DNA of 64,000 bases from Bacteroidota bacterium (GTDB lineage Bacteria; Bacteroidota; Bacteroidia; Chitinophagales; Chitinophagaceae): the NCBI GenBank assembly GCA_023429825.1, contig JAEZDC010000035.1, positions 3,003-67,002 of the forward strand. The letters are read 5' to 3'. The notes beneath the pieces were generated by a model, which was given only the letters and a program-made list of their open reading frames with translations, was not told the DNA's origin and ran no database searches. Positions within the stretch are counted from its first letter, which is position 1. The number at the start of each line of letters is the position of its first letter. Positions 1 to 64,000 of this stretch are shown here, piece after piece. The position numbers and the translations under genes are program-made.

Positions 1-1581
1 ACCTGTATTAAAAGCGGATCGTAAAAAGGGATTCTTTGCAAAAGCTTCTTCCAATTGAGGTAAAGTGTCAAGCGAATAAAGCTCGATGTTAGGGAACTTG
101 TAACTCCATACTGTATTATTTCTTTTGAATTCTTCACCGAGGTTAGTAATGAATGAGCGTAGCCTGAAGAATTTATTTCGATCGGTATACCCCGCACTAA
201 CATTTAAAAGGGTACGTTGCGACTCGTTTTTTCTGCTCGGCCTTACCAGTAAATGGCTTGGAAAAGCTAACGAGATACCAACTGCAGATTGGATGGTTTG
301 AAGGATGTTACTGCTATCAAAGTTTAGTTCTACTCCATTTCGTACGCCGAAGGTACCCTGTATAGCTCTTTTGAAAAGGTTACGGTTAAGCAATGAAACA
401 TTGGCACCCAATCCAAAAAAGCTTGTAGAAGATACTACGTCTGCACTTCTCGTGATCTCAAAGTCAGTTTGTACATTATACTTTTTCGCTGGCGAAAGAA
501 AGATGTGAAAGTTAACTGTATCATTCAAAAGTGAATCTCTTGTATCTACAGAGCGCCAGGCAGCTATCTGAGATAGAGAGTTGATCGTTCTGAAATAATT
601 ACTTTCCGTATAAAGCTCTCCTTTATTAACATATGTATGCCGCACCAACGGCTTCATGATGAATTTGCCTTCTTCGTACTTCATTATAAACTCCCGGTCT
701 CTTTCTATCCGGAAGTCATTTCTCAGCATGAGCGAATCAGGAATATCCCGCAGATCGTTTATTTCCGGGTAGTATATGATATCGCCTACATAATATTGCC
801 TGTATCGTGATGAATCGAATGGCGTATCTTTTACTTGCTTAGCCATTTTGATGATCACATCAGCGGTGGGGTTATTCTTTCTTCTTTCTAAAGCTTCATT
901 GATCTTCCGGGTAAATTCACCCGGATCAAGATAAACCGTATCAAATAAGCCTTCCGTAGTATCAACATGCGCCACGAGGTCTTCACGGCTTATTTTATAA
1001 TATCCATTCTCTCTATACCACGCTACCAACCTATCGAGTTCGGTGGCGATGAGTTGCCGCGTAAAGGGTTCTCCTTTTCTCAGAAGCGTTTGCGTAGGGG
1101 CCTGCAAAGTATACTTCTGAAGTAAAGTATCTGCAAGATCAAATCCAAAAGAATCAATGGTAAGGCGCTTACCAGGATTGATCAACATTACAGGTGTTAT
1201 TCTTAGCGAATCATCCTTTTCTGCAGCGATTGAATCACGTAATTCAGCATTGTAATATCCCTGCGAATTGAGATATGAGTTCATGAACACTCTTGTACGC
1301 TGCAAATTTGTGGTATCAAAACGCTGTGGATCTTTTATTTTCGTAATCACACCAAACTGCCGTACACGTTTCGCTTTTAAACTATCATCCCAGTAATCGT
1401 TTAAATCCGATTCCAGCCTTTTTTTCTCATCTTTGGAAATATCACCCTGCAGGATGATCTTATTATTGAAAACAAATTTTCCTTCCGATGCATTTTTTAC
1501 AACAGTGCAGGAAGCTAACATACAAGCAAACCCAACTATCAGCAGTATAAGTTGAAATGGGGGCTTGCAGTTGAAAATCAT
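1..1581 (-). CDS. Omp85-superfamily outer-membrane protein (BamA/TamA-like, TamL-type lipoprotein), N-terminal 527 aa; C-terminus lies beyond the left edge
   Basis: Absent from the ORF track because it is open to the window edge. My own minus-strand translation from the ATG (complement of 1579-1581) gives MIFNCKPPFQLILLIVGFACMLASC... (signal peptide plus lipobox Cys). It has POTRA-like GYYNA/ENGYYK segments, then a barrel-like ..GLGANVSLLNRNLFKRAIQG.. stretch. The frame stays open to position 1. Confidence 0.55.
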   Translation of the reverse strand, partial: MIFNCKPPFQLILLIVGFACMLASCTVVKNASEGKFVFNNKIILQGDISKDEKKRLESDLNDYWDDSLKAKRVRQFGVITKIKDPQRFDTTNLQRTRVFMNSYLNSQGYYNAELRDSIAAEKDDSLRITPVMLINPGKRLTIDSFGFDLADTLLQKYTLQAPTQTLLRKGEPFTRQLIATELDRLVAWYRENGYYKISREDLVAHVDTTEGLFDTVYLDPGEFTRKINEALERRKNNPTADVIIKMAKQVKDTPFDSSRYRQYYVGDIIYYPEINDLRDIPDSLMLRNDFRIERDREFIMKYEEGKFIMKPLVRHTYVNKGELYTESNYFRTINSLSQIAAWRSVDTRDSLLNDTVNFHIFLSPAKKYNVQTDFEITRSADVVSSTSFFGLGANVSLLNRNLFKRAIQGTFGVRNGVELNFDSSNILQTIQSAVGISLAFPSHLLVRPSRKNESQRTLLNVSAGYTDRNKFFRLRSFITNLGEEFKRNNTVWSYKFPNIELYSLDTLPQLEEAFAKNPFLRSAFNTG

Positions 1582-1586
1582 AGACT

Positions 1587-2309
1587 ATGCTTAGTAAGAA
1601 TGAGGCCAAATATATCCAAAGTTTATACCACAAAAAAACAAGGAATGAAGAGGGCTTGTTTATAGCAGAAGGCCCTAAGATCATTGAAGAGATTGCTTCA
1701 TCTGATTTTATAATAAAGAAGTTATATGCAACAGATCATTGGATGAAGCCGACCAATGTATCGGCAGAAGTAATACGCATTAGTGAAGAAGAACTGAACA
1801 AAATATCAAACCTGCAAACTGCCAATGAAGTATTAGCTATTGTTGAACAAAAAAAGCTTTCATCTGCGCCTGCATTTCCGAACACATTAACATTATTACT
1901 GGATAACATACAAGACCCAGGAAACCTTGGAACGATCATTCGTATAGCAGATTGGTTTGGCATTGAACAGGTGATTGCCAGTAACGACACGGTTGAATTG
2001 TACAACCCCAAAGTGATTCAAAGCACCATGGGTTCTTTTGTACGAGTGCAAGTTTGGTACGAAGCGACGGAACATTTACTACGCAGCATTTCGGTTCCTG
2101 TTTATGGTGCTTTATTGGATGGAGAAAATGTATTGGGTATGAGAAATATCAAGGAAGGAATATTGGTTATCGGGAATGAATCTAAAGGGATCAGTGATGC
2201 AATTAAAAAGTTTGTCACTCATCCTGTTACCATTCCAAGAAAAGGTGGCGCTGAGTCGTTGAATGCTGCAATAGCCACCGGCATCATTCTTTCACATTTT
2301 ACTTCCTAA
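1587..2309 (+). CDS. TrmH/SpoU-family RNA 2'-O-methyltransferase
   Basis: 240-aa ORF with SpoU motifs NIQDPGNLGTIIRIADWFG, VIGNESKGIS and ESLNAAIATGIIL. Confidence 0.85.
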   Translation: MLSKNEAKYIQSLYHKKTRNEEGLFIAEGPKIIEEIASSDFIIKKLYATDHWMKPTNVSAEVIRISEEELNKISNLQTANEVLAIVEQKKLSSAPAFPNTLTLLLDNIQDPGNLGTIIRIADWFGIEQVIASNDTVELYNPKVIQSTMGSFVRVQVWYEATEHLLRSISVPVYGALLDGENVLGMRNIKEGILVIGNESKGISDAIKKFVTHPVTIPRKGGAESLNAAIATGIILSHFTS

Positions 2310-2330
2310 CCACCATTTATCATAAAGCTT

Positions 2331-2358
2331 CAGCAAGTAGTTTCTAAAAAACTTGCTG
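2331..2358 (+). terminator. possible hairpin terminator after the TrmH gene
   Basis: cagcaagt (2331-2338) pairs with acttgctg (2351-2358) across a 12-nt loop. The T-tract is weak. Confidence 0.4.
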
Positions 2359-2393
2359 ATTGCTTACTTTCACCCTTGCAAAAAAAAAGCTAC

Positions 2394-4568
2394 ATGAGAA
2401 TAATTTCTTTATTGATCAGCATTTGTGTGTTTTCTTTTACCAGTGCTCAACAGATCCGATGGGATAAAGATGGTTCTACATACTACCGGGTCGAGGGCGG
2501 TGAGATCATTGAGTATAGTTTGCCTGCTAACACAAGGTCTGTTTTAGTTTCTAAACCAAGCATCACTCCTAAAAATTCAAAAGAAGCTTTGGCTTTTGAG
2601 AATTACATTTTTTCTGCTGATGGCAACAAACTTCTGTTATTCACCAATACAGAGAAGGTCTGGCGGTATAATACAAGAGGAGATTACTGGCTTTACGATC
2701 TCAGCAGTAAATCTCTGATCAAACAGTTAGGTAAAGGAAGACCTGAGTCGTCGATGATGTTTGCAAAATTTTCTCCTGATGGAAAGAAGGTAGCTTATGT
2801 ATCGCAATACAATTTATTTGTTGAGGACCTGGCTTCGGGTAAGATCACTCAGTTAACGCAGGGCGGACATCGCAAACTGATCAACGGAACATTTGATTGG
2901 GCTTACGAGGAAGAATTTTTCTGTAGAGATGGTTTCAGGTGGAGCCCTGACGGAAAAAATATCGCTTACTGGCAAATCGATGCAAGAAAGGTAAAAGATC
3001 ACATGATGATCAATAATACAGATTCGATTTATCCTTCTGTTATTCCGGTTGAATATCCTGTTGCAGGAGAATTACCTTCTCCCTTTAAAATAGGTATTGT
3101 GAATATAAACTCTGCAAAGACCAACTGGATGAACATCCCTTATGATGCAAAACTTGGCTCTTATGCACCCAGAATGGAATGGGCTGACAGCAAAGAGATC
3201 ATATTGCAACACCTAAACAGGAAGCAAAACGAGAGCAGGATCATGCTTGCAGATATCGTCTCAGGCAAAGCCAGAACTATTTACGAAGAGAAGGATGCAG
3301 CATGGATCGATATATTACCGCTATGGGATGCAGACTATTATAACGGTGGATGGGACTGGATCAATAACGGAAAAGAATTCATCTGGGCAAGCGAGAAAGA
3401 TGGATGGAGGCACTTATACCGTGTAACTAAAGACGGTAAAGAAACACTTATTACCAAAGGCAATTATGATGTGATGGATATTTCCACGATCGATGAAAAG
3501 AATAATTACATCTACTTTTTTGCCTCACCGGATAATGCCACCCAAAAATATCTGTATAGAACAAAACTGGATGGTAGTGGAGCTCCTGAAAGAGTCTCTC
3601 CGGCTAATCAAAACGGAACGCACTCATATAATGTGTCGCCTACAGCAGCATTTGCATCGCATAGCTTTACAAATCATTACACACCTACGGCGAGAGAGTG
3701 GGTCTCATTGCCTGATCATAAAGCTTTACTAGGACAAAACCCTGTTAACGATGCGATCGCCAAAGCAGACAAGTCAAAAGTAAATGTGCAGTTTTTTAAG
3801 ATAACCACTGCAGAAGGAGTGGAGATGGATGCATGGGTGAACAAGCCTGCTGATTTAGATTCTACTAAAAAATATCCTGTTGTATTTTATGTGTACACAG
3901 AACCCTGGGGACAGGAAGTAAAAGATCAATACGGCATTGCCAACAATTTTTTATACAAAGGCAATATGAGCCGCGATGGGTATTTCTACATTGCTATTGA
4001 TAACCGAGGTACGCCTGTTCCTAAAGGAAGAGAGTGGCGTAAATCAGTTTACCGGAAGATCGGGCTCGTTAATATCAAAGACCAGGCGATGGCTGCGAAA
4101 GAGGTTTTGAAATGGAATTTCATCGATACCTCAAGAGTAGCTGTATGGGGATGGAGCGGTGGTGGCTCAGCTACATTGAACCTGATGTTCCAGTATCCTG
4201 AGATCTATAAAACCGGCATTTCAGTTGCAGCAGTTGCCAATCAACTCACGTATGATAACATTTACCAGGAGCGCTACATGGGTTTGCCACAGGAGAACCG
4301 GGAAGATTTTCTCGCAGGATCACCACTCACTTATGCGAAGAACTTAAGAGGTAACCTACTGTACATTCACGGAACAGGTGATGACAATGTACATTACAAT
4401 AATGCTGAAATGCTGTTGAATGAACTGATCAAACACAACAAGCAATTCCAATACATGCCTTATCCAAATAGAACGCATAGCATTTCAGAAGGAGAGGGCA
4501 CTTTCCAGCATCTTTCAACTTTGTATACCAACTATTTAAAAATGTATTGTCCGCCGGGAGGCAGATGA
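2394..4568 (+). CDS. dipeptidyl-peptidase IV family serine peptidase (S9B), secreted
   Basis: The ORF begins at a TTG (2376); I prefer ATG 2394 (MRIISLLISICVFSFTSAQ signal peptide). It has a beta-propeller N-terminal part, a GWSGGG nucleophile elbow, and GTGDDNVH and NRTHSI (Asp/His of the triad). Confidence 0.85.
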   Translation: MRIISLLISICVFSFTSAQQIRWDKDGSTYYRVEGGEIIEYSLPANTRSVLVSKPSITPKNSKEALAFENYIFSADGNKLLLFTNTEKVWRYNTRGDYWLYDLSSKSLIKQLGKGRPESSMMFAKFSPDGKKVAYVSQYNLFVEDLASGKITQLTQGGHRKLINGTFDWAYEEEFFCRDGFRWSPDGKNIAYWQIDARKVKDHMMINNTDSIYPSVIPVEYPVAGELPSPFKIGIVNINSAKTNWMNIPYDAKLGSYAPRMEWADSKEIILQHLNRKQNESRIMLADIVSGKARTIYEEKDAAWIDILPLWDADYYNGGWDWINNGKEFIWASEKDGWRHLYRVTKDGKETLITKGNYDVMDISTIDEKNNYIYFFASPDNATQKYLYRTKLDGSGAPERVSPANQNGTHSYNVSPTAAFASHSFTNHYTPTAREWVSLPDHKALLGQNPVNDAIAKADKSKVNVQFFKITTAEGVEMDAWVNKPADLDSTKKYPVVFYVYTEPWGQEVKDQYGIANNFLYKGNMSRDGYFYIAIDNRGTPVPKGREWRKSVYRKIGLVNIKDQAMAAKEVLKWNFIDTSRVAVWGWSGGGSATLNLMFQYPEIYKTGISVAAVANQLTYDNIYQERYMGLPQENREDFLAGSPLTYAKNLRGNLLYIHGTGDDNVHYNNAEMLLNELIKHNKQFQYMPYPNRTHSISEGEGTFQHLSTLYTNYLKMYCPPGGR

Positions 4569-4582
4569 TCAATTGTGTAAAT

Positions 4583-4617
4583 AAAAAGAGCAGTGATGAA
4601 TTCACTGCTCTTTTTTT
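4583..4617. terminator. bidirectional intrinsic terminator between convergent genes
   Basis: A perfect 10-bp stem, agagcagtga (4587-4596) with tcactgctct (4602-4611), has a 5-nt loop. An A-run lies upstream and a T-run downstream. Confidence 0.8.
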
Positions 4618-4630
4618 ATAGAGTGTGTTT

Positions 4631-5035
4631 TTATACCGGCTCCCTGGTCAGGTGTACTTTCGTCATTTGCAGGTATGCATTCTGTAGCTGATGCACATAG
4701 TGTATGTCGGGATTGTGCCTGCGGTCTTCCCTGTACCACATATCCAGGTGTGAAAAATCATCTTTGCTTGGGATCACTAAACGGAAAGAAGCTTTCTTAT
4801 ACTTTACACTTCCGTCTTCGCCTTCTTCCTTAGTGAAATTCAGTTTGCGTAATGTTTCATCATTTAATGGGATAGGATGCAAATGCTCCGGTGAGAACCA
4901 GAACTCCTGTACATCGGTCTCAACGCAAACCTGTTTGTCTTCGTTATTCAATCGTGTTACTTCTCCTTCCCACATCTTCCCTTCAAACTCACCCATTAGG
5001 TAATCACCTACTTTAATGTCACTGAATTTGATCAT
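4631..5035 (-). CDS. hypothetical protein (134 aa)
   Basis: Clean ORF with normal amino-acid composition. It is flanked by a terminator and an intergenic spacer. I recognise no family. Confidence 0.55.
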   Translation of the reverse strand: MIKFSDIKVGDYLMGEFEGKMWEGEVTRLNNEDKQVCVETDVQEFWFSPEHLHPIPLNDETLRKLNFTKEEGEDGSVKYKKASFRLVIPSKDDFSHLDMWYREDRRHNPDIHYVHQLQNAYLQMTKVHLTREPV

Positions 5036-5102
5036 ATGGCTTTTTTGTTTTTTGGTAAGAGATAAAGAACTGTTCTAAAGCTAAGGAAAAAATCTAACTA
5101 TG

Positions 5103-5183
5103 AATCGTCAAGTGTAAATCGCGAATCAAGCTATAGTTTCCCGCCTCCAACCTCCAACCTCCAATCTACCGCCTCCAGCCTCA
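5103..5183. repeat. phase-locked degenerate heptamer array (about 12 units) abutting the hmgA stop codon
   Basis: Units read aatcgtc aagtgta aatcgcg aatcaag ... Three perfect cctccaa units follow (5144-5164), then tctaccg and cctccag. The array runs into tta (the hmgA stop, 5184-5186). Confidence 0.7.
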
Positions 5184-6341
5184 TTACTCAGCCCAACTCA
5201 TCACGTACCCCTCGTTCTCTATCTCCAATGCTGCAACTGTTAACTGTAAAGGATGAAAAGTATCCACCATCACCGCCAGTTCTTTTGTTTCTGTTTTGCC
5301 AATGCTCTTTTCGACAGCACCAGGATGTGGCCCATGCGGGATCCCTGCAGGATGTAATGTGATCATTCCCCGTGTAACATTCTTCCTGCTCATGAAATCA
5401 CCATCCACATAATACAACACCTCGTCGCTGTCTATATTGCTATGATTGTAAGGAGCCGGAATTGCCTGCGGATGATAATCATACAGCCTCGGCACAAAAC
5501 TGCACACTACGAAATTGTGTGCATCAAATGTCTGATGAACAGGTGGCGGTTGATGTACTCTACCGGTTATCGGTTCAAAATCATGAATGCTGAAGGCAAA
5601 AGGATAACAACACCCATCCCAGCCAACCACATCAAAAGGATGATGGCCGTAATGAATACCATACTGTATTCCTTTCTTTTTCGTCTTTATCAGGAAATCA
5701 CCTTTCTCGTCCATAGTAATTAAATTCTGTGGCGGACGAATATCTCTTTCACAATAAGGTGAATGCTCCAGCAGTTGCCCGTATTTACTCAGGTATCTTT
5801 TTGGAAAACGAATAGGACTAAAAGATTCTACAATGAACAACCTGTTATCCGCTGTAGCGAAATCAATTTGATAGATCGTTCCTCTTGGTATCACCAGGTA
5901 ATCTCCATAACTAAAACTCAGATCGCCGTACATTGTTTTCAGCACGCCATTTCCTTCATGCACAAAGATCATCTCATCAGCATCGGCATTTTTATAGAAG
6001 TATCCTTCCATGCTTTTTTGAGGTGCTGCTAATATTATATGGCAATCATTATTAACCAGCACTGCTTTTCGGCTTTGCAGGTAATCCTGTTCAGGCTTTA
6101 CCTTAAAACCCTCCAGGCTCCTGTGCTTGAGCATTCGTTCTTCCGCAACTTTGGGCATCACGTTTACAGGTTCATCTGTACCAATGATAGCAGTAGGCGG
6201 ATGCACATGATACAGTATAGAATAATCGTTACTGAATCCTTCAGTAGAAAATAATTGCTCTGAGTACAGGCCGCCATCCTTTTTTCTGAATTGTGTATGG
6301 CGCTTATGCGGAATGCTTCCCAGTTTATGATAGTAAGGCAT
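5184..6341 (-). CDS. hmgA: homogentisate 1,2-dioxygenase
   Basis: 385-aa ORF. The N-terminus MPYYHKLGSIPHKRHTQF, the cupin-like core and the overall length are typical of Bacteroidota HmgA. Confidence 0.88.
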   Translation of the reverse strand: MPYYHKLGSIPHKRHTQFRKKDGGLYSEQLFSTEGFSNDYSILYHVHPPTAIIGTDEPVNVMPKVAEERMLKHRSLEGFKVKPEQDYLQSRKAVLVNNDCHIILAAPQKSMEGYFYKNADADEMIFVHEGNGVLKTMYGDLSFSYGDYLVIPRGTIYQIDFATADNRLFIVESFSPIRFPKRYLSKYGQLLEHSPYCERDIRPPQNLITMDEKGDFLIKTKKKGIQYGIHYGHHPFDVVGWDGCCYPFAFSIHDFEPITGRVHQPPPVHQTFDAHNFVVCSFVPRLYDYHPQAIPAPYNHSNIDSDEVLYYVDGDFMSRKNVTRGMITLHPAGIPHGPHPGAVEKSIGKTETKELAVMVDTFHPLQLTVAALEIENEGYVMSWAE

Positions 6342-6348
6342 GGTTGTA

Positions 6349-6383
6349 AATTAATAGTGGAGAATTAACAATTAATAATTGAG
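6349..6383. repeat. heptamer array just upstream of the hmgA start
   Basis: Five contiguous 7-nt units: aattaat agtggag aattaac aattaat aattgag. Confidence 0.6.
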
Positions 6384-6419
6384 GTATAGTACCCAACTTT
6401 TGAATTACTATGACGCTTC

Positions 6420-6439
6420 GTTGTGTCACTCACTTGTAC
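6420..6439 (+). repeat. REP-like intergenic element, copy 1 (core gttgtgtcactcacttgtac)
   Basis: It matches five other intergenic copies, at 38592, 45426, 48657, 51590 and 57455. Confidence 0.65.
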
Positions 6440-6610
6440 GCTTTGTTCTTTACTGAGCAACCCAACAACAGTTCTTTATCTGACAGACAATTGTAACGTC
6501 ATCAGCAGGAACACATACTTCCATCGCCGTTTATCAATCCAGTAAGTGAAGTTTCGTTTAAAGGTCATAAGTTGCCTTTGATACACGAATTTACTTCTAA
6601 ATCTTTTATT

Positions 6611-7024
6611 ATGGCTAAAAGCAAATTGATAGCAGCAGTAATGGCATTATTTCTTTCATTCACCCTTTTTGCCCAGGATGATGAGAAAGGTGTAAAAGCT
6701 TGTTTAGAAAACTATATGAGTGGAGAAGGCGATAGGGTAGAGAGGGCTTTTCATCCCTCAGCAGCAATGAAGTACATCGACGTACAGAGTGGAGAATTTA
6801 AAGATGTGCCTATTGCTGAATACATCGCAAGGGTAAAAGCAAACACCAGTAAAAATGAAAGAAAGATCGAGATCATTTCTTTGAATGTAGAAGGCACTGC
6901 AGCTCAGGCGAAGATCAAAATCGATAACGGGAAACAAATATTATACGACTACATGAACCTACTTAAAGTAAACGGCGAATGGAAGATCGTTAGCAAGATA
7001 TTCTCGAGAAAGAATAAAGACTAA
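6611..7024 (+). CDS. secreted NTF2-like (SnoaL/lumazine-binding-like) small protein
   Basis: The ORF opens at TTG 6572; I prefer ATG 6611 (MAKSKLIAAVMALFLSFTLFAQ signal peptide). Size and the ..NGEWKIVSKIF C-terminus fit the NTF2-like fold family. Confidence 0.55.
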   Translation: MAKSKLIAAVMALFLSFTLFAQDDEKGVKACLENYMSGEGDRVERAFHPSAAMKYIDVQSGEFKDVPIAEYIARVKANTSKNERKIEIISLNVEGTAAQAKIKIDNGKQILYDYMNLLKVNGEWKIVSKIFSRKNKD

Positions 7025-7027
7025 AAG

Positions 7028-7050
7028 AAAAGCCTCCGATCGGAGGCTTT
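7028..7050. terminator. bidirectional intrinsic terminator
   Basis: aaagcctccgatcggaggcttt forms a perfect palindromic GC stem flanked by AAA and TTT. It lies between convergent genes. Confidence 0.8.
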
Positions 7051-7057
7051 AATATTT

Positions 7058-7525
7058 TTAGTGCATTCCCGGTAACCATGGCCTTGCAATACCCTCTCTG
7101 AACGGCCAAGGAATTGTGATGAGTAATATGAGCAGCGCAACGAAGAAATACAACAAACTTCTTTTATGTTTCTTATCGTCAGGGATCAATTTCTTAGCTT
7201 GTCCTTTCCCGATCGTTATCAAAATAATAGCGATCAACATACCGGCAGGATGTTCTACAGCCCAGAAGCGGTAGACGCTGTCCTTCATCACCGCACCAAA
7301 ACCATTATTGCTGATGAGTTCATATCCCCACGGGCCAGCAAACCATTGATATAACCCGATGAGCAGCGTAATATGCGCCGAGATCATCAAGAACAATCCC
7401 AGTTTTCTATCACCAGAAGTGAATGGTTTATTCAAAGCCGTGATGTGACGAAGAATATTCACTAAAAGCAATATCAATATTACCCAGCGAAGAAAATTGT
7501 GCGTATGCAATAAGCCCTGGTACAT
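7058..7525 (-). CDS. integral membrane protein (about 4 TM helices), function unknown
   Basis: 155-aa ORF with four long hydrophobic segments (for example WVILILLLVNIL, LGLFLMISAHITLLIGL, MLIAIILITIG, YFFVALLILLITI). Confidence 0.6.
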   Translation of the reverse strand: MYQGLLHTHNFLRWVILILLLVNILRHITALNKPFTSGDRKLGLFLMISAHITLLIGLYQWFAGPWGYELISNNGFGAVMKDSVYRFWAVEHPAGMLIAIILITIGKGQAKKLIPDDKKHKRSLLYFFVALLILLITIPWPFREGIARPWLPGMH

Positions 7526-7555
7526 AGTTATTTTTTTGGTTGGCTATAAAGATAA

Positions 7556-8656
7556 CTACTCAACCCAATCTGCAATAAATAAATTGGTATCTCTGGTTCC
7601 GCCGTTGTTGCGGTTAGAAGCGAAGATGATCTTCTTACCATCGGGACTGAACATAGGAAATGCATCAAAGCCTTTATCACGGCTTATTTTTTCCAACCCG
7701 CTTCCATCAAGATTGATCAGGTACATGTTGAAAGGAAAACCTCTTTTGTATTCATGATTGCTGCAGAAAATAATTCTCTTACTGTCAGGTGTAAAATTCG
7801 GAGCCCAGTTAGCTTGTCCTAAACGAGTTACCTGTTGCACATTACTTCCATCCGCATTTGCTACGAATACTTCCATGTTGGTAGGTGCCACAAAACCTTG
7901 CGCAAGCAGATCTTTATAATCTTTTATTTCAGCTTCTGTCTTAGGACGGCTCGCTCTCCAAACGATCTTCTTACCATCAGGGCTGAACCATGCACCGCCA
8001 TCGTAACCTAACTCATTGGTCACTTGCGTTTCTTTACCAGTAACCAAATTCATTACGTACAATTCAAGATCACCGCTCTTATCACTGCAATAGATCATTT
8101 GCTTTCCATCAGGCGAAAGCGTAGCCTCCGCGTCGTATCCCTTTGCATTAGTTAATTGCCTAACGATCTTTCCATCCAGGTCAGCCATAAAGATGTCATA
8201 GGTATTATACAACGGCCATATATATCGATTGCCCAGTTTAGCTCTGTCTGGCAACGGCGGGCAAGTATCCGCACCTAAATGCGTTGATGCATAGATCACA
8301 TGCTTTCCATCTTTTGTAAAAAAAGCACAGGTTGTTCTTCCCTTGCCTGTACTCACCATCTTAGGAACAAATATTTCTTTAGGACGGTATGGTAGTTTGC
8401 CAATAAATATCTGGTCGCAATTGATGCCTTGTTTAGGATTTGTTTTTTGGTAAACGATCGACTTGCCATCAAAACTGAAATAAGCTTCCGCATTATCTCC
8501 ACCAAACGTTAGTTGCTGAATATTCTTGAAATGTTTTTCATCAGGGTAATGAAGCGTATCCTCAAAAACATACTCATCATATCCTTTTTTAAATGATGAT
8601 AATCCCAGCATTAGTATTGTTACCGGTATCGACAGTAACAAAAAGCCTTTCTTCAT
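7556..8656 (-). CDS. TolB-like / PD40 (WD40-like) beta-propeller repeat protein, secreted
   Basis: Repeated ..SPDGK.I.F.S.. PD40 motifs occur at least five times (FSFDGKSIVY, FTKDGKHVIY, LSPDGKQMIY, FSPDGKKIVW, FSPDGKKIIF). A signal peptide starts at MKKGFLLLSIPV (ATG 8656; an alternative ATG is at 8674). Confidence 0.8.
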   Translation of the reverse strand: MKKGFLLLSIPVTILMLGLSSFKKGYDEYVFEDTLHYPDEKHFKNIQQLTFGGDNAEAYFSFDGKSIVYQKTNPKQGINCDQIFIGKLPYRPKEIFVPKMVSTGKGRTTCAFFTKDGKHVIYASTHLGADTCPPLPDRAKLGNRYIWPLYNTYDIFMADLDGKIVRQLTNAKGYDAEATLSPDGKQMIYCSDKSGDLELYVMNLVTGKETQVTNELGYDGGAWFSPDGKKIVWRASRPKTEAEIKDYKDLLAQGFVAPTNMEVFVANADGSNVQQVTRLGQANWAPNFTPDSKRIIFCSNHEYKRGFPFNMYLINLDGSGLEKISRDKGFDAFPMFSPDGKKIIFASNRNNGGTRDTNLFIADWVE

Positions 8657-8745
8657 GAAGTGAAATTTTCGCAAAAGTATTGGTTATGCAGTGCTCCGGC
8701 GTCAGAAAATAGTCAGTTTGAAGAGCAGGCCTGTATTTTTGCCTT

Positions 8746-9558
8746 ATGAAACAGTTGTTCGCAGCGATATGCATTTTAGTAACACTATTTTCCTGTAAAG
8801 ACAAGAGTGATGAGACCCGGAAAACACCGGGGGAAAGTGAGTTACCTGCTAACGTGAGAAGCCTTATGGAAAGAGTGAAAGCTCACCCGGACAGTATCAC
8901 CTATCGCCTGCAACTGGTAGAGGCCCTGGACAGCTTGAAGATGTACAATGAAGCGCTGGCTAATATGGATACTGTCATTCGCAAGGATAGCATCAACAAC
9001 GCTTATTGGTTTCGAAAGGCACAGCTTGAAGAAAGTGTGAAAGACACAACTGCTGCAATTAATTCATATCTCAAATCTATCAGCATCTATCCTGCGGTGG
9101 ATGCGCAGTTATACCTGGCCAACCTGTTAGCTGAAAGGAAAGATGAGCGGAGTTTGCTTATAGTGAATAATGTATCTCGAAGTATGTTTGACAGCAGGAC
9201 GCTGGCCGAATGTGATTTCATTGCCGGGATATACCATGCCCGCACGAAGAATTATAAAATGGCTGATGATCTTTTCGACAGGTGTATTAAAAATGATAGA
9301 AAGTTCATGGAAGCCTATGTTGAAAAAGGATTATTGCTCATGGACCAAAACAGAACGCCTGAGGCGATGATCGTTTTCCATTTGGCCACAACCGTTGAAC
9401 CCACCTATGCAGATGCATGGTATTATGAGGGTAAATGCCTGGAGCGTTTAGGGAAAGTAAAAGAAGCGATCCAACGTTACGAAGAGAGCCTGAAGTATGA
9501 TCCGCAACTACAGGAAGCGAAAGATGCTTTATCTAAATTGAGATCACAGCAGGGGTAG
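8746..9558 (+). CDS. TPR-repeat lipoprotein
   Basis: Signal peptide with lipobox (LVTLFSC). TPR-like repeats include AWYYEGKCLERLGKVKEAIQRYEESLKYDP. Confidence 0.75.
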   Translation: MKQLFAAICILVTLFSCKDKSDETRKTPGESELPANVRSLMERVKAHPDSITYRLQLVEALDSLKMYNEALANMDTVIRKDSINNAYWFRKAQLEESVKDTTAAINSYLKSISIYPAVDAQLYLANLLAERKDERSLLIVNNVSRSMFDSRTLAECDFIAGIYHARTKNYKMADDLFDRCIKNDRKFMEAYVEKGLLLMDQNRTPEAMIVFHLATTVEPTYADAWYYEGKCLERLGKVKEAIQRYEESLKYDPQLQEAKDALSKLRSQQG

Positions 9559-9569
9559 TTGAGGACAAT

Positions 9570-9681
9570 AGGCGGCAGGCGGTCGGCTATAGGCAGGTGG
9601 TTGTGATGTTAGTCACTATCGACTATCAACTATAACCTGCAACCTGTATCTTGCAACCTTTAATCGTTAACTCCATCTACC
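9570..9681. repeat. drifting heptamer tandem array (16 units) ending exactly at the rpe ATG
   Basis: Units read aggcggc aggcggt cggctat aggcagg tggttgt gatgtta gtcacta tcgacta tcaacta taacctg caacctg tatcttg caacctt taatcgt taactcc atctacc, followed directly by ATG at 9682. Confidence 0.7.
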
Positions 9682-10329
9682 ATGCCCATCATCGCTCCAT
9701 CATTATTAAGTGCTGATTTTCTGAATTTGAAAAGAGATTGCAACATGCTGAATGAAAGCCAGGCAGACTGGTTTCATTTAGATGTAATGGATGGAAGATT
9801 TGTGCCTAACCTGAGTTTTGGATTGCCTGTGATAGAACATATAAGGAAAGCCACCAAAAAAGTTTGCGATGTACACCTGATGATCCTTGAGCCGGAGAGG
9901 TATGCAGAAGCTTTTAAAAATGCAGGAGCAGATGTACTCACTGTTCATATCGAGGCTTGTACACATTTGCATAGGAATGTGCAGCAAATAAAGAGTTTGG
10001 GAATGAAGGCCGGCGTGGCACTCAATCCGCATACACCAGTAAGCCAGTTAAGCGATATTCTTCATGATATCGATCTCGTTTGTTTGATGAGTGTGAACCC
10101 CGGGTTCGGCGGACAAAAGTTTATCGAGTTCACTTTGGAGAAAACAAAGCAATTACGAAAAATGATCTCTGATAAAGGACTAAATGTTCATATCGAAATT
10201 GATGGGGGAGTTACGGTTGAAAATGCACCTGCTATTCTCTCGGCTGGCGCCGACGTGCTGGTGGCAGGCAATACCGTATTTAAATCCACAGATCCTACAG
10301 CCACCATAGCCAAATTGAAGGCGCTTTAA
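9682..10329 (+). CDS. rpe: ribulose-phosphate 3-epimerase
   Basis: 215 aa. MPIIAPSLLSADF..HLDVMDGRFVPN..MSVNPGFGGQKF..IEIDGG are hallmark Rpe motifs. Confidence 0.92.
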   Translation: MPIIAPSLLSADFLNLKRDCNMLNESQADWFHLDVMDGRFVPNLSFGLPVIEHIRKATKKVCDVHLMILEPERYAEAFKNAGADVLTVHIEACTHLHRNVQQIKSLGMKAGVALNPHTPVSQLSDILHDIDLVCLMSVNPGFGGQKFIEFTLEKTKQLRKMISDKGLNVHIEIDGGVTVENAPAILSAGADVLVAGNTVFKSTDPTATIAKLKAL

Positions 10330-10392
10330 TCTCTTATATGTTTAAAACTTGTTGTAGGACGGCACAAGTCGTCCAAATTTGCATTGAAACAC

Positions 10393-10605
10393 CTGAAGTG
10401 CGTATAGAAATATGCGAAGAGCGCATAAAATAATGCGAAGTGTGCAAGAAACCATGCTAAACTCGCATGATAATGGCTGAAGGGCGTTTGGCAATAGTCG
10501 AAGTGCGTACAGAAACAGTCAAAGAGTAAATGGAAATGGTCAAAGCATGCATGAAACCAGTTGAATCAAGCACGACAACAGGCAAAGGGCGCATGAAAGG
10601 TGGAG
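10393..10605 (+). repeat. degenerate tandem array with an exact 21-bp period, 10 units
   Basis: The GAAG/AAAG anchor falls at 10395, 10416, 10437, 10458, 10479, 10500, 10521, 10542, 10563 and 10584, so every step is exactly 21 nt. A typical unit is tcGAAGtGCGtAcaGAAAcag. Stops occur in all frames. Confidence 0.75.
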
Positions 10606-10621
10606 CTGGGAACTTATAGAT

Positions 10622-10650
10622 AAAAAAAACCCCTCCAGGAGGAGGGGTTT
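10622..10650 (-). terminator. intrinsic terminator of the T9SS cargo gene
   Basis: aacccctcc (10628-10636) pairs with ggaggggtt (10641-10649) across a 4-nt loop. An A8 run on the plus strand is the T-run on the minus strand. Confidence 0.8.
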
Positions 10651-10671
10651 CAACTTATTGATCAAAAAAGC

Positions 10672-11982
10672 TTATTGTTTTACAAACTGCTTAGTTGTTT
10701 TTACACCATTGCTTTCAAATACCGCCATATAAGAACCAGGAGTAAGTTTGGTAGCACTGATAGTAGTCTGGATAGATTCTTCAGCCACATTCACCATTAA
10801 CACCTGCTTACCGGTAAGATCAAGAATTCTTACTACGGCACCCTTTTCACCTTTTCCATGTTGAATGGTGAGGCTGGTAGTCACAGGGTTTGGAAATACA
10901 TTAATTACTACAGATGATTTATTAGTTACAGGAACCACATCGCTGTATTTGAATGCACCATCTTTATCCATCATCTTCAAACGATAGTATCCAACACCTG
11001 GTAAAGGTTTAGCATCGCTGAAAGAATATGTATTGCTTGTTGCAGCTTTTGCATCCACATTGCCGATACTGCTGAATGATTGTCCGTTAGCGCTTCTTTC
11101 AACAGAGAATCCTTTTACGTTTACTTCGTTGGTTGTTGTCCATTCAACACCTACTGAACCTTTTGATAGGGCGGCTTTGAAAGAAGTGAGAGATAAAGGG
11201 AGAGGAGCATTAGTCCAACCCGTACCAGCTCTTACGCCATCTAATTGAGCTGTGGGTGACCCGGAAGCATCTTGTCTAAAAATAACAGAGGCAATAGAAG
11301 TGGGTTCAGTGGAAGATGTCCAGTTTGTATTGGTAATATTAGGACTTGGTTCTGTTGTAGTGAGAGTAGGATTTATAAACAATGCAACTTCATCATTAGC
11401 GCTCCCGGCTATAAATGTATATTTCAAAACAACAAGATGCGTCGTATTAATTGGCAGTTCTGTTGTAGAATAATTAACAGTTGATGCCGAACCGTTTCTT
11501 AAACCCAACACAAAAGTACCTGCTGTAACTCCCTGTCTAATTACTAAACGCCCAATGTAAGATGTACTGGTTGAGGTTGGTGCAAAAGCTGCTAGATATG
11601 TTCCAGCAGCATCACCACCTGCAGCTACTAACCCGCTAGTTGTAGTTACATTAATCAAAAAAGAAAAATATACACTACCACTTGTTTGGCTAGCAAACGA
11701 TCTTCTAACATCTTCACCGGCTCCACTTGTAATCTCAATTTTATTTGTTCCTGCGGAAGCTCCGCCATATCCAGAATAAGTCAATCCACCAGATGTAACG
11801 GATATATAAGGTGCATTTCCAGAGACGTAAGTCCATATACCTCCGCTCACATTAGCTCCTGTATTATTACCTGCGGTTAATTGACCGGTTGTATAATTGA
11901 AATCCTCTGAGAACAAATCAAGTCCCTGAGCATTTGCAAAAGAGACAGAAATAATAGCAATCAGTGTAAAAATTTTCTTCAT
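10672..11982 (-). CDS. secreted protein with T9SS type-A C-terminal sorting domain
   Basis: Signal peptide MKKIFTLIAIISVSFANAQ (ATG 11982; the ORF opens at 12003). The C-terminal ..VFPNPVTTSLTIQ..ILDLTGKQV..PGSYMAVFESNG..KQFVKQ is a Por_Secre_tail-type CTD. Confidence 0.75.
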   Translation of the reverse strand: MKKIFTLIAIISVSFANAQGLDLFSEDFNYTTGQLTAGNNTGANVSGGIWTYVSGNAPYISVTSGGLTYSGYGGASAGTNKIEITSGAGEDVRRSFASQTSGSVYFSFLINVTTTSGLVAAGGDAAGTYLAAFAPTSTSTSYIGRLVIRQGVTAGTFVLGLRNGSASTVNYSTTELPINTTHLVVLKYTFIAGSANDEVALFINPTLTTTEPSPNITNTNWTSSTEPTSIASVIFRQDASGSPTAQLDGVRAGTGWTNAPLPLSLTSFKAALSKGSVGVEWTTTNEVNVKGFSVERSANGQSFSSIGNVDAKAATSNTYSFSDAKPLPGVGYYRLKMMDKDGAFKYSDVVPVTNKSSVVINVFPNPVTTSLTIQHGKGEKGAVVRILDLTGKQVLMVNVAEESIQTTISATKLTPGSYMAVFESNGVKTTKQFVKQ

Positions 11983-12099
11983 AATTTCTAGTTTACTCTG
12001 CAAATATTACGTTTTTAACCTGATTTAAACATTGACGCAAATTTTTTAATACAGAGTTTTTTTAAATGCAATTAGTATTTTGAGCGCCAATAGGTTTTC

Positions 12100-14592
12100 A
12101 TGCGACTTTTTATACTGCTTTTTCTTTTCCCTTTCTTCTCTTTAGCTCAGAAAACGGCTTCCGTTTCAGGCGTTGTGCTCAATGAAGACGACCGACCTGT
12201 GGTTGGAGTGAATATCGTTTTGTTGGGAAAAGGATTGATATCCACTACGAACGATTCGGGTTTTTTTCAAATAACCGTTCCTTCTAATAAAAGCATTGCG
12301 CTGGTCTTTTCTTTTGCGGGGTTGAGCACCGTGCAAAAGAATATGTATCTCCAGCAGGGAGAATCGGAAAGTATAACGGTGAAGATGAAGCCTTTTTCCG
12401 GCGAGTTGGAAGAAGTGACCGTGAAAGATCAACGGGATAGACGAGAGGTAGGGAGGGTAACGATCGATCCAACTAAAACGGAAGTAAATCCTGCACCGAT
12501 CACAGGGATTGAGCAACTCATTAAAATATTTGTTGGAAGCAATAATGAACTCACCTCGCAATATTCTGTTCGTGGCGGCAGCTATGATGAGAACCTGATC
12601 TATGTGAACGATTTTGAAGTATTTCGTCCATACCTGGTTAGAAACGGTCAGCAGGAAGGGTTGAGCTTTATTAATCCTGATCTCACCAGCGGTGTGAAAT
12701 TCTATAACGGGGGCTTCCAGGCGAAATATGGTGATAAGCTTAGTTCTGTATTGGACATCACTTATCGCAAGCCGGTAAAGTTTGGCGGATCATTGCATCT
12801 GGGTATACTCGAACAGGCTGTGCATCTTGAAGGAACTTCATCTAACAAAAGATTTACTTACCTGTTGGGTTTAAGAAACAGAAGCAATAGAAACTTACTT
12901 AGCAGCCAGGAAACAAAAGGAAACTATATTCCATCGTCGAGTGACTTACAGGGTTTGCTTACGTATCAATTGAATAAGAAATGGCAGGTTGAATTACTTG
13001 CTAATGTTTCTCAAACAAAATTCACTTTGTTCCCTGAAGAGAGCAAACTTTCTTCTGCTGTGTTTTCTCCATTATTCACCGCTAATCTTGCAATGGATAT
13101 TTATTTTGAAGGGCAGGAGCGAGATCAATACCAGACAAACTTTATCGGGTTATCAGCCATCAACGCTGTTACAAAAGACCTGAAGCTGAAATGGATGCTA
13201 AGCCGGTTTTCTAATAATGAGGAAGAGAATATAGATATAACAGGAGCCTATCTTTTTGGTGAGCGGGATTTTGATCGCAACCAGGCTAGCTATGGATTGA
13301 TTGTAAATCCATTGGGTGCAGGTGTATTTCAAAACTATGCAAGAAACAGGTTGAATATAGATGTATGGAATGCATCGCATAAAGGCAGCCTGGATAAAGG
13401 AAATCACTTCCTGCAATGGGGGCAAAGTTTTGAGCGCCAAATCATCACTGATAAACTGCATGAATGGGAATACAATGACTCAGCAGGTTATTCACTTCCA
13501 TATAATCCTTCTTTTCTTGCATTGCACAAAACTCTAAATGGTAAGGCTGATATTGAAGCAACCCGTTTAACCGGTTATTTCCAGGATAACATTCAGTTCA
13601 GGGATTCGTCTGATTTTATTTTACAGGCGGGGCTTCGGTATAATTACAATACACTCAACAAAGAATTTTTGCTTTCACCCCGAATTGGGGTTTCATTCAT
13701 TCCTAAGAAATGGAAAAGAGATGTAGTGGTTAAAACTGCGGCAGGATTATACCATCAACCTCCTTTTTACAGAGAGATGAGAAGATATGATGGAACGATC
13801 AATACTCAACTTAAGTCGCAGAAAAGTTTCCAGGCCAGTGCAGGACTCGATTATAATTTTAAAATGTTAGGAAGGCCGGCAAGAATACAAACAGAAGCTT
13901 ATTACAAATCGATGAGTGATGTTGTGCCGTATGATGTAGACAATGTGCGCCTCAGGTATTTTGGTGAGAATGCAGCAAAGGCATACGCCACAGGTATAGA
14001 GGCGAGATTATTTGGCGAGTTTGTTCCTGACGCAGAAAGCTGGATCAGCATTGGTTTTATGAAAACAAAAGAAGACCTTGAAGGGGATCATTACTATCGT
14101 TATAAGAATGCTGCCGGTGACTTCATTGATGCAAGCAGTACGGATAAAATACCTGCAGACAGTGTTCGCTTTGACGTTGGCGCTGTTCGCCGTCCAACAG
14201 ATCGCATGATCACTTTTGGAATGTTCTTCCAGGATTATCTCAGTACCAATAAAAATTTCCGCGTATATCTTAATACTTTGTATGGCAGCAATCTCCCTTA
14301 CAACATTCCAGGAAATGCACGTTACAGGAATGCGCTTGTAATTGATCCTTACATCAGAGTTGATCTTGGCTTAAGTGCTTTATTACTTGATCCTGACAAA
14401 GGGAACCGCAGAAGCCATTCACCATTCAGAAATTTCAAAAGCATCTGGGCCAGCCTGGAAATATTCAATCTTATTGATCGCCCTAATACAATTAGTTACC
14501 TGATGGTGAAGGATTTTTCGAATAATGTATTTACAATGCCCAATCGTTTAACGCCACGGCTTTTGAATCTGAAACTCGTAGCGAAGTGGTAG
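12100..14592 (+). CDS. TonB-dependent receptor with carboxypeptidase-regulatory-like N-terminal domain
   Basis: 830 aa with a signal peptide. It has SVSGVVLNEDDRPVVGVNIVL (CarbopepD_reg-like), a plug region, a beta-barrel-type sequence and a C-terminal aromatic residue (..LVAKW). Confidence 0.78.
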   Translation: MRLFILLFLFPFFSLAQKTASVSGVVLNEDDRPVVGVNIVLLGKGLISTTNDSGFFQITVPSNKSIALVFSFAGLSTVQKNMYLQQGESESITVKMKPFSGELEEVTVKDQRDRREVGRVTIDPTKTEVNPAPITGIEQLIKIFVGSNNELTSQYSVRGGSYDENLIYVNDFEVFRPYLVRNGQQEGLSFINPDLTSGVKFYNGGFQAKYGDKLSSVLDITYRKPVKFGGSLHLGILEQAVHLEGTSSNKRFTYLLGLRNRSNRNLLSSQETKGNYIPSSSDLQGLLTYQLNKKWQVELLANVSQTKFTLFPEESKLSSAVFSPLFTANLAMDIYFEGQERDQYQTNFIGLSAINAVTKDLKLKWMLSRFSNNEEENIDITGAYLFGERDFDRNQASYGLIVNPLGAGVFQNYARNRLNIDVWNASHKGSLDKGNHFLQWGQSFERQIITDKLHEWEYNDSAGYSLPYNPSFLALHKTLNGKADIEATRLTGYFQDNIQFRDSSDFILQAGLRYNYNTLNKEFLLSPRIGVSFIPKKWKRDVVVKTAAGLYHQPPFYREMRRYDGTINTQLKSQKSFQASAGLDYNFKMLGRPARIQTEAYYKSMSDVVPYDVDNVRLRYFGENAAKAYATGIEARLFGEFVPDAESWISIGFMKTKEDLEGDHYYRYKNAAGDFIDASSTDKIPADSVRFDVGAVRRPTDRMITFGMFFQDYLSTNKNFRVYLNTLYGSNLPYNIPGNARYRNALVIDPYIRVDLGLSALLLDPDKGNRRSHSPFRNFKSIWASLEIFNLIDRPNTISYLMVKDFSNNVFTMPNRLTPRLLNLKLVAKW

Positions 14593-14607
14593 GTTCTTAC
14601 CGAACGA

Positions 14608-15489
14608 TCAATTCATGATATCCTTCACATTCCTATTTATTGTTTCAGCAAGGCGTTGCATAGGCAGGTCGTTAGAATCTTTTCCAAAAGGTTCTTCAAT
14701 TTCTTCAGCGATCAGTTCAAGACTGGCCAATACATAGAAGATAAAAGCAACTACGGGGATAGCTATTAAACCTAACGATATCACTAACCCAAAAGGTAGT
14801 GTGATCACATAGAGGAATATGAACTTTTTAATAAAAGCACTGTATGAATAGGGGATTGGCGTATTCTTGATCCGTTCACAGGCGCCACAGATATCCAACA
14901 GTGATTTCAATTCTTCGTTTAAAATGATCAATTGATCTCCGGTGATCTTTTGATCTCTGTAAAGCAGGTTTACTTTCGTGAACAATAAACCTGCAACCTG
15001 GTTAGGTATATGTTTATTTCTATCGAAATTGGGGATCTCAGGATGCGGCGCTTCATCTAACGACCATTTTGTTTCTTCTGATTGTAAATGAGCTTTCAGT
15101 GCAAATGCAAATTCGGGTATGATCTGTTTAAAGAATCTTCTTTCTTTATCATCATCATTATCCAGGATCGCATTTAATTTAATTGCGAGGTTTCTACTGT
15201 TGTTCACCAACGACCCCCATAACTTTCTTCCTTCCCACCACCTGTCATACGCAGTGTTGGTTCTAAAAACGAGTAACATCGAAATAGCAAATCCTAACAA
15301 ACTGTGCAGTATGGTTATGTTCTTTGCATGGCTGCTATCTCCCCATTTTAAATACCTGGTTTCGAGGTAATGAACGCCCCAGGTATAGAAACATATAAAG
15401 ACGATCAATGGCAACAATTTCCTGAACGTATCTGCCTTGTGAAAATTGAAAATGAAGAGAAACCAGTCTTTGGGGTTATAGCTGATCAT
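14608..15489 (-). CDS. bestrophin-family (UPF0187/YneE) ion channel
   Basis: 293 aa. TM helices plus the ..FRTNTAYDRWWEGRKLWG.. motif are typical of bacterial bestrophin homologues. Confidence 0.78.
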   Translation of the reverse strand: MISYNPKDWFLFIFNFHKADTFRKLLPLIVFICFYTWGVHYLETRYLKWGDSSHAKNITILHSLLGFAISMLLVFRTNTAYDRWWEGRKLWGSLVNNSRNLAIKLNAILDNDDDKERRFFKQIIPEFAFALKAHLQSEETKWSLDEAPHPEIPNFDRNKHIPNQVAGLLFTKVNLLYRDQKITGDQLIILNEELKSLLDICGACERIKNTPIPYSYSAFIKKFIFLYVITLPFGLVISLGLIAIPVVAFIFYVLASLELIAEEIEEPFGKDSNDLPMQRLAETINRNVKDIMN

Positions 15490-15518
15490 GTGTGCAAAGT
15501 AATATCATACAATCGCTT

Positions 15519-16379
15519 TCAGGAAAACCTGTTTAAAATATTCCTGACACTATGTTGATAATGTCCTCCGAATAATATTAAATGCACCAGCAACGGGTAT
15601 AATTGAGTGAGGGGAATTCTTTCTTTCCATCTTTTCTGAAGTGGATAAGCCTCATTGTAAAAATCGTAAAAGCTATTATCAAAGCCGCCGAAGAGTAATG
15701 TCATTCCAATATCCATCTCCCTATGTCCGTAGTAAACAGCAGGATCATAGATCACTGCTTTCCCTTCGTTATTCACCATGAAATTCCCACTCCATAAATC
15801 CCCATGCAATAGGGAAGAAGGTTCTTCAGGAAAAAGTTCATTGAATTTGTTGCAAATAATTTCTGCCAGCTTAATGTCTTTGCTTTCGCACTTCTGTTGA
15901 TCAAATGCGATTCGCATTAACGGTAGTACTCGCTGTGCTGCGTAAAATTCACTCCAGGTACTGTGCGGCTTATTCCGCTGAGGTAATGAGCCAATGTAGT
16001 TGTCTTCTTGAAGTCCGAATACTTCGTTAGTGTTTTTATGCAATGATGCTAATTCAAAAGCAAATTGTTTCCAGAAGCCGGGACTAACATTCCCTTTCGC
16101 AATACATTCCATCACCAAGTAAATATTCTCTTCAAAATTTCCATGGATCAAAGGCTTTGGAAGTAGGATACTATCTGCTGATCTAAGCAAATGTAATCCA
16201 TTGAACTCCTTTTCAAACATGTCTGCTTTGGTCTTTCTATTAACTTTTACAAAGAGCGAATCTTTATTAGTATCAATGATGTAAGTTTCATTAATATCTC
16301 CACCATATACCTGTTTAATGGTTCTGAATTCGTATTCAGGAAATCGATTTTGAAGATGTACTGACAAAGCCTTGTCCAT
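15519..16379 (-). CDS. fructosamine/ketosamine kinase family protein
   Basis: 286 aa. It has ..GGDINETY.., ..LLHGDLWSGNFM.. and ..IYDPAVYYGHREMD.. kinase motifs. Confidence 0.85.
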   Translation of the reverse strand: MDKALSVHLQNRFPEYEFRTIKQVYGGDINETYIIDTNKDSLFVKVNRKTKADMFEKEFNGLHLLRSADSILLPKPLIHGNFEENIYLVMECIAKGNVSPGFWKQFAFELASLHKNTNEVFGLQEDNYIGSLPQRNKPHSTWSEFYAAQRVLPLMRIAFDQQKCESKDIKLAEIICNKFNELFPEEPSSLLHGDLWSGNFMVNNEGKAVIYDPAVYYGHREMDIGMTLLFGGFDNSFYDFYNEAYPLQKRWKERIPLTQLYPLLVHLILFGGHYQHSVRNILNRFS

Positions 16380-16401
16380 AAAGTGAAATTAGTATCCAGA
16401 T

Positions 16402-16427
16402 AAAAAAAGCCCCGTAAATAGGGGCTT
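16402..16427 (-). terminator. intrinsic terminator after the free HMA gene
   Basis: aagcccc (16407-16413) pairs with ggggctt (16421-16427). A plus-strand A7 run gives the minus-strand T-run. Confidence 0.75.
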
Positions 16428-16432
16428 AATGT

Positions 16433-16789
16433 TTATTGTTTGGCTTCAACTTTTTTTCTTTCATATTTACAGCATCCATGAAGTTTATTGTACACTTCAT
16501 CAGGCGCAGTAAACTTTTCCGTATCATGTCCTACTGAAGCTACTTTCTTTTGAATAGCTTCAATATTTGTTTTAGCAGCATCATACTTAACTAAAAGGAT
16601 CTGTGTTTCAGAATCCCAACTAGCATTGGTTACACCGGCCAGCTTTGCAGCTTTTTCAATCCTGTTTTGGCACATACCGCAGTTGCCGTAAACTTTAATG
16701 CTGTCTGTTTTTTCTTGTGCGAATGTGTTAATGCTGATCATTGCAAAAAATACCAGCATTGCAGATTTGAATGTTTTCATATTTTTCAT
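16433..16789 (-). CDS. secreted heavy-metal-associated (HMA-like) domain protein
   Basis: 118 aa with a signal peptide. It has a CGMCQNRIEKA metal-binding-like CxxC, a GHDTE motif and a C-terminal CC pair. It is a paralogue of the N-terminal domain of the adjacent receptor. Confidence 0.75.
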   Translation of the reverse strand: MKNMKTFKSAMLVFFAMISINTFAQEKTDSIKVYGNCGMCQNRIEKAAKLAGVTNASWDSETQILLVKYDAAKTNIEAIQKKVASVGHDTEKFTAPDEVYNKLHGCCKYERKKVEAKQ

Positions 16790-16798
16790 TTATAATTT

Positions 16799-19336
16799 TT
16801 ATTTGATCTTAAATCTGAATCCCGCATAGATCAATCTTCCGCTTACCGGCCCCCATATCATCGCAGCATCAAAGTGCTGGCTGAAAGGTTGATCAGGTGA
16901 AAGGATCGCATGTTCCTGCATATAGTTGGTAAGATTTTCTCCGCCAAGATAAAGTTCCAGGTTTTTGTTTTTACCAAGTTCTTTACTCACCTGTGCATTC
17001 ATTGTAACATAATCGGGTGATGTAGTTGGAAATGCAGGGTGCCCAGGGCTATTGATCGTTACCGGAACTCGTTTGTTACCGATATAATTTACTGTATAAT
17101 CAAATTTCCATCCTGATATTTCATATCCAAGATTAGCGAATGCTCTATGTGCTGCAGTGAATGGCTTCTGCAATAGCACGTTGTTATATGTCTGCTTTAC
17201 ATCAAACCAACGATAGGCAAGTCTTACGTCAAGATTCTTTACCGGCGTTGTATTCAACTCAGCCTGTAAACTATTCGAATAAGATTTACCCTGTAGATTA
17301 TAGAACTTTAAAAAATGAGGTGTTTCAAGATCAACTACTACCTGGTTTGTAAAATCATTCCGGAAAAAATCAATAGCAAAGCTTGCTTCTCTTCCAAATA
17401 ATTTGAGTTTTTGATCAATAGTTATTCCTTTATTCCACGCAATTTCAGGATCCAATCCATAAGCTTTTCCAGCAGATGCATTAACAATGCTGATATTTCT
17501 AGCACTCACCATTGTACCCATATTCTCTGCAAAGATGTTAGCCGTTCTTTGCCCACGACCTGCACTTAAACGAATGGTGGTTCCCGAAACAGGTTCATAG
17601 CGAACATGCAATCTGGGAGTGGCGAACCAACCGAAGAGATTGTTATGATCAGCACGAATACCTGCGATCAGGTTGAATTTCTCATTCATCGTATAGGTGT
17701 ATTCGAAGAATGCACCCGGAACAATTTCATTTCGTTTGAAGTTCTGAGTTTTATATTGTTCATTATACGTATCTGCGATAAAACTTATTCCTGCTCTGTA
17801 CTTATGATCTGTGGTACCGATGATATCCTGGAATATGAGATTAGAATAAAAGTTCTTTTGTCTTGCGTTATAAGTGGTCAAGCCAAAATAACTGTCTTGT
17901 TTGTGATCAAATGCAGACAACTGCAATCCGATACTTCTAAACTTTTTACCGGGAAACAAATAGCCGATCTTTGCAAAAGCTTCATAGCGATCTGTATTAA
18001 TTCCAAGTCCATAATGTTGGGTGGTAAGTTTATGATCTTCTGTAAAATCAACTTCACCGCCAACTCTTCTGTCTGTCAGGAGTTTTATTCCAAACTGGCT
18101 TTCTAGTCCTGATGTACTTTGATAATTCCAGCGGTTAACTAAACTAAATTGATTTCCTGTTGGGAGATCCCTGAAACCATCATGGTTCTGATCTGCTTTG
18201 GTATACTGAAAATTATCGTGAAGCAATAAGGCGGAAGACCAATTATCATCCAGCTGTTTAGTAAGATTGAGATTAATATCCGTTCTACCCATATTGTTTA
18301 CATATCCATTCGCAAAAAGGCGTTCACTGTTCTCTGGCTTTTTCAATTCCACGTTTATTTGTCCGGCTATACTTTCAAATCCATTAACAACAGAACCGGT
18401 TCCTTTACTCAACTGCATGCTTTCAATCCAGGGGCCTGCAACACTGTTTAACCCGAGTGGTGTAGCAATACCACGAGGACCGGGAAGATTTTCAATCGTT
18501 AACTGCGTGTAGTTACCGGATAAACCGAGTAACTGAATCTGCTTCGCACCTGTAACTGCGTCGCTGTAAGAAACATCAACAGAAGGATTGGTCTCAAAAC
18601 TCTCGCTGAGGTTACAACACGCAGCCTTAAGTAGCTCCTTTGAGGTAATGTTCATAGTACGAACTGCACTTTGTGTATTAACGAACGTGGATCTTCTTTG
18701 TCTTGACTTAACAGTAACATTAGCAAGTTGACCGTTAGGTGCCAGAACAATCTGTAATTCGTTATTACCGGATGTTTCAATTGTATCCTGCCTGAAGCCT
18801 GTATAACTGATGAGAAGTTTAGTTATGCCTTCAACAGGTGGAATGGAAAATGAGCCGTGTATATTCGTTACAGTACCTTTTGAAGTACCTAACCACAATA
18901 TGCTAGCTCCAGAAAGAGGAAGGAAATTACCTTTCTTATCTTCTGAAAGCACTACACCGTTAACGTTTCCATCTTCTATGTGATCTTCTTCAGTTTTAGT
19001 TCCACCGCGGTATAAGCAGCATTCAGGCAAAGCTTTATACACTTCATCATTAGCTTTCTTCAATTCCGTATCATGGCCTATTTCTGCCATTTTAGAATGA
19101 ATATCCTCAGCCTTTAATAATGCAGGATCGTAAGTAACGGTGAGGGTTTTGGTCTTAAGATCCCACCTAGCAGCAGATATCCCTTTTATCTTAATTGATT
19201 TTTCGATTCTTGTTTTGCACATACCACATTCACCCTCAACTTTCAAACGAATGGTGGTATCTGTTTGTGCAAATGCCGGCTGCGTGATGCAGATAATTAT
19301 TATAGCCAGCAATGTTTTAAATGTATTCATGTTCAT
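16799..19336 (-). CDS. TonB-dependent receptor with N-terminal HMA-like domain and carboxypeptidase-regulatory-like domain
   Basis: 845 aa. After the signal peptide comes LKVEGECGMCKTRIEKS..GHDTE..PECC. Then follow GNVNGVVLSED.., a plug, and a barrel ending ..YAGFRFKIK. Confidence 0.8.
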   Translation of the reverse strand: MNMNTFKTLLAIIIICITQPAFAQTDTTIRLKVEGECGMCKTRIEKSIKIKGISAARWDLKTKTLTVTYDPALLKAEDIHSKMAEIGHDTELKKANDEVYKALPECCLYRGGTKTEEDHIEDGNVNGVVLSEDKKGNFLPLSGASILWLGTSKGTVTNIHGSFSIPPVEGITKLLISYTGFRQDTIETSGNNELQIVLAPNGQLANVTVKSRQRRSTFVNTQSAVRTMNITSKELLKAACCNLSESFETNPSVDVSYSDAVTGAKQIQLLGLSGNYTQLTIENLPGPRGIATPLGLNSVAGPWIESMQLSKGTGSVVNGFESIAGQINVELKKPENSERLFANGYVNNMGRTDINLNLTKQLDDNWSSALLLHDNFQYTKADQNHDGFRDLPTGNQFSLVNRWNYQSTSGLESQFGIKLLTDRRVGGEVDFTEDHKLTTQHYGLGINTDRYEAFAKIGYLFPGKKFRSIGLQLSAFDHKQDSYFGLTTYNARQKNFYSNLIFQDIIGTTDHKYRAGISFIADTYNEQYKTQNFKRNEIVPGAFFEYTYTMNEKFNLIAGIRADHNNLFGWFATPRLHVRYEPVSGTTIRLSAGRGQRTANIFAENMGTMVSARNISIVNASAGKAYGLDPEIAWNKGITIDQKLKLFGREASFAIDFFRNDFTNQVVVDLETPHFLKFYNLQGKSYSNSLQAELNTTPVKNLDVRLAYRWFDVKQTYNNVLLQKPFTAAHRAFANLGYEISGWKFDYTVNYIGNKRVPVTINSPGHPAFPTTSPDYVTMNAQVSKELGKNKNLELYLGGENLTNYMQEHAILSPDQPFSQHFDAAMIWGPVSGRLIYAGFRFKIK

Positions 19337-19380
19337 GTATTGGTATTAGGGATAAGATGTCTTCTTTACGAAGCATCCTA

Positions 19381-19758
19381 CTAATTCCTGAATACACAAT
19401 TCAATATGAAGATCTTTTTTGAAAGGGGTGGAGCGTTTGCATTTACCGGGAAGAATGCAATGCGTTCTGTAGAGAAAGATTTTAATGGCACAAACACTGC
19501 CGGAGCAATATACAAAGCCTGCAAAGAGGAGAATGCAAATTGAGCAAGCTTGTATTCTTTATCGGCCTTATTCTCGAGAACTTTTGTTTTGCAACAAGAC
19601 TTAGTGTCTTCCTGTTTGGTATTACAGCATTTTTTGTGAGTTGTTGATGCAATGCTGGCATTCTTCAGCTTTCCGCAGCAGTAATGTAGTTGTACTGTGA
19701 TTCCCAGAGCTGAGAACGCATACATTCCTAATACCAATATGATTGTGAGCTGCTTCAC
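19381..19758 (-). CDS. small Cys-rich membrane/secreted protein, HYC_CC_PP-like
   Basis: 125 aa with a signal/TM segment, then LHYCCGK, multiple CC pairs (KCCNTK, SCCKTK) and ..NAPPLS.. By recollection this matches the family name HYC_CC_PP, which is often found next to HMA-TonB receptors. Confidence 0.55.
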   Translation of the reverse strand: MKQLTIILVLGMYAFSALGITVQLHYCCGKLKNASIASTTHKKCCNTKQEDTKSCCKTKVLENKADKEYKLAQFAFSSLQALYIAPAVFVPLKSFSTERIAFFPVNANAPPLSKKIFILNCVFRN

Positions 19759-19892
19759 CGGTGCAAAAATAAACTAATGTTTGGTATTCATGTAAATTCA
19801 GACTTATCATTATACGACCCCTCCCGGAGTTATATCTTCCTTAACAAATGACTTTGAGATAGTAAAGGGTTATTTTGCCCTAAAAACAAACA

Positions 19893-20462
19893 ATGGCTGA
19901 ATATAAATTAGATGAAACGTTTGAGCAGGTAGATTTTAACGGAATAGTATTTCCAAAAGGAGATTATGAAGGCTGCAGTTTCATTAAATGCAACATTGCA
20001 AATGCAGATCTAAGCAATATAAACTTCACTGAATGCAGATTTATAAATTGTGATGTAAGCTCAGCCAAACTGCTCAACACAACTTTGAACGACGTGCAAT
20101 TTCAAGGTTGTAAAATGCTGGGGCTACACTTCGATGGCTGTAATGAGTTTGTCTTTTCTATCAGAATGGAAGAATGCGTATTGAATCTTTCGTCTTTTTA
20201 TAAGCGAAAGATGAAAAAGATGCTATTTAAAAAATGCAGTATGCACGAGGTGGATCTTACAGAAACAGATCTAAGTGCCGCTGTATTTGAAGATTGCGAT
20301 CTTAAAGGAGCCATATTTGAAAATACGATCCTGGAAAAAGCAGATCTTAGAAGAGCGATCAACTACACGATTGATCCCCTCACCAATAAAATAAAGAAAG
20401 CCAGGTTCTCTGTTCCGGCCGTTACAGGCTTGTTATACAAACATGATATCGATATAAGCTAA
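19893..20462 (+). CDS. pentapeptide-repeat protein
   Basis: 189 aa with repeated A(D/N)LxX quintets (NIANADLSNINFTECRFINCDVSSAKLLNTTLNDV..). Confidence 0.85.
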   Translation: MAEYKLDETFEQVDFNGIVFPKGDYEGCSFIKCNIANADLSNINFTECRFINCDVSSAKLLNTTLNDVQFQGCKMLGLHFDGCNEFVFSIRMEECVLNLSSFYKRKMKKMLFKKCSMHEVDLTETDLSAAVFEDCDLKGAIFENTILEKADLRRAINYTIDPLTNKIKKARFSVPAVTGLLYKHDIDIS

Positions 20463-20469
20463 AGCAAAA

Positions 20470-20492
20470 AGCATGAGCTCTCACTCATGCTT
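20470..20492 (+). terminator. probable terminator of the pentapeptide gene
   Basis: agcatgag pairs with ctcatgct (8 bp) across a 6-nt loop. The T-tract is short. Confidence 0.5.
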
Positions 20493-20833
20493 CCTGAATT
20501 ATCTGCATCAATTGGGGTTGCCGTTAAAACGACACAATGCAGCGCAATCATAGGGTTTTACACCAGCATAGGTACGGATTCAGCATTCAATAGGGTAGAA
20601 TCAGTTATAGGGTATGTATATTTCGTAAACAGGGTATGTATATCGTTCCGTAATTCGAGTGCAAGATGGCTCTAATTCCCCTCTCTACATATTAAATACT
20701 ACTACATATAGATTAAATCTACACTTATAACAATGCTTATAAATTAAAGGCATATAAAAGAACGAATCCCAGGTATTGACTATCAACGTATGTGCAGTTC
20801 GACCTCTTCTACCTTAAAACTATCCTGTAACAC

Positions 20834-21065
20834 TTAGACGGGCTGGTGTTGCTGTTAGGAAGCTTAGTGTACTGCTTCGAAAGGTTAGAGAACTGCAAGA
20901 AAGGAGAGCGATGGTCTTCGAAAGGTTAGTGTAAATCTGCGTAGGGCTAGGTACTGCTTAGAAACGTTAGTCTACTGCTTTGAAAGTTAAGTGTCCCTTT
21001 TCACTGGCTTAGTGTTGGTCTTAGACAGGTAAGTCCTGCTCTTAGATGGCTTTGTGCGTCTTCGA
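20834..21065 (-). repeat. about 21-bp periodic degenerate array (about 11 units), inverse orientation of the 10.4-kb array
   Basis: Two interleaved series of TTAG/TTCG-like anchors each step by about 21 nt (occasionally 20 or 22). They fall at 20834, 20855, 20876, 20917, 20958, 20979, 21021 and 21042, and at 20864, 20885, 20926, 20947, 20967, 20987, 21009 and 21030. The unit gcTTAGtgtactgcTTCGaaag has reverse complement ctttCGAAgcagTACActaagc, which resembles tCGAAgtgcgTACAgaaacag. Confidence 0.65.
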
Positions 21066-21255
21066 TTTCATGTTTTGCTTCGCTGAAGCACCCATCTGAT
21101 CAGATTTCTGCCGTCCGGACCTTGGCTATTTAGCCTCAAAAACCGGTTTTGTCCCGCCAAAGAGCATGTTCGTGTAACGTTTTTCGATAAGCTTTTGAGG
21201 CCAAATACGTTTGCACTGTCATTAACAAATCACATCACACTAAAAAATAACTGTT

Positions 21256-23700
21256 ATGAAATTGTTCTTACTCTTGTTGGCAAACCTGGTAGTGTTCTGG
21301 GCAACCGCACAGGTGAGCGGGTCAATCAAGGATGCAGAAGGTAAACCCGTGAGCGGCGTAACCATCAGCCTGTTAAATGATTCTGCAGTAGTAAAACTAT
21401 CTGCCACAAAAGAAAACGGGACTTATTCATTTTCCGGCATCAAATCCGGAACATATAAGTTGAGTGCATCGCACGTTGGATTTACACCATTTATGTCTGC
21501 CCCTTTCACTGTAGATGGATCAGATGTTTCAGTTCCTGAGATCAAACTTGTAAAAGCCGTATCTAATGTACAGGGTGTAACTGTTACTGCACGTAAACCT
21601 ATCATTGAAATGAAGGCCGATAAAACGATCTTAAATGTTGAAGGTACTATCAATGCAATTGGCAGCGATGCATTGGAGTTACTTCGTAAAAGCCCGGGTG
21701 TACAGGTAGATAAAGACGATAACCTCAGCATCAGTGGTAAAAACGGCGTACAGGTATATATAGATGGAAAACCAACGCCATTAGCAGGAGCTGATCTTGC
21801 CAACTACTTAAAGACAATGCAGAGTTCACAGATAGAAGCGATAGAGATCATTACCAATCCTTCTGCTAAATATGAAGCTGCAGGTAATGCGGGTATCATC
21901 AATATCAAATTGAAGAAGAACAAAAACTTTGGTACTAACGGAAGTGTGAATGCAGGATGGAATGTAGGTACTTACGCGAAGTATAACGCAGGTGTTTCTT
22001 TGAATCATCGCGATAAGAATGTGAACATATATGGTAATTACAATCAGAACAGGAGTAAGAATGAAAGTGGAATGAATATACACCGTACTTTACTTGATAC
22101 GATTTTCAACCAGAAGGGGAATATAGTTTTCAACAATGTCGCTCATAATTTTAAAGGAGGTCTCGATATTACGTTGAACAAGCGTTCATCTATCGGTGCA
22201 ACTGTCAACGGCAATTTTGCTCAGCCAAGAGTATCTAACTATAGCAGAACCCCGATCACTTATAAGCCTACTAATACTGTGAACAGGATATTAGTGGCTG
22301 ATAATAGAAATGCATCTGAGAGAGAGAACCTTAACCTTAACCTGAATTATAACATCACTGGCAGTAAGGGGAGTAATCTCACGTTGAATGTGGATCATGG
22401 TTATTATAAGATAGATAACGATCAATACCAGCCGAATATATACTATGATGCTACAGAACAAAATAAATTGAGCTCAGTAGCTTACCAGATGATAACACCA
22501 ACCAGGATCAACATCTCGTCTTTCAAATATGATTATGAAAGAGACCTGTGGAAAGGGAAGATCAGCTGGGGTGGGAAATCTGCTTACATCAAAACTGATA
22601 ACGATTTCCAACGTTATGATCTATTGACAACCGGAAAGCAATTGGATAAGGACAGGAGCAATCGGTTTAAATATAAGGAGCAGATCCATGCCAACTATCT
22701 CAACTATAACAGGGCGTTCAAAGGTGGAATGTTCCAAGTGGGTGTGAGAGTTGAAAATACGACAACAGAGGGTACATCTACAGGATTAAAGAATACTGGT
22801 GGAGTATACACACCTTCAGCTTCATCATTCAAGAGGGAGTACACAGATGTGTTCCCTAGCGCAGCGATCACTTTGAACAAAAATCCAATGAAGCAATGGA
22901 GCTTCACTTATAGCAGGAGAATAGACAGGCCAGCTTACCAGGATCTGAATCCATTCGAATTCAAATTAGATGAGTACACTTTCCAGAAAGGTAACACTGA
23001 GCTTCGCCCGCAGTATACCAATAGCTTTGGAATCACACATACCTATAAGTATAAACTTAACGTAACAGCTAACTATAGCCATGTGAAAGATATCTTCACA
23101 CAATTGATCGATACAACAGAAAGGTCTAAATCATTTGTAACGAGAAAGAACCTGGCAACACAGGATGTGATCAGCCTTAATATTAGCTACCCTGTTATGT
23201 ATAAATCATTCACTTCTTTCATCAACCTGAACACCAACTACTCGATGTACAATGCGAATTTTGGAGCAGGACGTACAGTTGATGTGAATGCATTTGCTTT
23301 AGGCATATTTGCTCAGAACAGCTATAAGTTCGGTAAGACGAAAGCATGGACAGCAGAAATGACTACAATGTTCTCTGCACCTACTGTAATGATGGGAACG
23401 TTTAAAACGAAAGCAATGGGTGGTGTAGACCTGGGCATGCAAAAGCAGGTAATGAAAGGAAAGGGTACAATCAAGGCATCAGTGAGTGATGTTTTCAAAA
23501 CAATGCGTTTTAAAGCAACTACTGACTTTGCCGGCCAAAAAACAAATATTGTTTCTAATTGGGAAAGCCGTCAGCTAAAGCTAAGCTTCAACTGGAGATT
23601 TGGTAACAACCAGGTGAAAGCTGCAAAGCAAAAGGCGAGTGGTGCAGAAGATGAGAATAAAAGGGCGCAAGGCGGTGGCGGAATGGGAATAGGACAATAA
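21256..23700 (+). CDS. outer-membrane beta-barrel family protein (TonB-receptor-like, CarbopepD_reg N-terminus)
   Basis: 814 aa with a signal peptide. It has QVSGSIKDAEGKPVSGVTISL, a plug-like region and a long barrel. The Gly-rich tail is unusual. Confidence 0.78.
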   Translation: MKLFLLLLANLVVFWATAQVSGSIKDAEGKPVSGVTISLLNDSAVVKLSATKENGTYSFSGIKSGTYKLSASHVGFTPFMSAPFTVDGSDVSVPEIKLVKAVSNVQGVTVTARKPIIEMKADKTILNVEGTINAIGSDALELLRKSPGVQVDKDDNLSISGKNGVQVYIDGKPTPLAGADLANYLKTMQSSQIEAIEIITNPSAKYEAAGNAGIINIKLKKNKNFGTNGSVNAGWNVGTYAKYNAGVSLNHRDKNVNIYGNYNQNRSKNESGMNIHRTLLDTIFNQKGNIVFNNVAHNFKGGLDITLNKRSSIGATVNGNFAQPRVSNYSRTPITYKPTNTVNRILVADNRNASERENLNLNLNYNITGSKGSNLTLNVDHGYYKIDNDQYQPNIYYDATEQNKLSSVAYQMITPTRINISSFKYDYERDLWKGKISWGGKSAYIKTDNDFQRYDLLTTGKQLDKDRSNRFKYKEQIHANYLNYNRAFKGGMFQVGVRVENTTTEGTSTGLKNTGGVYTPSASSFKREYTDVFPSAAITLNKNPMKQWSFTYSRRIDRPAYQDLNPFEFKLDEYTFQKGNTELRPQYTNSFGITHTYKYKLNVTANYSHVKDIFTQLIDTTERSKSFVTRKNLATQDVISLNISYPVMYKSFTSFINLNTNYSMYNANFGAGRTVDVNAFALGIFAQNSYKFGKTKAWTAEMTTMFSAPTVMMGTFKTKAMGGVDLGMQKQVMKGKGTIKASVSDVFKTMRFKATTDFAGQKTNIVSNWESRQLKLSFNWRFGNNQVKAAKQKASGAEDENKRAQGGGGMGIGQ

Positions 23701-23716
23701 CATACCTACAATTAGT

Positions 23717-23752
23717 TCCCGGTGTTGTATATTCAGCACCGGGATATTTTAT
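23717..23752 (+). terminator. intrinsic terminator after the OMP gene
   Basis: tcccggtg (23717-23724) pairs with caccggga (23737-23744), followed by tattttatt. Confidence 0.6.
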
Positions 23753-23769
23753 TAATACATTTGGTATCT

Positions 23770-24855
23770 ATGAATCTTGTGAAAACTAAAAGACGATTTG
23801 CATTCTGGAAAGTGTTTTGGGTAGTGCTGGCTTTGTATATCGTGCTTTCTTTTATCGGCATTGTGATGTATTGGATGTCTCCTGCCAGTGAGAAGATCAG
23901 TATCCATAAATATATGCAAGGCTATTGGTGGGTGGAGCAGTGTGTAGCGTTTCTGTTCATAGTGGGTTATTATTATTTCACGTTAAATACTTTCTATAGT
24001 TTATTTAAGAACCGTTCAAATGCTATTGAGTTTGTAAAAGCCTGTTCGGTTATAGTGCTGGTATTAGTGGCTTATTATATTTTTTCATACAAAGTCTTTC
24101 CCGAAGTAGGGGAAATGAATAAAAAGTTGACGATACTGGCCGCCATCTTCGCATACTCACTTGCAACTGTCTTTTATTTAGGAGTATCATTACTCATTTC
24201 ATATTTCACTTACCTGCGTGATGAGAAAAAGCATCAGAAAGTTTTGGAAGAACAAAAGATGCAATTGGAAGTGGAAAAATCTGCAGCCAATTTCAACTTT
24301 TTAAAAGCCCAGATCAATCCTCATTTCCTGCATAATACTTTGAACTTCCTGTATGCAAAATCACTTCCATATTCAGAAGAGTTATCCGAGGGTATTCTTA
24401 CTTTAAGCGATATCATGCGATATGCACTAAGTGAGGGTAATGCAAAGGATGGAAAAGCCTTTTTGAAAGATGAGATCGAGCATGTGCGGAATGTGATAAA
24501 GATCAACCAGCTTAGATTCAGCAATAAGTTGAATGTGCAATTTGATGTTGAAGGTGTAGTGAACGGAAGAACTATCATCCCTTTTGTGTTGATCACATTG
24601 GTTGAGAATTCCTTTAAACACGGTGATCTCAAGAATACAGAATACCCGATCGAGATAAAAGTGAAAGTTGCAGGCAACCGTTTCTATTTCTTTTGCAGGA
24701 ACAGGAAAAAAGGCGGACCTAAAGAATTGTCAACCGGTATCGGCTTAGATAATATCAGGAAACGATTAGAGCTGGCTTATGGAAAAGATTTTGAGTTCAA
24801 TGTGAAGGATGAAGCTGAATTTTATACAACTGAACTAATCATTATTACTCCATGA
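23770..24855 (+). CDS. LytS/YehU-type sensor histidine kinase (multi-TM)
   Basis: I prefer the start at ATG 23770, which lies after the terminator. It has 5-6 TM helices, the H-box LKAQINPHFLHNTLNFLY, and a GHKL-type C-terminus (LVENSFKHG..GIGLDNIRKRL). Confidence 0.85.
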   Translation: MNLVKTKRRFAFWKVFWVVLALYIVLSFIGIVMYWMSPASEKISIHKYMQGYWWVEQCVAFLFIVGYYYFTLNTFYSLFKNRSNAIEFVKACSVIVLVLVAYYIFSYKVFPEVGEMNKKLTILAAIFAYSLATVFYLGVSLLISYFTYLRDEKKHQKVLEEQKMQLEVEKSAANFNFLKAQINPHFLHNTLNFLYAKSLPYSEELSEGILTLSDIMRYALSEGNAKDGKAFLKDEIEHVRNVIKINQLRFSNKLNVQFDVEGVVNGRTIIPFVLITLVENSFKHGDLKNTEYPIEIKVKVAGNRFYFFCRNRKKGGPKELSTGIGLDNIRKRLELAYGKDFEFNVKDEAEFYTTELIIITP

Positions 24856-25574
24856 TGAATTGCATTATAGTAGACGATGAGCAACACGCGATTGATATCC
24901 TCGCTCATTATGTGAAGCAAGTGCCATATTTAAACTTGCTGGGCACTTCTACTAATCCAATTGAAGCTTTGCAACTGGTAACTACAAATAAGGTTGACCT
25001 TGTATTCCTTGACATTCATATGCCTGAACTTTCAGGTATAGATTTTATCAAAGCGATCAATGGTAAAGCTAAAGTGATCCTTACAACTGCATACAGCGAA
25101 TTTGCATTGGAGAGTTATGAATTAGATGTGATAGATTATTTACTAAAGCCTATTCGCCTTCCAAGATTTTTACAAGCTGTGCAAAAAGCAGTAGCACAAA
25201 CCGAATCGCCTGCTCCAACAAATCAACCTGTAGAATCAGATGATGATTACATCTTTGTTAAGACGGAAGCTAAGGGAAAGTTCCTCAAGATCAACCTGGC
25301 AGATATCGATTATATAGAAGGGATGAAGAACTACGTTGCTATCTACCAGGGAGGCCAGAAAACTTTGGTTTATACCAGTATGAAAGAGTTGGAAGACCGT
25401 TTACCAAAGAGCCTGTTTGTCCGGATACATAAGTCTTTTATTATTCCTTTTCAAAAGATCACAGGCATAGAAGGTAACAGGGTACACATAAAAGGTATAA
25501 GTGCAGAGATCTTAATAGGAGAGAGTTACAAAGCTGAAGTGATGGAACTGGTGAAGAATAAAATGATACAGTGA
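24852..25574 (+). CDS. LytTR-family response regulator
   Basis: It has a receiver domain (IIVDDE..VFLDIHMPELSG..) and a LytTR DNA-binding domain (..IDYIEGMKNYV..RIHKSFII). An ATGA overlap with the kinase stop suggests translational coupling. Confidence 0.9.
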   Translation: MMNCIIVDDEQHAIDILAHYVKQVPYLNLLGTSTNPIEALQLVTTNKVDLVFLDIHMPELSGIDFIKAINGKAKVILTTAYSEFALESYELDVIDYLLKPIRLPRFLQAVQKAVAQTESPAPTNQPVESDDDYIFVKTEAKGKFLKINLADIDYIEGMKNYVAIYQGGQKTLVYTSMKELEDRLPKSLFVRIHKSFIIPFQKITGIEGNRVHIKGISAEILIGESYKAEVMELVKNKMIQ

Positions 25575-26318
25575 TCAGGCCGACTTTGTAATCATATTTT
25601 TTTTCTGGTGCTCTAAGATGTTTAAGTCTAGAGTTTTTTTAAATTTCCTCTGTAATTCAAACAGGAACACATTCAGTATTACCAGTTCAAATCCATAAAA
25701 GATATCTTCTACAGGAATAGTTACTATACGGATTCCCAGGTTCTCATTATCATTATACATAACTACAGGAGCTTCCAAGCCGGTGCCTGTCAATAGTCCA
25801 TTCACAATAAAGAACGGTATCAATAAAACTGCATACACTGTGAGTAACTGGCTGAACCAGTTCACCTTTACCACAAACTTCATCAAGAGGCAAAGTACAG
25901 CAGTACTGATAAAGGTGTAGCTGGTGTATAGCCTGTCGTAATACCATATTCCTACCACCAGTAAAACTGATGAGAGCACAACGCAGCTTATGGTCTCTAA
26001 CCGATCATTCCATTTTAAGTTGTAAAACTTATTTAATGAATAATAAGTAAACACACAAGAGAAGGGAATACAGGTAAAAAACAATATCTCTTCGATAGGT
26101 AAGCCAACTACGCGCCATCCTACGGTATAATTTTCATTGAAGCTCCACACACCTAAGCTGGTGAAATACGCATCCCAACATATAAATACTAAGGCAACTG
26201 CAGCATTGGCAATAAAGAATTGCACCCACCATTTATTAAATTTTATTTTGGGATGAAAAGAAAAGATCAGTGGAATGATCACTGTAAAGAAATCAATTAG
26301 CAGGTAGGTGTACTTCAT
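25575..26318 (-). CDS. lycopene cyclase domain protein (fused CrtYc/CrtYd type)
   Basis: 247-aa polytopic membrane protein. It has two PxE(E/D) cyclase motifs (GLPIEEILFF and TIPVEDIFYGF) and sits at the end of the crt operon. Confidence 0.7.
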   Translation of the reverse strand: MKYTYLLIDFFTVIIPLIFSFHPKIKFNKWWVQFFIANAAVALVFICWDAYFTSLGVWSFNENYTVGWRVVGLPIEEILFFTCIPFSCVFTYYSLNKFYNLKWNDRLETISCVVLSSVLLVVGIWYYDRLYTSYTFISTAVLCLLMKFVVKVNWFSQLLTVYAVLLIPFFIVNGLLTGTGLEAPVVMYNDNENLGIRIVTIPVEDIFYGFELVILNVFLFELQRKFKKTLDLNILEHQKKNMITKSA

Positions 26319-26319
26319 T

Positions 26320-26781
26320 TTATTTCTTCTGCTCTTTAAAGTATTTCAATGGTACCCACAGCATGCCAAAGCATTCTCCCTGTTCTTTACTTAAATGTTT
26401 GTGATGCATTTTATGAGCACGCCTGATCGCTCTCAGATAAGCATTATTACTGTTTCGGAAAAGTTTAAAACGTTGATGAATGAAGATGTCGTGAACAAGA
26501 AAGTAAGCCATGCCATACAAAGTAATTCCTGCGCCGATCCAAAATAGAAAGTTGTAATCGGCCTGCAACCCAAAAAATAAACACACGATACCAGGTATAG
26601 CGAATATTAGAAAGAAAAAATCATTGTGTTCTAAAAAATGCGATGATTCTTTCTTATGATGGTCTTTGTGTAATATCCATAACAAACCATGCATGATATA
26701 TTTATGGGTGAACCAGGCCACCGCTTCCATACCAACAAATGCAGTTAATAACCAGGCTGCATTGATCATAATTGTTTGCAT
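26320..26781 (-). CDS. crtZ: beta-carotene hydroxylase
   Basis: 153 aa with His boxes HKYIMHG, LHKDHH, HDIFIHQRF and HKMHHKH. The size and crt context fit. Confidence 0.8.
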   Translation of the reverse strand: MQTIMINAAWLLTAFVGMEAVAWFTHKYIMHGLLWILHKDHHKKESSHFLEHNDFFFLIFAIPGIVCLFFGLQADYNFLFWIGAGITLYGMAYFLVHDIFIHQRFKLFRNSNNAYLRAIRRAHKMHHKHLSKEQGECFGMLWVPLKYFKEQKK

Positions 26782-26793
26782 AGAATATTTAGT

Positions 26794-27240
26794 TTAGAGA
26801 ACAGCCCGGATCATATCAGCTAATTCTTTATCTGCTATGTTTTTGAGGTTGTTCGTTAAAAATCTTTTATCTGAATCAATATCTTTTTTGTATCCAAGAA
26901 ATGAAGGCGTATTCATCTGTACGGCTAATCTTAAATACCGAAGTTCCGCATTACCTGTATCTTTTGCTATGGCACTCTCTAATATGGTCCTTCCTTTCTT
27001 AAAAAATGACAGTTTATTGATAGGATTGAAAGCATACTTTGCCATTATCATCGTAGCGCAGCCCTTATATCCATACAACAAGGGTTGCGATGTACTGCTC
27101 GTTTCAAGAAGTTTAAGCAGATCTTTACAATACATCTCCTTTTGTGGCGCTTTCTTATACATTTCTCTAACCTTTGCAAGGTGTGGATCCGTTCCTCCAA
27201 CGGCAGTAATGAATAATATGAGCAGCACTAATATCTTCAT
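26794..27240 (-). CDS. hypothetical secreted protein embedded in the crt operon
   Basis: 148 aa with a signal peptide (MKILVLLILFITAVGG). It is helical and Lys-rich, and I recognise no family. A 4-nt overlap with the crtB stop implies co-translation with the operon. Confidence 0.6.
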   Translation of the reverse strand: MKILVLLILFITAVGGTDPHLAKVREMYKKAPQKEMYCKDLLKLLETSSTSQPLLYGYKGCATMIMAKYAFNPINKLSFFKKGRTILESAIAKDTGNAELRYLRLAVQMNTPSFLGYKKDIDSDKRFLTNNLKNIADKELADMIRAVL

Positions 27241-28073
27241 ATAACTCTCATCTTATAGTCTACAAGGCTATTTAGCATCAATCCAAATTTTCTGCCATTG
27301 CTTATCCTGATACGATTGTTCATCACCTCGTTTGAGTGAAGTTTCCTGATCTTCCTGAATAATGACTTGTAGTAAACAAAAGCAAGGTAAACACCTTTTT
27401 TGGATGATGGCGGCAGTTGTTTTATTCCTTCTAAGGCATAGCTTAAGTTTTCTTCTATGTCATGTTCAATTTCTCTTTTGGCTGCACAATTAAATTGCTC
27501 CCAGCTTACTCCCGGAAAATAAACCCTTCCTAAAATATGATAGTCGTGTTTCATATCTCGCAGGAAATTTATTTTCTGGAAAGCAGCACCTAATTTCATG
27601 GCAGAGGGTTTTAGTTGATCGTACATCTGCATATCTCCATTGGTAAAAACATGCAGGCACATTAATCCAACGACTTCTGCAGAACCTAAAATGTACTCTT
27701 CATACCTGGAGGTATTATACTTAACCTTTTCTAGATCCATTTCCATGCTTTTTAGAAACGTGTCGATCAATGCAGGATCAATATTATATTGATGAACTGC
27801 TTCCTGGAAAGCGTTGAGAATTGGATTGCAAGATATCCTGTGTTCAATAGCTTCAAATGTATCCCGGCGCATATTCTGCATCAGTTGGGCTTTATCGTAA
27901 CCATGAAAGCTATCCACTATCTCATCGGCTAATCGTACAAAACCATAAATCGCATACACAGCTTTTCTTAGTGAAGGGCTTAAAAAATAAATTCCCCACG
28001 AAAAGCTGGTACTGTAAGTCTTCGTAGTGAGCTTACATACTTTAGCTGATACCTCGTCAAATAATAGCTTCAT
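27237..28073 (-). CDS. crtB: phytoene synthase
   Basis: It has the Asp-rich motifs YGFVRLADEIVD and NFLRDMKHD. I chose the start at ATG 28073 (MKLLFDEV..); the ORF's longer N-terminus would overlap crtI by about 90 nt. Confidence 0.85.
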   Translation of the reverse strand: MKLLFDEVSAKVCKLTTKTYSTSFSWGIYFLSPSLRKAVYAIYGFVRLADEIVDSFHGYDKAQLMQNMRRDTFEAIEHRISCNPILNAFQEAVHQYNIDPALIDTFLKSMEMDLEKVKYNTSRYEEYILGSAEVVGLMCLHVFTNGDMQMYDQLKPSAMKLGAAFQKINFLRDMKHDYHILGRVYFPGVSWEQFNCAAKREIEHDIEENLSYALEGIKQLPPSSKKGVYLAFVYYKSLFRKIRKLHSNEVMNNRIRISNGRKFGLMLNSLVDYKMRVI

Positions 28074-29550
28074 GTACTGTGCTTTTAATATAATGGTGCA
28101 TTTGTTTGGCGGCAATATTTCCGGAGATGAGCGCGGGTGGAACACCTGGGCCCGGTACGGTCAACTGCCCCGCATACACTATGTTCTTTATTTTTTTATT
28201 GATGATCTTAGGCTTCAGAATAGCAGTTTGCCTGAGCGTATTCGCAAGACCATATGCGTTTCCATTATAGGCATTGTAATCATTGATAAAATCAGAAACG
28301 CAATAACTCTTTTTGAAATCAATATGTGCTGCAAGGTCTTCTTCACCGGTAAGTTTCTCAAGCCTCGCTAACATTATACGGAAATACTTTTCCCGCGTTG
28401 CTTCGTTGTCATCCAGGCCAGGCGCAATAGGCATGAGAAAGAATAGGTTTTCGTGGCCTATAGGTGCTACAGTTGCATCAGTTTGAGAAGGGCAACATAT
28501 ATAGAACAACGGCTTAGAAGGCCATTGTGGATGTTTGTATATTTCCTTGGAATGTTCAAATAAACTTTCTTCAAAAAATAAAGTGTGGTGGTTGATCTTT
28601 ATCCGTTTGTTCAACCCTACGTAATAGATAAGGCAGGAAGGAGCGAAGGTCTTTTTCTGCCAATATTCTTCTGTGTAATTTCTTTGTTCAGAGGAAAGCA
28701 GCTTCGATTCGATATGATGATAATCTGCAGCAGCAACAATGCCGTCGAACAGATATTCTTCTTCATCAACAACCAATCCTTGTGCTTTGTTGTTTTTAAC
28801 GACGATCTTAGATACAGTAGTCCCATAATTAAATTTTACTCCCTGTTGTTCAGCGATCTTTACCATTGAGCTGATCACCTTACCAAAGCCACCTTTAGGA
28901 TACCATGTTCCAAGTTTTAAACCGGCATAGTTCATCAGGCTATACAAGGCTGGTGTTTCTGAGGGCATAGCCCCCAGAAATAACACGGGAAACTCCATTA
29001 ATGCTGTTAGCTTAGGGTTACTGAAATACTTATTTATGTGGTTTGTAAATGATGTGAATACCTGTAAACGGAAAATGTTTGATAGAACACCTCTGTTAAC
29101 GAATTCCCGCATTGAAAGGCATGGCTTGTACACAAGATCACGGATACCTACTTCATATTTCACTTTAGCTTCCTGCATAAAGTGGTCAAGCTGTAAAGCA
29201 CTTCCCGGCTCAATGGATTCGAACAAATTCCGTAATGATGCATAATCTGCAGGAATACTGATACGTTCATTGTTATCGTAAACCACAGTAAACGCAGGAT
29301 CTAAAAGCTGAAGATCATACAGATCTTTTGTGCAATAACCGAAATCACTAAAGAACTTTTCAAACACGTCTGGCATCCAGTACCAACTGGGGCCCATATC
29401 AAATAGGTAACCTTTTTCTGTAAAGGTTCTTGCTCTGCCCCCTGGCGAATCATTTTTCTCAAAGACTTCCACATCATGGCCCTGCTTTGCTAAATAGCAA
29501 GCTGCACTCAATCCCGAAAAACCGCTTCCGATAACACCTATTTTAGCCAT
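28057..29550 (-). CDS. crtI: phytoene desaturase
   Basis: 497 aa. It has an N-terminal FAD fold (IGVIGSGFSGLSAACYLAKQGHDVEVFEKNDSPGGRA) and a C-terminal ..YAGQLTVPGPGVPPALISG motif. Confidence 0.9.
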   Translation of the reverse strand: MAKIGVIGSGFSGLSAACYLAKQGHDVEVFEKNDSPGGRARTFTEKGYLFDMGPSWYWMPDVFEKFFSDFGYCTKDLYDLQLLDPAFTVVYDNNERISIPADYASLRNLFESIEPGSALQLDHFMQEAKVKYEVGIRDLVYKPCLSMREFVNRGVLSNIFRLQVFTSFTNHINKYFSNPKLTALMEFPVLFLGAMPSETPALYSLMNYAGLKLGTWYPKGGFGKVISSMVKIAEQQGVKFNYGTTVSKIVVKNNKAQGLVVDEEEYLFDGIVAAADYHHIESKLLSSEQRNYTEEYWQKKTFAPSCLIYYVGLNKRIKINHHTLFFEESLFEHSKEIYKHPQWPSKPLFYICCPSQTDATVAPIGHENLFFLMPIAPGLDDNEATREKYFRIMLARLEKLTGEEDLAAHIDFKKSYCVSDFINDYNAYNGNAYGLANTLRQTAILKPKIINKKIKNIVYAGQLTVPGPGVPPALISGNIAAKQMHHYIKSTVHEAII

Positions 29551-29573
29551 GTTTAAAAACTATTTTACCAAAA

Positions 29574-30455
29574 TTAAACATCCATATTCTGCTCAAGTTC
29601 TTCTATTGAACTGATGATCTGAATGTTGCCGGGAACCTTCAGATCAGCGACAACTGATTGGTTAGCTGCAATAAAGATTTTTTTTTGGGGGAATGTATAT
29701 TTTAGTGAACCCAGGTATTCCTGTTGTTGCTGTTTGGTGTAATTATTTACGAAAAAGGTTATAAGGTGAGTGGCACGCGTTTCTTTTACTGCGTCTGCAA
29801 GAGATCGTTGGGGGACATTACTCCCTAAATAGATAACCTTATGGCCTGCGGACCTTATAAGATATGAGGCGAAGAGCAAACCGATTTCGTGGAACTCATC
29901 TTCTGGAAGAAAGCACACCCAGGTTTGTTTTGTATTTGAAGATGCAGATAAAGCATCGATAGCGGTGAATATTTTCTGCCTGAACAGGTTCGAGATAAAA
30001 TGTTCTTTCGCAGGGGGAATTGTATTGGCAGACCAGAGTATTCCTATTCGCTGTAATACAGGATATATGATTTGCTTATAAGTGCCTGTAATTGTAAAGC
30101 GTAACAGGCAATGAGAAAATACCTTCTCAAATGATACTTCATCAAAACTAAGTGCTGCTGAAACAAGTTGCGTGATATAGTAATCATATGCTTCAGATGT
30201 TTGTTTATCCGATTCAGATCGCATAAGCTTAAACAGATGCTCATCTTTCATTACACATAGATCAGAAATCCTGTAACCGGCAGTTGAAAGTGTGACGATA
30301 TTTAATAACCTTCGTAATTGCTGATCATCGTAATACCTGGTATTGCCTTCTGACCGATATGGTGTTAACGCATTATAGCGTTGCTCCCAAATGCGGATGG
30401 TATGGGCCTTAACCCCCGAGAATTGAGCAAGCTGCGAAATGCTGAAATTATTCAT
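29574..30455 (-). CDS. MerR-family regulator with B12-binding domain (CarH/LitR-type light-responsive repressor)
   Basis: It has a MerR HTH (FSISQLAQFSGVKAHTIRIWEQRY), a Wx9EH motif (W-SANTIPPAK-EH) and an ExHxxG cobalamin-ligand motif (EFHEIG). It is the first gene of the crt operon. Confidence 0.8.
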   Translation of the reverse strand: MNNFSISQLAQFSGVKAHTIRIWEQRYNALTPYRSEGNTRYYDDQQLRRLLNIVTLSTAGYRISDLCVMKDEHLFKLMRSESDKQTSEAYDYYITQLVSAALSFDEVSFEKVFSHCLLRFTITGTYKQIIYPVLQRIGILWSANTIPPAKEHFISNLFRQKIFTAIDALSASSNTKQTWVCFLPEDEFHEIGLLFASYLIRSAGHKVIYLGSNVPQRSLADAVKETRATHLITFFVNNYTKQQQQEYLGSLKYTFPQKKIFIAANQSVVADLKVPGNIQIISSIEELEQNMDV

Positions 30456-30465
30456 GTTTAAAAAA

Positions 30466-30473
30466 CAAATGTA
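30466..30473 (-). promoter_or_regulatory. Bacteroidota -7 promoter box (TAcaTTTG) for the carH-crt operon
   Basis: An exact TAnnTTTG match on the minus strand lies about 10 nt upstream of the ATG. It sits inside the inverted repeat gtttaaa (30456-30462) / tttaaac (30478-30484). Confidence 0.4.
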
Positions 30474-30527
30474 TATATTTAAACAATCAATTCACTTCAT
30501 TCTAAAGATTAAATTTTATTTTTATTC

Positions 30528-31313
30528 ATGTACAGTCTTCCGGATATATCAAGCCCGATCAACTTTCTTATAACTTCTGCAATAATATTCATGGTTGTGG
30601 TGGGGAGGTATTTCCTGGTAGCAGGGCTGTTTTATGTGGCTTTTTATATATGGCAACCTCGAAAATGGCAATCAAGAAAGATCAGCGCAAGGGAACATAG
30701 CAGTAAACAATTGCAAACAGAGATAGGATGGAGTATGATCACAGCTTTTATATTCGCTCTCACAGGTGCGTTGGCTGTTCTATTGTGGCAGATGGGTTGG
30801 TTGAAAGTATATATTAATGTTACAGACTATTCAATATGGTGGATGCCTGCGAGTTTTTTTATTGCTATGATACTTCACGAAACTTATTATTATTGGCTGC
30901 ACCGGTGGATGCACATGCCAAAGGTTTTCAGGTTACTGCACAAAGTGCATCATGATAGCAACATCACTTCGCCCTGGACGGCGTTTTCTTTTCACCCGTT
31001 TGAAGGTGTGCTCCAGGCAATTTTTTTACCTGCATTACTATTGATCCTTCCTATGCATTTGTATGTATTGATCCTACAACTTACTTTAATGACTTTCAGC
31101 AGTGTGATCAATCACCTCGATATTGAGATCTATCCTAAAAAATTCAATCGCCATTTTATTGGACGTTGGCTGATCGGCGCCACACATCATTCACTTCATC
31201 ACAAACAGTTCAGGTATAACTATGGATTGTATTTCACTTTCTGGGATAAGTGGAAACGTACAGAGAGTCCTCTTTATAACGACACATTCGAGTCAAAAAC
31301 GAATGCAGAATAA
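30528..31313 (+). CDS. fatty-acid hydroxylase / sterol desaturase superfamily membrane protein (candidate carotenoid-modifying enzyme)
   Basis: 261 aa with His boxes HETYYYWLHRWMH, HKVHH and HHSLHH. It is divergent from the carH-crt operon. Confidence 0.72.
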   Translation: MYSLPDISSPINFLITSAIIFMVVVGRYFLVAGLFYVAFYIWQPRKWQSRKISAREHSSKQLQTEIGWSMITAFIFALTGALAVLLWQMGWLKVYINVTDYSIWWMPASFFIAMILHETYYYWLHRWMHMPKVFRLLHKVHHDSNITSPWTAFSFHPFEGVLQAIFLPALLLILPMHLYVLILQLTLMTFSSVINHLDIEIYPKKFNRHFIGRWLIGATHHSLHHKQFRYNYGLYFTFWDKWKRTESPLYNDTFESKTNAE

Positions 31314-31334
31314 GATCATTGATCGGGGCTATTG

Positions 31335-31679
31335 CTAACTCTGCCTCAGTTCTGTTATAAATTCTTTGATCGATCTCATCTGTTCCGGTGATAATTTTTT
31401 TAGTTCTTCGGATAGATTTAACTCAACTGCCCGCAGCTTTTGCAATGGATGATCTTCTGATACGGCAATATCATCTTCCGGCACCCATTTAAACAGGTCG
31501 TCAATCGTACAATGCAGAGCCAGGCAAAGTTTTTCCAGGTGTTTTGTATGGATCTTATCAATTAGGCCATTTACCAACCGGCTGGCAGTGTGATGCGCAA
31601 TACCATGCTTCATCAGATAAGCGGTGTGGCGCTCTATTCCTTTATTGAACATGAGTTGCTGAAGGTTGAGTTTGAGCAT
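31335..31679 (-). CDS. XRE-family helix-turn-helix transcriptional regulator
   Basis: 114 aa. The N-terminal 60 aa resemble a Cro/C1-type HTH (..HTAYLMKHGIAHHTASRLVNG..LEKLCLALHCTIDDLF). Confidence 0.65.
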   Translation of the reverse strand: MLKLNLQQLMFNKGIERHTAYLMKHGIAHHTASRLVNGLIDKIHTKHLEKLCLALHCTIDDLFKWVPEDDIAVSEDHPLQKLRAVELNLSEELKKLSPEQMRSIKEFITELRQS

Positions 31680-31872
31680 ATAGGGTTATTTTGTTTGAAA
31701 GATTGCGATGTGTGCAATAACTATTTTAAAGAACGTACTAAACTGCAGAATGTGTATATAGAAGCTGCTAAAGCAAGCATTAAATATTCAGCGTTGAGCA
31801 TGTAAATAATTAATGTGAGCACCATATCAATTAAAGGGTGTTTATTTTATGTCAATGCGGGAATTAAAACTG

Positions 31873-31980
31873 CTAAAGGGTAAATAAAAAGCTTCGAAGC
31901 GTGCACAAAACATAGGGAAGTGTGCATAACCTGAACCAATGCAGGCACAGAGAAACGCAAGTAGGGTATAAGAAGGGGCA
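31873..31980 (+). repeat. 21-bp periodic degenerate array (about 5 units), same family and orientation as 10393-10605
   Basis: Anchors fall at 31875 (aaag), 31896 (gaag), 31917 (gaag), 31938 and 31959, each 21 nt apart. Units include cttcGAAGcGTGCAcaaaacat and agGGAAGtGTGCAtaacc. Confidence 0.55.
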
Positions 31981-32009
31981 AAAATAAACGGGATTTAGTA
32001 ACCTTGCAG

Positions 32010-32771
32010 ATGAACAAGATCGTACTGATTACCGGGGCTACATCCGGTTTTGGAAAAGCTACCGCTGAAAAATTTGCATCTCACAAATGGAATTGTATTG
32101 TAACAGGTAGAAGATCGGAACGCCTGCATGAGCTGGCAGAGGAGTTAAGAAGCAAGTATGATGTGAGGGTATTATCACTTGTATTCGATGTTCGTGATAA
32201 AGCGGAGGTGTTCACGCAACTGGGTAACCTTCCTGCTGAATGGAAAGATGTTGATATACTTGTAAACAATGCGGGTCTTGCGCTGGGCCGTGATAGTTTT
32301 GAAAATGCGAGCATTGAAGATTGGGATACGATGTTCGATACGAACGTAAAAGGACTGTACTACGTTACAAAAGCAGTTTTACCCAATATGATTGAAAGGA
32401 AGCAGGGACATATCATCAATCTTGGATCAACTGCTGCGAAGGAAGTGTACAAAGATGGAAATGGATACTGTGCCAGCAAGCATGCGGTGGATGCTTTTAG
32501 TAAAGCGATGCGAACTGATCTGCTGCCATACAGTATAAAAGTTACCAATGTTAATCCTGGTGCTGCTGAAACAGAATTTTCTATAGTGCGTTTTAAAGGT
32601 GATGAAGCAAAAGCGAAAGCTGCATACAATGGATATACACCACTATATGCTGAAGATGTGGCAGATACTATTTATTACTGTGCTACTTTGCCTGCTCATG
32701 TATGTATCAATGATCTTGTAATGACCTGCACTGCACAGGCAAATAATTTTTATTTCCATAAAGAAGTATAA
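32010..32771 (+). CDS. SDR-family NAD(P)-dependent oxidoreductase (YdfG-like)
   Basis: It has a TGATSGFG cofactor motif, an NNAG motif and a YCASKHA catalytic YxxxK. The start is at ATG 32010. Confidence 0.88.
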   Translation: MNKIVLITGATSGFGKATAEKFASHKWNCIVTGRRSERLHELAEELRSKYDVRVLSLVFDVRDKAEVFTQLGNLPAEWKDVDILVNNAGLALGRDSFENASIEDWDTMFDTNVKGLYYVTKAVLPNMIERKQGHIINLGSTAAKEVYKDGNGYCASKHAVDAFSKAMRTDLLPYSIKVTNVNPGAAETEFSIVRFKGDEAKAKAAYNGYTPLYAEDVADTIYYCATLPAHVCINDLVMTCTAQANNFYFHKEV

Positions 32772-32790
32772 AACATCACATTGTTAAACT

Positions 32791-32826
32791 AAAATTCCAA
32801 ACTCAAAAGAGTTTGGAATTTTTTTA
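32791..32826. terminator. bidirectional intrinsic terminator
   Basis: A perfect 12-bp stem, aattccaaactc with gagtttggaatt, has a 4-nt loop and is followed by a T7 run. It lies between convergent genes. Confidence 0.85.
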
Positions 32827-32840
32827 TTGAAGAAAGTAGA

Positions 32841-35459
32841 TCATCTTATCAACACAATCGTCCCTTTCCTCGTTACTTTATTACCTGAATAATCTATGGC
32901 TTGTGCAGAATATACAAATGTGCCTGAAGGTTGATCGATACCGCTGAGTTTTCCATTCCATCCCTGGCCGATCACACTGGTCTGATATACCAGTTGTCCC
33001 CAACGGTTGTAAATGCGGAAGTAATCAAGCTGCTGCATACCGACCAATATCGGTTTTAAGTTATCATTCTTACCATCATTGTTAGGAGTAAAACCTGAAG
33101 GAACGAATATCTCAGGGCCCGTTTTGAAGACTTTCACTTTAATATCATCTGTATCAAAACAACCGTTCGCATCGCTGGCTCTTACAACATATGTAACGCT
33201 GTCATAGCTTGCATTCAACGTCACGATTGGATTAGGAATGGTAGAACTGCTCATTCCAAATGTCGGAGACCATAAATAGTTTGTCGCACCAGTTGCATTC
33301 AATTGTAATGGTTGATTAGCTACTACGATGGTATCATTTCCTGCGAAAGCATGTATTTCAGGAATCACGGTAACTGTAACAGTATCGGATTTTGGTAAAG
33401 GACAAATTCCCTGGCTGTATGCAGTGAAAATATAATTAGTAGTTGCTGTGGGTGCTGCCTGCGGGGTTAGTGAAGTAGAATTGATGAGTGTGCTCACCGG
33501 CGACCAGGTGAATGATGTACCCGTATAGTTGGCGTTGAGTGTGACACGGTCACCGAAACAGATCGTTTCATCATCTCCTGCATTTGCAATTGGATATGGA
33601 GCAGTACGGATAAGAATTGAATCTCTTGCCTGGCATTTACCCAAATTTGCTGTGACATAATATCGAATACTATCGAGTAAAGGAGAAGCCTTAGGATACT
33701 TCACCGTAGTACTGCTTAAACCCGTTGCCGGCGTCCATATATAACTCAATGCATGACTGGTGGTGTTGAGGATAATACTATCCGTTCGGCAGATACCCGT
33801 ATCCTGGCCAAGTTCTACTGCAATGAAATCAAGTACGTTGACGGTGATCGTATCCTGTTTGATACATCCATTCTCATTTAATGTAACGATGTATTGCGTT
33901 GTATCTTTTGGATATACCAAAGGCGTAGCGGTGTTAGGATTAATGATATTGTAATTCGGCGTCCAGGTGAAGATGCCGTTGCCCTGGCCAATCAGTTGTA
34001 AAGTATCGATGCTGCAAATGAGCGTATCCCTGAATGGCAGATTGAGTATTGGATTATCTCTGACAGTTACAGGCTTTATTAAAGTATCGATACAACCTTT
34101 GCTATTAGTAACGATTAGTTGAACGTTCATTATGCCAGAGCTGGGATATTGATATGATGGATTCTTTACGAGGCTTGTGTCAGCATTCGTAGTAAGATCA
34201 CCGAAGTTCCATTTCCACGTATCTACAATACCATAAGCGGTAACGGTTGCATCTGTGAATTGGAAAGGGCTTTGAAAGCATGCACCTGAAACGTTGAAGT
34301 TGGGGGTGAAGCCGGGGTAAACAGACATGACCGTGGTTGCTGAATCCTGGCATGCGCCTGTAGTAACGGTCAGTTTTATCGTAAATCTTCCTGTATCGGA
34401 GAACGTGTGTGTTGGGGCAGGCTGTGTTGAAGTATTGTTTGCGCCGCTACCCGGATCGCCGAAATTCCATAAGTAACCTGTTATTCCTGAAGAACTGGAT
34501 TCGTTTTGAAAATTCCACGAAAAACCATCACAGGTAATATATGAAGGAGCTAATTCTGCAGCGGTAGATGTACAATCTCCAACCTTGATGATAAAATCTT
34601 TTCTATGCTCATTTATTTTCACGCCGTTTCTCCACTCTTCAACTGTAACGCAAATCACATAACGATTCGGTGCCGCAGGTGCAATACCACTGATGATACC
34701 CGTTTGTGAATTGATCGTTACTCCGGGGCCTAAAGGTTGTGTTCCGCTATAAGGATTCAGATATGTTAAGATGGGTAAAGATAGAGTAGGAGGTGGTGGT
34801 GGATTTGGATTGGCATTGGTTCCGGTAGTGCCGTCATAAGCAGGTGAAAAATAATACACCAATGAATCGCCATTTGCATCAGTAGCGCTAAAGTCTAATG
34901 TAAACGAAGTGTTTTTACAAATCGTGGAAGTATCTCTTGTTACAAATTGTGGGCTGCTATTCTGCCCCGTTGGAAGTGAAGTCGTTCCTGGTATCTTGGT
35001 TACAAAGGTAGCTCCAACAAAAGTGCCGGTAACATTTTCCAATGTGGTTCTTGTATAACGTATCCATGATAAAGTGTATCCATCCGCGCTATTTGGCAGA
35101 TCAATCGTTCCGGTAAAAGTTCCGATCTGATAACACAGGCTCACGAAGGGATTTAAGCAGGGATTTGCACCATTCGTATTTTGAATAGTTGCAATAGGAC
35201 CTGACAAGGGCAGTGAAAGTGTGGTAAAAAGATTTAAACCAGCGCTATGATAAATTCCGATGTTAACTGTTTCAGCGCTTAACGCCTGACCCACAGATTC
35301 ACATTCTCTGAAAAGCCTCATTGTAATAGTATACTTGCTGGTATTAGGGGCAACGCCTGGTCCCTGGTAAGTATATGTTAACTCACCCGCGGCGATGTGC
35401 GTGGCATAAGAAGATAAGGTGATGCAGATCAATGTAGCAATCAGTACAATTCTTTTCAT
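32841..35459 (-). CDS. large adhesin-like protein with PKD-like repeats and T9SS type-B (gliding-motility-associated) C-terminal domain
   Basis: Signal peptide MKRIVLIATLICITLSSYA (ATG 35459). It has PKD-like WNFGD motifs. The C-terminus FVPSGFTPNNDGKNDNLKP..YNRWGQLVY..GWNG is the type-B CTD signature. Confidence 0.8.
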   Translation of the reverse strand: MKRIVLIATLICITLSSYATHIAAGELTYTYQGPGVAPNTSKYTITMRLFRECESVGQALSAETVNIGIYHSAGLNLFTTLSLPLSGPIATIQNTNGANPCLNPFVSLCYQIGTFTGTIDLPNSADGYTLSWIRYTRTTLENVTGTFVGATFVTKIPGTTSLPTGQNSSPQFVTRDTSTICKNTSFTLDFSATDANGDSLVYYFSPAYDGTTGTNANPNPPPPPTLSLPILTYLNPYSGTQPLGPGVTINSQTGIISGIAPAAPNRYVICVTVEEWRNGVKINEHRKDFIIKVGDCTSTAAELAPSYITCDGFSWNFQNESSSSGITGYLWNFGDPGSGANNTSTQPAPTHTFSDTGRFTIKLTVTTGACQDSATTVMSVYPGFTPNFNVSGACFQSPFQFTDATVTAYGIVDTWKWNFGDLTTNADTSLVKNPSYQYPSSGIMNVQLIVTNSKGCIDTLIKPVTVRDNPILNLPFRDTLICSIDTLQLIGQGNGIFTWTPNYNIINPNTATPLVYPKDTTQYIVTLNENGCIKQDTITVNVLDFIAVELGQDTGICRTDSIILNTTSHALSYIWTPATGLSSTTVKYPKASPLLDSIRYYVTANLGKCQARDSILIRTAPYPIANAGDDETICFGDRVTLNANYTGTSFTWSPVSTLINSTSLTPQAAPTATTNYIFTAYSQGICPLPKSDTVTVTVIPEIHAFAGNDTIVVANQPLQLNATGATNYLWSPTFGMSSSTIPNPIVTLNASYDSVTYVVRASDANGCFDTDDIKVKVFKTGPEIFVPSGFTPNNDGKNDNLKPILVGMQQLDYFRIYNRWGQLVYQTSVIGQGWNGKLSGIDQPSGTFVYSAQAIDYSGNKVTRKGTIVLIR

Positions 35460-35609
35460 GTAATCTATCCTTTCAGCAGGGTATTGAATAAGGCGTGAAT
35501 GTACTAAGTTCCCTAATCCATTCACAATCATTTAACGGCTTTACAACACTTGATTAAGAGTGAGATAAAGTACAATTCGCTGCCTTGTGTAAGCAGAAAG
35601 ATAAATGAA

Positions 35610-36785
35610 TTACTTATCTGTGACTTCTACAATGAGGAATTTCAGGTAGTTAGTGTTTTCCATGCCCCAAACGATCGGGTGATCACTGCTTTGTGTATTA
35701 AAGATTACCTGCCTGAGTTTTTTGCGGGCATCTTTGGCTGCCATCTCTATGATCTCTAAAAATAATTCAGGTTGTACCAGGTTAGTACAGCTGCTGGTGA
35801 CAAGAAAGCCACCGTTCTTTAATAACCTCATTCCCCGCAGGTTGATCTCTTTGTACCCTGTGATCGCTTTTTGAATATTCTCCCTGCTTTTTGTAAATGC
35901 CGGAGGGTCAAGCATCACCACATCATATTTCCTTCCTTCCTTCACCCAAAGCTTTAAAACATCAAAGGCATTCATTGCTTCAAACTTCACAACGTTTTCA
36001 AGGCTATTCAATGCAGCGTTGCGATTAGCCTGCGCTACTGCATTCTCCGAGATATCCAAACCAAGCACAGACTTAGCTCCATAGTGTGCAGCATGAATCT
36101 CGAATGTGCCGGTATAGGTGAATGCACCCAATACATCCGCACCTTTCACTATATGCTGAATAGCCCTGCGATTGTCTTGTTGATCGAGAAAATAACCTGT
36201 CTTTTGGCCGTTCTCAATATCCACATGAAACTTCAAACCATTTTCATTGATGATAATATTCGTGTCGAAAGGTTCTGATAAAAAAGCCTTTTGTTGCGGC
36301 AAGCCTTCCAGTTCTCTTACAGGCACATCGTTTCTTTCATAGATGCCTTTAGGATTGAATATCTGCTGTAGTGCTTTTACAATGGCAGGCTTCCAGATAT
36401 CTATCCCGTAGGCTAGTGTTTGTATAACAAAGTAGTCGTTGAACTTATCGATGATGAGCGCAGGCATTTGATCTGCTTCACCAAAGATCAGCCTGCAATT
36501 TTCTATATAGCCGAGTTTTTGACGGTACTGCCAGGCCTGTAATATCCTGTTGTAAAAGAATTGTTCTTTGATATCTTCTTTACTTCTCGTAAGTAAACGA
36601 ACGATGATCTGTGATTTCGGATTGATGTAACCTCTGCCGCAAAATTTTTCATCTGCATAAAACACATCCACGATCTCCCCGGCGGTTATCTCGCCATCTA
36701 TCTTATTTACTTCGTTGGCAAATATCCAGGGATGTCCGTTTGCTATTCTGGGTGCAATTTTTTTCTTTAGATACACTTTCGTCAT
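35610..36785 (-). CDS. class I SAM-dependent rRNA (cytosine-C5) methyltransferase, RlmI-like with PUA domain
   Basis: The start is at ATG 36785 (MTKVYLKKKIAPRIANGHPWIF..). It has the SAM-MTase motifs VLGAFTYTGTF and DVVMLDPPAF. Confidence 0.8.
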   Translation of the reverse strand: MTKVYLKKKIAPRIANGHPWIFANEVNKIDGEITAGEIVDVFYADEKFCGRGYINPKSQIIVRLLTRSKEDIKEQFFYNRILQAWQYRQKLGYIENCRLIFGEADQMPALIIDKFNDYFVIQTLAYGIDIWKPAIVKALQQIFNPKGIYERNDVPVRELEGLPQQKAFLSEPFDTNIIINENGLKFHVDIENGQKTGYFLDQQDNRRAIQHIVKGADVLGAFTYTGTFEIHAAHYGAKSVLGLDISENAVAQANRNAALNSLENVVKFEAMNAFDVLKLWVKEGRKYDVVMLDPPAFTKSRENIQKAITGYKEINLRGMRLLKNGGFLVTSSCTNLVQPELFLEIIEMAAKDARKKLRQVIFNTQSSDHPIVWGMENTNYLKFLIVEVTDK

Positions 36786-36807
36786 GGTGCAAAGATAATT
36801 GTGCGTA

Positions 36808-37206
36808 TTAGTTGAACTGAACAGGGATCTTGCCGAGAAAAGCAAACACAGCAATAATGATGAGTACTACAGCAGTGAACGTTAGTATAGTGGGTGTAAC
36901 CTTTGTCCATTTGCTGTTGATATAATATTTATTCGGCTCTGCGGGATCGTACACCAATGTAACCTGTTGACCTTTCTTAAAAATGCCGCCTGGATAACTC
37001 GTATTGGATCGTGCGGTTATCCATTCGTTTTGTAGCGTTAAAAATCTTACTACAGGATATAATCTTCTTCCATCATCTTCAAAGTCAAATATCACACCAT
37101 CTGCAGGTAAACCATTTTGAAATGCTTTGCTTAAACGGTTACCTACAATTCTTGCGAGTATCAATGTGCCTATACCACCTAGTAAAAGAATAAATCCTGT
37201 TATCAT
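36808..37206 (-). CDS. DUF3592-like membrane protein
   Basis: 132 aa with N- and C-terminal TM helices flanking a small beta domain (..YPVVRF..V.YDP..P). Confidence 0.6.
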   Translation of the reverse strand: MITGFILLLGGIGTLILARIVGNRLSKAFQNGLPADGVIFDFEDDGRRLYPVVRFLTLQNEWITARSNTSYPGGIFKKGQQVTLVYDPAEPNKYYINSKWTKVTPTILTFTAVVLIIIAVFAFLGKIPVQFN

Positions 37207-38465
37207 TTAAATATTACTTGAACAGTATCTGTTGTTTCCTGCTGCAATAGTAATTGTTTTCCCTGCATCATTTTATCAAGAAGTTCTTTATTAAAATGAC
37301 GGATAGTAAGCAGGCTCAATCCTTTTTCTACATCCACATCAAATATTTCTGCGGCATAAGAAGCTAGCTGGTTGATCTTGTCACTCCTGTCATCTAAACA
37401 TAACTGTACGCTGATCGCTCCTGTCTGAATAAGATTGGGCTTGAACTTTAGCTGGGCGAATATCTCGTACAATCGGCTCATTGGCTTTTCACCCACGAAA
37501 GAAAAATCCTGGCTGTGCAGATGCATCAACACCTGGTTTTGTTTGATGACCACGATAGGGGGCAGGTTCTTTATTTTTTTATTAGCGATAGTTGTACCCG
37601 GTAAAGAAGGATCTACAAAACATTTTACATGCAATGGAATGTTCTTATTCTGCAACGGCTTGATCGTTTTTGGATGTATTACCTGGGCACCATAGTATGC
37701 CATTTCGATCACTTCATTAAAGCTGAGTTCACTAATAAATGTAGCTTCAGGAAACTCTTTGGGATCGGCGCTCATTACACCTTCTACATCTTTCCAGATA
37801 GTTAAACTTTCTGCATTTAATAAGTTGGCAAAAATTGCCGCGGTGTAATCACTTCCTTCCCGGCCCAGGGTGGTGCTTTCATTCTCGTCCGTAGAGCCGA
37901 TAAATCCCTGAGTAAGATAAATATTGGATGACGGGTTGCTGTCAGATATTAGATGCTGAATGCGCTCCGAGGTATAATTCCAATCAACAGTAGCATCTCT
38001 GAAATTATCGTCTGTACGAATGATATCTCTTACATCCAACCATTGATTGGTCACATTAACTTCATTAAGGTAATGACTAACGATCGCTGTACTTAGTAAT
38101 TCACCCACACATACCACCTGGTCGTAGTAATAATCAAATTCTCTTTGTGGCTTATCATGTAATAACCATTCTACTTCCGTGAAAAAATCATTCAGTTGCG
38201 TGTAGCATTGGTTATAGTTTTTTACAAGAAGATATTTTGCTGTTGTGAGATGCTGATCTCTTATGGTATGAAATAGGGATATCGCCTGTTCTTTATTGCC
38301 TGCATAAAAAGCTTCGGCCACTTTTTCCAAAGCATTCGTGGTTTTACCCATGGCTGAGATGATCACTACCAGATGCTCATTGCTGTAATTCTGAAGAATA
38401 GAAGCTACATTTTTGATCCTGTCTACACTGTTTACGCTGGCCCCGCCGAATTTGAAAACTTTCAT
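37203..38465 (-). CDS. lysC: aspartate kinase
   Basis: 420 aa with MKVFKFGGASV.., ..ISAMGKTTN.., ..LGREGSDYTAA.. and a C-terminal ACT-like region. Confidence 0.9.
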   Translation of the reverse strand: MKVFKFGGASVNSVDRIKNVASILQNYSNEHLVVIISAMGKTTNALEKVAEAFYAGNKEQAISLFHTIRDQHLTTAKYLLVKNYNQCYTQLNDFFTEVEWLLHDKPQREFDYYYDQVVCVGELLSTAIVSHYLNEVNVTNQWLDVRDIIRTDDNFRDATVDWNYTSERIQHLISDSNPSSNIYLTQGFIGSTDENESTTLGREGSDYTAAIFANLLNAESLTIWKDVEGVMSADPKEFPEATFISELSFNEVIEMAYYGAQVIHPKTIKPLQNKNIPLHVKCFVDPSLPGTTIANKKIKNLPPIVVIKQNQVLMHLHSQDFSFVGEKPMSRLYEIFAQLKFKPNLIQTGAISVQLCLDDRSDKINQLASYAAEIFDVDVEKGLSLLTIRHFNKELLDKMMQGKQLLLQQETTDTVQVIFK

Positions 38466-38591
38466 ATTGATGAATGGTCAATGGTGATTGGTGAATGCGG
38501 TTGCAAAAGTCGGGCAAAAATGTTGATACAAGGGCGTAAAGAAATAAAGTCGCAAAGGCGTTGAATGGGAATTGGTGCTATGGTTGCAAAA

Positions 38592-38611
38592 GTACAAGAG
38601 TGCGACGCAAC
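38592..38611 (-). repeat. REP-like intergenic element, copy 2 (reverse orientation)
   Basis: gtacaagagtgcgacgcaac is the reverse complement of gttgcgtcgcactcttgtac. Confidence 0.65.
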
Positions 38612-38692
38612 AGGAGTTGAATAGCGAGATGAAGCTGGCTACATCAAAAATTCATTTCTATATTCGCAGTGTATTAAACTAAATCTTGCTAT

Positions 38693-39721
38693 ATGGTTAA
38701 CAGGAAGGTGCTGACTTTAGATGAATTTACTATCCAACAATTGAGGGATTTTCCACAAGCTACTGGTGAGTTGAGTAGTTTGCTCAGGGATATTGGCCTT
38801 GCTGCGAAACGGGTGAATGTAGAGGTGAATAAGGCCGGTTTGGTTGATATTTTAGGCGATGCAGGCACTATGAATGTACAGGGGGAAGAGGTGAAGAAAC
38901 TGGATGTGTTTGCCAATAACCAATTCATGGGTGTACTCCAGCATGGTATTAGTTGTGCAGGAATTGGAAGTGAAGAACTGGATGATATCGTGGTGTTTGA
39001 TGATCCTGTAAGTAATAACAGTAAGTACGTATGTTTATTTGATCCGTTGGATGGAAGCGGCAATATTGATGTGAATGTTTCTATAGGAACGATCTTCAGT
39101 ATTTACCGTCGTGTAAGTGAATTAGGTAAGCCTTGTACTAAAGAAGATTTTCTACAACCTGGCATTAAACAGGTGGCTGCCGGTTACGTTATATATGGTT
39201 CGTCAACAATGCTTGTATATGCAACAAGGAGAGGAGTGAATGGTTTTACATTGGATCAATCCATTGGTGAATTTTGTTTGAGCAATGCAGATATGAAATG
39301 CCCTGAGAAAGGAAAGATATATTCTGTTAATCATGGTAACTTCTTCCAGTATGATAAGCCGGTGCAGAAGTACATCGATAACTGCCAACGTAAGACAAAA
39401 GCCGATGGAGGTCCGTACAGTCAACGCTATATCGGTAGTATGGTGGCAGATGTGCACCGCAACCTGTTGAAGGGCGGCATCTTCATGTACCCGGGTACAA
39501 CTGATAAGCCTAAGGGAAAATTAAGGTTGCTGTATGAATGTAATCCTTTTGCGTTCATTGTAGAAGTTGCGGGAGGCAAAGCCACTAATGGAAAGCAACG
39601 CATATTGGAAATTCAGCCTACAGAGCTTCACCAAAGAACGCCGTTATTCATTGGCAGCAAGCTGATGATGGAAGACCTTGAGGTTTTGTTAAATGAACAG
39701 CCTGCAGCAGCAGGGGTATGA
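38693..39721 (+). CDS. fbp: fructose-1,6-bisphosphatase, class 1
   Basis: 342 aa with ..[22 protein letters not shown].. and ..[23 protein letters not shown].. motifs. Confidence 0.92.
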
Positions 39722-39757
39722 TTTTTGGCTGATATTGCAGCAAACATTGATCTACCT

Positions 39758-40249
39758 ATGAAGAATATGCTGTTCCTCGCCGTTGCTGTTTTTGGAATCA
39801 GTCTTACTTCATGCTCACAATTCATTCCTGCGAAAAAAGTTGATTCAGCCAACACGAATGTGAATGCTAACGCATCAGCATTTGAGATGGATGTTTTGGC
39901 TGAGATCAATAAATACAGGGCATCAAAAAAGCTTTCACCACTATCGATGAATAAGGCTGTGTTGGACGAAGCGAGGAAACACAGCGCCGATATGGCTTCT
40001 AAAGCAGTAGCGTTTGGTCATGATGGATTTAGTCAGCGTTCGCAACGGTTATCCCAGAAGCTGAGTTATATCCGCAATGTAGGAGAGAATGTAGCCTACG
40101 GCCAGGTATCTGCAAAAGAAGTGGTAGAAGACTGGCTCACAAGCCCTGGCCATAAGAAGAACATAGAAGGAAATTTTACAGAAACAGGTATTGGCATTGC
40201 CCGTAATTCCAAAGGTGTTATATATTACACCCAAATCTTTATACGGTGA
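39758..40249 (+). CDS. CAP/SCP/PR1-like domain lipoprotein
   Basis: Start at ATG 39758 (MKNMLFLAVAVFGISLTSC lipobox). It has ..HS.DMA....FGH.. and ..GENVAYG...A.EVVEDWLTSPGHKKNI.. CAP motifs. Confidence 0.75.
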   Translation: MKNMLFLAVAVFGISLTSCSQFIPAKKVDSANTNVNANASAFEMDVLAEINKYRASKKLSPLSMNKAVLDEARKHSADMASKAVAFGHDGFSQRSQRLSQKLSYIRNVGENVAYGQVSAKEVVEDWLTSPGHKKNIEGNFTETGIGIARNSKGVIYYTQIFIR

Positions 40250-40764
40250 CCAAGAAACTGGTTTTCAGCATCCTGATCTTAACATTAATCTTATTCTTTG
40301 CAAACAATACATCTGCCCAGGTAAATCCTAATAAGGCGTTTTATTATAACCCGAAGGGCGTTACTTACGTGCCGCCTCTTTCAAAAGCTTCTATCATCTA
40401 CGATGGTAAACTCATTACCGGTAAAAAGCAGATAAGTAATTTATTCAGCTACCTGAACAATGAACAGTTAAATCAATTCTTCACCCGCTATAAAAAGAAT
40501 AAGAATGCAGCAAATGTTTTCTGGTTGGTAGGATTCGGGCTCAGTGTTTATTCCATTGCCGACAGGGTTTCCAATTCAGATAGAAAATTCAACTGGTATA
40601 CATTCGGTGGCGGATTGGTTTGTTCTGCCGGTAGCAGTTATTTCAATGCCAGGGCAAATCAACATTTGCTGAATGCTGCGATCGTATATGACAAGGCAAT
40701 GAAAAAGACCGGTTTTATTCAGCCCAAACAAAACATCACTATCTCTCTTCCCTTAACAAAATAA
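40246..40764 (+). CDS. hypothetical secreted/membrane protein
   Basis: 172 aa. A GTG start overlaps the CAP stop (GTGA). It has a signal peptide plus two hydrophobic segments. Confidence 0.5.
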   Translation: MTKKLVFSILILTLILFFANNTSAQVNPNKAFYYNPKGVTYVPPLSKASIIYDGKLITGKKQISNLFSYLNNEQLNQFFTRYKKNKNAANVFWLVGFGLSVYSIADRVSNSDRKFNWYTFGGGLVCSAGSSYFNARANQHLLNAAIVYDKAMKKTGFIQPKQNITISLPLTK

Positions 40765-40767
40765 TGC

Positions 40768-41529
40768 ATGGCAAAGACGATCATCCAGGTAAATAATCTT
40801 CATAAAAAATATGGAGATTTTGAAGCAGTAAAGGGAATCAGCTTCGAGGTGTATGAAGGAGAGATATTTGGTTTACTTGGACCGAATGGCGCAGGGAAAT
40901 CAACAACGCTGGAAATAATTGAAACACTCAGAACAAAAACCAGTGGAGAAGTGATGGTTGATGGGATCAATTTAGATAGATCACCACAGGAGATAAAGAA
41001 GATCATTGGTGTGCAGTTGCAGACATCGGGTTATTATCCCGGGCTGAATTTGATTGAACTGGTTAGTTTATTTGCCGGGTTATATAATGAGAAAGTCGAT
41101 CCTTACGAATTGCTGGATAGTGTTCAGTTGAGGGATAAGGCCAAATCCAAATTCAAGGAATTGAGTGGTGGTCAAAAGCAGCGCTTCTCTATTGCCACCA
41201 CACTCATTAATAAACCAAAGATCATTTTCCTGGACGAACCTACTACCGGGTTAGATCCGCAGGCAAGAAGAAATTTATGGGAATTGATCAAGGACATTCG
41301 TTCTAAAGGAACTACCGTTATCATTACCACGCATTACATGGATGAAGCTGAAGTGCTATGCGACAGAGTTGCCATAGTCGACAGCGGAAAGATCATTGCT
41401 TTAGATTCTCCTGATAAATTGATAGACGACCTTGTAGCTGCCGGATTTGAAAAGCCTAAAGAAGTTAAGCAGGCGAATCTTGAAGATGTGTTCATCAATC
41501 TAACGGGGCACTCGTTACGGGAGGAGTAA
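40768..41529 (+). CDS. ABC transporter ATP-binding protein
   Basis: It has Walker A GPNGAGKST, the signature LSGGQKQR and Walker B IIFLDEPTTGLD. No permease gene is adjacent. Confidence 0.88.
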   Translation: MAKTIIQVNNLHKKYGDFEAVKGISFEVYEGEIFGLLGPNGAGKSTTLEIIETLRTKTSGEVMVDGINLDRSPQEIKKIIGVQLQTSGYYPGLNLIELVSLFAGLYNEKVDPYELLDSVQLRDKAKSKFKELSGGQKQRFSIATTLINKPKIIFLDEPTTGLDPQARRNLWELIKDIRSKGTTVIITTHYMDEAEVLCDRVAIVDSGKIIALDSPDKLIDDLVAAGFEKPKEVKQANLEDVFINLTGHSLREE

Positions 41530-41612
41530 CTGATATTGTTGCGATGCGATCATCTGATCTATTCCCGGTTATTCAAAACATTTAAGTTTGGTCTATACTA
41601 AAATAAACTGCG

Positions 41613-42137
41613 ATGACAGACCTACGTTATCCTATTGGTAAATTCGAAGAGCAGCCTTTCTCAACCGAACAAAAGAAAAAATGGTTAGCTGATATAAAAT
41701 TCCTGCCACAGGAGTTAGAGAATGCTGTATTAAATCTTGATGAAGCACAACTTAACACTCCATATCGTGATGGTGGCTGGAAGGTAAAGCAGGTGGTGCA
41801 TCATGTAGCAGATAGTCATATGAATGCTTTTATCCGGTTTAAGCTGGGGCTTACAGAAGACAATCCTACAATAAAACCATATGATGAGAACGAATGGGTA
41901 AAGTTTGAAGATGTAGAAAATCTTCCTGTTAATGTATCGCTTACAATTTTACATCCGCTTCATTTACGCATGTATACTTTCCTGCAGCATGTTACTGATG
42001 AGCAATGGCAACGTACCATTTTTCATCCTGAGCATCAAAAACAAATGACACTTTGGTATTTGCTTGGTAATTATGCATGGCACGGCAGGCATCATACTGC
42101 TCATATAACATCTTTAAGAGAAAGAAATAAATGGTAA
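41613..42137 (+). CDS. DinB/YfiT-family putative metal-dependent hydrolase
   Basis: 174 aa. A His triad (HHVADSH .. HP.H .. HGRHH) on a four-helix scaffold is typical of YfiT/BstA-like proteins. Confidence 0.78.
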   Translation: MTDLRYPIGKFEEQPFSTEQKKKWLADIKFLPQELENAVLNLDEAQLNTPYRDGGWKVKQVVHHVADSHMNAFIRFKLGLTEDNPTIKPYDENEWVKFEDVENLPVNVSLTILHPLHLRMYTFLQHVTDEQWQRTIFHPEHQKQMTLWYLLGNYAWHGRHHTAHITSLRERNKW

Positions 42138-42700
42138 TGGCAAAAGACCTGAAATGGAAATTGATCAGTTCACAATATTTGATAAGAGACAGTTGGCTTA
42201 CTGCAAGAAAGGACACTTGTGAGAGGCCGGATGGGAAGATCGTTGATCCCTATTATGTGCTGGAATATCCTGATTGGGTTTGTACACTTGGTATTACAGA
42301 AGATAATAAGGTTGTTCTTATCCGTCAATACCGCCATGCAATAGGAGAGGTGTGCTGGGAAATACCCGGTGGATGTGTGGATCCTTCAGATAACAATTTT
42401 GAAGATGCCGCATTGAGAGAATTGCAGGAAGAAACGGGGTATACATTCAATGAAATATATTCTCTTGGTACTACTATTCCTAATCCTGCTGCAACAAATA
42501 ACATGATGCATTTGTTCATTGCGAAGGGTGGCGTAAAAAGCCACAAACAGAATTTAGACAAGAATGAGGATATCGAAGTGGCATTGGTGAGTATAGATGA
42601 GTTGATCAAAATGTTGGATAATGAGGAGATCAATGAGGCATTACACATCACCTGCATCTATAGAGCATTGAGGTTTCTTGGCAAAATGGAAGTACACTGA
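42137..42700 (+). CDS. NUDIX hydrolase
   Basis: It has the Nudix box GGCVDPSDNNFEDAALRELQEETGY. The start is ATG 42137, with an alternative at 42131. Confidence 0.85.
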   Translation: MAKDLKWKLISSQYLIRDSWLTARKDTCERPDGKIVDPYYVLEYPDWVCTLGITEDNKVVLIRQYRHAIGEVCWEIPGGCVDPSDNNFEDAALRELQEETGYTFNEIYSLGTTIPNPAATNNMMHLFIAKGGVKSHKQNLDKNEDIEVALVSIDELIKMLDNEEINEALHITCIYRALRFLGKMEVH

Positions 42701-43984
42701 TCATCTTTTCACTTCAGCTACCAGGAACACACTCCCGCAGACGAGGATAAGATCATTTGTTGATGCATGCGTTAATGCATCGTTCAGGGCAGCATCAACA
42801 TCCATAAAACAGTTTCCCTTTAAACCAATAGCCTTTGCTTTTTCCTGTAAGCTCACCTCATCCAACGCCCTTGGTATCTGTGCTTTCGTAAAATAATAAG
42901 ACGCATGCTTGGGTAACAGGTGTAAAACAGCGTCCACTTCTTTATCCTTCACCATCCCGATCACCATATGCAACTTATTATACCTGGTATATTCCAGCTG
43001 TGCTGCTAATTGCTTCACCCCATCTACATTATGAGCCACATCAAGCACTACTTTGGGATGTTGTTGTATCACCTCCCATCTGCCGTGCAGACCAGTTAGT
43101 TTTTTTACATGCTGTAATGCATGATCAATATGTCCAGGTTCAATCTTCCACTGGTGTATTTGAAGCTGGTGAATTGCTTCCAATACACTTAAGAGATTTT
43201 TTGTTTGATAAATGCCTCCGAGATCGAGTTTGTATGTATGCTTTTGATTTTTTTCTGCAACAGTGATCTTGATATGGTCGTTCTCAAAACTCCACTCATC
43301 CACATATCTTTTTTGATCTGCAAAAACAATCGGTGCTGATCTGAGTGACGCCTGCTTCGCAAAGATTGGTTGGATGTTCTCGGCAGTTTCTCCAATCACT
43401 ACCGGAACTTTTTCTTTGATGATCCCGGCTTTTTCAAATGCGATCTCCTCCAGTGTGTTACCGAGTAAATTCATATGATCCCAGCCAATATTAGTGATTA
43501 CGCTCAGTACAGGCGAGATGATATTAGTACTATCCAATCTTCCGCCTAAGCCTGTCTCTACAACAGCTATATCTACCTTCTGCTGAGCAAAATAGTCAAA
43601 GGCCATAGCTACGGTGATCTCGAAGAAAGAAGGTTCTATCTCATGGATCAAATGCTGAATGCGCTGCACAAAATCAACCACGAAATCCTGCTCGCACATC
43701 TTTCCATCCACTTTAATTCTTTCCCGGAAGTCGTAAAGGTGAGGAGAGGTGTACAACCCGGTTTTATATCCTGCAGTTTGTAAGATGGCAGCCAGCATAT
43801 GACTTGTTGAGCCTTTGCCATTGGTTCCGGCAATATGAACGCTTTTGAATGTATTCTGCGGATTGCCTAAGGCTTCACATAGTTTAATGGTATTGGTAAG
43901 GTCTTTCTTTATGGCTGCAGCGCCGATACGGCTGAACATAGGGAGTTTGGTAAAAAGATAGTCAACCGTTTGAGGGTAGGTCAT
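42701..43984 (-). CDS. folC: bifunctional folylpolyglutamate synthase / dihydrofolate synthase
   Basis: 427 aa with the P-loop HIAGTNGKGST and Mur-ligase-family central and C-terminal domains. Confidence 0.9.
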   Translation of the reverse strand: MTYPQTVDYLFTKLPMFSRIGAAAIKKDLTNTIKLCEALGNPQNTFKSVHIAGTNGKGSTSHMLAAILQTAGYKTGLYTSPHLYDFRERIKVDGKMCEQDFVVDFVQRIQHLIHEIEPSFFEITVAMAFDYFAQQKVDIAVVETGLGGRLDSTNIISPVLSVITNIGWDHMNLLGNTLEEIAFEKAGIIKEKVPVVIGETAENIQPIFAKQASLRSAPIVFADQKRYVDEWSFENDHIKITVAEKNQKHTYKLDLGGIYQTKNLLSVLEAIHQLQIHQWKIEPGHIDHALQHVKKLTGLHGRWEVIQQHPKVVLDVAHNVDGVKQLAAQLEYTRYNKLHMVIGMVKDKEVDAVLHLLPKHASYYFTKAQIPRALDEVSLQEKAKAIGLKGNCFMDVDAALNDALTHASTNDLILVCGSVFLVAEVKR

Positions 43985-44064
43985 ACTGCAAAAATAAGCG
44001 GAACAACATCTATAAAGAAGGATGTTAAGGTGTGGCTGGGGGCATGGTTTGCTCTGGGTTTACT

Positions 44065-44111
44065 CTGCGCCGTATCTGCTTCGGCATAGCGCTACAGCAG
44101 ATACGGCGCAG
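44065..44111. repeat. perfect 15-bp inverted repeat with 17-nt loop
   Basis: ctgcgccgtatctgc (44065-44079) and gcagatacggcgcag (44097-44111) are exact reverse complements. The repeat lies in the folC upstream spacer. Confidence 0.8.
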
Positions 44112-44113
44112 AC

Positions 44114-44200
44114 CCCTATCAAATCCGAATCAAACCCTAGCCAAAGTCCCTATAACATCCCTATAAAAACCCTATAAGGTCCCTATAACGTCCATATATC
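44114..44200. repeat. about 11-bp phased CCCTAT(A) array (8 units)
   Basis: ccctat/ccgaat/ccctag/ccctat x4/ccatat start at 44114, 44125, 44135, 44148, 44159, 44170, 44181 and 44192. Confidence 0.7.
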
Positions 44201-44342
44201 TTCTTTCGAGTAGTTGTAATGCTGCGTTGTTTGTGGAGGTAAAGCGTTTAGACGCCTATTATGGATTGGCTATGGCTGTATCTTAAGACAATATTTGAAA
44301 TGTATTCATTGCATTGTGGATAAAAACTAAAGTGTAGCCCAC

Positions 44343-44368
44343 AAAAAAAGCCAGGCAAAAGCCCGGCT
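44343..44368 (-). terminator. probable terminator of the TonB-like gene
   Basis: agccaggc pairs with gcccggct in 7 of 8 positions across a 4-nt loop. A plus-strand A7 run gives the minus-strand T-run. Confidence 0.55.
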
Positions 44369-44389
44369 TCTACATTAGATACTTGCTAA

Positions 44390-45283
44390 CTATCCTTTAA
44401 GTTGAAAATTAAATACGATGGTACCTTGTTGATCACTTGAATTGCTTGCATTAAACCTTAACTGCCGAGCTTTTCTTAACGCGATAGATCTAACATTGGC
44501 ATTAGTAGTGGTGGTTCCTCTTGGGTTAACCACAGCGGTGGTTACACTTCCATTGGCATCTACAACAATATCCACTGCAACCTTTGCATTTTCATTGAAA
44601 TCATCCTCAAAAGAAGGCAGTTTTGCAATCCTCCTTCCATCTAATCCACTTCTTACATATACACCACTATTACCTCTTGGACCATTACCGGTGTAACTAT
44701 CGGAATTAGGATTACCACCCGGCTTGCCCTGGTCGCCGTTACCACCGGCTATCCCTTGATTACCTCCTTTATAATAGCTATCGGTGGAGCCATTCCCTCC
44801 TGTGCCTTTTCCGTCAGGAGATGTTTTACCCGTAAATACTGCTTTGGGTTTTGGTGGAGCAGGAGTCGGGATCACAGCAGGTTTTGTCACCACTGTTTTC
44901 TTTACTTCAGTATTATCATTCGGCTTTTTGATCTCCGTTTTTGTTTCTGTTTTTTTCACTACAGGTACATCTTCTGCTTCATTATCCTCACCTTTTACAT
45001 CTTCCTGTGTATCATTGGCAGGAGTGGCAGGTGTAGAAGCCTGGTCATCTTGCGGAGCCGGATCTCCCGGCAACAAAGGTTGATCTGTTCCCAATCCTGT
45101 TTCGTCTATACCCAAATTCACTTCAATACCTTCTTCTACTCTCACAGGTGCTATGGTTGGTAAAGTAAGTGAAGCAAAAAAGAAAAAGATGGCAAGCAGG
45201 GCGCATACAATTGCTGTGTAGGTTCCGGCCTTCATGTTCTTTTGTGTTTCAAATGCCTTGTCCATAATTGCGTATTGTGCCAT
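44390..45283 (-). CDS. TonB-like energy transducer (N-terminal anchor, Pro-rich linker, C-terminal TonB-type domain)
   Basis: 297 aa. It has a TM anchor (TAIVCALLAIFFFFASL), a Pro/Lys/Thr-rich spacer, a Gly-rich segment, and C-terminal ..AKVAVDIVVDANGSV..A.R.A..LRF. Confidence 0.62.
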   Translation of the reverse strand: MAQYAIMDKAFETQKNMKAGTYTAIVCALLAIFFFFASLTLPTIAPVRVEEGIEVNLGIDETGLGTDQPLLPGDPAPQDDQASTPATPANDTQEDVKGEDNEAEDVPVVKKTETKTEIKKPNDNTEVKKTVVTKPAVIPTPAPPKPKAVFTGKTSPDGKGTGGNGSTDSYYKGGNQGIAGGNGDQGKPGGNPNSDSYTGNGPRGNSGVYVRSGLDGRRIAKLPSFEDDFNENAKVAVDIVVDANGSVTTAVVNPRGTTTTNANVRSIALRKARQLRFNASNSSDQQGTIVFNFQLKG

Positions 45284-45425
45284 AGCAAAATATATTATTT
45301 GTACTAACGATGTGTGAGATGTGCAAATTACATAGGTGCTTATGTAGGTTTTGTTAATTATGTGAATAACTCTGAATGTTTAGGGAATGTTTGTGGAGCC
45401 AGCAGCAACACGCTATTAGACTCCC

Positions 45426-45445
45426 GTAGCATCGCACACTTCAGT
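45426..45445 (+). repeat. REP-like intergenic element, copy 3 (more diverged)
   Basis: cgctattagactcccgtagcatcgcacacttcagt aligns with agctattaaactcccgttgcgtcgcacacttgtgc at 57440-57474. Confidence 0.5.
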
Positions 45446-45451
45446 GTATTA

Positions 45452-45482
45452 ACAAAAATGGGCAGGTGAAAAACCTGCCCAT
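45452..45482 (-). terminator. intrinsic terminator of the sigma/anti-sigma-protease operon
   Basis: A perfect 10-bp stem, atgggcaggt with acctgcccat, has a 5-nt loop. A plus-strand A-run gives the minus-strand T-run. Confidence 0.75.
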
Positions 45483-45507
45483 CGTTCATTTATAAAATAC
45501 AGTATAA

Positions 45508-46605
45508 TTAGAATGCTTTTACCTGGTAAACGTAATCTTCCAGTTGCTTGATCTGGTTCACCCTGTCTTTACCTTTTAGGCTGGAAGCGGTAGAGAGTTT
45601 TATCTTCTCAATAGCCGTATCAGATTTTTTCACTTCATCAATAAAGCGATAAAGCGCTTTATTTTTCACCGCAAATACAACACCTATTGCCTGTGTTTGT
45701 CTTGTGCTTAATACACCGATAATCTCTCCATTCTTATTTAAAACAGGACCCCCAGAGTTACCCGGATTGGCACTCAAACTCATTTGGTAAGTGAGCGTAT
45801 CTCCATCAAAACCAGTTCTTGCACTTAGGTACCCCATATTGTAAACGATCTCATTCTTTGGATAACCGAGCGTATAGATCTCTTCACCAAGATCGGCAGA
45901 AGTTCGTTTGAAACTATAAGGTAAGGTTGATTGTGTTTTAAAATCTTCGTCTTCTATCTTAAGAACTGCCAGGTCTTTAGAGTCATCCTTAGCAAGGATC
46001 CTTGCTTTAAATTCCTGGCCTTTACTATTCACTACCACGACAGAAGAAAAGTTTCTGAGTACATGCGCATTGGTGATAAGATAACCTTTACCATCGATCA
46101 TAAAACCCGAACCATCTGTTGTTTGAGTGATCTCAACCGGTATTTTGGACCTTTTTACTTCGTTATTGATCGCATCTGTCTTACGTTTCAGGTTATTCAC
46201 CTCCCTGTTCAATTCCTGTAAAGCCCTTTGATTGGGAGCAGGAGCGATCAGTAATGCGATCACGCTGATCACTAACGCTATAACGCCGCCAACACTTGCT
46301 GCGATGGCCGTAACCCTTTTATATCTTTTCCAGAGCTGAATGATCTTAGCTTTTGTCGTAGGAGTAGGGTCTTCGCTGATCTCACCATTCTCAACAAGTG
46401 TATTATGAGCCTCATGCAGCTGGTGCTTAAGGTTACGGTGAGCCGAGTAAGTATCCATCTGCTGGAGGAACATGCTATGCTCCACCACCATTTGGTCTAC
46501 TTCCGGAGTAGTCTTGCGAAGGTTCTCGAAATACTCACGCTCTTCACGGCTCATCTTGCCGCTGAGGTAGTTTTCGATCGCTTCTAAAAGTAAAATATCA
46601 TCCAT
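45508..46605 (-). CDS. membrane-anchored trypsin-like (S1C) serine protease with N-terminal anti-sigma-like domain
   Basis: The start at ATG 46605 lies 4 nt after the sigma-factor stop. It has a cytoplasmic helical N-domain, a TM helix (VTAIAASVGGVIALVISVIALLIAPA), a coiled coil, and then the His/Asp/Ser triad motifs ITNAHVL, KDLAVLKI and GNSGGPVLN. Confidence 0.75.
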   Translation of the reverse strand: MDDILLLEAIENYLSGKMSREEREYFENLRKTTPEVDQMVVEHSMFLQQMDTYSAHRNLKHQLHEAHNTLVENGEISEDPTPTTKAKIIQLWKRYKRVTAIAASVGGVIALVISVIALLIAPAPNQRALQELNREVNNLKRKTDAINNEVKRSKIPVEITQTTDGSGFMIDGKGYLITNAHVLRNFSSVVVVNSKGQEFKARILAKDDSKDLAVLKIEDEDFKTQSTLPYSFKRTSADLGEEIYTLGYPKNEIVYNMGYLSARTGFDGDTLTYQMSLSANPGNSGGPVLNKNGEIIGVLSTRQTQAIGVVFAVKNKALYRFIDEVKKSDTAIEKIKLSTASSLKGKDRVNQIKQLEDYVYQVKAF

Positions 46606-46609
46606 ATAA

Positions 46610-47179
46610 TTATTCTCCAATATTAAACTGTGCAAAGAACAACTTCTTCAATCTCATCAGGCACTTATACTTCTGGTTCTTTGCGTTATCAGCATTGGTG
46701 TACTTAAACTCTTTTGCTATCTGCTGCATATCTTTTTTCTGCAGGTAATACGCTTCCAAAAGACTTTTGCAGGGTTCGCCGAGGCTGTTTAAGGCTCTGT
46801 CCATGATGGCGTATTCTGCATTTTTCCGTTCATGCTCGTCAATATCCTCTTCTACAGCCACCGTTTCCTTCATCCCTTCTACCTGTGGTAAATATCTTCC
46901 TAACTGCTGTAATCTTTTGAGCCACAAACGCCTGCAGATAGAATAGATATAGGTCTGGATCTTACAGGTGAGCACAAATGATTCGCTTTGAGCTTTTTCG
47001 TACAGTGCTATCATGGCTTCCTGGAAGATGTCTTTCGCTTCATCTAAAGAGCCATTGTTATTGGTAATGAACACTAAAACAACGCTGAAGTTCTCTTTAT
47101 AGATCGTTTCTATGGCCTTACTGTCATTGTTTGCCAGCCCCTTCAGTAATAGTTGTTCGTTGATCTCAGCTTTCACCAA
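46610..47179 (-). CDS. ECF-type sigma-70 family RNA polymerase sigma factor
   Basis: 189 aa. It has region 2-like ..FQEAMIALYEK.. and a region 4 HTH ..DMQQIAKEFKYTNADNAKNQKYKCLMRLK. Confidence 0.82.
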   Translation of the reverse strand: MVKAEINEQLLLKGLANNDSKAIETIYKENFSVVLVFITNNNGSLDEAKDIFQEAMIALYEKAQSESFVLTCKIQTYIYSICRRLWLKRLQQLGRYLPQVEGMKETVAVEEDIDEHERKNAEYAIMDRALNSLGEPCKSLLEAYYLQKKDMQQIAKEFKYTNADNAKNQKYKCLMRLKKLFFAQFNIGE

Positions 47180-47321
47180 TCTGTTTTTAATACGGTCATG
47201 TAGAAAAAGTAACCCAAAGAACCGCTAAAAATCTTTTTTAAAAAAGTTCTGTTTCGCCGGGTTACCTTTTATAACCGTATGGTATTAACGTAAAATTCAC
47301 TCACAAAAACAACATTGTACA

Positions 47322-47513
47322 ATGAAAAAGTTATTTGCAATCTTAGCAGTTGCTGGTGTTATGGCAGCTTGCAACAGCGGTGATGATGCTGCTACAACTG
47401 ACACAACAACTACTACAGTTGACACAACTACAGTTCCAGCTACAGTTGATACATCTGCTGCTACTGTAGATACTTCAGCTGCAACTTCAGCTGATACAAC
47501 TACAACTAAGTAA
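47322..47513 (+). CDS. tiny Thr/Asp-rich lipoprotein (63 aa)
   Basis: It has MKKLFAILAVAGVMAAC (signal plus lipobox), then a low-complexity T/D/A tail with a duplicated ATVDTSA. Its own terminator follows. Confidence 0.55.
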   Translation: MKKLFAILAVAGVMAACNSGDDAATTDTTTTTVDTTTVPATVDTSAATVDTSAATSADTTTTK

Positions 47514-47592
47514 TTGATTGAAGCACTTCGAAAAGTAGCTTGCCATCGAAGTAGCTTATACAAATTTTTCATATGGCAAGCAATCGTTAGAG

Positions 47593-47621
47593 GCCGTTCC
47601 GTTTCCACGGAAGGGCTTTTT
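47593..47621 (+). terminator. terminator after the tiny lipoprotein gene
   Basis: gcc-g-ttccgt pairs with acggaa-g-ggc (one mismatch) across loop ttcc, followed by ttttt. Confidence 0.6.
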
Positions 47622-47660
47622 CTTTGAAATATGTTCGATAACCTTTATTTTCGATGTAGA

Positions 47661-47711
47661 ATGAAACATAACAGCAAATATTATTATTGGTATTATTTCA
47701 ACAGGAAATAG
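47661..47711 (+). CDS. aromatic-rich leader peptide MKHNSKYYYWYYFNRK* (26 aa if started at ATG 47631: MFDNLYFRCRMKHNSKYYYWYYFNRK*)
   Basis: My own codon-by-codon translation. Seven consecutive aromatic codons lie at 47679-47699 (tat tat tat tgg tat tat ttc). The stop tag is at 47709-47711. It lies between a terminator and the tyrA start. Confidence 0.6.
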   Translation: MKHNSKYYYWYYFNRK

Positions 47712-47752
47712 CCGGGGTAGTATTTGCATGAACCATAACCAATTACTTATAC

Positions 47753-47786
47753 AAGATCCCGGCAACCAGCCGGGATCTTTGTTTTA
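47753..47786 (+). terminator. attenuator terminator 11 nt upstream of the tyrA start
   Basis: A perfect 11-bp stem, aagatcccggc (47753-47763) with gccgggatctt (47769-47779), has a 5-nt loop and is followed by tgtttta. An alternative pairing joins gccggggt (47711-47718) to atcccggc (47756-47763). Confidence 0.7.
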
Positions 47787-47796
47787 ATACCTGATT

Positions 47797-48639
47797 ATGA
47801 CTGTAGGAATTATCGGTACGGGTATGATGGGTGGAAGCTTTGCCTGGCTCATTAGCGAAAAGCAACCCTCATGGAATATTATCGGCTTCGACCGTTCGGC
47901 TGAACATGCGCAAAAGGCGTTGGAAGTTGGGTTTATTGATGAAGCGCTTTCAATGGAAGAATTGATCAGAAGAAGTGACCTGGTGATCATTACCATACCG
48001 GTAAATCATATCGTGGGTTTACTGCCCATCATAATGAATAAGATCAATGAAAGGCAGGTGGTGATGGATATCGGTTCTACCAAAGAGGAGATCGTAAACG
48101 CGATAAAAGATCATCCTAAAAGAAAACGGTTTGTTGCAACGCACCCTATGTGGGGAACGGAATACAGCGGGCCGGAGAATGCAGTAAAGGGCGCTTTCAA
48201 AGGAAGAGTAGCTGTTATCTGTAACAGAGATGAAAGTGATGCGGATGCGATTGAACTTGTGGAGAGCCTGTATAATCTTGTACCGATGCAGAAAGTGTAT
48301 ATGGAAGCGCATGAACATGATATACATGCTGCGTATGTAAGCCACATCAGTCATATTGCTTCGTACGCTTTGGCATTAACTGTGTTGGAAAAGGAAAGAG
48401 AAGAAGATAAAATATTCCAGTTGGCAGGTGGCGGTTTTGAAAGCACGGTGCGTTTGGCGAAGAGTAATCCAGCCATGTGGGTGCCGATCTTTATGCAGAA
48501 TAAAGAAAACGTGTTGGATGTATTGAATGAGCATATATCGCAGTTGCGCAAATTCAAAGCATGTTTGGAGAAAGAAAATTTTGAATACCTGCAAGAATTG
48601 ATAGAAGGGGCAAATAAGATCAAACGGATCATTAAATGA
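47797..48639 (+). CDS. tyrA: prephenate dehydrogenase
   Basis: 280 aa. It has an NAD fold (VGIIGTGMMGGSFA) and ..HPMWGTEYSGP.. and ..HD...A.VSH.SH.. motifs. Confidence 0.87.
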   Translation: MTVGIIGTGMMGGSFAWLISEKQPSWNIIGFDRSAEHAQKALEVGFIDEALSMEELIRRSDLVIITIPVNHIVGLLPIIMNKINERQVVMDIGSTKEEIVNAIKDHPKRKRFVATHPMWGTEYSGPENAVKGAFKGRVAVICNRDESDADAIELVESLYNLVPMQKVYMEAHEHDIHAAYVSHISHIASYALALTVLEKEREEDKIFQLAGGGFESTVRLAKSNPAMWVPIFMQNKENVLDVLNEHISQLRKFKACLEKENFEYLQELIEGANKIKRIIK

Positions 48640-48656
48640 TGATAATAGTTCAGAAA

Positions 48657-48676
48657 GTACAAGTGAGTGACACAAC
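48657..48676 (-). repeat. REP-like intergenic element, copy 4 (reverse orientation)
   Basis: gtacaagtgagtgacacaac is the reverse complement of gttgtgtcactcacttgtac, identical to the core of copy 1. Confidence 0.7.
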
Positions 48677-48748
48677 AGGCGATGCTATGAAAGACTAAAG
48701 CCGGTCTCATTATAACATTCAAAAACCATATAAGGCAATGAATTAAAG

Positions 48749-48756
48749 TACATTTG
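48749..48756 (+). promoter_or_regulatory. Bacteroidota -7 promoter box (TAcaTTTG) for the DEAD-box helicase gene
   Basis: An exact TAnnTTTG match ends 17 nt upstream of ATG 48773. Confidence 0.4.
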
Positions 48757-48772
48757 CCGCAAATTAGAATTG

Positions 48773-50443
48773 ATGACAACATTCAGTGAAGTAGGGTTAG
48801 ATGAAAGATTAGTGAAAGCAACAGATGCTTTGGGATTTGTGAACCCGAGCCCGATACAGGAGAAAGCTATTCCTGTGCTTTTAAGCGGAACAAAAGATTT
48901 TGTGGGGCTTGCTCAAACCGGAACCGGTAAAACCGCAGCGTTCGGGTTGCCGTTATTGCAGTTAATGGATACGAAGCAACGTTTTCCGCAAGCATTGGTT
49001 ATATGTCCTACCAGAGAATTGTGCATGCAAATAGTAAACGATATTGAACAATTCAAAAAGTTCATACCGGGCATGCATGTAGTTGCTGTGTATGGTGGTG
49101 CATCTATCAGCACACAAGTTCGGGATATCAGGAAAGGGGTGCAGATAATCGTAGCTACTCCCGGACGCTTGATCGACCTTATTGAACGTAAAGCGATCAA
49201 CCTCGAAGAGATAAAGTATGTAGTGTTAGATGAAGCCGACGAAATGCTGAACATGGGCTTCCAGGAAGATATTGAATTTATTCTCCAAAATACACCGAAA
49301 AGGGAAGCCACCTGGCTATTCAGTGCAACGATGCCGCCTGAGATCAGGCGAGTGAGTAAACGGTACATGAAACAACCTTTCGAGGTGACCGTTGGAAAGG
49401 CAAATACAGGAAGTAAGAATATCGATCACCAGTATTATGTGATACAGGCGCAGCATCGCTATGAAGCATTGAAGCGATTGATCGATTTCAACCCCGGTAT
49501 CTACGGGATCATCTTTACCAGAACAAAGCTTGACGCACAAGATATTTCTGAAAAACTTACAAGGGAAGGATACGACATTGATGCATTGCATGGAGATCTA
49601 ACGCAGGGGCAAAGAGATAAAGTAATGAGCGCTTTTAGAGAAAGAACATTGCAATTGCTAATCGCAACAGATGTAGCAGCAAGAGGTATCGACGTAAAAG
49701 AAATCACCCATGTGATCAACTATGAATTGCCTGATGATGTTGAAGTGTATACGCATCGAAGTGGAAGAACAGGTCGTGCAGGAAGCACTGGTATATGTAT
49801 GAGTCTTGTGCATGCAAGAGAGACATATAAGCTGCGTACCATCGAGAAAATGGTGCAGCAGCCATTTCACAAACTGGAGATTCCCAGCGGTAAAGATGTT
49901 TGCCGTAAACAGTTCTTCTTTTTCATGGACAAACTGTTGCAAACAGATATCTCTCATGGTGACTACGAAACATATTTACCAATGCTGCAGGAGAAGTTCG
50001 CAGATGTAAGTAAAGAGGAAGTATTGCAAAGAGTAGCTGCGTTAGAGTTTGACAGGTTCCTGAAATATTATGAGAACTCTGGTGATTTGAATGTCAGAGA
50101 TCAAAAAAGAGATAAAAGAGATGCTTCGGGAAATAGCAGGGATCGTGATCGCAGTGAAAGAAGAGATGGGAGAGGAGATAATCGTCGTCAGTCGAATGGC
50201 AATTTCAGTCGTTTGTTTGTGAACCTTGGAACAAAAGATGGTTTTTATAAAGCGAGTTTCCTTCAGTTCATTTTGGATATGAGCGATCTTAAAAAAGATG
50301 TACTTGGAAGGATCGATATGAAAGAAATGAATAGCTGGATAGAGATCGATGCCAAAGCTGCAAAACAAATGATCAGATCACTTGATGGTAAAAATTTTAA
50401 GGGAAGGAAGATCAGGATGAATGATGCGGACAGCAGGAGGTAA
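48773..50443 (+). CDS. deaD: DEAD-box ATP-dependent RNA helicase (DeaD/CsdA-like, DbpA-type C-terminal RNA-binding domain)
   Basis: It has the motifs AQTGTGKT, PTRELC, DEAD, SAT and HRSGRTGRAG. It has a basic RD-rich linker and a C-terminal ..IDMKEMNSWIEID..LDGKNFKGRKI. Confidence 0.9.
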   Translation: MTTFSEVGLDERLVKATDALGFVNPSPIQEKAIPVLLSGTKDFVGLAQTGTGKTAAFGLPLLQLMDTKQRFPQALVICPTRELCMQIVNDIEQFKKFIPGMHVVAVYGGASISTQVRDIRKGVQIIVATPGRLIDLIERKAINLEEIKYVVLDEADEMLNMGFQEDIEFILQNTPKREATWLFSATMPPEIRRVSKRYMKQPFEVTVGKANTGSKNIDHQYYVIQAQHRYEALKRLIDFNPGIYGIIFTRTKLDAQDISEKLTREGYDIDALHGDLTQGQRDKVMSAFRERTLQLLIATDVAARGIDVKEITHVINYELPDDVEVYTHRSGRTGRAGSTGICMSLVHARETYKLRTIEKMVQQPFHKLEIPSGKDVCRKQFFFFMDKLLQTDISHGDYETYLPMLQEKFADVSKEEVLQRVAALEFDRFLKYYENSGDLNVRDQKRDKRDASGNSRDRDRSERRDGRGDNRRQSNGNFSRLFVNLGTKDGFYKASFLQFILDMSDLKKDVLGRIDMKEMNSWIEIDAKAAKQMIRSLDGKNFKGRKIRMNDADSRR

Positions 50444-50474
50444 TTAGCGAATTAGCAAATGAGACAATTAGCAA

Positions 50475-51560
50475 ATGGAGGCAACATCAACACAACAGGA
50501 AAAATTGACTACAGTTTGGAATAAACGACCGCTCATAATCAGCGGGCCGTGTTCAGCTGAAACAGAAGAACAGGTTTTAGAAACAGCGCTGCGGTTGAAA
50601 GGCACTGGTAGGGTGGACATGCTCAGAGCCGGGATATGGAAACCCAGGACCCGCCCCGGAAGTTTCGAAGGAGTAGGAGCGAAGGGTTTGAACTGGTTAA
50701 TGAGTGCAAAAAAGCAAACTGGCTTACCTACAACCGTTGAAGTGGCTACAGGCAAGCAGGTAGAAGATGCATTACATTTTGATGTAGATGTATTATGGAT
50801 CGGGGCTCGAACTACAGTGAATCCTTTTAGTGTGCAGGAAGTTGCCGATGCATTAAGAGGTGTAAATGTGCCGGTGCTTATCAAAAACCCCATCAACCCC
50901 GATCTTGAATTGTGGACGGGTGCTGTAGAACGTGTTGCAAAAGCGGGTATCGAAAACATTGGGCTTATCCATCGTGGCTTTAGTTCATATGGTAACACAG
51001 AATATCGCAATGCACCCATGTGGCACCTGGCGATTGAGATGAAAAGAAGAAACCCGGGTATGATGCTGATCTGTGATCCTTCACATATCAGTGGCAGAAG
51101 AGATATATTATTAGATGTTTCGCAAAAGAGCATCGATCTTGATTATGATGGATTGATGATCGAATCACATATTGATCCGGACAATGCATGGAGTGATGCG
51201 AAGCAACAGATCACTCCTGAAACATTAGCAAAACTATTAGATCAAATCCAGTGGAGAGTAGAGACCATAGATGAGAAAGCATTCGTGGTGGCGCTGGAAC
51301 GACTGAGAGACCAGATCAATCATGTAGATGATGAGTTATTGCAACTGCTTGGTCAACGAATGAAAATTGCTGACAAAATCGGAGAATATAAAAAAGCGAA
51401 CAGCATCACCATTTTGCAAACGAGTCGCTGGAATGAGATATTAGAAAGAGCAATGGCAAAGGGAGAGAAGTTGGGCTTAAGTAAAGAATTCATTGTAAAA
51501 TATTTTGATGCCGTGCATATGGAAAGCATCAATCATCAGAATAAAATAATGAATAGTTAG
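50475..51560 (+). CDS. bifunctional 3-deoxy-7-phosphoheptulonate (DAHP) synthase / chorismate mutase
   Basis: 361 aa. It has a type I-beta DAHPS core (..ISGPCSAE..GIWKPRT..CDPSHI..) and a C-terminal AroQ chorismate mutase (LERLRDQINHVDDELLQLLGQRMKIADKIGEYKK). Confidence 0.87.
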   Translation: MEATSTQQEKLTTVWNKRPLIISGPCSAETEEQVLETALRLKGTGRVDMLRAGIWKPRTRPGSFEGVGAKGLNWLMSAKKQTGLPTTVEVATGKQVEDALHFDVDVLWIGARTTVNPFSVQEVADALRGVNVPVLIKNPINPDLELWTGAVERVAKAGIENIGLIHRGFSSYGNTEYRNAPMWHLAIEMKRRNPGMMLICDPSHISGRRDILLDVSQKSIDLDYDGLMIESHIDPDNAWSDAKQQITPETLAKLLDQIQWRVETIDEKAFVVALERLRDQINHVDDELLQLLGQRMKIADKIGEYKKANSITILQTSRWNEILERAMAKGEKLGLSKEFIVKYFDAVHMESINHQNKIMNS

Positions 51561-51589
51561 CCTGGCTTTCGGTGCATATGGCATCGTCT

Positions 51590-51609
51590 GTTGCGTCGCA
51601 CACTTGTAC
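51590..51609 (+). repeat. REP-like intergenic element, copy 5
   Basis: gttgcgtcgcacacttgtac lies between the DAHPS-CM stop and the aroB ATG. Confidence 0.7.
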
Positions 51610-51628
51610 GTTCAGAACAATATTGAGC

Positions 51629-52651
51629 ATGACCAAACTAACATACAAATTTTCAACTGCATCAACTGACTTCTACTTCAACAGTAGTTTCTCACTACTG
51701 AAAAAGCGTATCGATCAAAAGAATACAGTTCTTGTTACAGATGAAAATGTTTTCAATGCACACAAGTACAAATTCAAGAACTGGAATACCATAATTCTCA
51801 AACCAGGCGAGCAATATAAGATCCAGCAAACCGCAGATGCAGTTATCGATCAATTAATAGAATTTGAAGCAGACAGAAAAACGATGCTGGTTGGTATAGG
51901 TGGTGGTGTGATCACTGATATCACTGGTTATGTCGCTTCAATATACATGCGTGGAATTCAATTTGGTTTTGTACCAACTACATTATTAGCGATGGTGGAT
52001 GCCAGCATTGGCGGGAAGAATGGAATTGATGTAGGAGAATATAAGAATATGGTGGGCACTATCAAACAACCTTCATTCATCTTACACGATCATAGTTTGC
52101 TTTCATCATTACCGGTTCGGGAATGGCAAAATGGATTTGCAGAGATCATTAAACATGCCTGCATAAAAGATGCGGCTATGTTCAAAGCGCTTGAAGTAAA
52201 TTCTATTAATCAGTATAGAAAGAAAAAACAGTTACAAGCTGAGCTTGTGAAACAAAATGCGTTGATCAAATTAAAAACAGTTCAGAAGGATGAGTTTGAA
52301 CAAGGTGAGAGAAAGCTGTTGAATTTTGGTCATTCGCTTGGGCATGCATTGGAAACACAATATGAGCTTTCGCATGGACAGGCGATCAGTATTGGAATGA
52401 CCTATGCTGCTGAAATATCAGCTAAACTTTTAAACTTTAGAGATACAGAAAGACTTACTTCCATTCTCGAACAATATGGACTTCCAACCTACGCGTCATT
52501 CAATGCGAGGAAAGTATTTGATGTGTTGAAGATGGATAAGAAAAGAGAGAAAAAAGACATCAATTATATTTTGCTGGACAAGATCGGTAAGGCGAAGATC
52601 CAATCAATTCCTTTGAAGCAATTGCAACAATTAATAGGAGGTTTGCAATGA
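51629..52651 (+). CDS. aroB: 3-dehydroquinate synthase
   Basis: I prefer the start at ATG 51629 (MTKLTYKF); upstream ORF codons cover the REP-like element. It has the motifs GGGVITDITGY, ..DASIGGKNG.. and ..NFGHSLGHALE. Confidence 0.87.
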   Translation: MTKLTYKFSTASTDFYFNSSFSLLKKRIDQKNTVLVTDENVFNAHKYKFKNWNTIILKPGEQYKIQQTADAVIDQLIEFEADRKTMLVGIGGGVITDITGYVASIYMRGIQFGFVPTTLLAMVDASIGGKNGIDVGEYKNMVGTIKQPSFILHDHSLLSSLPVREWQNGFAEIIKHACIKDAAMFKALEVNSINQYRKKKQLQAELVKQNALIKLKTVQKDEFEQGERKLLNFGHSLGHALETQYELSHGQAISIGMTYAAEISAKLLNFRDTERLTSILEQYGLPTYASFNARKVFDVLKMDKKREKKDINYILLDKIGKAKIQSIPLKQLQQLIGGLQ

Positions 52652-53988
52652 TCGTGTTGGTGCAACCTTCAATAATTTCAGGGGCACTTCATGCACCGGC
52701 ATCTAAGAGTGCAATGCAACGAGTTTGCGCTGCAGCAGTGATACGAAAAGGACAAACGATCATTCATAATCCCGGCAATTCTAATGATGATAAAGCAGCA
52801 TTGAATGTTATTCAACAGCTGGGAGCAAATGTGGACGAAGTAAGTGGAAAGCTGATAGTGAGTAGTAAAGGCGTATATCCAATTTCAAACACCCTGCATT
52901 GTGGTGAAAGTGGATTAGGCATAAGAATGTTCACACCACTTGCAGCATTAAGCAATAGAGAAATCGCAATTCGCGGTGAAGGCAGCCTCGTTACTCGTCC
53001 AATGAATTTCTTTGATGAGGTGCTGCCTAAACTTGGTGTGTTTATGAGATCAAATGGAGGTAAGCTGCCGCTAATTATCAAAGGGCCATTGCAACCAAGG
53101 ACCATCACTGTTGACGGATCATTGAGTTCTCAGTTTCTTACGGGATTGCTGATGGCTTTTTCTGCTGCCAATGCTTCAGATGTGTCTATTCATGTAACTG
53201 ATCTTAAGAGCAAACCATACATTGACCTCACATTACAGGTGATCAAAGATCTCGGAATGAAATTACCGCAGAATAAAAATTATAGTGAGTTCTATTTTGA
53301 CAATTCTGCTATTCATTCATTTTCAACTATCGACTACACTGTTGAAGGTGATTGGAGTGGGGGTGCTTTTCTTTTAGTAGCAGGTGCTATCGCAGGAAAT
53401 GTTACTGTAAAATGTTTATTAAACATATCAAGACAGGCAGATAAAAGAATAGTGGATGCATTGCTGGATGCAGGTGTAGATGTTACTGTGCGGGAGGATC
53501 AGGTTGAAGTGAAACGAAAAGATCTGCAATCGTTTGAGTTCGATGCAACAGATTGTCCCGACTTGTTTCCACCATTAGTAGCACTAGCAGCTAACTGCAA
53601 AGGCATATCCAGACTAAGAGGTTTAAGAAGATTGAAGCACAAAGAAAGTGACAGGGGAGTAACGCTGCAGGAAGAATTCAATAAACTGAGTACACGCATT
53701 GATCTGGATGGAGATGAAATGATCGTCTACGGCAATGAAAAGATATTCGTCAAGAATCATACACTCAATTCTCATCACGATCACAGAATAGCGATGGCGT
53801 GTGCAGTAGCGTGTTTAAATGCAGATTTTGAAGTGGAGATAAGGAATGCCGATGCAGTAAAAAAATCCTACCCTGATTTCTGGGATCATTTGAAGCAATT
53901 AAAAGCTGGTATATCTTTAAAGCCATTTACTAATGATAGTACATATGACCTCACCCCTAACCCCTCTCCGAAGAAGAGAGGAAGGTAG
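52648..53988 (+). CDS. aroA: 3-phosphoshikimate 1-carboxyvinyltransferase (EPSP synthase) with repeat-derived C-terminal tail
   Basis: An ATGA overlap joins it to aroB. It has ..PASKSAMQR.., ..LHCGESGLGIRMF.. and ..KESDR.. motifs. The last 14 codons (DLTPNPSPKKRGR*) are encoded by the solo repeat copy. Confidence 0.9.
   Translation: MIVLVQPSIISGALHAPASKSAMQRVCAAAVIRKGQTIIHNPGNSNDDKAALNVIQQLGANVDEVSGKLIVSSKGVYPISNTLHCGESGLGIRMFTPLAALSNREIAIRGEGSLVTRPMNFFDEVLPKLGVFMRSNGGKLPLIIKGPLQPRTITVDGSLSSQFLTGLLMAFSAANASDVSIHVTDLKSKPYIDLTLQVIKDLGMKLPQNKNYSEFYFDNSAIHSFSTIDYTVEGDWSGGAFLLVAGAIAGNVTVKCLLNISRQADKRIVDALLDAGVDVTVREDQVEVKRKDLQSFEFDATDCPDLFPPLVALAANCKGISRLRGLRRLKHKESDRGVTLQEEFNKLSTRIDLDGDEMIVYGNEKIFVKNHTLNSHHDHRIAMACAVACLNADFEVEIRNADAVKKSYPDFWDHLKQLKAGISLKPFTNDSTYDLTPNPSPKKRGR
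53947..53988 (+). repeat. solo copy of the DUF559-cassette terminal repeat
   Basis: gaCCTCACCCCTAACCCCTCTCCGAAGaAGAGaGG.. matches 54473-54513 almost base for base. It contains the aroA stop codon (tag, 53986-53988). Confidence 0.75.
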
Positions 53989-54037
53989 AAACGAGAGGCG
54001 GTGTTATTAAAAAGATTTAACCATATAATTTTTACAA

Positions 54038-55564
54038 GTGAACAGTTTCGGCCGAATATTTCGCATCCACATCTTTGGAGAATCACATGGTGAATGTGCA
54101 GGTGTGACTATTGATGGTTGTCCTGCTGGATTACAGTTGTCTGCTGAAGATTTTATTGCAGATTTAGAAAGGAGAAAAGGAGGTCAAAAAAAAGGAACAA
54201 CACCAAGACAGGAAGAAGACCTTCCCATCTTTAAGTCCGGAATATTCAATGATAAAACAACCGGGGCTCCGATAACGATCCTGTTTGAAAACAAAAATGT
54301 TCGTTCTGCTGATTATGAAAAGCAGAGAGATTATCCTCGACCTGGACATGCAGATTTTGTAGCACATGAAAAGTTTGGTGGGTATGAAGATTATCGCGGC
54401 AGCGGGCATTTCAGCGGGAGGTTGACTGTTGGATTGGTAGCGGCTGGGGTGATTGCGAAGAAACTTTTAAAGAACCTCACCCCTAACCCCTCTCCGAAGG
54501 AGAGGGGAATGAGATCCCATTCACCTTTTGGTTACATTACCTCTACACCTGATTCCTATTATCTTTTAAAAGAATTCGCAAAGCAAAACAGGCATAGCCC
54601 CACTGAAGCAGAAGATAAATTGTGGCAATTACTTCGTAACAGAAAGGTTGAAGATGCAAAATTCCGGAGACAACATCCTGTAGCGGGTTTTATTCCTGAC
54701 TTTGTGTGTCTTGAAAAGAAGCTGATCATTGAAATTGATGGCGGATATCATTCACAAGAAGATCAAAAGAAATACGATAATGCCAGAACCGAATGGTTGA
54801 AAGAGCACAACTATCAATTATTACGATTTACCAATGAGGATATCTTAATCCATGAAGAAAAAAGTGTGGATGAGATAAGAAAAGCTTTAAAGAACTTCAC
54901 CCCTAATCCCTCTTCAAAGGAGAGGGAAACGCTTGAAGGATTACCAGACACTGTTTCAAAAACGAGTGCCACCTCTCCCTCTCCCTTGGAGAGGGAGTCG
55001 GAGGGTGAGGTCAACATACAAGCAAATATCTTAGAAATAGGAGGTGAGCAGGATTTAGATAAAGGCCTTCAAAAAGCTATCGATGCCAAAGATTCTATCG
55101 GTGGAATAATAGAATGCAAAGCGTCTGGTTTACCAACAGGCCTAGGTGAACCATTCTTCGATTCAGTAGAATCTCTTATAGCACATATTGTATTTGCTAT
55201 ACCTGCAGTAAGAGGAATTGAATTCGGTACCGGCTTCGCTGCTGCGAAAATGTTTGGCAGTGAACATAATGATGCAATTGTCGATGAAAGTGGTTCCACT
55301 CAAACCAATCATGCCGGCGGAATAGTAGGAGGTATCACCAATGGAAATGAATTGGTATTTCGTGTTGCTATCAAGCCTACTTCATCTACACCTAAACCTC
55401 AGCAAAGTCTCAACTGGAATACAGGTGTTGTTGAAGAGTTCTCTATAAAAGGCCGACATGATCTATGTATCGCTTTGCGGGTACCTGTGATTCTTGAAGC
55501 AGTAACGGCAATTGTATTGGCAGATCTTATGTTAATGGGACAAAGAATACCTAGAATATTATGA
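54038..55564 (+). CDS. aroC: chorismate synthase interrupted in frame by a 179-codon DUF559 cassette
   Basis: GTG start (MNSFGRIFRIHIFGESHG). The AroC motifs are split. RPGHADF and GSGHFSGR lie before codon 146. DSIGG, GLGEPFFD, AVRGIEFGTGF and KGRHDLC lie after codon 324. The ORF is a continuous 508 aa. Confidence 0.85.
   Translation: MNSFGRIFRIHIFGESHGECAGVTIDGCPAGLQLSAEDFIADLERRKGGQKKGTTPRQEEDLPIFKSGIFNDKTTGAPITILFENKNVRSADYEKQRDYPRPGHADFVAHEKFGGYEDYRGSGHFSGRLTVGLVAAGVIAKKLLKNLTPNPSPKERGMRSHSPFGYITSTPDSYYLLKEFAKQNRHSPTEAEDKLWQLLRNRKVEDAKFRRQHPVAGFIPDFVCLEKKLIIEIDGGYHSQEDQKKYDNARTEWLKEHNYQLLRFTNEDILIHEEKSVDEIRKALKNFTPNPSSKERETLEGLPDTVSKTSATSPSPLERESEGEVNIQANILEIGGEQDLDKGLQKAIDAKDSIGGIIECKASGLPTGLGEPFFDSVESLIAHIVFAIPAVRGIEFGTGFAAAKMFGSEHNDAIVDESGSTQTNHAGGIVGGITNGNELVFRVAIKPTSSTPKPQQSLNWNTGVVEEFSIKGRHDLCIALRVPVILEAVTAIVLADLMLMGQRIPRIL
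54473..55012 (+). mobile_element. TIR-bounded DUF559 (Vsr/restriction-endonuclease-like) cassette, about 540 bp
   Basis: The left repeat (54473-54513) carries the hairpin cccctctcc-gaa-ggagagggg (54487-54507). An internal direct copy lies at 54893-54931. The right inverted copy (54968-55012) carries the hairpin ctccctctcc-ctt-ggagagggag (54975-54997). The internal ORF from ATG 54509 has the DUF559 signature (LWQLLRNRK..KFRRQHPV..FIPDFVC..LIIEIDGGYH..LRFTNEDI). Boundaries are good to a few nt only. Confidence 0.6.
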
Positions 55565-55869
55565 TCATCTACCACATCACTTATGCAACAGACTGGGAGC
55601 TGGGGTTAACGCAAGGTTTTTACACAGCCCCCTCTTTACAGGCAGAAGGGTTTATCCATTGCAGCCTGGATAACCAGGTACAAGGTGTATTGGAAAGATA
55701 TTATGCAGGCGAAACCAATCTAGTAAAGCTTGTCATCGATACAGATAAATTAGATCATCAGCCAAAATTTGAATTAGCTCCTTCTGTAAACGAAGACTTC
55801 CCTCATATTTATGGCCCGATCAATTTAAATGCAGTAACAGAAGCGGTGCATTTGGATAAGGGAGAATAA
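55561..55869 (+). CDS. DUF952-family protein
   Basis: 102 aa with ..EGFIHCS......V.......L..ID...L......E......FPHIYGPIN, typical of DUF952. An ATGA overlap joins it to aroC. Confidence 0.78.
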   Translation: MIIYHITYATDWELGLTQGFYTAPSLQAEGFIHCSLDNQVQGVLERYYAGETNLVKLVIDTDKLDHQPKFELAPSVNEDFPHIYGPINLNAVTEAVHLDKGE

Positions 55870-55920
55870 AAAAGGATCACGGTTACCCGCAATCCTCTCT
55901 CTATAAACTTCATATTAAGA

Positions 55921-57330
55921 TCAAATATCTATCGCCTCGCCATATGCCGCAGCAGTAGCCTCCTTCAATCCTTCACTCATCGTAGGATGCGGATGCACGG
56001 CATTCAATATTTCGTGAGCTGTAGTCTCTAACTTCCTTGCAACCACCGCTTCAGCAATCATCTCTGTTACATTATTCCCGATCATATGACAGCCTAAGAA
56101 CTCGCCATACTTCGCATCGTATACCACCTTTACAAAACCTTCTGTTGCACCTGATGCACTCGCTTTACCACTCGCCATGAAAGGAAACTTACCCACTTTT
56201 ACTTCATAGCCTGCATCTTTAGCAGCCTTCTCTGTCATACCCACACTGGCGATCTCCGGTGAGCAATATGTACAGCCAGGAATATTTCCAAAATCCATCG
56301 CTTCAGGCATGTGATGAAATTTCTTTTCATTATATCCCATATGCTCTGCTGCAAGAATACCTTCTTTCGCAGCCTTATGTGCCAATGCATGATTTGGAAC
56401 ACAATCCCCGATTGCATAAATACCCTGCACAGAAGTCTGGCAGTATTTATCGATAACGATCTTTCCTTTTTCAGTCTTTACACCTAATTGCTCCAGACCT
56501 AAGTCTTCAATATTAGAGACTACACCTACAGCGCTCAATACGATATCCGCCTCCAGTGTAACCATGCTACCATCCTGCTTCTTTACATAAGCTTTCACCC
56601 CATCACCGCTCTTTTCCACTTTCTCAACAGATGCATTGGTCATGATCTCCATGCCCTGCTTTTTGTATTGCTTCTCGAGTTCTTTGGATATCTCTTCATC
56701 TTCTACCGGAACGATCCTCGGCATAAACTCAACGATCGTCACTTTTGTTCCCATGCTATTGTAGAAATACGCGAATTCAACACCTATCGCACCACTACCC
56801 ACAATGATCATACTCTTAGGCTGCTGTGGTAATACCATCGCTTCCCTGTAACCGATGATGCTTTTACCATCTATCGGAAGATTAGGCAATTGTCTTGCTC
56901 TACCACCTGTCGCCAAAACAATATATTTCGCTTCAACAGTTTGTTTGCTTCCATCGGCAGCAGTTACCTCTACTTGTCCTTTAGCCTTCAGCCTCCCATA
57001 ACCCATGATCACATCGATCTTATTCTTCTTCATCAGGAACTGAACACCTTTGCTCATTTTATCTGCCACACCACGACTACGTTTGATCACTGCCCCAAAA
57101 TCTGCCTGCGCCCCACTGATATTGATACCATAGTTACTGCCATGCTTTGCATATTCGTACACCTGGGCGCTCTTCAACAACGCTTTAGTAGGAATACAAC
57201 CCCAGTTCAAGCAGATACCACCAAGACTTTCTTTTTCAATGATAGCCACTTTAAAACCCAGCTGTGAAGCACGAATAGCCGCAGGATACCCTCCAGGACC
57301 ACTACCTATAACAATTACGTCGTAAGCCAT
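55921..57330 (-). CDS. lpdA: dihydrolipoyl dehydrogenase
   Basis: 469 aa. It has the FAD fold VIVIGSGPGGY, the redox disulfide GGICLNWGCIPTK, the NAD fold IIVGSGAIGVE and a C-terminal HPHPTMSE. Confidence 0.92.
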   Translation of the reverse strand: MAYDVIVIGSGPGGYPAAIRASQLGFKVAIIEKESLGGICLNWGCIPTKALLKSAQVYEYAKHGSNYGINISGAQADFGAVIKRSRGVADKMSKGVQFLMKKNKIDVIMGYGRLKAKGQVEVTAADGSKQTVEAKYIVLATGGRARQLPNLPIDGKSIIGYREAMVLPQQPKSMIIVGSGAIGVEFAYFYNSMGTKVTIVEFMPRIVPVEDEEISKELEKQYKKQGMEIMTNASVEKVEKSGDGVKAYVKKQDGSMVTLEADIVLSAVGVVSNIEDLGLEQLGVKTEKGKIVIDKYCQTSVQGIYAIGDCVPNHALAHKAAKEGILAAEHMGYNEKKFHHMPEAMDFGNIPGCTYCSPEIASVGMTEKAAKDAGYEVKVGKFPFMASGKASASGATEGFVKVVYDAKYGEFLGCHMIGNNVTEMIAEAVVARKLETTAHEILNAVHPHPTMSEGLKEATAAAYGEAIDI

Positions 57331-57454
57331 TGTATTTTATTAGTTAATTAGATAATACTTGTTACGTAAGAAGCTGCGAAAATACTCGCAAAAGCGCAAA
57401 TAGAAAAAAGTGGATTTATTATGTAGCCAGCTGTATAATAGCTATTAAACTCCC

Positions 57455-57474
57455 GTTGCGTCGCACACTTGTGC
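57455..57474 (+). repeat. REP-like intergenic element, copy 6
   Basis: gttgcgtcgcacacttgtgc, with the upstream flank agctattaaactccc shared with copies 2 and 3. Confidence 0.7.
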
Positions 57475-57491
57475 TGCCGGATATGTATCAA

Positions 57492-57525
57492 CAAAAAAGG
57501 TTTCCAACCTTAAAGGTTGAAAACC
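57492..57525 (-). terminator. intrinsic terminator of the large T9SS/PHP gene
   Basis: ggtttccaacct pairs with aggttgaaaacc in 11 of 12 positions. A plus-strand A6 run gives the minus-strand T-run. Confidence 0.6.
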
Positions 57526-57589
57526 TATATCAAAATTTACGTCTATCATCTACCGCCTTGCGCTTTCTCATCACGGCCTCCATCTTCAC

Positions 57590-60500
57590 CTACTGCTTCA
57601 CAAACTTCTGCACTATTCTCTCTTCACCCACCTTCACAATCACATAATATTCTCCAGCAGCTAATGCAGCAGCATTGATCTGTTTGATCTGTGATCCATT
57701 CAACAAACTTATCATCTCCGCTTTAATGATCTTACCAAACATATCTGTGATATTCAACTGGGCCTTCGCAGTTTCAGTAGTGCTGATCTTAAGGTTCAGT
57801 ACATTCTTAACCGGGTTTGGATAGACAGTAATACTGTTTGTACCCAAAGGCTTCAGATTCACCATTATAATAGAAGAATATGTTGTCTTTCCGTCTTTAT
57901 CTACCTGTTGTAAGCGATAATAATTGTATCCAACGTTTGGCTTCTTATCAATGAGATCGTAAACATTTTGACCCGCAACATTCTTAGCATCTACCGTAGC
58001 AATGCCGGAGAAGTTAACGCCATCTGCAGATCGCTCAACAATAAATGATTTAGTATTCACTTCATTGGTAGTGATCCATTGCAAACCGGTGGTTCTTTCA
58101 TTGGTAAGATTTCCTTTGAATGATAAGAACGTAAGTGGCACCGGGTTAGTGTTTCTTGTATACCATATAGGAGAGGTGATCACATAACCACCACTCATAC
58201 TGATCTCCGCATAATAGTACGCAGTATTACCTACAGCCAATGTATTGTCAGTAAAGTTGAAAGTGTTGGTATTGGTTAAGGAATCCAGTACAACAGGAGT
58301 CAGGCCACTTGCGGGTGTACCATAATATATCCTGATAGTGGCAGTAGCTGATGGGTTATCCGGATCTGTTACATTAATGCTGATGGCAGGCGCTGTTGTT
58401 CCTGAAGTGATACTTCCCATCACCTGGTTGTTGATCGTGAAATTTACTTTGGTATTACAATCATGTGTTGAATAGAAGCTGCGATTCTTTATCGCATGTA
58501 AAAGATTATTCTGAGTTAAAGAAGACGCAACCACCGCTGTCCTGGAATAAGTTGATCTTCCGAAGTTAGTATAGTGCGTATCATGATCGATATTCGGACC
58601 CACATGATAACCTCTGCTCAATAACTTTTTATAATAGCTATAATGTCCAAGGCGGGTAGGGGCATCATTATAAGTTGTATTCGTACTAAATGCGGGACCG
58701 CTTTCAATAGCCACACCCACGATAGCGCTGTCCACCGTTGCTCTCCATGCCATATTTGCAATATTGCCGAAGTCGCTGTTATCAGGATGTGCTAACATAG
58801 CAAATGCATTTCCACCCAGGTCGTTGAGGGTTTTAAATAATCCTGTCGTACCCGTAGTTAGAGGAGTTCCTGTATAATCACCTTTAGCTACATAGATGTC
58901 GTAGTTACCTGTTTCCCATCCGATCAATTGATTTACGCCATACACCAAAGCATGCCCGCCATTACTGATCGTTCCCCATTCCATTCCATATAAAGCAACG
59001 AAGTTAGAAACCGTAGCTGCATTAGCCTGGTTCACACCCATTGCGTAACTGGCTAATGCCATTCCTGCCTCTGCGTGATTATGTTCAGAAATGCCCAGGT
59101 AGTCCATGCACAAAGAATTCTTCGCGTAAGCATAATCATCTGCAGGCGTTAAAGCGGTATTGTCTTTATTGCCATCGCTATATGATGAGTGTGCATGCAG
59201 GTTACCAAAATAATAATTTCTTAAAGCAGCGGCTGCTGTAGTGGCATTTCCCTGCAAAGGAGAAGTTGTTAAGTATTTCGGGCCACCGGTACACTGATCT
59301 TTCTTAGCAAACACGAAGAAATAATAAGTATTGGCGGCAGAGAGGCCTGTTACAATGAATCCTGTTGGTGAGCTGTTGCTTACAACCGTTGCATTTCCCA
59401 ATGTGCTGCCCGCAGTGTAATTGACGCCATCCTGGGGCGTATTACTGAGTGTTGATGAAGTACTATACAAAACCAAATATGCATCGGCATCACTTGAAGC
59501 AGTGAAATATCCATTCACCGCATTATTAGACGGCGAAAGATTCAGTGCGGTTGGTTGTGTTGTTGGGGTGGTGCATGCAGGAACAATGGTAGTAGCCGCA
59601 CTTGATGTTAAAGGCGATGTCGTTTGATAAGCAGGACCACCACTGCAATTATCTTCATTCACCGCATACACAAAAAAGTAATAAGTGGTACCCGGGGTTA
59701 AGTTATTTGCATTGAAACTGTTCAAAACAGTTTTTGTAACAACAGTTCCTCCACCCAGGGTGCTATTAGCAGAGTAGTTATTACCATTTACAGGTTGTGA
59801 GCTTAGGGAAGAATTAGTACTTCGAACAACTAAATAATGATCTGCATTAGTAGAAGGAGAAGCCGTGAACGTTCCTCTTATACTGGAGGTAGTGATATTA
59901 CTAAACACCAGGTTTGTTGGTTGTTGTGCAGGGGCAGTGCACGGTGCATTTGAGCTTAATGTGGTAGAAGTTCCTGCAAGTGGACTGGTTGTATTATACA
60001 AAGGACCACCGCTACACATATGGTTCATTGCATAGATGAAATAGTTATAGGTAGTGGAAGGACTTAAAGAAGAATGCGTAAAACCGGTACTGTTACCAAA
60101 CGCTATCACCGTACCATCGCCCAAATTATCCCCTGCGCTGTAACTGGTTCCGTTCACAGGTAAAGAGCTCAAGGTATTATTAGTAGTGGCTACAACAAGA
60201 TATCCTTGTGAAGCAGGGCTAGCTGCAGTGAAATTTCCACTGATACTGCTGTAAGCAGGTGTGAGTGAAAGGTTAGTTGCTTGTGCACTAGGTGTAGCAC
60301 ATGCCGTAGAAGAAACTGCAGTCACCTTGATATTATCTAGCGATAACTTAGGCCTGTTACCGGTTGTTCCGCCGGTACCATTGTATAAATAAAAACGGAT
60401 CTGTGCTGTTGGGCTGTTATTGAATGATGCAGGAAGCTGAACAAAGTTCACATGACCTGAAGTAGGGGCGTTGTTCGTAAAGTTCAACACTGCTGCGCCT

Positions 60501-60997
60501 GTCAACTCTGTAAAGGTAGCCCCATCTGTAGAGGTGTATACTTTTAAAGATGATTTACGATTACCCGTGAGGTTATTGATACTTGCCCAGTCAAAGCTTA
60601 ACGTACCTGCATTCAGGCCGCTGAAGTTTACGAAGAAGTCCATCGCAATAGCGTTACTGTTATCGGCAGTTCCTGTGATAAGTAATGTCATTGCAGTACC
60701 GCCTGAGTAAATTCCGCTACTACTGCCACCATTTTGAAAAACGGTAGTGGAATGGCTGAGTCTTTTACCATCAGGTACTGTTCCTATAGCTACCGGATCG
60801 TTACCACGCCAGGCGGCAGCGCCTGTACCTGCTGAAAATGTTCCATTGGCAGGAGAGGCACTGAACGTCCAGTTAGCGTAATCTGCGAATGTTTCTGTAT
60901 AGGTGTAATTGGGCTGGGCTGACATATTCACAGCAGTTTGGGCAGAGCCTGTTTGAATGATCAATAATGCCCCAAAAAACGCAAGCAATCCTTTCAT
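57590..60997 (-). CDS. T9SS-secreted multidomain protein: N-terminal lectin-like domain, 3 tandem Fn3-like repeats, PHP-family metallophosphoesterase domain, T9SS type-A CTD
   Basis: Signal peptide MKGLLAFFGALLIIQTGSAQ (ATG 60997). Three repeats of about 115 aa (C[AT][TA]P..QPTNL..YLVV.S....S..P.NG..Y....LG....V......F....L.P.T.Y.F.VYA.N..CSGGP.Y) span about 59240-60301. It has the PHP motifs NLHAHSSYSDG and ISEHNH. The CTD reads ITVYPNPVKNVLNL..GEYYVIVK..QKFVKQ. Confidence 0.8.
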   Translation of the reverse strand: MKGLLAFFGALLIIQTGSAQTAVNMSAQPNYTYTETFADYANWTFSASPANGTFSAGTGAAAWRGNDPVAIGTVPDGKRLSHSTTVFQNGGSSSGIYSGGTAMTLLITGTADNSNAIAMDFFVNFSGLNAGTLSFDWASINNLTGNRKSSLKVYTSTDGATFTELTGAAVLNFTNNAPTSGHVNFVQLPASFNNSPTAQIRFYLYNGTGGTTGNRPKLSLDNIKVTAVSSTACATPSAQATNLSLTPAYSSISGNFTAASPASQGYLVVATTNNTLSSLPVNGTSYSAGDNLGDGTVIAFGNSTGFTHSSLSPSTTYNYFIYAMNHMCSGGPLYNTTSPLAGTSTTLSSNAPCTAPAQQPTNLVFSNITTSSIRGTFTASPSTNADHYLVVRSTNSSLSSQPVNGNNYSANSTLGGGTVVTKTVLNSFNANNLTPGTTYYFFVYAVNEDNCSGGPAYQTTSPLTSSAATTIVPACTTPTTQPTALNLSPSNNAVNGYFTASSDADAYLVLYSTSSTLSNTPQDGVNYTAGSTLGNATVVSNSSPTGFIVTGLSAANTYYFFVFAKKDQCTGGPKYLTTSPLQGNATTAAAALRNYYFGNLHAHSSYSDGNKDNTALTPADDYAYAKNSLCMDYLGISEHNHAEAGMALASYAMGVNQANAATVSNFVALYGMEWGTISNGGHALVYGVNQLIGWETGNYDIYVAKGDYTGTPLTTGTTGLFKTLNDLGGNAFAMLAHPDNSDFGNIANMAWRATVDSAIVGVAIESGPAFSTNTTYNDAPTRLGHYSYYKKLLSRGYHVGPNIDHDTHYTNFGRSTYSRTAVVASSLTQNNLLHAIKNRSFYSTHDCNTKVNFTINNQVMGSITSGTTAPAISINVTDPDNPSATATIRIYYGTPASGLTPVVLDSLTNTNTFNFTDNTLAVGNTAYYYAEISMSGGYVITSPIWYTRNTNPVPLTFLSFKGNLTNERTTGLQWITTNEVNTKSFIVERSADGVNFSGIATVDAKNVAGQNVYDLIDKKPNVGYNYYRLQQVDKDGKTTYSSIIMVNLKPLGTNSITVYPNPVKNVLNLKISTTETAKAQLNITDMFGKIIKAEMISLLNGSQIKQINAAALAAGEYYVIVKVGEERIVQKFVKQ

Positions 60998-61731
60998 TGA
61001 TGGTAGGTTTTGGAAACGGCAAATGTCGTTCAAAATCGACAGGTGAAACATTAAAAGCAAATGAAATAGCGCAGCTAATTAATAGGAAAACAACAAAGAA
61101 GGCGAAACTTGAGAGTTTGATGATAGTTTGAAAGTTGAAAAACACCTTGTTTTATTACGGAAGCTACGTTCAATGAGCTTAGCAATCTGCATTGGTCGTT
61201 AAAGCGATTGGTAATAGAAGTCGGTTCTCGGAATTAATTCAATTAGTAAATAAAATCGGCTTTTCCGTTCACAAAAGTCATTTCTCATAGAAGTGCTGGT
61301 ACTACCACAAGCAATGATCAGTGGCTATCAAGCAAATCAAAATAGCGTCTCCACGTACGAGGAAATCAAATATGGAATTGTGCAGCTAACTCATCGTAGC
61401 GAGTGGCGTGCTTAAGCTGCACATTGTTCATTACTAAAACATCTGTCCAGTTCTCTTTGTAGTTTATTGATCCTTTGTCTGCTCTTCCTTGCTTCAAGAA
61501 GACTTTTATTGATTCGAACTGCCTGAAAGTAATTTGTGTTCTCTGTTGATATCTGGTCTTGCAATAGCTGGATTGCAGGATTAACGTTGCCATTCTGCTG
61601 ATTCATAATTCATCGTTTATACTTGAAGATATCCTCCATAAGCGAACATCGTGCCCAAGTCCCTGGCGAAGAATAACGATCTTAATAGTGATTTGATCAT
61701 ATTCCTGCACGATGAATGCTAAAATATTTAG

Positions 61732-61739
61732 TATATTTG
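61732..61739 (+). promoter_or_regulatory. Bacteroidota -7 promoter box (TAtaTTTG) for the radical-SAM operon
   Basis: An exact TAnnTTTG match ends 10 nt upstream of ATG 61749. Confidence 0.4.
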
Positions 61740-61748
61740 TGCTTATAT

Positions 61749-63005
61749 ATGAATGCTGACCGTATCCATGAAAAACTTTCCATCCTTGCCGATGCCGCGA
61801 AGTACGATGTATCCTGTGCGTCCAGCGGAAGCAAACGGGAAAATCAAAACAAAGGCCTGGGGAATGCATCTAATGGCATCTGCCACGCATATACAGAAGA
61901 TGGCAGGTGTGTGTCATTACTAAAGATCCTCCTGACCAATCATTGCATCTTCGATTGTGCGTATTGCGTCAGCCGTAAAAGCAATGATATCAAACGTGCC
62001 GCTTTTACCGTACAGGAGGTGGTCGATCTCACCATCAATTTTTACCGAAGAAATTATATTGAAGGGTTATTCCTCAGCTCGGGCATTTTTAAGAACGCAG
62101 ATTATACCATGGAGCGATTAGTTCTCATTGCTAAGAAACTCCGTACAGAATATAAGTTCAACGGTTATATCCACCTGAAAGCCATTCCGGGCGCAAGTGA
62201 GGAATTACTTAAAGAGGCCGGATTGTATGCAGACAGGCTGAGTGTTAACATTGAAATGCCTACCGAGCAAAGTCTGAAGCTATTAGCGCCGGACAAAAGC
62301 CAGAAGGAGGTGTTTCAGCCGATGAAATATTTAAAGCAAGCTATCATTCAACATAAAGAAGAACAAAATGTTTTTAAGAGAGCTCCCATGTTTGCACCTG
62401 CAGGTCAAAGCACGCAAATGGTGATAGGAGCGACGCCTGAAACGGATCTCCAGATACTGTTCATGTCACATTTCTTCTACCAAAAGATGCGTTTGAAAAG
62501 AGTGTACTATTCAGGGTACGTGCCTATCAGCACAGATAACAGGTTGCCAGCGATCGGCACTCCTGTTCCTATGGTGAGAGAAAACCGTCTTTACCAGGCA
62601 GACTGGCTGATGCGGTTCTATGGCTTTAGGGTAGATGAAATCGTTTCTCCTGATCAACCGTTACTGGATATGGATATCGATCCTAAATTCAGCTGGGCTT
62701 TGCGTAATCTTCATCTTTTTCCAATAGATATCAATAGGGCAGACCTTCAATTGATCAAAAGAGTGCCCGGAATAGGAGTGCAGACAGCCAATAAAATAGT
62801 AGCGGCAAGAACGTACCAGTTACTTAATTGGGAGCATCTCAGAAAGATCGGCATCAGTCTTACCAAAGCCCGGTATTTCATCACATGCAATAGCCGGTAT
62901 TTCGAAAGGAGAGACCTGCAGCCAATGCAGATCAGGCAACAGGTACTTTCATCTGGTCGCAGTAAGTATCAGCCCAATTTCTCACCACAGCTCAACTTGT
63001 TTTAA
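61749..63005 (+). CDS. putative DNA modification/repair radical SAM protein (TIGR03916-like)
   Basis: Start at ATG 61749 (MNADRIHEKLSILADAAKYDVSCASSG). It has the CxxxCxxC cluster motif CIFDCAYC and a C-terminal helix-hairpin-helix-like ..IKRVPGIGVQTANKIVAAR. Confidence 0.83.
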   Translation: MNADRIHEKLSILADAAKYDVSCASSGSKRENQNKGLGNASNGICHAYTEDGRCVSLLKILLTNHCIFDCAYCVSRKSNDIKRAAFTVQEVVDLTINFYRRNYIEGLFLSSGIFKNADYTMERLVLIAKKLRTEYKFNGYIHLKAIPGASEELLKEAGLYADRLSVNIEMPTEQSLKLLAPDKSQKEVFQPMKYLKQAIIQHKEEQNVFKRAPMFAPAGQSTQMVIGATPETDLQILFMSHFFYQKMRLKRVYYSGYVPISTDNRLPAIGTPVPMVRENRLYQADWLMRFYGFRVDEIVSPDQPLLDMDIDPKFSWALRNLHLFPIDINRADLQLIKRVPGIGVQTANKIVAARTYQLLNWEHLRKIGISLTKARYFITCNSRYFERRDLQPMQIRQQVLSSGRSKYQPNFSPQLNLF

Positions 63006-63770
63006 ATGGTTACGCTTGTTTATGATGGTACTTTCGACGGGTGGCTAACCGCCGTATTTGAGGTGTATGAGTACAAATTCAGAGATCCACTGATCGTTAC
63101 AGAAGCAAGGTTTCAGCCCAATGTATTCGCTGCTAAACACGGTGTAATTACCAGCGATGAGAAAGCAGAAAGGGTTTGGAAAAGCCTTAAGCAAAAGATG
63201 AGTCATAACGCACAAAATCAACTATACCATTCATTTCTGTGTGAAGAAGAGGGATTTGAAAACACCCTTTTGCATTATGTTCAATATACCTTTTCTGCCA
63301 ATAGAACTGTTGAACATGATTACAGCCATCGTGCCGTTCTCCAGGTAAAACAAACAGCCCATAAAGTGCACAGGGAGAGGCATAGGATGGAGGCTTTTAT
63401 CCGGTTTCAACTCACCCAAGACCAATTATATTATGCTGTAATTCAACCCGATTATAATGTATTGCCTCTGCTGGAAACACATTTTAGAAAACGCTATGCC
63501 GATCAGAAATGGATGATCTATGATGTACATCGCAAGTATGGTTTGTTTTATGATCTCCGGAGTGTAACCCAGGTCTCTGTTAGTTTCAATGAAGGAGATG
63601 GAATGGATATCTCGGCTTCGTACGATGAAAATGAACCTTTATATCAATCTCTTTGGCAACAATACTTTCAATCCGTAAACATCCAGGCCCGTAAGAACAT
63701 GAAACTACACATCAAGCATATGCCTAAGCGATATTGGAAATATCTTACAGAAAAAAAGCCTGTCCCTTGA
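63006..63770 (+). CDS. TIGR03915/DUF4130-family putative DNA repair protein (partner of the radical SAM protein)
   Basis: 254 aa with MVTLVYDGTFDGWLTAVFEVYE.. and ..MEAFIRF... The start abuts the radical-SAM stop (taaATG), the conserved gene pair. Confidence 0.8.
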   Translation: MVTLVYDGTFDGWLTAVFEVYEYKFRDPLIVTEARFQPNVFAAKHGVITSDEKAERVWKSLKQKMSHNAQNQLYHSFLCEEEGFENTLLHYVQYTFSANRTVEHDYSHRAVLQVKQTAHKVHRERHRMEAFIRFQLTQDQLYYAVIQPDYNVLPLLETHFRKRYADQKWMIYDVHRKYGLFYDLRSVTQVSVSFNEGDGMDISASYDENEPLYQSLWQQYFQSVNIQARKNMKLHIKHMPKRYWKYLTEKKPVP

Positions 63771-63784
63771 AGAAACAGGCCTTT
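63757..63784. terminator. possible bidirectional hairpin
   Basis: gcctgt (63758-63763) pairs with acaggc (63775-63780) across an 11-nt loop. It is flanked by A7 and ttt, and it overlaps the stop of the upstream gene. Confidence 0.4.
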
Positions 63785-63800
63785 AATAACGCATTTATCT

Positions 63801-64000
63801 TATTTCCCTTCAGGAAAAGATAAGTTACCATCACTCTGCGCTTCATCAGCATCTTTTTGCAGGTTATGCTGCATATTGGTCAGCCTGTCGCCGTCGTTAT
63901 CGGCGCTTTGTGCGGCCGCACCTTCCTGGGGATTTCTTGATCCGTCTTCATACGGTGAAGATGGACCTAACTGGTTTGCTTTCTCGCTTTCCGTCCTTTG
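63801..64000 (-). CDS. C-terminal fragment of a hydrophilic hypothetical protein (N-terminus beyond the right edge)
   Basis: My own minus-strand translation is open to the window edge: ..QRTESEKANQLGPSSPYEDGSRNPQEGAAAQSADNDGDRLTNMQHNLQKDADEAQSDGNLSFPEGK*. It is low-complexity and I recognise no family. Confidence 0.3.

Follow-up and report, generated by a model that had tools for sequence, protein, structure and literature searches.

What occupies the gap between a TPR-repeat protein gene and rpe in this genome, and how did a run of drifting seven-nucleotide units come to lie there? The window, by which we mean the whole 64-kb stretch of DNA that was analysed, carries both genes on its plus strand. 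The upstream TPR gene spans 8746..9558 in the list of open reading frames and ends with the stop codon TAG at 9556-9558, and rpe (9682..10329) encodes a ribulose-phosphate 3-epimerase of 215 aa, with PF00834 found on an identical protein. Tblastn confirmed 592 relatives of rpe, and the best genome relatives belong to the Chitinophagaceae (Segetibacter, Sediminibacterium, Ferruginibacter and others); the window itself comes from a metagenome-assembled genome of this family. Homologues of the TPR gene are 71-72% identical and below, 72% being the closest in a protein search, and a metagenome scan for close relatives of this gene returned only three distant loci. TPR Pfam families are present on the identical gene of two contigs that also share an identical Rpe (L001 and L002).

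An earlier note on this DNA had divided positions 9570-9681 into sixteen contiguous, phase-locked heptamers that run exactly up to the rpe start codon. The sequence and the division were quoted correctly and the gene downstream is indeed rpe, while the exact length of sixteen times seven arises because the division begins at 9570: the full gap between the genes measures 123 nt (9559-9681), of which the division covers the last 112 nt. The similarity between neighbouring units, also pointed out in that note, is well beyond chance. Identity at lag 7 over 9570-9681 is 0.533, compared with 0.247±0.042 in dinucleotide-preserving shuffles, and none of 5000 shuffles reached the observed value; the signal stays significant when every shuffle is allowed its best lag from 2 to 30. 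Identity then declines to 0.42, 0.35 and 0.25 at lags 14, 21 and 28, reaching baseline by lag 28 and so fading over about three units. Counted unit by unit, the matches between successive heptamers are 6, 4, 3, 3, 1, 3, 4, 6, 4, 6, 4, 3, 4, 3 and 2 out of 7, with about 1.7 expected by chance. The period of seven is thus real, but it is confined to two blocks, at approximately 9570-9594 and 9614-9670. The stretch that joins these blocks shows little periodicity, and the similarity of units 5-6 and 15-16 is at or close to what chance would give. Likewise the rpe ATG does follow the last unit directly, but the final 11-14 nt before it are non-periodic, at chance level. Where arrays touch an ATG in other genomes, the phase in which they end is not fixed.

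The two blocks differ in composition. The left block (9570..9611, plus strand), delimited by lag-7 identity, consists of G-rich heptamers after the stop codon, AGGCGGC AGGCGGT CGGCTAT AGGCAGG, followed by TGGTTGT GATGTTA, which show little similarity to their neighbours. Its lag-7 identity of 0.49 against 0.30±0.07 (p=0.009, or 0.05 when corrected for the choice of lag) is marginal when taken alone. The right block (9612..9667, plus strand) is C/A-rich and G-poor, with the units GTCACTA TCGACTA TCAACTA TAACCTG CAACCTG TATCTTG CAACCTT TAATCGT, and Tandem Repeats Finder (TRF) reports rows within it at 9615-9633 and 9634-9659. Over the right part of the spacer as a whole (9612-9681), lag-7 identity is 0.57 compared with 0.28±0.055 (p<3e-4). 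The last 14 nt before the rpe ATG (9668..9681, plus strand; TAACTCC ATCTACC) form a G-free leader whose periodicity is not significant; these two units match their neighbours at 3/7 and 2/7 positions, near chance, and lag-7 matches are absent over most of this segment. No Rfam family matched at gathering score anywhere in the 64-kb window, and a sigma-70 promoter scan of the spacer, made with a model unsuited to Bacteroidota, gave nothing above shuffle level.

Similar behaviour had been claimed for four other gene boundaries, and all four pass the shuffle test. At 5103-5183, lag-7 identity is 0.58 against 0.28, with a strong portion at 5144-5183 (0.76 against 0.37) in which TRF calls a (TTGGAGG)n array of period 7 and 5.6 copies on the minus strand, the sense strand (5144..5182); it begins 1 nt past the stop codon of the minus-strand gene 5184..6341. 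The start of the same gene is preceded by a weak, AT-rich period-7 stretch (6349..6383, minus strand), recognised by lag-7 identity (0.61 against 0.35; p=0.002, or 0.013 after correction for lag choice) and not called by TRF. Upstream of the gene 37203..38465 lies the array CATTCAC CAATCAC CATTGAC CATTCAT, written in the sense of that gene (38466..38500, minus strand; period 7, 3.9 copies, TRF span 38471-38497). Here lag-7 identity is 0.71 against 0.29, and the array ends 4-5 nt ahead of the ATG and downstream of TTTTG boxes, the upstream sequence including ACATTTTTGCC and GACTTTTGCAAC; the array is probably in the 5' leader of this gene. The octamer version, at 50444-50478 (lag-8 identity 0.67 against 0.29), corresponds to a TRF array of AATTAGCR with period 8 and 4.4 copies (50442..50476, plus strand), which bridges the stop codon of 48770..50443 and the ATG of 50475..51560. 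TRF therefore calls four of the five sites independently (5144-5182, 9615-9659, 38471-38497 and 50442-50476). In a scan of the whole window, the three strongest period-7 segments were all intergenic and adjoined a gene end, while shuffled windows gave 0.1.

The arrays of the window share no unit with each other, and none of their units was found elsewhere in the 64 kb. Probes of two units from each rpe block found only themselves, plus scattered hits with one or two mismatches and no tandem context. Each unit being unique to its own spacer, a dispersed repeat of the REP/BIME or MITE kind is ruled out.

We then surveyed 719 kb, consisting of the window and 85 loci from relatives. Of about 100 tandem arrays with at least three copies, 58 have period 7 and another 19 have period 8. 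Arrays of these two periods are largely intergenic (70 of 84, in a sample with 19% non-coding sequence; p=1.6e-36) and concentrate at gene ends, 54% of them lying within 8 nt of one compared with 27% under uniform placement (p<2e-4). Those that adjoin stop codons number 31 and those that adjoin start codons 14, and in 10 cases a pre-start array ends 0-6 nt from the ATG. By spacer type, arrays are least frequent in divergent, start-start spacers (3%) and most frequent in stop-start spacers (16%). Chitinophagaceae-like loci contain 10.6 arrays per 100 kb, compared with 1.3 in the others, which form a small control.

Composition follows position. On the sense strand, G exceeds C in 21 post-stop arrays and falls below it in 8, whereas C exceeds G in 13 pre-start arrays and falls below it in one (Mann-Whitney p=9e-6); the background skews after stops and before starts are only +0.01 and −0.04. 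Both rpe blocks agree with this polarity, the left one in its G-richness after the TPR stop codon and the right one in its G-poverty ahead of rpe. In addition, for 18 of 70 arrays a partner in inverted orientation lies no more than 150 nt away, an 18-fold excess over the 1.0±1.0 expected. Such pairs fold as long hairpins (z from −6 to −10) that start 1-4 nt past stop codons and lack a U-tract.

Autocorrelation of intergenic DNA against shuffled controls had been suggested as a check, with peaks expected at 7, 14 and 21 nt. When 328 spacers (40 kb) were pooled, these peaks appeared (z=13.8, 11.2 and 7.6, respectively), and among the 253 spacers without a TRF hit the lag-7 z fell to 1.3, so the signal stems from discrete arrays in about one quarter of spacers. 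This loss of signal once array-bearing spacers are removed rules out a pervasive period-7 code in all spacers. The units are diverse, with 40 canonical types among 51 arrays; identical units at different loci nevertheless form 12 pairs, compared with 2.1 after shuffling. This modest excess of identical or near-identical units over shuffle level implies some sequence preference.

We next compared the spacer upstream of rpe across relatives. Many of 80 related genomes carry heptamer arrays there, with units unrelated to one another: GGTCAAT in 6 copies (L015), AATTCAT in 14 (L019 and L022), TAACCAG in 8.6 (L024), TTAATTC in 5 (L035) and AATTCTA in 8 (L048), along with decayed arrays in L006, L031, L040 and L069. 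Arrays were found in 12 of 53 rpe-upstream spacers and in 33 of 353 other spacers, a 2.8-fold enrichment (p=0.008). Arrays are absent from all rpe spacers up to 60 nt long and present in 9 of the 23 between 60 and 150 nt, a pattern consistent with arrays having been inserted into short spacers and having made them longer.

The earlier note had also proposed that unit number be compared between orthologous spacers. In the nearest relatives (L086 and L087, with TPR proteins 71-72% identical) the spacer is 61-63 nt long and likewise heptameric but has fewer units, TGCTGGA TACTGGA TGTTGAA GCTAACT GTAACCA CAAACTA AAAACTA CAAACTT, which run from G-rich to C/A-rich in the same order as in the window. 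A MAFFT alignment to these two places about 29 nt (the AGGCGGC units) and about 31 nt (TATCTTG and leader) as extra sequence in the window, neither of them an exact multiple of 7. The metagenome contigs L001 and L002, on the other hand, are copies from the same strain; over 6.6 kb their identity to the window is 100%, which makes them uninformative on unit-number variation. Iterative local duplication with mutation, one of two origins offered for the array when it was first noticed, is supported: identity declines from lag 7 to 14 to 21, the nearest relatives have a shorter spacer with fewer units, and in more distant relatives this spacer is occupied by perfect arrays whose heptamers are unrelated.

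The right block also contains a promoter-like box. TATCTTGC (TATCTTG(C); 9647..9654, plus strand), recognised by motif conservation as a candidate −7-type box for rpe, coincides with unit 12 of the array and sits at −35 from the rpe ATG. It is one T short of TAnnTTTG, the −7 box of Bacteroidetes sigma-A promoters, which, among 445 upstream regions, is most frequent 10-39 nt upstream of start codons. Of 83 loci, 16 have TATCTTG in the 70 nt that precede the rpe ATG, compared with 0.45 expected, and in relatives this heptamer lies mostly at −24/−25 from the ATG, often as TATCTTGCAnnGCAAA. We infer that rpe has its own promoter within the right block and that its leader would comprise only the last ~20-25 nt of the spacer. 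In several other genomes, and at 38466-38500 in the window, an array lies between a −7-type box and the ATG, so that the array itself would form the leader. In L031 the box is iterated in tandem as TATCCTG TATCTTG TATCCGG TATCTAA.

It had been thought that no described element class has this form. Intergenic heptanucleotide repeats are in fact in the literature (Mrazek 2007; Mazel et al. 1990; PMC4679880; PMC4692102), and the rpe spacer belongs to this class. As relayed in later papers, heptanucleotides are the most abundant long simple sequence repeats (SSRs) in many bacteria, with polymerase slippage as the proposed origin (Mrazek 2007 via PMC4679880, PMC4692102), and tandem heptanucleotides (STRR) were reported in Calothrix and other heterocystous cyanobacteria (Mazel et al. 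1990 via PMC4692102). The closest match is to the long SSRs with units of 5-11 nt, of which heptanucleotides are the commonest class according to the available accounts (Mrazek, Guo and Shah 2007; Huang and Mrazek 2014, PMC4060949). The rpe array has a tandem unit in this range, is over-long for its composition and comes with a lineage-wide intergenic excess. As those accounts describe them, long SSRs are, like the arrays here, tandem 7-nt units, statistically over-long and intergenic, with many unit sequences per genome; they occur in free-living bacteria with large genomes and are proposed to arise by slippage. By the same accounts, the array in the window differs in being strongly decayed instead of perfect, and gene-end polarity lies outside their description of long SSRs. 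In the 2007 survey, as reported in PMC4679880, the ten genomes richest in 5-11-nt repeats came from Burkholderia, cyanobacteria, actinobacteria and Xanthomonas, with no Bacteroidetes among them, and the papers compared here make no mention of Chitinophagaceae.

Two further systems resemble the arrays. TAACTGA arrays end beside start codons in Beggiatoaceae, cyanobacteria and five Bacteroidetes, with a reverse-orientation set after stop codons and shorter spacers in repeat-free relatives (MacGregor 2015, PMC4679880). Like ours, they are short heptamer arrays, some interrupted by related 7-mers, in a fixed sense orientation and ending a few nt from the start codon; unlike ours, they have one dominant unit per genome, whereas here each spacer has its own (PMC4679880). 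Horizontal transfer was proposed for TAACTGA (PMC4679880), while the Chitinophagaceae arrays give indications of local origin. With up to two mismatches allowed, tandem TAACTGA is absent from the window and has two near-matches in the 719 kb. The second system comprises the G-rich heptamers GGGAATC and GGGGA(T/C)T of Xanthomonas and Nostoc, which include inverted pairs and vary in length among close relatives (Rehm 2015, PMC4692102). The STRR and Xanthomonas repeats share with our arrays the intergenic tandem arrangement and a length and sequence that vary among close relatives at the same gene pair, and the Xanthomonas heptamers in particular share the G-rich versions and some inverted pairs capable of forming stem-loops; they differ in having a few unit families at ~100 copies per genome (PMC4692102), in contrast to the locus-specific units seen here in a member of Bacteroidota. 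The heptamer repeats of cyanobacteria, Xanthomonas and Beggiatoaceae thus have widespread counterparts in a large Bacteroidota family. What is new is how prevalent they are in Chitinophagaceae, that each locus has its own units, and the measurement of three regularities: adjacency to gene ends, a G/C polarity with respect to the adjacent gene and a frequent inverted partner.

We consider it most probable, at about 0.72, that the rpe spacer consists of two heptanucleotide SSR arrays, old and partly decayed, that were generated by slippage and filtered for composition. Slipped-strand mispairing during replication would gain or lose 7-nt units; mismatch repair copes well with loops of 1-3 nt but poorly with longer ones (PMC4060949). 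Since 7 is not a multiple of 3, such arrays would be restricted to non-coding DNA and would persist only in non-coding spacers. By extending spacers that were originally short, they could come to fill a gap from stop to start. Point mutation followed by re-duplication of adjacent units would then produce the drifting consensus. Selection would filter composition and not sequence, leaving a G/T-rich sense strand after stops and a G-poor, C/A-rich one before starts. Bacteroidota do not use Shine-Dalgarno pairing, and G-poor arrays before start codons would be expected because their leaders lack it. At rpe, one unit of the right block would be the −7 promoter-like box and the final units would serve as a short, G-poor leader, while the G-rich left block may pair imperfectly with the right block in a weak hairpin. 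The array itself most probably lacks any function that depends on its sequence and would act through spacer length, leader composition and possibly the 3'-end structure of the upstream transcript. Some observations sit uneasily with slippage: the process itself was not observed, the only other copies of this strain being identical, and the two indels of ~29 and ~31 nt are not multiples of 7. The sense-strand polarity and the excess of inverted partners are unexplained by neutral slippage and point to selection or a further mechanism, and the 2.8-fold enrichment of arrays upstream of rpe is likewise not predicted by neutral slippage alone.

The alternative that survives best, which we still regard as unlikely, makes the two blocks the arms of a functional stem-loop: the G-rich post-stop block would pair with the C-rich one to end or stabilise the TPR transcript, or to mask the rpe leader in read-through RNA. 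The putative rpe promoter would lie in the 3' arm. The 18-fold excess of inverted partners and the strong hairpins that they form argue for such a role in general, as does an orthologous convergent spacer near rpe, in which four genomes (L004, L005, L008 and L057) carry inverted arrays of differing units where L026 has a canonical terminator (A-tract, GC-hairpin, T-tract) and L020 a GC-rich hairpin. Inverted arrays indeed resemble intrinsic terminators and REP/BIME elements in forming stable hairpins straight after stops and between convergent genes; they differ in having no U-tract, stems made of tandem repeats and no dispersed family, and the hairpin at rpe is weak. RNA folding of the spacer suggests that the G-rich and C-rich blocks may form an imperfect hairpin (9593..9647, plus strand; loop near 9615-9620). 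The centre of the spacer, 9586-9650, folds at −20.2 kcal/mol (z=−2.8, with 1 of 200 shuffles as stable), a 65-nt sub-window picked after the fold had been seen, and the whole spacer is no more stable than its shuffles (z=−1.1 to −1.5). Exact inverted repeats of at least 9 nt are absent from the spacer. A terminator scan of 9559-9681 found no terminator-like site and no T-tract, although the same scan detects a canonical one at 10651..10626. Nor are stop-start spacers with arrays significantly more structured than those without (median fold z −1.24 and −0.32; p=0.32). A central hairpin in the rpe spacer is therefore possible but weak.

A broader proposal, which we hold to be similarly doubtful, is that Chitinophagaceae build and retune the signals at gene boundaries from locally amplified heptamers, the rpe spacer being a decayed example that holds both parts. 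If so, the two arms of inverted arrays would expand together to give 3' hairpins that replace canonical terminators, and G-poor arrays would provide unstructured, Shine-Dalgarno-free leaders of adjustable length. The strict polarity, G/T-rich after stops and C/A-rich before starts, would be held by selection, and the rpe promoter box would have been recruited from the array or copied into it.

Returning to slippage with compositional filtering as the preferred reading, the other origin first offered for the array, a periodic recognition code, fares considerably worse and appears improbable. The heptamers would here be iterated 5' UTR sites, bound either by an RNA-binding protein (S1, Csp, CsrA-like or RRM) or by a DNA-binding regulator. 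A similar idea was proposed for the Beggiatoaceae TAACTGA and Nostoc heptamer repeats, and deletion of heptamer repeats altered the output of a Nostoc recO reporter (bioRxiv 10.1101/2022.06.06.494920). Arrays adjoin start codons beyond chance with a consistent pre-start orientation and composition (13 of 14 with C>G), several lie between a −7 box and an ATG and hence in transcribed leaders, and similar units recur somewhat more than expected. Against such a code, the arrays have no unit in common: 40 canonical types are spread over 51 arrays, the units of the window are unrelated and none recurs, and tandem TAACTGA is essentially absent. Period-7 signal is missing outside detectable arrays (z=1.3), stop-adjoining arrays outnumber start-adjoining ones, and most of the rpe array lies upstream of the predicted −7 box and so would be outside the rpe leader.

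We give still less weight to a contingency locus, in which changes in unit number would alter promoter geometry or leader length and switch rpe in a phase-variable manner. The −7-like box is an array unit, is tandemly iterated in L031, and stands at −35 in the window compared with −24/−25 in most relatives, all of which would suit such a switch. SSRs that are interrupted seldom slip, however, and the rpe array is highly interrupted; rpe is moreover a housekeeping gene. Long SSRs of 5-11-nt units are also, as relayed in PMC4679880, typical of free-living non-pathogens and not of phase-variable pathogens (Mrazek 2007). Finally, a chance pattern in low-complexity sequence has practically no probability left: any 112-nt stretch can be divided into sixteen heptamers and units 5-6 and 15-16 are at chance similarity, but the shuffle tests refute it at the locus (0 of 5000, best of lags 2-30 included), in the window (three period-7 segments against 0.1) and in the pooled spacers (lag-7 z=13.8).

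Cultured Chitinophagaceae whose known leaders and 3' ends carry perfect arrays would offer a tractable system for distinguishing neutral slippage debris from tunable leaders and terminators. On a practical note, the arrays break assemblies and shift spacer lengths, which affects the prediction of start sites and operons.

Downstream of rpe, the ribulose-phosphate 3-epimerase gene, we found a 342-nt spacer in the window that contains 21-nt units (GAAGTGCGyATAgAAataTGC) at 10395-10457 and 10499-10520. A canonical terminator, GAAACCCCTCC-tcct-GGAGGGGTTTT and then a T run, lies on the minus strand at 10651..10626. Long composite spacers also occupy the position 3' of rpe in three of the rpe loci taken from related genomes, L005 (4649-5011), L008 (4649-4990) and L057 (4649-4828). 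Arrays of (GTGARAN)n, (GTGAATG)n or (CGTGAGG)n stand at the head of these spacers, immediately 3' of the rpe stop codon, and their reverse complements are present further along.

We also compared one orthologous convergent-gene spacer across six of these loci. Inverted short tandem arrays form a hairpin in L004 (5894-5978), L005 (5999-6074), L008 (5981-6071) and L057 (5852-5912), and the units of these hairpins differ among the four. Of the remaining two spacers, L026 5716-5789 and L020 5753-5852, one holds a canonical bidirectional terminator and the other a GC-rich hairpin.

Within the window, GG doublets make up both of the arrays that follow stop codons, AGGCGGC at 9570-9600 (+) and TTGGAGG at 5144-5182 (−), and AGGCGGT-like units are common to the two. 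Judged by their sequence, both arrays have a putative potential for two-tetrad G-quadruplexes. The TTGGAGG units hold GGAGG, which by sequence resembles a Shine-Dalgarno core. A search of the entire 64-kb window against Rfam returned no families at gathering score.

Repeats with longer units occur elsewhere in the window. A 21-nt unit (GAAAGGTTAGTGTACTGCTTC) is present in 6.5 imperfect copies at 20860-20994, inside a gene-free stretch (20463-21255) of 793 nt that lacks long ORFs, lies upstream of an 814-aa ORF (21256..23700) and also carries short AGGGTA-containing repeats at about 20550-20640. An 11-nt unit (TCCCTATAACA; 4.7 copies at 44147-44198), adjoined by a GC-rich palindrome at about 44066-44112, sits in the spacer separating two minus-strand genes.

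The conserved box upstream of rpe is longer in L003, L014, L017, L029, L037, L050 and L054, where it reads TATCTTGCAnnGCAAA, includes a small TTGC/GCAA dyad and precedes the rpe ATG by about 24 nt; GCAAA has been lost from this extended box in the window. In the window, boxes of the TAnnTTTG class frequently start just 9-13 nt ahead of a start codon, a spacing that implies that leaders are very short.

Finally, the taxonomic labels of two of the assembled genomes look doubtful. L004 (CALRLC020000001.1) is labelled Brevundimonas vancanneytii, and its Rpe protein is 80% identical to that of the window and ranks among the best Chitinophagaceae matches; L077 (CALRVY020000158.1) is labelled Pseudanabaena sp., and its Rpe is 67% identical to that of the window.

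Follow-up and report, generated by a model that had tools for sequence, protein, structure and literature searches.

The spacer between rpe and the gene convergent with it in the Chitinophagaceae genome studied here contains array A, a run of 10-11 head-to-tail 21-nt units (plus strand, positions 10375-10605 of the window, the whole 64,000-nt stretch of DNA that was analyzed). Array A is real, non-coding and lineage-specific. Judged by its unit sequence, it is also an orphan member of a unit family that belongs to the gene for a small HTH protein at 31335-31679. The best explanation, to which we assign a probability of roughly 0.45, is that array A is an orphan copy of the phased docking array of this protein, which would act as a secondary docking or titration site or have no selected role.

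Sequence and setting of array A

Array A is degenerate, with 58% identity between units at lag 21. Over 10393-10605, lags of 21, 42 and 63 give self-identities of 0.578, 0.509 and 0.507, compared with 0.19-0.34 (about 0.25) at the remaining lags; the identities at lags 7 and 14 are both 0.33, and the primitive period is 21. When printed as 21-nt rows, the units remain in register, which bears out the exact 21-bp period without phase slip described in an earlier note on this DNA. The ten anchors (GAAG, AAAG or GAAT) that the note had placed along the array are present at nine positions, and the sequence at the remaining one, 10458, reads TAAA. A segment finder bounds the array at 10375-10598 (C66:13377-13600, where C numbers denote contigs of the assembly), and an extra degenerate unit, TTTGCATTGAAAC, 5ʹ of 10393 moves its start to 10375. 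The family consensus is nGnGCAT-rAAA-n6-(C)GAAG, and the plus strand is purine-rich (AT skew 0.40, GC skew 0.24). Stop codons interrupt all six frames, as had been claimed, with counts of 7, 3 and 3 on the plus strand and 2, 1 and 1 on the minus strand, and the variable columns have no period of 3. Taken alone, array A is marginal in a test of column heterogeneity (p 0.06).

Upstream of the array lies rpe, which encodes ribulose-phosphate 3-epimerase (9682-10329, plus strand, in the open reading frame list; Pfam PF00834, E 1e-78). Between the rpe stop codon and the array, a hairpin scan of the spacer located a weak hairpin, GGACGGCACAAGTCGTCC (10357-10374, plus strand), that may or may not serve as a terminator of rpe transcripts. 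Downstream, terminator and hairpin scans identified a bidirectional intrinsic terminator at 10626-10651, consisting of an A-run, a 10-11-bp G+C-rich hairpin and a T-run. This terminator is followed by the gene for a 443-aa protein that bears a type IX secretion C-terminal sorting domain (Por_Secre_tail; 10672-12003, minus strand; Pfam PF18962, E 8e-11). The terminator is common to both convergent genes and array A lies on its rpe side, so the array fills the space from the rpe stop codon to the shared terminator. If transcription reaches the terminator, array A would be part of the rpe 3ʹ untranslated region, and it is likely transcribed. That the array stands between two convergent genes (rpe on the plus strand and the Por_Secre_tail gene on the minus strand), where a promoter is unexpected, agrees with the earlier note.

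In two congeners, whose Rpe proteins are approximately 80% identical, the order of rpe, terminator and convergent secreted-protein gene is kept. There, the terminator hairpin follows the rpe stop codon by about 20-45 nt and the array is absent. The DNA of array A has no BLAST match in 60 related genomes, and nine other array families likewise showed no DNA homology in 40 genomes. On these comparisons, array A is a lineage-specific insertion or expansion. Its flanks are rpe and the Por_Secre_tail gene; the closest HTH_26 gene is 21 kb away, and a search for an HTH pseudogene remnant beside the array found none.

Array C, its HTH gene and the shared unit

The relative of array A within the window is array C (31690-31962, plus strand), for which a phased print-out gives approximately 13 phased 21-nt units with the core AAG/ATG-TGnGCAT. 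Array C fills the spacer directly upstream of a 114-aa Cro/C1-type HTH gene (HTH_26; 31335-31679, minus strand; Pfam PF13443, E 2e-10), for which an AF2 model compared by Foldseek gives an XRE-type fold. Its product is a candidate binder of arrays C and A. The link was found through two arrays of the same family whose homologous flanks are paralogous 114-aa genes. Of the two related arrays named in the earlier note, the one at 31873-31980 does belong to the unit family of array A, its true extent being 31690-31962; matrix scans give no link to the other, at 20834-21065.

Membership of the family was defined with a phased matrix derived from array C and summed over six successive units across the whole genome. 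This matrix finds exactly three other places in 3.68 Mb, namely C28:7512 (or 7521), C88:8584 (or 8598) and array A, with scores of 76, 69 and 63 (the last being that of array A); the next best score is 14. The reverse scan with the array A matrix recovers the same set, with a score of 44 against a background of at most 26, and clustering agrees on a family containing arrays A and C. The profile scan suggested in the earlier note thus yields three other copies genome-wide, far above background, and the unit family has four members. Moreover, the conserved and variable columns of arrays A, C and C88 coincide (Spearman 0.57-0.73 between information profiles, p 0.008-0.0002). This shared column pattern could have come from a copied source array, without selection in array A.

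By tblastn and profile search, the genome has six HTH_26 paralogues, and each of the six has a 21-nt array 58-190 nt upstream. Of the five HTH-adjacent unit families, four include 1-3 orphan arrays each and one, C129, is without orphans. At least 20 of the approximately 42 arrays fall in unit families with no HTH_26 gene adjoining any member. The idea that more distant HTH paralogues stand next to these remaining arrays was rejected, as the profile search finds only the six. Within the window, the HTH module is inserted beside a carotenoid-type cluster (28057-31313) with phytoene-desaturase-like, MerR/B12-type regulator-like and fatty-acid-hydroxylase-family genes, among which the Pfam check covered the hydroxylase gene and, beside the module, the dehydrogenase gene only. 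The module is divergent from this short-chain dehydrogenase gene, and no defence genes are nearby.

On the evidence of sequence comparison, a small HTH_26 gene with an upstream 21-bp array is a module that recurs in two phyla. A scan of one genome per species gave 212 HTH relatives, from which 80 loci were kept; these span Chitinophagales, Saprospiraceae, Cytophagales and Sphingobacteriales as well as Acidobacteriota (Pyrinomonadaceae, Blastocatellaceae and Chloracidobacterium). In 59 of 75 loci, self-similarity within 500 nt upstream of the HTH homologue peaks at a lag of 21 or 42, and 44 of the 75 reach an identity of at least 0.5; the downstream control of 75 loci gives 14 and 0, respectively. 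The median module array has 10.4 units, and the median distance from array end to start codon is 34 nt; about 15 columns of the unit are conserved and 4-6 variable. The more alike two HTH proteins are, the more alike their units (Mantel p ~5e-4); this resemblance is detectable only above approximately 45-60% protein identity. In 24 of the 25 best pairs, the units also have the same orientation relative to their genes. No conserved neighbor gene accompanies the HTH gene among the 80 loci. Since the pairing persists in two phyla although the unit sequence has turned over completely, selection must maintain at least those arrays. Array C occupies the position that defines the module, immediately 5ʹ of a small Cro/C1-type HTH gene. 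Array A, with 10-11 units, falls within the 7-14 or so units of strict 21-nt (or 42-nt) period that characterize the module and shares its unit with an HTH-adjacent array, but is not upstream of an HTH gene.

The HTH gene is patchy in Chitinophagaceae, with strong matches in approximately 11 of 201 genomes, several of which contain 2-6 copies, and the family is absent from six congeners. In four further family relatives that do have the gene, an array again lies upstream. In G071, a genome from another genus with five HTH copies, the pattern from one HTH-adjacent array also finds orphan arrays, whereas in two other genomes with the module the unit was found only next to the gene. A homologue search for the HTH protein returned four unnamed matches, and NCBIfam and PHROGs gave generic regulator matches only. 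Full-text literature searches found no description of the HTH-plus-array module or its orphans.

Other 21-nt arrays in the genome and in a congener

The genome scanned is a 3.68-Mb Chitinophagaceae assembly of 136 contigs. A lag-21 identity of at least 0.48 over 126 nt occurs at approximately 50-63 places, whereas lags of 19, 20, 23 and 25 reach the same threshold at 0-1 places. Primitive tandem periods peak genome-wide at 7 (23 arrays), 11 (30), 21 (44) and 42 (11), and periods of 14, 28 and 35 are nearly missing; TRF also reports 21 as the commonest period. Array periods are sharply quantized at 7, 11, 21, 42(43) and 63 nt. Removal of heptamer runs leaves approximately 42 21-nt arrays of 5-17 units, which fall into at least 11 unit families. 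About 35 of these arrays are intergenic and occupy all kinds of spacer, with seven in convergent spacers, and a few 21-nt repeats are located inside real large genes. Each array has its own unit, yet families exist: 26 array pairs exceed the 99.9% null from column-shuffled matrices, where 0.9 would be expected. Arrays grow by multi-unit duplication, for example through a 126-nt repeat in C28, and in most of them the lag-7 identity of 0.14-0.35 represents a faint 7-nt sub-periodicity.

Several other origins were considered and rejected. Dispersal of single units in the manner of REP elements does not fit, given that a genome scan almost never finds units outside arrays. A larger mobile element carrying the array was rejected on the flanks of family members, which lack homology save for a few paralogous neighbor genes and an unrelated element of about 55 nt. 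The arrays are not CRISPR arrays, as they consist of contiguous 21-mers with approximately 6 variable columns and not of repeats of at least 23 nt alternating with unique spacers.

The other arrays are diverse. Array B (20860-21065, no strand assigned; TRF 20860-20994, period 21, 6.5 copies, reverse-complement unit TCGAAGCAGTACACTAACCTT) forms its own unit family; its matrix matches only itself, and it is not in the family of arrays A and C. It lies in a long gene-free region and shares only a TCGAAG hexamer with array A. The largest array family has six arrays, including C44:3153-3582, C71:45682-45893, C72:28187-28450 and C76:9834-9990, with no HTH gene nearby. Its unit consists of a hairpin, GTGAGAAAAATCTCAC, and a 5-nt linker, and two of its members follow paralogous 173-233-aa genes (C71:45078-45599 and C76:9007-9708). 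A dispersed element of about 50-60 nt, 80-94% identical between copies, is found 70-150 nt from five unrelated arrays (C13:10758, C42:31899, C101:28911, C110:46698 and C20:12926). Arrays are also found at contig ends (C36:1-119, C77:2-131, C3:73-319 and C35:373); arrays of one family probably break short-read assembly, and the count of approximately 42 is therefore a lower bound. Within the window, a 21-nt repeat of the CTACAGTTGACACAACT type (47389-47507; C66:50391-50509) lies inside a 103-aa open frame on the minus strand; its elevated lag-3 identity (0.42) makes it a probable coding repeat as opposed to an intergenic array.

A second pairing of gene and array involves a family of 227-253-aa all-helical proteins without a Pfam match, which have a 21-nt array 20-110 nt upstream. 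The array accompanies all three paralogues of the genome studied here (C117:83029-84003, C92:837-1810 and C91:25772-26722) and a member in the congener G002 (L182:15488-16516). The G002 array of this family is made up of two inverted half-arrays with an AGTTGAC core that is common to arrays C91 and C3 of the genome studied here. A structure model of the array-associated protein of about 230 aa has a pLDDT of 39 and is unusable.

The congener G002 lacks the HTH family. It has two 21-nt arrays in 800 kb, about one third of the approximately 6 expected at the density of the genome studied here, with a search method that recovers 13 of 20 known arrays. One of the two, at L177:14249-14470, is an 11-unit 21-nt array (AACTGCCTTTAGTTAGCTTTG) with the stop codon of a serine-dehydratase-like gene on one side and a bidirectional terminator on the other, the same placement as that of array A. 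Restriction of such arrays to HTH-bearing genomes is rejected by these two arrays, and their presence without the HTH family means that the HTH protein is not needed to make or keep every such array. Some broader process gives rise to helically phased arrays in this lineage.

Readings of array A and comparison with known systems

The earlier note had left open a phased protein-binding array or a structured RNA. Protein binding is the better of these two options, on indirect support: the unit of array A matches the array upstream of a Cro/C1-type HTH gene whose homologues in two phyla nearly always carry their own 21- or 42-nt array. Under this explanation, the spacer from the rpe stop codon to the shared terminator would have gained array A by insertion or expansion. 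We infer that the HTH protein would bind one asymmetric site of about 15 bp in each unit. Since the sites repeat every two helical turns, the bound proteins would be aligned head-to-tail on one DNA face, where binding may be cooperative. At array C, the predicted outcome is autoregulation of the HTH gene. With no promoter under its control, array A would serve as an orphan for docking or titration, or would be a copied array that is still bound. It is probably a spare docking platform for the HTH protein.

The main rival explanation, somewhat unlikely in our estimate, is that array A is a neutral or selfish minisatellite, a phased tandem expansion or ectopic copy that resembles array C by descent only and has neither binder nor function. 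Such a view fits the genome-wide peaks of tandem periods at 7, 11, 21 and 42, the spread of arrays over all spacer kinds (seven of them convergent), growth by multi-unit duplication as in the 126-nt repeat of C28, and the lack of a cognate HTH gene for about half of the arrays. It is also compatible with the degeneracy of array A, its absence from congeners and the array of the same architecture in the HTH-less G002. However, slippage alone leaves unexplained both the sharp preference for 21 over 20 or 22 and the lack of periods of 14, 28 and 35. Furthermore, the coincidence of conserved and variable columns over three family arrays, the persistence of the HTH-array pairing over two phyla despite unit turnover, and an array density approximately three times that in 800 kb of G002 all count against it.

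An element acting at the RNA level is improbable. Array A would in this case provide repeated sites for an RNA-binding protein, or a stability element, in the rpe 3ʹ untranslated region, and gene-adjacent arrays would do so in 5ʹ leaders. The location of array A between stop codon and terminator makes transcription probable, the G002 array is placed alike, the plus strand of array A is purine-rich, and gene-adjacent arrays end close enough to start codons (median 34 nt) that many could be in leaders. Folding, however, gives no signal (z of -1.45 and +0.49 on the two strands), a scan of the whole window against Rfam 15 found no match at gathering score, and unit composition and strand bias vary between array families; in addition, the conserved partner gene encodes a DNA-binding HTH protein, and a spacing of two helical turns is characteristic of duplex DNA. 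The classic geometry of iterons and parC (R6K, P1, R1) is likewise one of tandem direct repeats, about 21 bp long and two turns apart, and array A could be a plasmid-type iteron origin or partition centromere captured in the chromosome. That reading is largely refuted, and highly improbable, in view of the approximately 42 arrays per genome, the candidate 114-aa XRE-type HTH binder and the HTH modules, none of which adjoins Rep, ParA/ParM or another conserved neighbor. Array A itself is flanked by housekeeping genes, on a 68-kb contig whose synteny is conserved, and a syntenic chromosomal spacer argues against a replicon origin. Least probable is a decayed heptad-repeat coding sequence, which the earlier note had named as an alternative that a coding repeat intact in relatives would reveal; in congeners, a short spacer without any gene occupies the site. 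While 21 nt equals 7 codons, at least one frame is stop-free in 27 of 42 arrays and a few 21-nt repeats occur inside real large genes, array A has stops in all six frames and variable columns without a period of 3. Moreover, stop-free frames among HTH-module arrays are no more frequent than expected for periodic DNA, at 15 of 46 in the sense and 10 of 46 in the antisense direction, with no excess of the former over the latter.

An extension of the docking-array explanation, which we consider distinctly unlikely as a whole, is a chromosomal iteron-like network of orthogonal protein-array pairs. Each HTH paralogue would polymerize on a private 21-bp code at its own promoter and on orphan arrays in unrelated spacers, and a coated orphan might be a titration sink that sets the level of free repressor, or a roadblock or insulator between convergent genes. 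In the manner of immunity regions, each array would undergo spread and diversification jointly with its binder, and the family of about 230 aa and other proteins would own the remaining array families. If the docking-array explanation itself holds, a small, widespread HTH family, found in Bacteroidota and Acidobacteriota with a patchy and often multi-copy distribution, keeps a private, fast-evolving 21-bp 'code' in long phased arrays, with copies also located far from promoters. Such arrays would be the chromosomal equivalent of the iteron and incA logic of plasmids and would supply orthogonal protein-DNA pairs ready for use. They would also account for a kind of intergenic repeat that annotation pipelines pass over and at which short-read assemblies break. 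Additionally, the strict two-turn period in arrays of unrelated sequence offers a clean test of helical phasing in bacterial non-coding DNA.

Among known systems, plasmid iterons include the 22-bp repeats of the R6K gamma origin and the 19-bp incC and incA arrays of P1, of which incA titrates protein. Like these, the arrays described here are tandem direct repeats about two helical turns apart (17-22 bp in iterons, exactly 21 bp here), with one array adjoining the gene for the presumed binder and others, built of the same unit, located elsewhere as orphans. Unlike iterons, they have no Rep initiator and are not seen in a replicon context; the presumed binder is a 114-aa XRE-type HTH protein with six orthogonal paralogues and dozens of chromosomal arrays, and array A lies between a stop codon and a terminator. 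Centromere-operator arrays with small adaptor proteins include ParR-parC of R1 and pSK41, the omega heptad arrays of pSM19035 and TubR-tubC. ParR and omega are ribbon-helix-helix proteins, and the systems work with a ParM, ParA or TubZ motor gene. There too, the gene for a small DNA-binding protein stands beside phased short direct repeats, and the cooperative coating and autoregulation of those systems are what we would predict here. However, a conserved motor or partner gene is absent among the 80 HTH loci, the fold is that of an XRE HTH protein and each unit measures 21 bp.

BldC of Streptomyces, a protein with a MerR/Xis-like fold, multimerizes head-to-tail on short runs of repeats at many promoters. 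The HTH protein described here is similarly small and sensor-less and, given its asymmetric unit, may likewise bind direct repeats as a head-to-tail multimer; it differs from BldC in its Cro/C1-type fold, its arrays of 10-16 units and the private unit sequence of each paralogue. Long simple-sequence repeats, reportedly described by Mrazek and colleagues in 2007 with units of 5-11 nt, are likewise intergenic, fast-evolving tandem arrays, and arrays of 7 and 11 nt are abundant in this genome. Unlike these repeats, the arrays considered here have a 21-nt unit and dispersed unit families, some of which are tied to one gene family across phyla. Lastly, the Brt RNAs upstream of the Trp genes of Bartonella, which encode XRE-family HTH proteins, are reported to be a genus-specific RNA family (PMC5387305). 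Both that system and the one described here are multi-copy modules with a conserved non-coding element before each small XRE-type HTH gene; here, however, the element is a 21-bp tandem array without a folding signal that also occurs away from HTH genes.

Follow-up and report, generated by a model that had tools for sequence, protein, structure and literature searches.

A candidate tyrosine-weighted leader-peptide attenuator in front of a tyrA-led aromatic operon of Chitinophagaceae

Results

A short leader precedes a tyrA-led cluster of aromatic genes

The 64-kb stretch of DNA analysed here (hereafter the window), placed in Chitinophagaceae by the names that its homologues bear, carries a cluster of aromatic amino acid genes on its forward strand, and Pfam assignments bore out the gene order tyrA-deaD-DAHPS/CM-aroB-aroA-aroC that a preliminary description, made from the sequence, had proposed (Table 1). 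Searches with tblastn for a pheA or aminotransferase gene returned no matches in the 64-kb window or in the flanks of loci where, as here, tyrA comes first. No terminator-like site was found on the + strand within 48600-56000, and the genes at 50475..55869 are presumed to be co-transcribed. A -7-like box (TACATTTG) lies at 48750-48757, before the helicase gene, which may thus have a promoter box of its own, such that the downstream genes could be partly independent of the regulation discussed below. On the other side of the leader, a small ORF is found on the same strand at 47322-47513, and this upstream small gene has its own conserved terminator at ~47590-47618, with the leader promoter coming next.

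Table 1. Features of the leader region and of the genes that follow it (positions in the window; promoter elements and RNA pairings are predictions).
Feature	Position	Strand	Basis or remark
-33-like promoter element TTTG	47623..47626	+	19 nt 5' of the -7 box; putative promoter
-7 promoter box TATTTTCG	47646..47653	+	consensus TAnnTTTG; 7 nt before leader ATG
Leader peptide ORF MKHNSKYYYWYYFNRK*	47661..47711	+	16 codons; ATG 47661, stop TAG 47709-47711
Region 1 (anti-antiterminator 5' strand)	47674..47691	+	MFE and centroid folds; Tyr/Trp codons
Regulatory codons UAU UAU UAU UGG UAU UAU UUC (Y Y Y W Y Y F)	47679..47699	+	read from sequence
Region 2 (GCCGGGGUAGUAUUUGC)	47711..47727	+	pairs with region 1 or region 3; first base is the final base of the stop
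Region 3	47744..47763	+	47744-47747 and 47756-47763 pair with region 2 (antiterminator); 47753-47763 doubles as the terminator's left arm
Intrinsic terminator hairpin (regions 3:4)	47753..47779	+	11 bp, 5-nt loop, -19.9 kcal/mol
U-rich tail UGUUUUA	47780..47786	+	read from sequence
tyrA (prephenate dehydrogenase), first structural gene	47797..48639	+	Pfam PDH_N + PDH_C
DEAD-box/DbpA RNA helicase gene	48770..50443	+	Pfam
DAHP synthase + chorismate mutase	50475-51560	+	Pfam
aroB	51572-52651	+	Pfam
aroA	52648-53988	+	Pfam
aroC	54038-55564	+	Pfam
DUF952	55561-55869	+	Pfam

The leader ORF is present as it had been described, with seven aromatic codons in a row (5 Tyr, 1 Trp and 1 Phe), which makes the putative regulatory signal mainly a Tyr signal. 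Read in all six frames, the window holds this single run of at least 7 aromatic codons, where 200 first-order Markov simulations gave an expectation of 0.015 per window, and no second mini-ORF with 7 aromatic residues in 8 was found elsewhere in it. No gene is called at the position of the leader ORF in public annotations of relatives. A longer reading had also been suggested, from an in-frame ATG at 47631 that gives a 26-aa version with 10 aromatic residues, and while this ORF does exist in frame, its translated form is unlikely. Because a predicted -33/-7 promoter separates 47631 from 47661 and conservation does not extend to the upstream ATG, ATG 47631 was rejected as a translation start, and leader translation almost certainly begins at ATG 47661.

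The leader transcript is predicted to be nearly leaderless

Bacteroidota promoters follow the consensus TTTG-N19-21-TAnnTTTG, and the placement of such elements relative to the leader ATG recurs across the homologous leaders described further below. Of 116 leaders, 88 have the strict form TAnnTTTG no more than 25 nt 5' of their ATG (background 0.7%) and 109 have a relaxed form of the -7 box, with a gap between box and ATG that is most commonly 7 nt and ranges from 4 to 14. TTTG is found 17-23 nt 5' of the -7 box in 59 of 109 homologous leaders (54%) versus a background of 5.5%. As the mapped start site in Flavobacterium psychrophilum lies 6 nt past the G of the -7 box (PMC9723704), a 5' UTR of ~0-4 nt is predicted in the window, which would leave the leader transcript nearly leaderless. 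That its translation would also initiate in leaderless fashion is deduced solely from the promoter consensus.

Three mutually exclusive helices are predicted in the leader RNA

Folding of the 146-nt leader gave a z-score of -5.1 relative to shuffles, and three helices (1:2, 2:3 and 3:4) are predicted in it that share bases and are mutually exclusive. The stem claimed between 47753-47763 and 47769-47779 was recovered with 11 perfect pairs followed by TGTTTTA, and it sits 41 nt past the stop codon and 17 nt before the ATG of tyrA. The pairing proposed between GCCGGGGU (47711-47718) and AUCCCGGC (47756-47763) likewise holds as an antiterminator (2:3), to which a second part is added by AGUA (47719-47722) pairing with UACU (47744-47747), for a combined -15.1 kcal/mol. 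Whereas both of these helices had been noticed before, the preliminary description missed an anti-antiterminator hairpin (1:2) at 47674-47727, worth -18.0 kcal/mol alone, in which 47674-47685 pairs with 47716-47727 and 47688-47691, the Trp codon included, with 47711-47714. This third helix completes the classical 1:2 / 2:3 / 3:4 design. This places the only UGG in a helix with region 2, and the codon may therefore have a structural role rather than one in Trp sensing.

When the energies of the two competing states were compared, as the preliminary description had suggested, the antiterminator (-15.1 kcal/mol) turned out less stable than the terminator (-19.9 kcal/mol), and therefore anti-termination must be kinetic, as in classical cases. 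The U-tract of the window is interrupted, where most relatives have an unbroken run of 5-9 U, and for this reason termination here may be weaker than in the relatives. With respect to spacing, region 2 begins 31 nt past the first aromatic codon, 13 nt past the last and 1 nt past the first base of the stop; since the stop codon lies at region 2, a terminating ribosome would mask the antiterminator. Given the established size of the ribosome footprint, a ribosome stalled at the last aromatic codon (F13) would touch the first bases of region 2, and it is only stalls at earlier aromatic codons that would free region 2 fully.

The leader belongs to a family that is widespread in Chitinophagaceae

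The conservation of the mini-ORF in relatives, proposed earlier as a check on the reading, was found to extend to 21/21 other tyrA-first loci, all of which, like the window, carry the unit of leader and terminator. The mini-ORFs of these loci are Tyr-rich (for example MTQYSKYYYWYYLNRITG, MTCTSKYYYYYYSTE and MNNNNQNTWQYYYSYYNSRPVYFC), lie 120-150 nt 5' of tyrA (355 nt in locus L154) and are followed by the terminator, and complete folding of 13 relatives and of the window recovered the three helices in every case. The unit is also found well beyond tyrA-first loci: among Chitinophagaceae loci with at least 2.7 kb 5' of tyrA, leader and terminator are present in 100/104, and most of these loci continue behind the unit with pheA (PDT), followed by an aminotransferase gene and tyrA. 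A homologous leader with alternating Phe and Tyr codons (for example MNIAKAYGFFYFYFYFYFTSRPGMLLLTTK) was found before this pheA-aminotransferase-tyrA order in 93 further loci of Chitinophagaceae. An nhmmer profile built from these 93 pheA-type leaders only identified a single site in the 64-kb window, at 47642-47785 (E = 4e-14). We also considered a structured RNA gene 5' of tyrA in most relatives and rejected it, since the conserved pseudo-translations that had pointed to it are off-frame readings of the aminotransferase gene that directly precedes tyrA.

The 116 leader units retain an ATG, the frame and a stop codon that falls at or within region 2, along with a hairpin equivalent to the terminator. 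The aromatic codons themselves change between relatives, both synonymously (UAU/UAC, UUU/UUC) and from one aromatic residue to another, and the core of region 2 starts 24-42 nt past the first aromatic codon and 8-24 nt past the last, which places it either within the ORF or at the stop. Outside the aromatic run the peptide shows poor conservation from one subgroup to another, and the C-terminal motifs that are conserved, SRPGMLLL and SRVVFAKA, mainly reflect conservation of region 2 at the level of RNA. Rfam gave no match at gathering thresholds in the whole window or in 16 related loci, and a cmscan of 47450-47900 at E<=10 recovered no leader family (Phe_leader, Trp_leader, Bacteroid-trp RF01692 or others). 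Judged by its sequence, the window element is one member of this homologous family of aromatic leaders, and since it precedes tyrA, has no pheA or aminotransferase gene in the window and carries codons in the proportion Y5 W1 F1, it appears to be a derived, Tyr-weighted variant.

Covariation supports each of the helices

Among 11 close relatives of the window type taken by themselves, pairing of the helices is conserved (78% and 74% versus 36-55% when slid) without significant covariation, and a broader alignment was therefore needed. In a structure-naive MAFFT alignment of 66 leaders, the terminator state is paired in 70.5% of cells versus 41-56% when slid, with a covariation score of 0.210 versus 0.160 +/- 0.006 (a score reached by 0/500 shuffles) and changes on both sides in 29/37 pairs; the terminator helix by itself is 85% paired, with both-side changes in 9/13 pairs. 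Helices 1-3 show both-side changes, such that the anti-antiterminator (1:2) helix, too, is supported by covariation. The antiterminator is paired in 78.0% of cells versus 38-45% when slid, its covariation score is 0.125 versus 0.080 +/- 0.006 (again 0/500 shuffles reach it), and it has 53 cells with double changes versus 27 +/- 4. Duplexes of region 2 with region 3 average -12.5 kcal/mol when each leader is given its own partner, compared with -11.55 +/- 0.12 for permuted partners (0/5000 as low) and -4.85 kcal/mol when region 2 is shuffled.

Codon content follows operon content

We then compared the leader codons with the genes behind them, which revealed a mean per leader of F 1.3, Y 4.8 and W 0.7 in tyrA-first leaders (n=22) versus F 5.4, Y 3.9 and W 0.2 in pheA-first leaders (n=93). 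Expressed as Y/(Y+F), this is 0.79 for tyrA-first versus 0.42 for pheA-first leaders (Mann-Whitney p = 2e-11, for sequences that are not phylogenetically independent), and leader composition therefore tracks operon content. The family in this sense represents a natural experiment, in which the codons of a leader peptide follow the genes of the operon (Phe+Tyr versus Tyr).

Discussion

A probable ribosome-mediated attenuator tuned mainly to tyrosine

Taken together, the window holds a short 5' leader ORF with tandem codons for amino acids made by the operon, an intrinsic terminator after that ORF and before tyrA, an antiterminator helix with bases in common with the 5' arm of the terminator, a 1:2 helix that ribosomes are predicted to disrupt during translation or at a stall, and a spacing at which a stall would free region 2 and a ribosome at the stop would mask it. 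We consider it very probable, from these sequence features, that this element adjusts the tyrA-led aromatic operon through ribosome-mediated leader-peptide transcription attenuation, mainly in response to the supply of charged tRNA-Tyr, and the earlier reading to this effect is strengthened by the conserved mini-ORF, the covarying terminator and antiterminator, the stop at region 2 and codons that match the operon.

Such a model predicts a point of transcription start, translation of the ORF, termination at the hairpin, a response to Tyr and a downstream reach of the regulated transcript. Transcription would begin ~2 nt 5' of ATG 47661, from the -33/-7 promoter, and the 16-codon leader would be translated from an almost leaderless RNA. 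With ample Tyr-tRNA (and Trp- and Phe-tRNA), the ribosome would pass YYYWYYF, reach the stop and cover region 2, while in a leader that is left untranslated region 1 would sequester region 2. In either case region 3 would pair with region 4, the terminator would form, and RNA polymerase would halt at ~47786, before tyrA. With scarce Tyr-tRNA, the ribosome would instead stall at the early or middle aromatic codons and melt region 1, leaving region 2 free to form the antiterminator with region 3, such that no terminator forms and transcription reaches tyrA and the shikimate genes.

One other reading would retain the alternative helices but not a switch driven by translation. If the switch worked through a bound ligand, tRNA or protein (as in riboswitches, T-boxes or TRAP-like attenuation), the mini-ORF would simply follow from AU-rich sequence, and both the RNA-level origin of most C-terminal peptide conservation and the pairing of the UGG codon with region 2 fit such a view. 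It is nevertheless improbable: the start, frame and stop position are maintained across the family, the aromatic codons vary synonymously and by aromatic-for-aromatic exchange, F versus Y content tracks the downstream genes, the promoter box and the ATG are 4-10 nt apart, and no Rfam riboswitch or T-box matches. We found nothing specific in favour of a translated leader that acts as a nascent-peptide sensor of the free aromatic amino acid (TnaC-like arrest), or of Rho-dependent polarity. Both would have to contend with a peptide that diverges between subgroups beyond its aromatic run, with a canonical GC-rich hairpin and U-tract next to a covarying antiterminator, and with leader codons that match the operon products, as expected of control by tRNA charging, and we give this pair even less credence.

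The hairpin might also be a constitutive terminator or insulator of the upstream small gene, downstream of which it lies on the same strand, with the aromatic mini-ORF next to it by chance. That gene already ends in a conserved terminator of its own, with the promoter next, aromatic runs of this length are rarely expected in a window of this size, and the unit is conserved before aromatic operons in >100 loci; because of these conservation data we regard such a reading as very unlikely, and as the least credible of those weighed here.

Origin and significance

We see an about even chance that the window element represents a Tyr-specific attenuator derived, by re-tuning of its codons, from a bivalent Phe/Tyr attenuator that headed an ancestral pheA-aminotransferase-tyrA operon, together with leaderless translation of the peptide. 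The ancestral operon would have lost its first two genes, and the codons would then have changed from FYFYFY to YYYWYY. Such re-tuning may have happened in more than one lineage. UPGMA on TyrA p-distances, which cannot separate one origin from several, places the tyrA-first loci in at least 3 groups (the window type, the L009 type and L039 alone) and also sets L154 apart.

To our knowledge, Bacteroidota are a phylum without Shine-Dalgarno initiation, and the regulation of aromatic amino acid synthesis in them is poorly charted. The TyrR and TrpR repressors and the T-box and TRAP systems were described from other phyla. If true, a leaderless leader, with its AUG ~0-4 nt from the 5' end, would be an unusual coupling of the first ribosome to RNA polymerase, and the window element is a candidate on two counts, as an attenuator that responds to Tyr and as a case of a regulatory peptide translated from a leaderless transcript. 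More broadly, the leaders represent an unannotated cis-regulator that spans the family, with >100 examples and without a model in Rfam, and they could help to annotate small ORFs and the starts of operons in Chitinophagaceae and, probably, Flavobacteriia as well.

Comparison with known systems

Attenuators in Bacteroidetes/Chlorobi are reportedly covered by work of Vitreschak et al. that appeared in 2004 in FEMS Microbiol Lett. Our literature searches found no paper on a Tyr-rich leader before tyrA, no documented Tyr-specific leader-peptide attenuator, and no publication on the leaders of the Chitinophagaceae pheA-aminotransferase-tyrA operon. These pheA-type leaders are like the window in DNA-level homology, promoter placement, the three helices and the type of terminator, and unlike it in their alternating Phe/Tyr codons, their ORFs of 24-31 aa, a region 2 that lies well inside the ORF, and a location before pheA, 2.1-2.6 kb 5' of tyrA.

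The family is absent from Rfam, and a counterpart has been published once, in a Flavobacterium supplement. There, the start-site-mapped 5' region of pheA-aspC3 in F. psychrophilum contains the leader MNTNNTFYSNNSFYFYWNIGRDCYMVI (Guerin et al. 2021, ISME Commun, PMC9723704, Table S7/Appendix D9), for which read-through was seen in minimal medium and leader-peptide attenuation was inferred by the authors (PMC9723704 supplement). Like the window, this is a Bacteroidota leader with a short ORF of tandem aromatic (F/Y/W) codons and no Rfam family, in which region 2 falls in the 3' part of the ORF and is followed by a CCCG-type terminator hairpin, a U-run and an aromatic operon. It differs in preceding pheA rather than tyrA, in having mixed Phe/Tyr/Trp codons rather than a Tyr run, and in its mapped 5' UTR of ~20 nt versus the ~0-4 nt predicted here, and it is supported by transcriptome data whereas the window element is known from sequence alone. 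Its match to the Chitinophagaceae profile (E = 5e-7, 25 bits) comes with a high compositional bias of 24.5 and makes for a weak link.

More distant parallels exist on both the phylum and the pathway side. The Bacteroid-trp motif RF01692 is a leader-peptide-type cis-regulator of the trp operon in Bacteroidota (Weinberg et al. 2010, PMC2864571), from which the window differs in that the motif has Trp codons and a trp operon and that the window does not match the RF01692 model. In Corynebacterium glutamicum, a Phe-Tyr-Phe leader peptide controls the DAHP-synthase operon aroR-aroF (Neshat et al. 2014, via PMC11802643), and this attenuator reportedly reacts when Phe is limiting but not to the availability of Tyr. 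The aroR-aroF leader resembles the window in placing an aromatic-codon leader on an operon of the common aromatic pathway, and is unlike it in having only three regulatory codons, an unrelated phylum and no homology.

The logic is shared with E. coli pheL-pheA and trpL, where tandem cognate codons and 1:2/2:3/3:4 helices are combined with a terminator before the first gene (PMC11802643 and established knowledge). The likeness to pheL drawn in the preliminary description extends to the same scheme of tandem codons, three helices and terminator, though it comes without a match in sequence or structure to Phe_leader or Trp_leader, as cmscan indicates. The window has Tyr as its main codon, a Bacteroidota-type promoter and no Shine-Dalgarno leader, and its operon, unlike the E. 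coli cases, begins with tyrA and includes the common shikimate pathway. The mechanism proposed is a known one and not a new one, and it leaves textbook attenuation unchanged.

A Tyr-rich leader peptide precedes tyrA

The preliminary description had proposed that an aromatic-rich mini-ORF and a terminator ahead of tyrA form a ribosome-mediated attenuator. The stretch 47600-47800 reads as it stated, with the mini-ORF, the perfect stem and its T-rich tail all present, and Pfam agrees with its gene order, in which tyrA is followed by genes for a DEAD/DbpA helicase and a DAHP synthase-chorismate mutase fusion, then by aroB, aroA and aroC. Homologues of the window TyrA carry Chitinophagaceae names. 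Six-frame counts revealed one aromatic run of at least 7 codons in the 64 kb against 0.015 expected, with no comparable mini-ORF elsewhere in the window; the run is not due to chance.

The start codon had to be revised, as the in-frame ATG at 47631, which would give the 26-aa version of the leader, lies within the promoter and is therefore very unlikely to be used. The -7 box ends 7 nt before the ATG at 47661, and the same layout recurs among 116 leader units (promoter, mini-ORF and terminator upstream of tyrA or pheA): 88 of them have TAnnTTTG in the 25 nt before the leader ATG (0.7% background), most commonly at a gap of 7 nt, and a -33 TTTG at 17-23 nt occurs in 54% (5.5% background). Since transcription in Flavobacterium psychrophilum was mapped to start 6 nt past the box (PMC9723704), the 5' UTRs of Chitinophagaceae leaders would by analogy be ~0-4 nt, so that the leader peptide is probably read from a nearly leaderless RNA.

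Features of the tyrA leader region and its surroundings (window positions)
Feature	Position	Strand	Detail
63-aa lipoprotein-like ORF	47322-47513		MKKLFAILAVAGVMAAC..., Thr/Asp/Ala-rich VDT/DST repeats, ending ...TTK
Conserved upstream element	47534-47627		non-coding, just upstream of the leader promoter
-33-like element TTTG	47623-47626		Bacteroidota consensus match
-7 box TATTTTCG	47646-47653		Bacteroidota consensus match, 19-nt spacing to -33
Leader peptide ORF MKHNSKYYYWYYFNRK	ATG 47661 to TAG 47709-47711	+	from sequence
Second hairpin	47674-47727		-18.0 kcal/mol
Terminator hairpin	47753-47763 / 47769-47779		11 bp perfect, 5-nt loop, then TGTTTTA
tyrA (prephenate dehydrogenase)	start 47797		Pfam
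Helicase gene (DEAD-box/DbpA)	in 48640-50443		between tyrA and the DAHP synthase gene
-7 box TACATTTG	48750-48757		perfect Bacteroidota match, just before helicase start
aroC (chorismate synthase)	54038-55564		508 aa

The leader is predicted to fold into mutually exclusive helices

Folding the leader gave two hairpins (z = -5.1), one being the terminator and the other absent from the preliminary description. Region 1 (47674-47691) supplies the 5' strand of this second hairpin and region 2 (47711-47727) the other: the Ser-Lys-Tyr-Tyr-Tyr codons (47674-47685) are matched to 47716-47727, and the stretch around the Trp codon (47688-47691) to 47711-47714. With region 1 taken out of play, as a stalled ribosome would do, the predicted partners of 47711-47722 are 47744-47747 and 47756-47763. 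This alternative bears out the proposed pairing of the leader-stop segment with the left arm of the terminator and occupies 8 of that arm's 11 bases. The two predicted structures share bases, at -19.9 kcal/mol for the terminator and -15.1 kcal/mol for the antiterminator. In the folding model the window leader is thus laid out classically, with 1:2 (anti-antiterminator), 2:3 (antiterminator) and 3:4 (terminator) helices that exclude one another, and the same three helices were predicted in 13/13 relatives folded in full.

The region 2 core lies inside the ORF or at its stop across the 116 units, starting 24-42 nt past the first aromatic codon and 8-24 nt past the last; in the window it starts 1 nt after the first base of the stop codon. 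A ribosome protects roughly 12-15 nt downstream of its A site. Stalling at early or middle aromatic codons would leave region 2 free and a terminating ribosome would cover it; one stalled at the very last aromatic codon (Phe-13) would just overlap its 5' end. The window leader has two in-frame UAGs, the earlier one (47709-47711) being the stop here and in three relatives (loci L081, L161 and L163). The later one (47718-47720), after CCG GGG, is part of region 2 and is the stop used by most close relatives (ACC GGG UAG), so the position of the stop relative to region 2 varies within the clade.

Both states were also evaluated in a MAFFT alignment of 66 leaders built with no structural input. 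The terminator state (1:2 plus 3:4) was paired in 70.5% of cells against 41-56% with slid partners, with both-sided changes in 29/37 pairs, and the antiterminator in 78.0% against 38-45%, with 53 double-change cells against 27 +/- 4; neither covariation score was matched in 500 shuffles. Region 2/region 3 duplexes scored -12.5 with their own partner versus -11.55 +/- 0.12 with those of other loci (reached by 0/5000 permutations) and -4.85 with region 2 shuffled; for example, CCCCCG left arms match GGGGG-type region 2 and CCCGGC arms match GCCGGG. In the 11 close relatives taken by themselves, the helices were kept and covariation was not significant.

Leader codons follow operon content

We sampled 160 TyrA-anchored loci from genomes and metagenomes plus eight close relatives. 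Searching ahead of the relatives' tyrA revealed conservation, with a Tyr-rich mini-ORF 120-150 nt upstream of tyrA and then a terminator at 21/21 other loci where this is the first gene (tyrA-first). Leader peptides of the closest relatives include MTQYSKYYYWYYLNRITG, MKQVSKYYYWYYLNRITG, MTCTSKYYYYYYSTE and MTLTGKYYYYYFTNRIAG, and those of a more distant tyrA-first group MNNNNQNTWQYYYSYYNSRPVYFC and MTNKSTNTWFYFSYYFTNRPGAFVIN; synonymous UAU/UAC changes occur at the Tyr codons, some leaders have Tyr in place of Trp, and the public annotations returned list none of these ORFs as a gene.

In the remaining loci an aminotransferase gene directly precedes tyrA and pheA precedes the aminotransferase. 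Ahead of pheA lies a homologous unit with the same promoter box a few nt from the ATG, a terminator, peptides such as MNIAKAYGFFYFYFYFYFTSRPGMLLLTTK and MQTLLNNTRFYFFFYFYFKQSSRVVFAKA, and the window's CCGGG / UUUUGUU ... AACAUAAA / CCCGG arrangement. The unit was found at 100/104 loci with enough upstream DNA. A profile from 93 pheA-type units only had a single match in the 64-kb window, at 47642-47785 (E = 4e-14), so the tyrA leader is homologous to the pheA-type leaders and no mere look-alike.

Codon content differed between the two types, with means of Phe 5.4, Tyr 3.9 and Trp 0.2 in pheA-first leaders and Phe 1.3, Tyr 4.8 and Trp 0.7 in tyrA-first leaders. Y/(Y+F) was 0.42 versus 0.79 (p = 2e-11, with sequences that are not phylogenetically independent), as the attenuation mechanism would predict, and neither the window nor the flanking sequence of tyrA-first loci contained a pheA or aminotransferase gene. 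Grouped by similarity of TyrA, the tyrA-first loci form at least three sets, and the pheA-first/tyrA-first shift may have occurred repeatedly. One further locus (L154) carries an F/Y leader (758-890), MKTAFAYRFYSYSYFPEAGIVFA, with a terminator, 355 nt upstream of tyrA, and neither pheA nor the aminotransferase gene lies in between. Its TyrA most resembles those of pheA-type loci, and the locus may reflect recent or independent loss of both genes with the leader not yet re-tuned.

Neighbouring elements

Downstream, no + strand terminator-like site occurs from tyrA to the end of aroC. The extent of the attenuator-regulated transcript is uncertain, as the -7-like box TACATTTG ahead of the helicase gene could act as an internal promoter. 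A helicase gene at this position was seen only in the window-type clade, and loci of the L009 type, among the fetched relatives, have a small 160-aa ORF there. An in-frame ~165-aa insertion in aroC (about 54461-54996), between the enzyme's two halves, holds a DUF559 (Vsr-like endonuclease) domain and is flanked by 49-nt direct repeats (54461-54509 and 54881-54929, 86% identical), each ending in the palindrome CCCCTCTCC-GAAG-GAGAGGGG, with a third copy at 54976-54996. The insert resembles a mobile DUF559 element sitting in frame in an essential gene of the cluster under the proposed attenuator.

Upstream, the very strongly conserved element pairs GCUUGCCAU (47539-47547) with AUGGCAAGC (47574-47582); AAUCGUUAGAG and a terminator hairpin come next. 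Its stretch TTTTCATATGGCAAGCAATCGTTAGAGGCCG is near-identical across genera, 59/168 loci have a single copy of its 12-nt core GRCAARCAATCR, on the + strand, and nhmmer found one copy per locus in 62 loci. It lies no more than 600 nt before 56/110 leaders of both types. Its 5' strand compensates variant 3' strands (duplex -13.2 with own partner, -12.7 permuted with 1/5000 reaching, -7.2 shuffled), and its terminator stems covary; it had no Rfam match and may represent a small RNA or a structure within a 3' UTR. It always lies 15-93 nt past the stop of the 63-aa ORF, which has no Pfam family and in many Chitinophagaceae is conserved next to the aromatic operon, on its upstream side. Two window-type relatives, which also have an acetyltransferase gene after tyrA, carry an opposite-strand Acyl_transf_3 acyltransferase gene between the element and the leader (L164 1685-2797; L165 58-1191), and because this gene separates the two, the gene order shows the leader unit travelling with tyrA and not with the element.

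Comparison with known systems

The trp, phe, his, leu, thr and ilv operons are textbook cases of leader-peptide attenuation. With the start codon corrected and the 1:2 helix added, the attenuator reading of the window leader is supported by comparative sequence evidence. The unit matched no Rfam family; the Bacteroidota trp leader is Rfam Bacteroid-trp (RF01692; PMC2864571). Guerin et al. likewise noted no Rfam match for the F. psychrophilum leader before pheA, which they read as a leader-peptide attenuator and which showed read-through in minimal medium (PMC9723704), and the aroR leader of C. glutamicum (Phe-Tyr-Phe) responds to Phe and reportedly not to Tyr (PMC11802643). Our literature search found no Tyr-dominated leader before tyrA; an earlier prediction may exist in older comparative genomics of attenuators (e.g. 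Vitreschak et al. 2004). The mechanism itself is established, and one Flavobacterium supplement had already given the outline of the family. New here are a tyrA-first member weighted towards Tyr, the finding that the Chitinophagaceae family is large and uniform, the correlation of leader codons with operon content and the probable leaderless arrangement.
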